From a virus (taxonomy: Duplodnaviria > Heunggongvirae > Uroviricota > Caudoviricetes): a stretch of 5,977 nucleotides of DNA. The stretch covers positions 1 to 5,977 of the IMG/VR virus record IMGVR_UViG_3300029253_000091; one strand, given 5' to 3'. The notes under the pieces were generated by a model. The model had not been told where the DNA came from. It did not search any database and saw nothing but the letters and a program-made list of their open reading frames with translations. The translations under genes were made by a program, and so were the position numbers. Positions 1-5,977 of this stretch are shown piece after piece. Within the stretch, counting starts at the first letter, position 1; every line of letters starts with the position of its first letter.

Positions 1-1
1 G

Positions 2-856
2 GCGACTCCCGTTCGTTACGATGCCCGTTCGGTCAGCACCGGTATTGCCGGACGCAGTCTGACCGCTGACCTGATTGACTGTGCAGCCGAACCGACACAG
101 TTTAACGGACGATCGCTGGTACAGATTGCGCAGGCGCTTGCTGCGCCTTTCGGCATTGAGGTGGTGAACAGCGGTGCGCCGTCGGGTGTTATTCCTGATG
201 TCCAGCCTGATCACGGTGAAACGGTGATTGAGGTAATCAACAAAATACTCGGTCAGCAGCAGGCACTGGCTTACGACGATCCGCACGGCAGGCTGGTGAT
301 TGGCGGTATTGGCTCAACGCGGGCACATACCGCGCTGGTACTTGGGGAAAACATCCTTTCCTGCGATACGGAGAAGAGTATCCGGGAGCGGTTTTCTGTT
401 TACCAGGTGGCGGGGCAGCGTGCCGGAAACGACGATGATTTCGGTGAGGCCACCACCACCGCGCTGCGGGCCCGCACAGAGGACGCATTTATTGCCCGTT
501 ACCGTCCGATGTATATCAGGCAGACAGGGCAGGCTACGGGGGCAGGCTGTATTGCGCGTGCTGACTTTGAAGCCCGGCAACGGGCGGCGCGGACGGATGA
601 AACCACCTATGTGGTGCAGGGCTGGCGACAGGGTAACGGTACGCTGTGGCAACCCAACCAGCGGGTGATTGTCTTTGATCCGGTCTGTGGTTTTGACAAT
701 ACCGAACTGCTTGTTTCGGAAGTCACGTTTACTCAGGACCAGAACGGCACCCTGACGGAAATCCGTGTCGGCCCGCCTGATGCTTATCTGCCTGAACCTG
801 AAGACCCCGGCGCGCGGAAAAAGAAAAAAGCCAGAGTACAGGAGGACCCGTTCTGA
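2..856 (+). CDS. Baseplate hub protein, Mu gp44 (P) / P2 gpD-like, C-terminal portion; 5' end lies upstream of the window
   Basis: Frame is open from nt 2 with no stop until TGA at 854-856. The listed start at 161 is an internal GTG, not a real start. High-GC coding bias. Position directly upstream of the spike, wedge and J genes matches Mu late-operon order. Lys-rich C-terminal tail (ARKKKKARVQEDPF). Confidence 0.6.
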   Translation, partial: ATPVRYDARSVSTGIAGRSLTADLIDCAAEPTQFNGRSLVQIAQALAAPFGIEVVNSGAPSGVIPDVQPDHGETVIEVINKILGQQQALAYDDPHGRLVIGGIGSTRAHTALVLGENILSCDTEKSIRERFSVYQVAGQRAGNDDDFGEATTTALRARTEDAFIARYRPMYIRQTGQATGAGCIARADFEARQRAARTDETTYVVQGWRQGNGTLWQPNQRVIVFDPVCGFDNTELLVSEVTFTQDQNGTLTEIRVGPPDAYLPEPEDPGARKKKKARVQEDPF

Positions 857-1404
857 TGAGGACGATTGAAGCCATGCAGCGACAACTTCTCGGCCTGATT
901 GGGCGGGCAGTGGTGAAAAGCATCAGTGCCGCCACGAAATGTCAGACCGTGGATGTGTCCCTGATTGCCGGTGAACCCAAAGCCGGGGTTGAACATCTTG
1001 AACCCTACGGTTTTACCGCAAGGGCAAACAGCGGTGCGGAAGCGGTGGTGTTGTTTCCGGATGGCGACCGTTCTCATGCGGTGGTTGTTACGGTGTCGGA
1101 CCGGCGCTACCGCCTGAAAGGGCTGCATACGGGGGAGGTGGCTGTCTATGACGATCAGGGGCAGTCCGTGACGCTGACCCGGGAGGGGATCGTGGTGGAC
1201 GGTGCAGGTAAAACAATCACGTTTCGCAATGCGCCTAAGGCTCGTTTTGAAATGGACCTGGAAGTGACCGGACAGGTGAAAGACCTGTGCGACTCCACCG
1301 GCACCACCATGTCAGCGATGCGGCTTGCCTATAACGGGCATCGTCACAGAGAGAACGGTCAGGGCAGTAACACCGACAAACCTGATAAAGCGATGGAGGC
1401 ATGA
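856..1404 (+). CDS. Baseplate central spike / assembly protein V-like (Mu gp45 / P2 gpV family)
   Basis: 182-aa ORF. ATG at 856 overlaps the upstream stop (TGATG). CAGGAGGA ribosome-binding site at 838-845. Size and synteny fit the gpV-like spike family. Confidence 0.75.
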   Translation: MRTIEAMQRQLLGLIGRAVVKSISAATKCQTVDVSLIAGEPKAGVEHLEPYGFTARANSGAEAVVLFPDGDRSHAVVVTVSDRRYRLKGLHTGEVAVYDDQGQSVTLTREGIVVDGAGKTITFRNAPKARFEMDLEVTGQVKDLCDSTGTTMSAMRLAYNGHRHRENGQGSNTDKPDKAMEA

Positions 1405-1829
1405 TGGAACTGTGGCTGACGGTGAACGGTAAACGCACCTGCGCCAGCGCACCGCTGGATCCGCTGACCCGTGCCGTGGTGATTTCCCTGTTCACCTGGC
1501 GGCGGGCTGAACCTGATGACAATGCCGACGTCCCGATGGGATGGTGGGGGGATACCTGGCCTGCGGTACAGAATGACCGTTACGGCTCCCGACTGTGGCT
1601 GCTTCAGCGCAGCAAACTGACCAATCAGCTGGTGCAGACGGTAAGGGGATATATCCGCGAATGCCTGCAATGGATGATTGATGACGGCGTGGTGTCCCGT
1701 ATTGATCTGGATATCCGCCGCACCGGGATTAATGAGCTGGGTAACAGTATCACCCTCTGGCGTCGTGACGGACCGGTAATGATTTCTTTTGATGATCTGT
1801 GGAGTGCGATAACGCATGGCGGACAGTGA
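1401..1829 (+). CDS. Small baseplate wedge protein (Mu gp46 / gp25-gpW-like)
   Basis: 142-aa ORF. Start overlaps the upstream stop (ATGATG at 1401-1406; the true start may be ATG 1404). GGAGG at 1395-1399. Size and position between spike and J-like gene. Confidence 0.65.
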   Translation: MMELWLTVNGKRTCASAPLDPLTRAVVISLFTWRRAEPDDNADVPMGWWGDTWPAVQNDRYGSRLWLLQRSKLTNQLVQTVRGYIRECLQWMIDDGVVSRIDLDIRRTGINELGNSITLWRRDGPVMISFDDLWSAITHGGQ

Positions 1830-2874
1830 ATTTCAACGCCCGACGCTGGCAGAAAATATCAGTATGCTCCGTAACGATTTATTCGCCAGGCTGGACGTCA
1901 GCGACACGCTCCGGCGCATGGATGAAGACGTGCGGGCAAAGGTGTATGCGGCGGCGCTGCATACGGTTTACGGTTACATCGATTATCTGGCAATGAACAT
2001 GCTGCCTGACCTGTGCGATGAGTCCTGGCTGGCGCGACATGCTGCGATGAAACGGTGTCCGCGCAAGGGGGCCACGTCTGCCAGCGGGTATATGCGCTGG
2101 GAAGGTGTCAGCGATGGCCTGAAGGTGACCGCCGGGAGTGTTATTCAGCGCGATGACCTGGTTCAGTACACGACAACTGACGATGCAACCAGCTCCGGTG
2201 GTGTCCTGCGCGTGCCGATCGCCTGCTCAAGTGCAGGTGCGGTCGGTAACGCTGACGACGGTACGGCATTAATCCTGGTCACGCCGGTGAATGGTCTGCC
2301 GTCTTCCGGTGTGGCTGACACCATTACAGGCGGATTTGATACTGAAGAGCTGGAAACGTGGCGCGCCCGCGTCATTGAGCGGTATTACTGGACGCCGCAG
2401 GGCGGGGCTGACGGGGACTATGTCGTTTGGGCTAAAGAAGTGCCCGGCATTACCCGCGCATGGACATACCGTCACTGGATGGGAACGGGAACTGTCGGTG
2501 TGATGATTGCCAGCAGTGACCTGATTAATCCCATTCCGGAAGAATCAACGGAAACGGCAGCAAGACAACATATCGGGCCACTGGCCCCGGTGGCAGGCTC
2601 TGATTTGTATGTATTCAGGCCGGTGGCACATACGGTGGATTTTCATATCCGCGTGACGCCGGACACACCAGAAATACGGGCTGCCATTACCGCGGAGTTG
2701 CGTTCGTTCCTGCTGCGTGATGGTTATCCGCAGGGAGAACTGAAGGTATCGCGTATCAGTGAGGCGATTTCCGGTGCGAACGGGGAATACAGCCATCAGT
2801 TGCTTGCACCGGTGGACAATATCTCCATTGCGAAAAACGAACTGGCGGTACTGGGGACGATTTCATGGACGTGA
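1816..2874 (+). CDS. Baseplate J-like protein (Mu gp47 / P2 gpJ / T4 gp6 family)
   Basis: 352-aa ORF overlapping the upstream gene by 14 nt. GGAG at 1801-1804. Length and position are typical of the Baseplate_J family. Confidence 0.8.
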
Positions 2875-3449
2875 CAAACGATGATTACATCCGCCTGTTA
2901 TCGGCACTGTTGCCGCCCGGTCCGGCGTGGTCAGCCAGCGATCCGGCGATTGCCGGTGCGGCACCGTCATTAACCCGTGTTCATCAGCGTGCGGATGCCC
3001 TGATGCGGGAGCTGGATCCGCGCACCACCACTGAACTGATAAACCGCTGGGAGCGTCTGTGCGGTCTGCCGGATGAATGTATTCCCGCAGGGACACAGAC
3101 CCTTCGTCAGCGTCAGCAACGGCTGGATGCGAAGGTTAACCTGGCGGGCAGCATCAACGAGAATTTTTATCTTGCACAGCTTGCTGCCCTGGGCAGACCA
3201 GATGCCAACATCACGCGATACGACAAAAGCACGTTCACCTGCTCATCGGTCTGTACTGACGCGGTGAATGCGCCGGAATGGCGGTATTACTGGCAGGTCA
3301 ACATGCCAGCCGCCACAAACACCACCTGGATGACATGTGGCGATCCCTGTGATTCCGCGCTGCGTATCTGGGGCGACACCGTTGTCGAATGTGTGCTTAA
3401 CAAACTCTGCCCGTCGCATACCTACGTAATTTTTAAATATCCGGAGTAA
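2865..3449 (+). CDS. Tail/baseplate protein (Mu gp48 / P2 gpI-like, YmfQ/DUF2313-type)
   Basis: 194-aa ORF overlapping the upstream stop by 10 nt. Immediately precedes the tail fibre gene, as gpI-like genes do in Mu and P2 modules. Confidence 0.7.
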
Positions 3450-3452
3450 TCC

Positions 3453-4274
3453 ATGCATCGTATAGACACGAAAACCGCGCAGAAGGATAAGTTCGGCGCG
3501 GGTAAGAACGGTTTTACCCGTGGTAACCCCCAGACCGGCACACCTGCCACCGATCTGGATGATGACTACTTTGACATGTTGCAGGAGGAACTTTGCAGTG
3601 TTGTGGAGGCATCCGGTGCCAGCCTAGAGAAGGGGCGGCATGACCAGCTGCTTACAGCGCTTCGTGCGCTGCTGTTAAGCCGCAAGAATCCGTTTGGCGA
3701 TATCAAATCGGATGGCACGGTGAAAACGGCTCTCGAAAACCTTGGTTTGGGAGAAGGTGCTCCAGCTATTGGCGTTCCGTTCTTCTGGCCGTCCGCCGCA
3801 ATGCCAAATACTGTAATCGACAGTTGGTCCAGTATGGTGTTTTTGAAGTTCAACGGCGCGAAATTCTCTGCCACTGATTACCCTGTGCTGGCGAAAGTGT
3901 TTCCGGCGCTAGCATTACCTGACGCACGGGGTGATTTCATTCGTATCTGGGATGATGGGCGCGGGATTGATGTCGGACGTACCCTACTTTCAGGGCAATC
4001 ACACACAATTATGGATCATGCACACAATATGGAATTGTGGACGGGGGACGGGCTTGCCGCAGGAAGTGCACGGGAAGGAGTAAACCCAGGAATACTGGCT
4101 ACATACGGTGACGGGGGAATAGTTAAAACGGACGAACCCGGTCTTAAGGTGCCATCCTCACTACGAGCTCTTAGCTCTCGTAGTGTTAAACGTTATGGTG
4201 AAATTAGTGAAAATGTAGGTACAGAAACTCGTCCTCGTAACATCGCTTTTAATTATATTGTGAGGGCCGCATGA
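3453..4274 (+). CDS. Tail fibre protein S: constant N-terminus (Sc, codons 1-97) fused to variable C-terminus (Sv) in the present orientation
   Basis: 273-aa ORF. GGAG at 3443-3446 with 6-nt spacer to ATG 3453. N-terminus [21 protein letters not shown]... and C-terminal motif ...[16 protein letters not shown] are typical of phage tail fibres. The left crossover site lies at codons 93-101. Confidence 0.85.
3730..3755. other. Left gix/hix-like crossover site (inversion site inside S)
   Basis: CTCTCGAAAACC-TT-GGTTTGGGAGAA: two 12-bp half-sites with 9/12 dyad symmetry around a central TT. It resembles hix (TTATCAAAAACCTTGGTTTTCAAGAA) and gix as I recall them. Confidence 0.7.
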
Positions 4275-4876
4275 TGAATAAAGCTGTATTAAATAGCGAA
4301 CTCATTGCCATAAAAGCGGGAGATATTACCGTTTATAATTATGATGGTGAAACGCGGGAATATATTTCTACATCAACTGAATATCTTGCGGTTGGCGTCG
4401 GTATACCGGCATGTTCTTGTTTAGATGCACCAGTTACACATAAAGCTGGTTATGCAATCTGCCGTTCTGCAGATTTTAACTCATGGAAATATGTGCCAGA
4501 CCATCGCGGTGAAATCATCTATAGCACCGAAACAGGAGAATCGAAAGAAATCACAGCTCCGGGTGATTACCCTGAAAATACAACCACTATCGCCCCGTTA
4601 ACGCCATATGATAAATGGGATGGTGAGAAATGGGTGACGGATACTGAGGCACAGCATAGTGCCGCAGTAGACGCGGCAGAAGCACAGCGCCAGTCACTGA
4701 TTGATACTGCAATGGCCTCCATCAGTCTGATTCAGCTGAAATTGCAGGCCGGACGTAAACTAACGCAGGCAGAAACAACCCGCCTTAACGCTGTGCTGGA
4801 TTACATTGACGCGGTGACGGCAACAGATACCAGCACCGTGCCGGATGTCATCTGGCCTGAACTGCCGGAGGCGTAG
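4271..4876 (+). CDS. Tail fibre assembly protein U (Tfa family)
   Basis: 201-aa ORF. ATG overlaps the S stop (ATGA). GAGGG at 4262-4266. C-terminal segment ...[30 protein letters not shown] resembles the conserved Tfa C-terminal domain. Confidence 0.8.
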
Positions 4877-5288
4877 GCCATTCAATATCTGGCGCACCGG
4901 AAGTATCGACCAGCTCCAGTGCGTCCAGATAATCCAGCCACAAATTATATTGCGCCAGTTCCTCACCTTTCAGACGACCAATAGCCGCTTTACCAGGCCA
5001 TTGTTTACTGTTCATATAATCGTTGGCCTGATTAATCAGTTGCTGCTTTTCCAGTTCGGCTGCAGCAATCTGTTCCTCATGTGTTGGTGGTGGAATTTCA
5101 GACCATGCAGGAAAACCATTTTCTCCAGCGATACGGATTTTTCCTTTCGGCGGTAATCCGGAAAACTCAATATACACTTGCTCATCAACTTCAACAGCAT
5201 CATCTGGCCATGAGTCAGCTTGAGTGTAATCCTCTTTCATCTCCAGCGGATAGAAAGAGTTTGTAGTCGCGGAATATATGTAATTCAT
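4848..5288 (-). CDS. Alternative tail fibre assembly protein U' (Tfa family), inside the invertible segment
   Basis: 146-aa ORF on the - strand. GGAGTG ribosome-binding site just upstream of its ATG. C-terminus ...[25 protein letters not shown] parallels the C-terminus of U. Its 3' end overlaps the 3' end of U. Confidence 0.8.
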   Translation of the reverse strand: MNYIYSATTNSFYPLEMKEDYTQADSWPDDAVEVDEQVYIEFSGLPPKGKIRIAGENGFPAWSEIPPPTHEEQIAAAELEKQQLINQANDYMNSKQWPGKAAIGRLKGEELAQYNLWLDYLDALELVDTSGAPDIEWPTPPAVQAR

Positions 5289-5309
5289 TTTTCACTCCAT
5301 ATAGCTAAA

Positions 5310-5663
5310 TTAACAGCCTAACGCTAAAAATGAAGCGCCGAGGCCAGGAGTACTGGCTCTGGATATAAATTTAACCGGGTCGGGACTAAAACCTGCACAG
5401 GCAATATAACCAACAGCCCCGCTATCTGGTGTGTAGTCTTGTGAGACCAAAACACGCAGACATCTGTTTGGAAATGCAATCGGGAAATGGGTTACTACAT
5501 CCTGTGCAATGCCTGGTGCGCCGATTGAGCCCCACTGAAGAATAAAACCTGATGGTAATTTTTGATATCCAGTACCTGAAACAGAAAGCGTGAAGCTACC
5601 CATATCAGGTATCTGATTCGCCCCTGTCCCTACATTCCTTTTAGCCGCTTCTCCCAAACCAAC
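5310..5663 (-). CDS. S'v: alternative tail fibre C-terminal cassette, with no start or promoter of its own in this orientation
   Basis: Open frame on the - strand from the right crossover site to TAA (5310-5312). It is in the same codon phase as Sc at the crossover. Followed 21 nt downstream by U' with its own ribosome-binding site. The listed Met at 5700-5702 lies beyond the crossover site and is probably not used. Confidence 0.7.
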
Positions 5664-5674
5664 GTTTAAGAAAA
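5649..5674. other. Right gix/hix-like crossover site (inverted copy, inside S'v, 55 bp upstream of the invertase start)
   Basis: TTCTCCCAAACC-AA-CGTTTAAGAAAA. Its reverse complement shares a 15-bp perfect match (TTGGTTTGGGAGAAG) with the left site, including the central dinucleotide, with weaker similarity on either side. Confidence 0.7.
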
Positions 5675-5729
5675 TGCAGAGGTAACAGCTAACTGGCATC
5701 ATCTCCGGTTTTTATTCAGGGGGATGATC

Positions 5730-5977
5730 ATGCTTATTGGCTATGTACGCGTGTCAACAAATGACCAGAACACCGATTTGCAACGTAATGCACTGAACTG
5801 CGCGGGATGTGAGCAGATTTTTGAGGACAAAATCAGTGGCACTAAGTCCGACAGACCGGGGCTGAAAAAACTACTCAGGACACTATCGGCAGGAGACACG
5901 CTGGTTGTCTGGAAGCTGGACAGGTTGGGGCGCAGTATGCGGCATCTTGTTACGCTGATAGAAGAGTTGCGCCAGCG
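5730..5977 (+). CDS. Gin/Pin/Hin/Cin-family serine DNA invertase, N-terminal 82 residues; gene continues beyond the window
   Basis: N-terminus MLIGYVRVSTNDQNTDLQRNAL... matches what I recall of Gin and Pin, including the catalytic serine in YVRVSTNDQ, followed by ...DTLVVWKLDRLGRS. AGGGGGA ribosome-binding site at 5718-5724, 5 nt before the ATG. Sits immediately outside the right crossover site. Confidence 0.9.
   Translation, partial: MLIGYVRVSTNDQNTDLQRNALNCAGCEQIFEDKISGTKSDRPGLKKLLRTLSAGDTLVVWKLDRLGRSMRHLVTLIEELRQ
5811..5875. promoter_or_regulatory. Candidate Fis-dependent recombinational enhancer inside the 5' end of the invertase gene
   Basis: Two A/T-tract-centred segments, GAGCAGATTTTTGAGGAC (centre ~5819) and GGCTGAAAAAACTAC (centre ~5867), lie about 48 bp apart and 80-140 bp into the gene. 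This matches the enhancer position and Fis-site spacing known for Hin and Gin. Fis sites are degenerate, so this is tentative. Confidence 0.3.

What the first reader, a model, noticed from the sequence alone, without database searches (positions are those of the whole stretch)
3730..5674. Gin-type invertible tail-fibre cassette with both crossover sites identifiable
Two 26-bp imperfect palindromes in inverted orientation (3730-3755 and 5649-5674) share a 15-bp identical core. They bracket convergent fibre/assembly gene sets (Sv-U on +, U'-S'v on -), and a serine invertase gene starts 55 bp beyond the right site. This is the architecture of the Mu G segment and the e14 P region, i.e. a reversible host-range switch. 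The segment is much shorter than the ~3 kb Mu G segment.
Basis: partly seen in the sequence, partly recalled or inferred. Interest (0 to 1): 0.7.

Follow-up and report, generated by a model that had tools for sequence, protein, structure and literature searches.

The report
Pin-type invertible phage tail-fibre switch

Summary
Two 26-bp sites (3730-3755 and 5649-5674) lie in inverted orientation. They share an exact 15-bp core and the same central TT/AA dinucleotide. They bracket Sv-U (+) and U'-S'v (-), and a serine invertase gene starts 55 bp beyond the right site. The left site is 26/26 identical, and the right site 25/26 identical, to the crossover sites of the E. coli K-12 e14 P segment. 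The invertase N-terminus is 94% identical to PinE and 79% to Gin. Flipping the window in silico at the central dinucleotides gives an in-frame 213-aa Sc-S'v fibre. That exact protein exists in public databases on 94 contigs. The predicted flipped junction occurs in 21 complete E. coli genomes and the native junction in 22. One 97%-identical prophage carries the segment inverted, with breakpoints inside the two sites. In K-12 laboratory lineages the same sites are found flipped at 100% identity. This is the known Pin/e14 system in a more complete Mu-like-tail prophage, with a different second cassette. Two things remain open: the invertase gene is cut by the contig end after codon 82, and switching in this particular organism is inferred, not shown. 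Interest is low.

The parts
3453..3742 (+). Sc: the constant N-terminal part of tail-fibre gene S (codons 1-97), lying outside the invertible segment and carrying the gene's start codon
   Evidence: ORF 3453-4274. PHROG tail-fibre families cover residues 1-103. The stretch is 97.8% identical to e14 stfP 5' DNA.
3730..3755 (.). Left crossover site (pix-type, 26 bp), with central dinucleotide TT at 3742-3743
   Evidence: It is 26/26 identical to the left site of the K-12 e14 P segment and aligns with Mu gix and P1 cix.
3743..4274 (+). Sv: the variable C-terminal fibre cassette currently fused to Sc (StfE-type, with a weak tail-collar match)
   Evidence: The S protein is 63% identical overall to the in-silico Sc-StfE fusion of K-12.
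4271..4876 (+). U: tail-fibre assembly chaperone for Sv (TfaE-type)
   Evidence: Pfam Caudo_TAP, E = 3.9e-32. PHROG_105. 92% identical to K-12 TfaE.
4848..5288 (-). U': tail-fibre assembly chaperone of the alternative cassette, convergent with U and overlapping it by 29 bp
   Evidence: Pfam Caudo_TAP, E = 8.4e-38. PHROG_188.
5310..5661 (-). S'v: the alternative fibre C-terminal cassette, silent for the fibre in this orientation (gp53-like C-terminal domain)
   Evidence: Pfam Gp53-like_C, E = 3.7e-15. After in-silico inversion it is in frame with Sc, giving a 213-aa protein that exists exactly in public data as P0016.
5649..5674 (.). Right crossover site (26 bp), with central dinucleotide AA at 5661-5662
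   Evidence: It is 25/26 identical to the right site of the K-12 e14 P segment.
5663..5702 (-). Short leader (ATG at 5702 or 5699) that reads through the right site into S'v, giving a 130-aa free-standing ORF (5310-5702)
   Evidence: It is the positional counterpart of the e14 stfE/'StfE2' ORF of PMC12529663. Whether it is expressed was not tested.
5730..5977 (+). pin: serine DNA invertase gene, first 82 codons only (cut by the contig end), with catalytic Ser9 in the motif YVRVST
   Evidence: Pfam Resolvase, E = 4.6e-29. Gin structures 4m6f and 3uj3, E = 2e-41. 77/82 identical to K-12 PinE and 82/82 to the 188-aa invertase of phage 500465-1.
5748..5819 (.). Putative recombinational (Fis) enhancer inside the 5' end of pin
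   Evidence: It aligns without gaps to the enhancer annotated in P1 cin (nt 19-90 of the gene) at 78% identity. G-N13-C elements lie at 5751-5765 and 5800-5814. ATTTG and TAATG between them resemble the ATTTA/TAATG described in the Hin enhancer (PMC3798978). This part is inferred only.

Best explanation
This is a Pin-type (Gin/Hin/Cin/Pin family) site-specific inversion switch, the e14-type P segment, in the tail-fibre region of an E. coli prophage with a Mu-like baseplate (gp44-gp48). The tail-fibre gene S starts outside the segment; Sc is codons 1-97. The left 26-bp site lies inside the gene, at the Sc/Sv boundary. The invertase, encoded just beyond the right site, binds both 26-bp sites. 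By analogy with Hin and Gin, it synapses them on supercoiled DNA together with a Fis-bound enhancer located in its own 5' coding region. It then cuts at the central TT/AA dinucleotides and rotates the 1919-bp segment. In the orientation seen here, Sc is fused to Sv (273-aa fibre) and is followed by its chaperone U. After a flip, Sc is fused in frame to S'v (213-aa fibre with a gp53-like tip) and is followed by U'. Progeny particles therefore carry one of two receptor-binding tips. Shown here: the sites, the gene layout, the in-frame alternative fusion, and the existence of both orientations in nature with breakpoints in the sites. Inferred: Fis/enhancer dependence, activity of this particular copy, and the host-range consequence.
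For: The invertase is closest to Gin, PinE and Cin. The sites are 26/26 and 25/26 identical to the e14 sites and follow the same 12-2-12 plan as the annotated Mu gix and P1 cix sites. In-silico inversion at the central dinucleotide gives an in-frame 213-aa fibre, and the exact sequence is present on 94 public contigs. The predicted flipped junction (901 nt) is found over at least 80% of its length in 21 complete E. coli genomes, 11 of them at 95% identity or more; the native junction is found in 22. Locus L003 (CP027447, 97% identical) has the segment inverted, and the alignments switch strand within window 3737-3756 and 5648-5667. The same Sv cassette is found in the invertase-proximal position in other genomes (P0005 and P0007). 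The flipped junction predicted for K-12 e14 is present at 100% identity over 900 bp in at least 60 K-12-derived assemblies, whereas NC_000913.3 has the other orientation. Published experiments show that PinE, PinQ and PinR invert the e14 segment at TTGGTTTGGGAGAAGG, and that both forms coexist in clonal cultures (PMC12529663; PMC4272514).
Against: Only 82 codons of the invertase are in the window; the contig ends there. Its C-terminal DNA-binding domain and its intactness are therefore unknown for this copy. Relatives have intact genes of 184-188 aa. The enhancer is supported only by alignment with the P1 annotation; third-codon-position identity is not clearly higher there than in the rest of the gene. 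My two G-N13-C elements are 49 bp apart by my count. No promoter-like site for pin passed the simple scan. No reads are available, so inversion in this organism is not shown. Whether the prophage is still able to form particles cannot be seen from 6 kb.
Confidence: 0.9

Rival explanations
1. The inversion machinery is the same, but the biological role is host defence rather than phage host range. The prophage would be cryptic or domesticated. The relevant output would be the free-standing ORF that enters the segment from the invertase side (5310-5702, a leader plus the gp53-like tip), which would mask receptors against incoming phages, as reported for e14 'StfE2'.
For: The 130-aa ORF, with a start codon outside the right site, is conserved in position in every relative examined and even in Mu. 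Its e14 counterpart StfE2 (125 aa, also gp53-like) was reported to block T2 adsorption (PMC12529663). The window is in the orientation equivalent to the 'inverted' (StfP2 + StfE2) state of K-12.
Against: The window ORF is only 31% identical to K-12 StfE2. StfE2 activity was shown with plasmid-expressed protein. No promoter was detected. The only Shine-Dalgarno-like element, by my own reading of the sequence, is GGAG directly abutting the first ATG. The leader region is also the presumed pin promoter and RBS region, which by itself could explain its conservation. Relatives of this locus keep a full tail module (tape measure, baseplate), unlike the truncated e14.
Confidence: 0.15
2. This copy is a locked relic. 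The sites and cassettes are intact, but this copy no longer switches because its own invertase is defective beyond the window or the enhancer is non-functional.
For: The invertase is truncated by the window edge. Some relatives show decay of silent cassettes, such as the frameshifted tail-fibre assembly gene and the mis-called 'integrase' pseudogene in L003.
Against: The truncation coincides with the contig end, so it is an assembly limit and not a mutation: the contig length equals the window length. The first 82 codons are 100% identical to an intact 188-aa invertase in phage 500465-1. Both sites are intact. Pin-type invertases from other prophages act in trans on these sites (PMC12529663), and E. 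coli genomes that match the window have a median of 2 matching places.
Confidence: 0.08
3. The two orientations seen among genomes arise from RecA-dependent homologous recombination between short inverted repeats, or from assembly error, and not from site-specific recombination.
For: Inverted repeats can mediate rare homologous inversion. Short-read assemblers can mis-orient segments flanked by repeats.
Against: The shared core is only 15-20 bp, which is far below efficient RecA substrates. The breakpoints fall exactly in sites that match the invertase consensus. Both orientations occur in complete, mostly long-read genomes at roughly equal frequency. Inversion was reported to be locked in the pinE and pinE pinQ mutants (PMC12529663).
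Confidence: 0.02

Closest known systems
P segment / PinE of the E. coli K-12 cryptic prophage e14 (pix sites)
   Same: The left site is 26/26 identical and the right site 25/26. The Sc/ymfQ/jayE DNA is 97.8% identical. The gene order is the same: ymfQ, S, U, U' (reversed), S'v (reversed), pin. Pin is 77/82 identical. U is 92% identical to TfaE. The segment lengths are similar: 1919 bp here and 1827 bp in e14 between the central dinucleotides; the e14 figure is my calculation from the coordinates.
   Different: The window is in the opposite orientation to the MG1655 reference, with the StfE/TfaE-type cassette expressed. The central part of Sv differs. The second cassette (S'v/U') is not StfP/TfaP-like at the DNA level; it resembles the K-12 gp53-like/yfdK (CPS-53-type) genes at 86%. 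The upstream baseplate genes (gp44-gp47) are intact here, whereas e14 has only a jayE pseudogene.
G segment / Gin of bacteriophage Mu (gix sites)
   Same: The architecture is the same: Sc outside the segment, then Sv-U, then U'-S'v reversed, then the invertase immediately beyond the right site. The gap between site and invertase start is 54 bp in Mu and 55 bp here. The sites follow the same 12-2-12 plan. The upstream neighbours are homologous baseplate genes gp45-gp48. Gin is 65/82 identical.
   Different: The Mu segment is about 3.06 kb, my calculation from the site positions. Its central dinucleotide is TC/GA rather than TT/AA. Its fibre is much longer (the S gene is 1515 bp). The cassettes are unrelated at the DNA level.
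C segment / Cin of bacteriophage P1 (cix sites, annotated enhancer)
   Same: The sites share the TT/AA core and the inner half-site GGTTTAAGAGAA, against GGTTTGGGAGAA here. Cin is 67/82 identical. The enhancer annotated at cin nt 19-90 aligns to window 5748-5819 at 78% identity.
   Different: The P1 segment is about 4.2 kb. The cin gene lies on the other side, with its 3' end abutting cixL. The fibre genes are long.
H segment / Hin of Salmonella (hix sites)
   Same: Hin belongs to the same invertase subfamily, uses 26-bp sites, and has a Fis enhancer inside the invertase gene (PMC3798978). The window sites match hixL, as I recall its sequence from memory, at 19-20 of 26 positions. The hix sequence was not verified from any source.
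   Different: Hin flips a promoter controlling flagellin genes, not alternative protein C-termini.
Escherichia phage 500465-1 (CP025900, Peduoviridae, P2-like)
   Same: The right site, the intergenic region and the pin 5' end are the same at 99.4% DNA identity, and the invertase is 82/82 identical. The U region is 90% identical.
   Different: The left site (TTCTCACATACC|TT|GGTTTGGGAGAA) and the Sc context are different, and the S'v cassette is different. This shows that the module moves between tail types.

Membership tests
Fis/enhancer-dependent serine DNA invertase systems (Gin/Hin/Cin/Pin) | Small serine recombinase with an N-terminal catalytic domain and a catalytic serine near residue 9-10 | tested here: met
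   Pfam Resolvase, E = 4.6e-29. The motif MLIGYVRVSTNDQ aligns residue for residue with the Gin structures 4m6f and 3uj3, where S9 is the mutated residue in 3uj3.
Fis/enhancer-dependent serine DNA invertase systems (Gin/Hin/Cin/Pin) | C-terminal helix-turn-helix DNA-binding domain, with total length of about 180-195 aa | not testable with these tools
   The window and contig end at codon 82. Relatives carrying the same or nearly the same allele have invertases of 184-188 aa.
Fis/enhancer-dependent serine DNA invertase systems (Gin/Hin/Cin/Pin) | Two 26-bp sites in inverted orientation, each made of two imperfectly symmetric 12-bp half-sites around a 2-bp core, with the core identical and non-palindromic in both | tested here: met
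   The cores are TT and AA. The half-sites match the pattern TCNNAAACC shared with the annotated gix and cix sites.
Fis/enhancer-dependent serine DNA invertase systems (Gin/Hin/Cin/Pin) | Recombinational enhancer in cis with two Fis sites, located in the 5' part of the invertase gene | tested here: inconclusive
   Window 5748-5819 aligns to the annotated P1 cin enhancer at 78% identity. Two G-N13-C elements and AT-rich ATTTG/TAATG lie there. The conservation cannot be separated from protein-coding constraint. Fis binding was not tested.
Fis/enhancer-dependent serine DNA invertase systems (Gin/Hin/Cin/Pin) | The segment actually inverts by exchange at the core dinucleotide | tested here: met
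   This is met for the family of loci, not for this molecule. The predicted flipped junctions occur in 21 genomes. L003 has breakpoints inside the sites. The exact predicted fusion protein is in public data. K-12 lineages carry both states at 100% identity. Experimental support is in PMC12529663 and PMC4272514.
e14-type P segment (Pin / pix) | Crossover sites with the pix sequence, including the core TTGGTTTGGGAGAAG(G) | tested here: met
   The sites are 26/26 and 25/26 identical to those of NC_000913.3 e14. The core matches the repeat published in PMC12529663.
e14-type P segment (Pin / pix) | Position between ymfQ (Mu gp48-like) plus Sc on one side and pin on the other, with two convergent fibre/chaperone pairs | tested here: met
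   The order is the same as ymfQ-stfP-tfaP-tfaE-stfE-pinE.
e14-type P segment (Pin / pix) | The same two cassettes as K-12 e14 (StfP/TfaP and StfE/TfaE) | tested here: not met
   Only the TfaE-type chaperone and the 3' end of Sv match e14, at 89% DNA identity. The S'v/U' cassette is a different allele: it is 31% identical to StfE2 over its length, and U' is 60% identical to TfaP over 102 aligned positions. Cassette content varies among relatives, so this is allelic variation within the family.

The most novel reading that the evidence does not exclude
The switch may have two simultaneous outputs. Besides changing the virion fibre tip, each flip would place the other receptor-binding cassette behind a short conserved leader (ATG at 5702) on the invertase side. 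That would produce a free tip protein (130 aa here) that masks host receptors and excludes other phages, as claimed in 2025 for e14 StfE2. The leader ORF is positionally conserved from this locus through to Mu, so this could be a general, overlooked property of Gin/Pin segments.
Probability: 0.12. Interest if true: 0.45.

Novelty: already known. Interest (0 to 1): 0.12.

Why it matters
It matters little beyond correct annotation. The locus is a textbook programmed inversion that diversifies phage receptor recognition. Recognising it prevents three mis-annotations seen in RefSeq relatives, where the silent cassette is called a separate 'gp53-like' gene, a 'hypothetical protein', or even a frameshifted 'integrase'. 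It also explains why assemblies differ in orientation here. The cassette mosaicism that begins exactly at the crossover sites, and the sharing of the pin/right-site module between Mu-like-tail and P2-like phages, illustrate how these switches spread tail-fibre tips among prophages. The one angle of current interest is the recently reported anti-phage role of the invertase-side ORF in e14, and this locus has a structural counterpart of that ORF.

Tried and rejected
A search for a third (cryptic) crossover site, which would make this a multi-inversion system like Min or a shufflon, found none: the consensus scan with up to 3 mismatches gave only the two sites, and every relative locus also has exactly two. 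Chance inverted repeat was rejected. The sigma-70 and terminator scan of 3300-5977 gave fewer promoter-like sites than shuffles and nothing upstream of pin or of the 5702 ORF. Rfam found no RNA family in the window. A look-up of contigs encoding the exact S protein returned nothing, so the sample of origin could not be examined for mixed orientations; the cluster look-up shows only that the window is a whole 5977-nt JGI/IMG 'gem' contig. The e14 analysis by Mehta et al. 2004 (PMC331406) and the Johnson review (PMC4384473) are not held in the library. The hix sequence could not be retrieved from a held paper, so the hix comparison rests on my memory of hixL and is not counted as a test. A test for extra synonymous-site conservation in the putative enhancer was not informative: third-position identity in nt 19-90 versus nt 91-246 was 50% versus 44% against P1 and 38% versus 40% against Mu.
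Full report
1. OBSERVATION

- Left site, 3730-3755: CTCTCGAAAACC|TT|GGTTTGGGAGAA.
- Right site, 5649-5674: TTCTCCCAAACC|AA|CGTTTAAGAAAA. Its reverse complement is TTTTCTTAAACG|TT|GGTTTGGGAGAA.
- The two agree at 21 of 26 positions and share an exact 15-bp core at 3742-3756 and 5648-5662.

The match is more than chance would give.
- An exact inverted repeat this long appeared in only 2 of 200 dinucleotide-preserving shuffles.
- A consensus derived from invertase sites (TCNNAAACCNNGGTTTNNGA, up to 3 mismatches) hits only these two places in the window, against 0.22 expected.

2. ANATOMY

Upstream lie homologues of Mu baseplate genes:
- gp44-like, truncated by the contig start, 2-856
- gp45, 856-1404
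- gp46, 1401-1829
- Baseplate_J/gp47, 1816-2874
- gp48/YmfQ, 2865-3449

The switch region follows:
- S, 3453-4274, 273 aa. PHROG tail-fibre families match it.
- U, 4271-4876, Caudo_TAP.
- U', 4848-5288 on the minus strand, Caudo_TAP. It overlaps U by 29 bp.
- S'v, 5310-5661 on the minus strand, Gp53-like_C.
- After a 55-bp gap beyond the right site, a resolvase-family gene starts at 5730. It runs off the window after 82 codons.

The left site sits inside S, with its central TT in codon 97. Codons 1-97 therefore form a constant part (Sc).

3. DOES IT FLIP?

I exchanged the DNA in silico at the central dinucleotides, 3742/3743 and 5661/5662. Sc then joins S'v in frame and gives a 213-aa protein. 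Six independent checks followed.

(a) That exact 213-aa sequence is in the public protein collection. It is P0016, found on 94 contigs of E. coli and other Enterobacteriaceae.

(b) The predicted flipped left junction (901 nt) is present over at least 80% of its length in 21 complete E. coli genomes, 11 of them at 95% identity or more. The native junction is present in 22.

(c) In strain 2014C-3075 (L003), the flanks are collinear with the window at 97% identity, but the inside is reversed. The alignments change strand within window 3737-3756 and 5648-5667, which is inside the two sites.

(d) The Sv cassette of the window is found in other genomes in the invertase-proximal position, behind the short leader (P0005 and P0007).

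(e) The sites are 26/26 and 25/26 identical to those of the e14 P segment of E. coli K-12. The flipped junction I predicted from NC_000913.3 occurs at 100% identity over 900 bp in at least 60 K-12-derived assemblies, including DH1, DH5alpha, W3110-P, AB1157, XL1-Blue and other MG1655 stocks. These sites therefore switch within a clonal laboratory lineage.

(f) Published work agrees. Both e14 orientations coexist in clonal MG1655 cultures (PMC4272514). PinE, PinQ and PinR invert the e14 segment at TTGGTTTGGGAGAAGG (PMC12529663). That repeat is the window's core plus one base.

4. THE RECOMBINASE AND ITS ACCESSORY ELEMENT

The 82 N-terminal residues have their best solved-structure matches in Mu Gin (4m6f and 3uj3, E = 2e-41). 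Identities over these 82 residues are as follows:

| Compared with | Identical residues |
|---|---|
| Invertase of phage 500465-1 (intact, 188 aa) | 82/82 |
| K-12 PinE | 77/82 |
| P1 Cin | 67/82 |
| Mu Gin | 65/82 |

The catalytic serine motif YVRVST is present.

The P1 record annotates the Cin enhancer at nt 19-90 of cin. This aligns without gaps to window 5748-5819 at 78% identity. Two G-N13-C elements lie there, at 5751-5765 and 5800-5814. Between them are ATTTG and TAATG, which resemble the ATTTA and TAATG described between the Fis sites of the Hin enhancer (PMC3798978). This is suggestive only, because the conservation cannot be separated from coding constraint.

5. MECHANISM

The following steps rest on established knowledge of Hin and Gin (PMC3798978). 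Invertase dimers bind the two sites. With the Fis-bound enhancer they form an invertasome on supercoiled DNA. All four strands are cut at the 2-bp core, subunits rotate 180 degrees, and the ends are re-ligated.

The non-palindromic and identical TT/AA cores fix the outcome as inversion.

The consequences follow directly from the sequence:
- In one orientation, the fibre is Sc-Sv (273 aa) with chaperone U.
- In the other orientation, the fibre is Sc-S'v (213 aa) with chaperone U'.

That this changes host range is inferred from the Mu and P1 precedents and from the receptor-binding-type C-terminal domains.

6. COMPARISON AND MEMBERSHIP

The locus meets the testable defining features of the Gin/Hin/Cin/Pin systems:
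- the catalytic domain
- site architecture and core
- the Sc/Sv layout
- demonstrated inversion in the family

Two features remain open. The C-terminal DNA-binding domain lies outside the window. The enhancer test is inconclusive.

Within that family, the locus is an e14-type P segment. The sites are identical, the flanking ymfQ/Sc DNA is 97.8% identical, and the gene order is the same.

It differs from K-12 e14 in four ways:
- It is in the opposite orientation to the reference.
- It has a divergent central part of Sv.
- It carries a different second cassette, which resembles the K-12 gp53-like/yfdK genes at 86%.
- It has intact baseplate genes where e14 has a pseudogene.

Relatives show the same locus with cassettes swapped, and the divergence starts right at the crossover site. 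L002 diverges from window position 3758, L001 over 4267-4595, and L004 over 5111-5601.

7. RIVALS

- A defence role for the invertase-side ORF (5310-5702) is possible but untested here. It would add to the inversion mechanism, not replace it.
- A locked relic cannot be excluded, because pin is cut. However, the cut is the contig end, and the allele is intact elsewhere.
- Homologous recombination, assembly artefact and chance are very unlikely.

8. VERDICT

The system is already known: the Pin/e14 P segment, of the Mu G family. It is widespread in E. coli genomes, 3035 of 5426 of which match parts of the window. Interest is low. The only mildly novel thread is the conserved leader ORF that enters the segment from the invertase side.

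Noticed in passing
window 5310-5702 (-); also L001-L006 and L008 at the equivalent place: An ATG-initiated frame starts 13-17 codons outside the right site, inside the 54-55-bp gap before the invertase gene. It reads through the site (..NVGLGE..) into whichever cassette is 'silent'. This holds in the window, in five E. coli relatives, in a P2-like phage, and in Mu (MPCVPKSTIIQNLGLQE). RefSeq annotates it as a separate gene. Its e14 counterpart is the 'StfE/StfE2' of PMC12529663.
   Followed up: partly
window 3758-4222, 4267-4595 and 5111-5601 compared with L002, L001 and L004: Near-identical prophages differ by whole blocks inside the invertible segment. In L002 the divergence starts 2 bp after the 15-bp core of the left site. 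This suggests cassette exchange between prophages, using the crossover sites or the conserved borders.
   Followed up: partly
window 5639-5977 compared with L008 (phage 500465-1, Peduoviridae) 6910-7248: The right site, the intergenic region and the pin 5' end are 99.4% identical to those of a P2-like phage. That phage has a different left site and a different Sc context. The invertase/right-site module is therefore shared between different tail types.
   Followed up: partly
window 1-5977 (the whole contig): The exact S protein is recorded on a single contig of 5977 nt from JGI/IMG 'gem'. The window is therefore an entire metagenome-assembled contig. It begins inside the gp44-like gene and ends inside pin, probably at repeats shared with other prophages; genomes that match the window have a median of 2 matching places.
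   Followed up: partly
window about 4000-5800: G+C falls from about 0.57-0.60 in the baseplate genes to 0.41-0.48 inside the invertible segment and at pin. This is consistent with the cassettes having a different, horizontally exchanged origin.
   Followed up: no
L002, L003 and L004 downstream of pinE; L005 (K-12): The position just beyond the invertase gene carries defence-type cargo in relatives: McrA in e14, a LEM-3-like GIY-YIG protein in three relatives, and a retron Ec67 reverse transcriptase further on in L003.
   Followed up: no
window 4795-4812 / 4921-4938 and 4848-4876: The convergent chaperone genes U and U' overlap by 29 bp at their 3' ends. Their conserved C-terminal motifs (LDYIDA and LDYLDA) create an 18-nt, 83% complementary inverted repeat in the middle of the segment. 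K-12 tfaP and tfaE overlap by the same 29 bp.
   Followed up: no
L003 5818-6278 (CP027447): In this flipped relative, RefSeq labels the silent Sv cassette as a frameshifted, partial 'integrase' pseudogene. This is an annotation artefact of the invertible segment.
   Followed up: no

What the first reader, a model, noticed from the sequence alone, without database searches (positions are those of the whole stretch)
5310..5674. Crossover falls in the same codon phase on both arms, predicting an in-frame Sc-S'v fusion of about 213 aa
On the + strand the central TT (3742-3743) is positions 2-3 of codon Leu97 (cTT) of S. On the - strand the corresponding TT (complement of 5662-5661) is positions 2-3 of codon gTT in S'v. 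Exchange at the core therefore joins Sc codons 1-97 to 116 S'v codons, giving ...[26 protein letters not shown]...ALGC. Both arms encode (N)-L/V-G-L-G-E across the site. S'v has a different C-terminus from Sv (...GASFLALGC versus ...[11 protein letters not shown]), so the two fibres should have different receptor specificity.
Basis: seen in the sequence. Interest (0 to 1): 0.6.

Follow-up and report, generated by a model that had tools for sequence, protein, structure and literature searches.

The report
Invertible phage tail-fibre switch (e14 type)
This is the well-known Pin/Gin-type invertible DNA segment of an E. coli prophage, which flips to join one fixed tail-fibre N-terminus in frame to either of two different receptor-binding tips; the predicted 213-residue fusion is real and already present in public genomes, so the finding is correct but ordinary.

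Summary
The core TT (3742-3743) and its partner AA (5661-5662) occupy codon positions 2-3 on both arms. Inverting 3744-5660 in silico gives an uninterrupted 213-aa ORF, made of 97 Sc codons plus 116 S'v codons. That exact protein, 100% identical, is already on record on 94 contigs. E. coli genomes exist that are precise inversion isomers of this locus, with the swap confined to the 14 bp TT+GGTTTGGGAGAA. S'v is a genuine fibre tip: Pfam Gp53-like_C at 1.6e-14, and a model that matches R-pyocin and AP22 gp53 fibre tips. Sv is a different tip, like that of T4 gp37.

The locus is the e14-type P segment: StfP/StfE fibres, TfaP/TfaE chaperones and a PinE invertase. Its inversion and ORF fusion are published and were demonstrated experimentally in K-12 with the same repeat, TTGGTTTGGGAGAAGG. 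Phage Mu has the same codon phase and the same N-L-G-L motif at gix.

Novelty: already known. The one point of current interest is that the "silent" 130-aa ORF here is built like StfE2, recently claimed to block phage adsorption.

The parts
3453..3743 (+). Sc: the constant N-terminal part of the tail fibre gene (codons 1-97), outside the invertible segment. It is 99% identical to residues 1-103 of E. coli K-12 e14 StfP.
   Evidence: Weak sequence match to the N-terminal region of phage Mu fibre S (5yvq/8ju3). In about 55 of 150 representative proteins, homology to this part ends at residues 99-112.
3730..3755 (+). Left crossover site (pixL-like), 26 bp: CTCTCGAAAACC TT GGTTTGGGAGAA, with core TT at 3742-3743.
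   Evidence: Identical in all 14 related E. coli loci examined and in K-12 e14.
3744..4274 (+). Sv: the variable C-terminal cassette now fused to Sc, giving the 273-aa fibre. The tip is like that of T4 gp37 / collar type and ends in [11 protein letters not shown]. It is of the K-12 stfE type.
   Evidence: 43% identity to stfE; Collar, 18.1 bits, below the cut-off; 2xgf, T4 gp37 tip, E 7.6e-6.
4271..4876 (+). U: tail fibre assembly chaperone paired with Sv (TfaE-like, 92.5% identity to K-12 TfaE).
   Evidence: Caudo_TAP, 3.9e-32.
4848..5288 (-). U': tail fibre assembly chaperone paired with S'v (TfaP-like). It converges on U and overlaps it by 29 nt.
   Evidence: Caudo_TAP, 8.4e-38.
5310..5660 (-). 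S'v: the alternative variable cassette (116 codons plus stop), now uncoupled from Sc. It carries a Gp53-like C-terminal receptor-binding domain.
   Evidence: (PF21882, 1.6e-14).
5649..5674 (+). Right crossover site (pixR-like), 26 bp: TTCTCCCAAACC AA CGTTTAAGAAAA, with core AA at 5661-5662. Read on the minus strand this is TT, so the two sites are in inverted orientation with identical cores.
5663..5702 (-). Thirteen codons plus one base outside the segment ([13 protein letters not shown], then the G of the Val codon). They extend the uncoupled cassette to a 130-aa ORF starting at ATG 5702. This matches the short stfE N-terminus that K-12 contributes to 'StfE2'.
   Evidence: (annotated on 40 contigs). 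GGAG directly abuts the ATG, which is a poor spacing (read from the sequence).
5730..5977 (+). 5' part of the serine DNA invertase gene (pinE-like), cut off by the contig end after 82 codons.
   Evidence: Resolvase N-terminal domain, 4.6e-29; Mu Gin structures 4m6f/3uj3, E 2e-41; 77 of 82 residues identical to K-12 PinE.

Best explanation
The window carries the tail-fibre end of an E. coli-type prophage with a Mu-like baseplate module (gp44-gp48/YmfQ), followed by an e14-type invertible P segment.

The proposed mechanism is as follows. A Pin/Gin-family serine invertase is encoded immediately to the right. It pairs the two 26-bp sites at 3730-3755 and 5649-5674, cuts both with a 2-nt stagger at the central TT/AA, rotates the half-sites by 180 degrees and religates. 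This inverts 3744-5660. The core lies at codon positions 2-3 on both arms, and the 12 bp inside each core are identical. Either orientation therefore leaves an intact reading frame, ...E-N-L-G-L-G-E..., running from the fixed promoter-proximal Sc (97 codons) into one of two cassettes.

- In the orientation seen here, the product is a 273-aa fibre with a gp37/collar-like tip, followed by its chaperone U.
- In the other orientation, the product is a 213-aa fibre with a gp53/R-pyocin-like tip, followed by its chaperone U'.

A lysogen population would thus release particles with two alternative receptor-binding tips.

Shown here: the anatomy, the frame, the domain identities, the existence of the exact fusion protein, and precise inversion isomers in other genomes. 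Taken from the literature on K-12 e14: that PinE (and PinQ/PinR) actually invert a segment flanked by this same repeat. Inferred: the cleavage chemistry at the core (known for Gin/Hin), activity of this particular invertase copy, expression from an upstream late promoter, and different receptor specificity.
For: Frame and product.

Only two sites, none expected by chance.

Invertase. The fragment is close to Mu Gin (E 2e-41) and 77/82 identical to K-12 PinE.

Cassettes and chaperones.

Same gene order as K-12 e14 (ymfQ-stfP-tfaP-tfaE-stfE-pinE), with Sc 99% identical to StfP 1-103. K-12 is in the opposite state, with Sc fused to its gp53-like cassette as the 209-aa StfP.

The exact 213-aa fusion is on 94 contigs. 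All ten places examined have the mirror gene order Sc-S'v, U', then U and the other cassette on the minus strand, then the invertase.

Collinearity breaks exactly at the repeat. The window's flank aligns up to 3756, and the inverted blocks start at 3737 and end at 5667.

L001 and L008 differ by a clean swap of the inner sequences, while the outer half-sites stay in place. This confines the exchange to TT+GGTTTGGGAGAA.

Both junction states are common in complete E. coli genomes. 382 genomes have the Sc-S'v junction and 144 have the S'v-pin junction, at 80% or more query coverage.

Literature: inversion of the e14 P segment at 5'-TTGGTTTGGGAGAAGG-3' generates chimeric stfP/stfE genes and was measured by qPCR and sequencing (PMC12529663). 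Both e14 orientations coexist in K-12 cultures and the ORFs fuse (PMC4272514).

Phage Mu gix has the same phase (core at codon positions 2-3 on both arms) and the same motif, Q-N-L-G-L-Q-E.
Against: The invertase gene is cut off after 82 codons by the contig end, so it cannot be shown to be intact here.

No convincing recombinational enhancer (pair of Fis sites) could be picked out in the 248 nt of pin available.

No promoter was identified for the fibre operon; the consensus scan found nothing informative.

The window is a single assembled orientation, so inversion in the source population itself is not shown.

Receptor specificities are unknown.
Confidence: 0.93

Rival explanations
1. Host-defence reading, which complements rather than excludes the fibre switch. 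In the orientation seen here, the uncoupled gp53-like cassette is not silent. It is translated from the ATG at 5702 as a 130-aa protein that blocks adsorption of other phages, as claimed for K-12 StfE2. On this reading the switch also toggles a host defence phenotype.
For: The ORF is intact and extends 13 codons beyond the site. It has the same architecture as K-12 StfE2: a short hydrophobic N-terminus M(M)P-x-x-C-Y-x-x-I-F-x-N-V-G-L-G-E followed by a gp53-like domain, at 30% identity overall. Kirigo et al. 2025 report that StfE2 reduces T2 adsorption and that the inverted K-12 state is T2-resistant (PMC12529663). The identical 130-aa ORF is annotated on 40 contigs.
Against: The evidence that StfE2 itself is responsible in K-12 rests on plasmid overexpression and docking. 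The GGAG directly abuts the ATG here, which is a poor spacing, and no promoter was detected. The tip is only about 30% identical to the K-12 one, so any target would differ. Related loci with a different, Hin-like invertase flank have no start codon outside the site, so the extension is not a general feature. A fibre tip would normally need Sc to join a baseplate, and there is no recognised export signal.
Confidence: 0.15
2. Frozen relic. The segment no longer inverts in this genome, for example because the invertase is inactive or lost. On this reading S'v/U' is a decaying remnant, and the in-frame relation merely persists from an active ancestor.
For: The invertase is only partly visible (82 codons). 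The contig shows one orientation. K-12 e14 itself is a defective prophage in which stfE is annotated as a pseudogene.
Against: Both sites have intact inner half-sites and cores identical to those of loci found in both orientations. S'v and U' are full-length ORFs whose domain matches pass the Pfam thresholds. The visible invertase fragment has no lesion and retains the conserved N-terminal YVRVSTNDQ active-site motif. The baseplate module upstream is complete, unlike in K-12 e14. Other Pin invertases in the same cell can act in trans (PMC12529663).
Confidence: 0.07
3. Chance coincidence. The repeat and the shared codon phase are fortuitous, and the minus-strand ORF is not a gene.
For: None beyond the one-in-three prior for a frame match.
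Against: Zero matches expected in shuffles against two observed. The domain hit is significant. The exact fusion protein and the mirror isomers exist in other genomes. Mu has the same phase and motif.
Confidence: 0.01

Closest known systems
Invertible P segment of the E. coli K-12 e14 element (stfP/ycfK, tfaP, tfaE, stfE, pinE)
   Same: Same gene order after ymfQ. Sc is 99% identical to StfP residues 1-103. The left site is identical, and the right site differs from K-12's by one base within the 26 bp. The inner repeat TTGGTTTGGGAGAAGG is the same. The invertase fragment is 77/82 identical to PinE. U is 92.5% identical to TfaE. One collar-type and one gp53-type cassette are present. Inversion and ORF fusion are published (PMC12529663, PMC4272514; the latter cites Plasterk & van de Putte 1985 and Mehta et al. 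2004, which I could not open).
   Different: The segment is 1917 bp here against 1797 bp in K-12. The orientation is opposite to the K-12 reference. The gp53-like cassette is only about 30% identical to K-12's, and the collar cassette 43%. The upstream baseplate module (gp44-gp48) is complete here, whereas in K-12 e14 it is truncated (jayE pseudogene).
G segment of phage Mu (S/U, S'/U', Gin) and C segment of P1 (Cin)
   Same: Same logic: a constant Sc outside, two opposed cassettes each followed by a chaperone, and the invertase gene to the right. The crossover core lies at codon positions 2-3 on both arms, and the same N-L-G-L peptide runs across the site. The invertase fragment matches Gin at E 2e-41. 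The baseplate genes belong to the Mu gp44-gp48 families.
   Different: In Mu the core is TC/GA at codon 170 of a 504-aa fibre and the segment is about 3 kb. Here the core is TT/AA at codon 97 of very short fibres (273 and 213 aa). The cassette folds also differ. P1 was not examined here.
R-type pyocin and phage AP22 gp53 tail-fibre tips (Pfam Gp53-like_C)
   Same: The C-terminal ~85 residues of S'v match the family. The model superposes on 6cl6, 6ct8, 4mtm and 6cxb with probability 1.0.
   Different: Sequence identity is 26-29%. Those fibres are not known to me to sit on invertible segments (from memory, not tested).

Membership tests
Gin/Cin/Pin/Hin-type invertible segment (serine-invertase DNA inversion switch) | A small serine recombinase of the invertase subfamily is encoded next to the segment. 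| tested here: met
   Resolvase N-terminal domain at 4.6e-29. Matches Mu Gin at E 2e-41 over all 82 residues. 77/82 identical to K-12 PinE. Only the first 82 codons lie in the window.
Gin/Cin/Pin/Hin-type invertible segment (serine-invertase DNA inversion switch) | Two 26-bp sites in inverted orientation, each made of two imperfect 12-bp half-sites around a 2-bp core. The two cores are identical and non-palindromic. | tested here: met
   Sites at 3730-3755 and 5649-5674. The half-sites are CTCTCGAAAACC, TTCTCCCAAACC (twice) and TTTTCTTAAACG. The core is TT on both when each is read in its own orientation. The layout resembles Mu gix, TTATCCAAAACC TC GGTTTACAGGAA.
Gin/Cin/Pin/Hin-type invertible segment (serine-invertase DNA inversion switch) | A recombinational enhancer with two Fis sites about 48 bp apart, usually in the 5' part of the invertase gene. 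| tested here: inconclusive
   A loose scan for G-N13-C sites found only weak candidates, for example 5860 and 5907, which are 47 bp apart. The motif is too degenerate to decide.
Gin/Cin/Pin/Hin-type invertible segment (serine-invertase DNA inversion switch) | The segment is actually found in both orientations. | tested here: met
   Shown between genomes, not within the source sample. L001 versus L008/L009 are clean isomers. 382 and 144 complete E. coli genomes carry the two junction states. In-culture inversion of the K-12 homologue is published.
Mu-type alternative tail-fibre cassette system (Sc + Sv/U or S'v/U') | A constant 5' gene part outside the segment reads in frame into either cassette. 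| tested here: met
   (273-aa and 213-aa ORFs). (both proteins are on record).
Mu-type alternative tail-fibre cassette system (Sc + Sv/U or S'v/U') | Each cassette is followed by its own tail-fibre assembly chaperone. | tested here: met
   U and U' both match Caudo_TAP, at 3.9e-32 and 8.4e-38.
Mu-type alternative tail-fibre cassette system (Sc + Sv/U or S'v/U') | The two orientations give different host range or adsorption. | not testable with these tools
   Only inferred, from the unrelated tip families.
Pfam PF21882 Gp53-like_C (fibre tip) | Score above the curated gathering threshold over the full model. | tested here: met
   54.7 bits against a cut-off of 24.9, covering model positions 1-84 of 84.
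Pfam PF07484 Collar (phage tail collar domain), for Sv | Score above the curated gathering threshold. | tested here: not met
   18.1 bits against a cut-off of 24. Kinship with the T4 gp37 tip rests instead on the 2xgf match at E 7.6e-6, which includes the shared C-terminal NIAFNYIVR. Homologous silent cassettes in related loci do carry a Collar hit on record.

The most novel reading that the evidence does not exclude
In the orientation captured here the gp53-like cassette is not silent. It is expressed from the ATG at 5702 as a 130-aa StfE2-like protein that occupies a surface receptor and protects the lysogen from other phages. Because its tip is only about 30% identical to the K-12 protein, its specificity would differ. 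The switch would then alternate between a virion host-range function and a host-protective function.
Probability: 0.12. Interest if true: 0.4.

Novelty: already known. Interest (0 to 1): 0.1.

Why it matters
It matters little as a discovery. The in-frame crossover is the textbook design of Gin/Cin/Pin tail-fibre switches. This particular fusion protein is already in public databases, and inversion of the K-12 homologue has been measured.

It is useful in practice in three ways:
- Annotation pipelines call the uncoupled cassette a separate gene, or even an "integrase" pseudogene. Recognising the switch corrects that.
- The locus is a clean example of cassette modularity at the N-L-G-L-x-E joint.
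- The 130-aa ORF is a natural variant with which to test the recent StfE2 receptor-blocking claim.

Tried and rejected
- Fis/enhancer scan of the pin 5' end: only weak, non-specific candidates, so no claim is made.
- Sigma-70 promoter and terminator scan of 3300-5977: fewer promoter-like hits than in shuffles and none near the sites. One weak terminator-like hairpin at 5691-5710 was not pursued.
- Search for extra crossover sites that would indicate a multi-segment shufflon of the Min/p15B type: only two sites, so this is a simple two-state switch.
- Attempts to open Mehta et al. 2004, Plasterk & van de Putte 1985 and what I believed to be a review of serine invertases: none is held. These sources are therefore cited only second-hand or from memory.
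- The phage collection held no record covering 80% or more of the switch region. The informative relatives were in E. coli chromosomes.
- The idea that the window is K-12 e14 itself: rejected. The cassettes differ, the baseplate module is complete, and the exact S protein occurs only on this 5977-nt JGI contig.

Full report
**What is in the window**

The ORF list and the Pfam scan show a contiguous phage tail module on the + strand:
- a gp44/P-like baseplate hub (2-856, partial);
- gp45 (856-1404);
- gp46 (1401-1829);
- baseplate J/gp47 (1816-2874);
- Mu gp48/YmfQ (2865-3449);
- a 273-aa fibre gene (3453-4274);
- a Caudo_TAP chaperone (4271-4876).

On the minus strand there follow a second Caudo_TAP chaperone (5288-4848) and a 130-aa ORF (5702-5310) with a Gp53-like_C domain. 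Back on the + strand is the first 82 codons of a serine recombinase (5730 to the contig end). The exact 273-aa protein is on record only on one 5977-nt JGI/GEM contig, so the window is a whole metagenomic contig.

**Checking the observation**

The left site reads CTCTCGAAAACC TT GGTTTGGGAGAA (3730-3755). The right site reads TTCTCCCAAACC AA CGTTTAAGAAAA (5649-5674). They form the longest inverted repeat in 3400-5977 (25 nt, 88% complementary). The 19-mer occurs nowhere else in the window with up to 3 mismatches, against 0 expected in shuffles.

TT 3742-3743 is positions 2-3 of codon 97 (CTT) of the fibre gene. The partner TT on the minus strand (5662-5661) is positions 2-3 of codon 14 (GTT) of the 130-aa ORF. 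Inverting 3744-5660 in silico yields a 213-aa ORF with no stop.

**Is the predicted product real?**

The 213-aa sequence is in the protein collection residue for residue (P0001), on 94 contigs from E. coli and other Enterobacteriaceae. In all ten places examined the gene order is the mirror image of the window: YmfQ, the 213-aa fibre, the 146-aa chaperone, then on the minus strand the other chaperone and the other cassette, then the invertase.

BLAST of the window and of its in-silico isomer against these loci shows that collinearity breaks exactly at the repeat. Flank alignments end at 3756, and the inverted blocks run from 3737 and to 5667.

Two genomes form a clean isomer pair with the window's own cassettes at about 97% identity. 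CP080080.1 (L001) has the window's orientation, and OY754452.1 (L008) has the flipped one. In these two the outer half-sites (…gaaaacc and …cataaacg) stay in place while the sequences beyond GGTTTGGGAGAA swap. This confines the exchange to the 14 bp TT+GGTTTGGGAGAA.

Across complete E. coli genomes, 382 carry a contiguous Sc-S'v junction and 144 carry an S'v-pin junction, at 80% or more query coverage. These are rough counts, because they depend on how well the flanks are conserved.

**Are the cassettes fibre tips?**

S'v matches Pfam Gp53-like_C at 1.6e-14 (54.7 bits, cut-off 24.9). It also matches solved fibre tips by sequence: a short tail fibre called gp92, AP22 gp53, and R1/R2 pyocin fibres.

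A model built on 57 representative sequences has mean pLDDT 77.9, rising to 85-94 in most of the C-terminal beta domain. It matches 6cl6, 6ct8, 4mtm, 6cxb and 6cl5 with Foldseek probability 1.0.

Sv matches the T4 gp37 receptor-binding tip (2xgf, E 7.6e-6), including the shared C-terminal NIAFNYIVR. Its Collar hit falls below Pfam's threshold. The two tips are thus unrelated in family. This supports the idea that they bind different receptors but does not prove it.

**What it is**

The locus is the e14-type P segment. K-12 MG1655 has the order ymfQ-stfP(ycfK)-tfaP-tfaE-stfE-pinE.
- Sc is 99% identical to StfP residues 1-103.
- U is 92.5% identical to TfaE.
- The invertase fragment is 77/82 identical to PinE.
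- The K-12 sites carry the same TT core and the same inner repeat.

K-12 is in the opposite state. There Sc is joined to its gp53-like cassette, giving the 209-aa StfP, and the collar-type stfE is uncoupled. This is independent proof that an Sc-gp53-like fusion of about 210 aa is a normal product of this design.

Published work describes the inversion, the repeat 5'-TTGGTTTGGGAGAAGG-3', the resulting chimeric genes and qPCR measurements of inversion by PinE and PinQ (PMC12529663). It also describes the coexistence of both orientations in K-12 cultures, with fusion of the ORFs (PMC4272514).

Phage Mu shows the same rule. The gix core lies at codon positions 2-3 on both arms, and the peptide across it is Q-N-L-G-L-Q-E. 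The codon-phase match is therefore the family's conserved design, not a peculiarity of this window.

**Modularity**

In a search of 1.84 billion representative proteins, homology anchored at the N-terminus ends at residues 99-112 in about 55 of the best 150 hits, just past the joint. The S'v cassette also occurs at 90-94% identity on longer N-termini, in proteins of 251, 289 and 339 aa. This fits cassette exchange at the conserved joint.

**Mechanism, and what remains inferred**

From established knowledge of Gin/Hin (my own knowledge, not tested here), the invertase cleaves both sites with a 2-nt stagger at the core, rotates and religates. Identical asymmetric cores in inverted orientation make inversion the productive outcome.

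Not shown here:
- that this invertase copy is intact, since it is cut off at 82 codons;
- an enhancer, since the scan was inconclusive;
- the promoter;
- inversion within the source population;
- the receptors.

**A point worth noting**

The uncoupled cassette extends 13 codons beyond the site to an ATG at 5702, giving the 130-aa ORF. This is the architectural counterpart of K-12 StfE2 (30% identity), which a 2025 paper reports to block T2 adsorption. The window is in the state that would encode such a protein.

Whether it is made here is unknown. The GGAG abuts the ATG, no promoter was seen, and loci with a different invertase flank lack the outside start codon. I give this reading a low probability.

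**Verdict**

The observation and its interpretation are correct. The feature is an already known kind and essentially an already known instance. Interest is low.

Noticed in passing
window 5310-5702 (-): The 'silent' cassette forms a 130-aa ORF with 13 codons ([13 protein letters not shown]) outside the invertible segment. It has the same architecture as K-12 'StfE2', recently reported to block phage T2 adsorption. Relative to the K-12 reference, the window is in the 'inverted' state.
   Followed up: partly
L015 (phage Mu NC_000929) 1462-1489 and 4520-4547: The Mu gix cores also lie at codon positions 2-3 on both arms and encode Q-N-L-G-L-Q-E. The phase and the N-L-G-L motif are therefore shared between Mu and this e14-type locus, although the joint is at codon 170 in Mu and codon 97 here.
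   Followed up: yes
window 4268-4594: The N-terminal part of chaperone U is not matched by megablast in the otherwise 97%-identical isomer loci L001/L008, whereas its C-terminal part is. The chaperone's N-domain looks mosaic and exchanged independently of the cassettes.
   Followed up: no
window 4795-4812 / 4921-4938 and 4848-4876: U and U' converge and overlap by 29 nt. An 18-nt inverted repeat (83% complementary) comes from their shared C-terminal motif LDY(I/L)DA. It could serve as a secondary substrate for homologous exchange inside the segment.
   Followed up: no
L003 5665-6125 and L004 5669-6130 (CP027447.1, AP027886.1): RefSeq annotates the uncoupled collar-type cassette next to pinE as an 'integrase' pseudogene. 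This appears to be a mis-annotation of the silent fibre cassette.
   Followed up: no
window 5691-5710 (+): A weak terminator-like hairpin followed by a T-run lies between the right site and the invertase start codon. It overlaps the start of the 130-aa minus-strand ORF.
   Followed up: no
L005, L012, L014 (about 6150-6850): Some loci carrying the identical 213-aa fibre have a different right flank (…tttgaaagg TT GGTTTGGGAGAA) and a 187-aa invertase, followed by DinI, an integrase and dus. The same cassette system is thus paired with at least two invertase/flank types.
   Followed up: no
P0169, P0170, P0173: The S'v cassette occurs at 90-94% identity on fibres with much longer N-terminal parts (339, 251 and 289 aa). 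The homology starts at query residues 86-90, just before the joint.
   Followed up: partly
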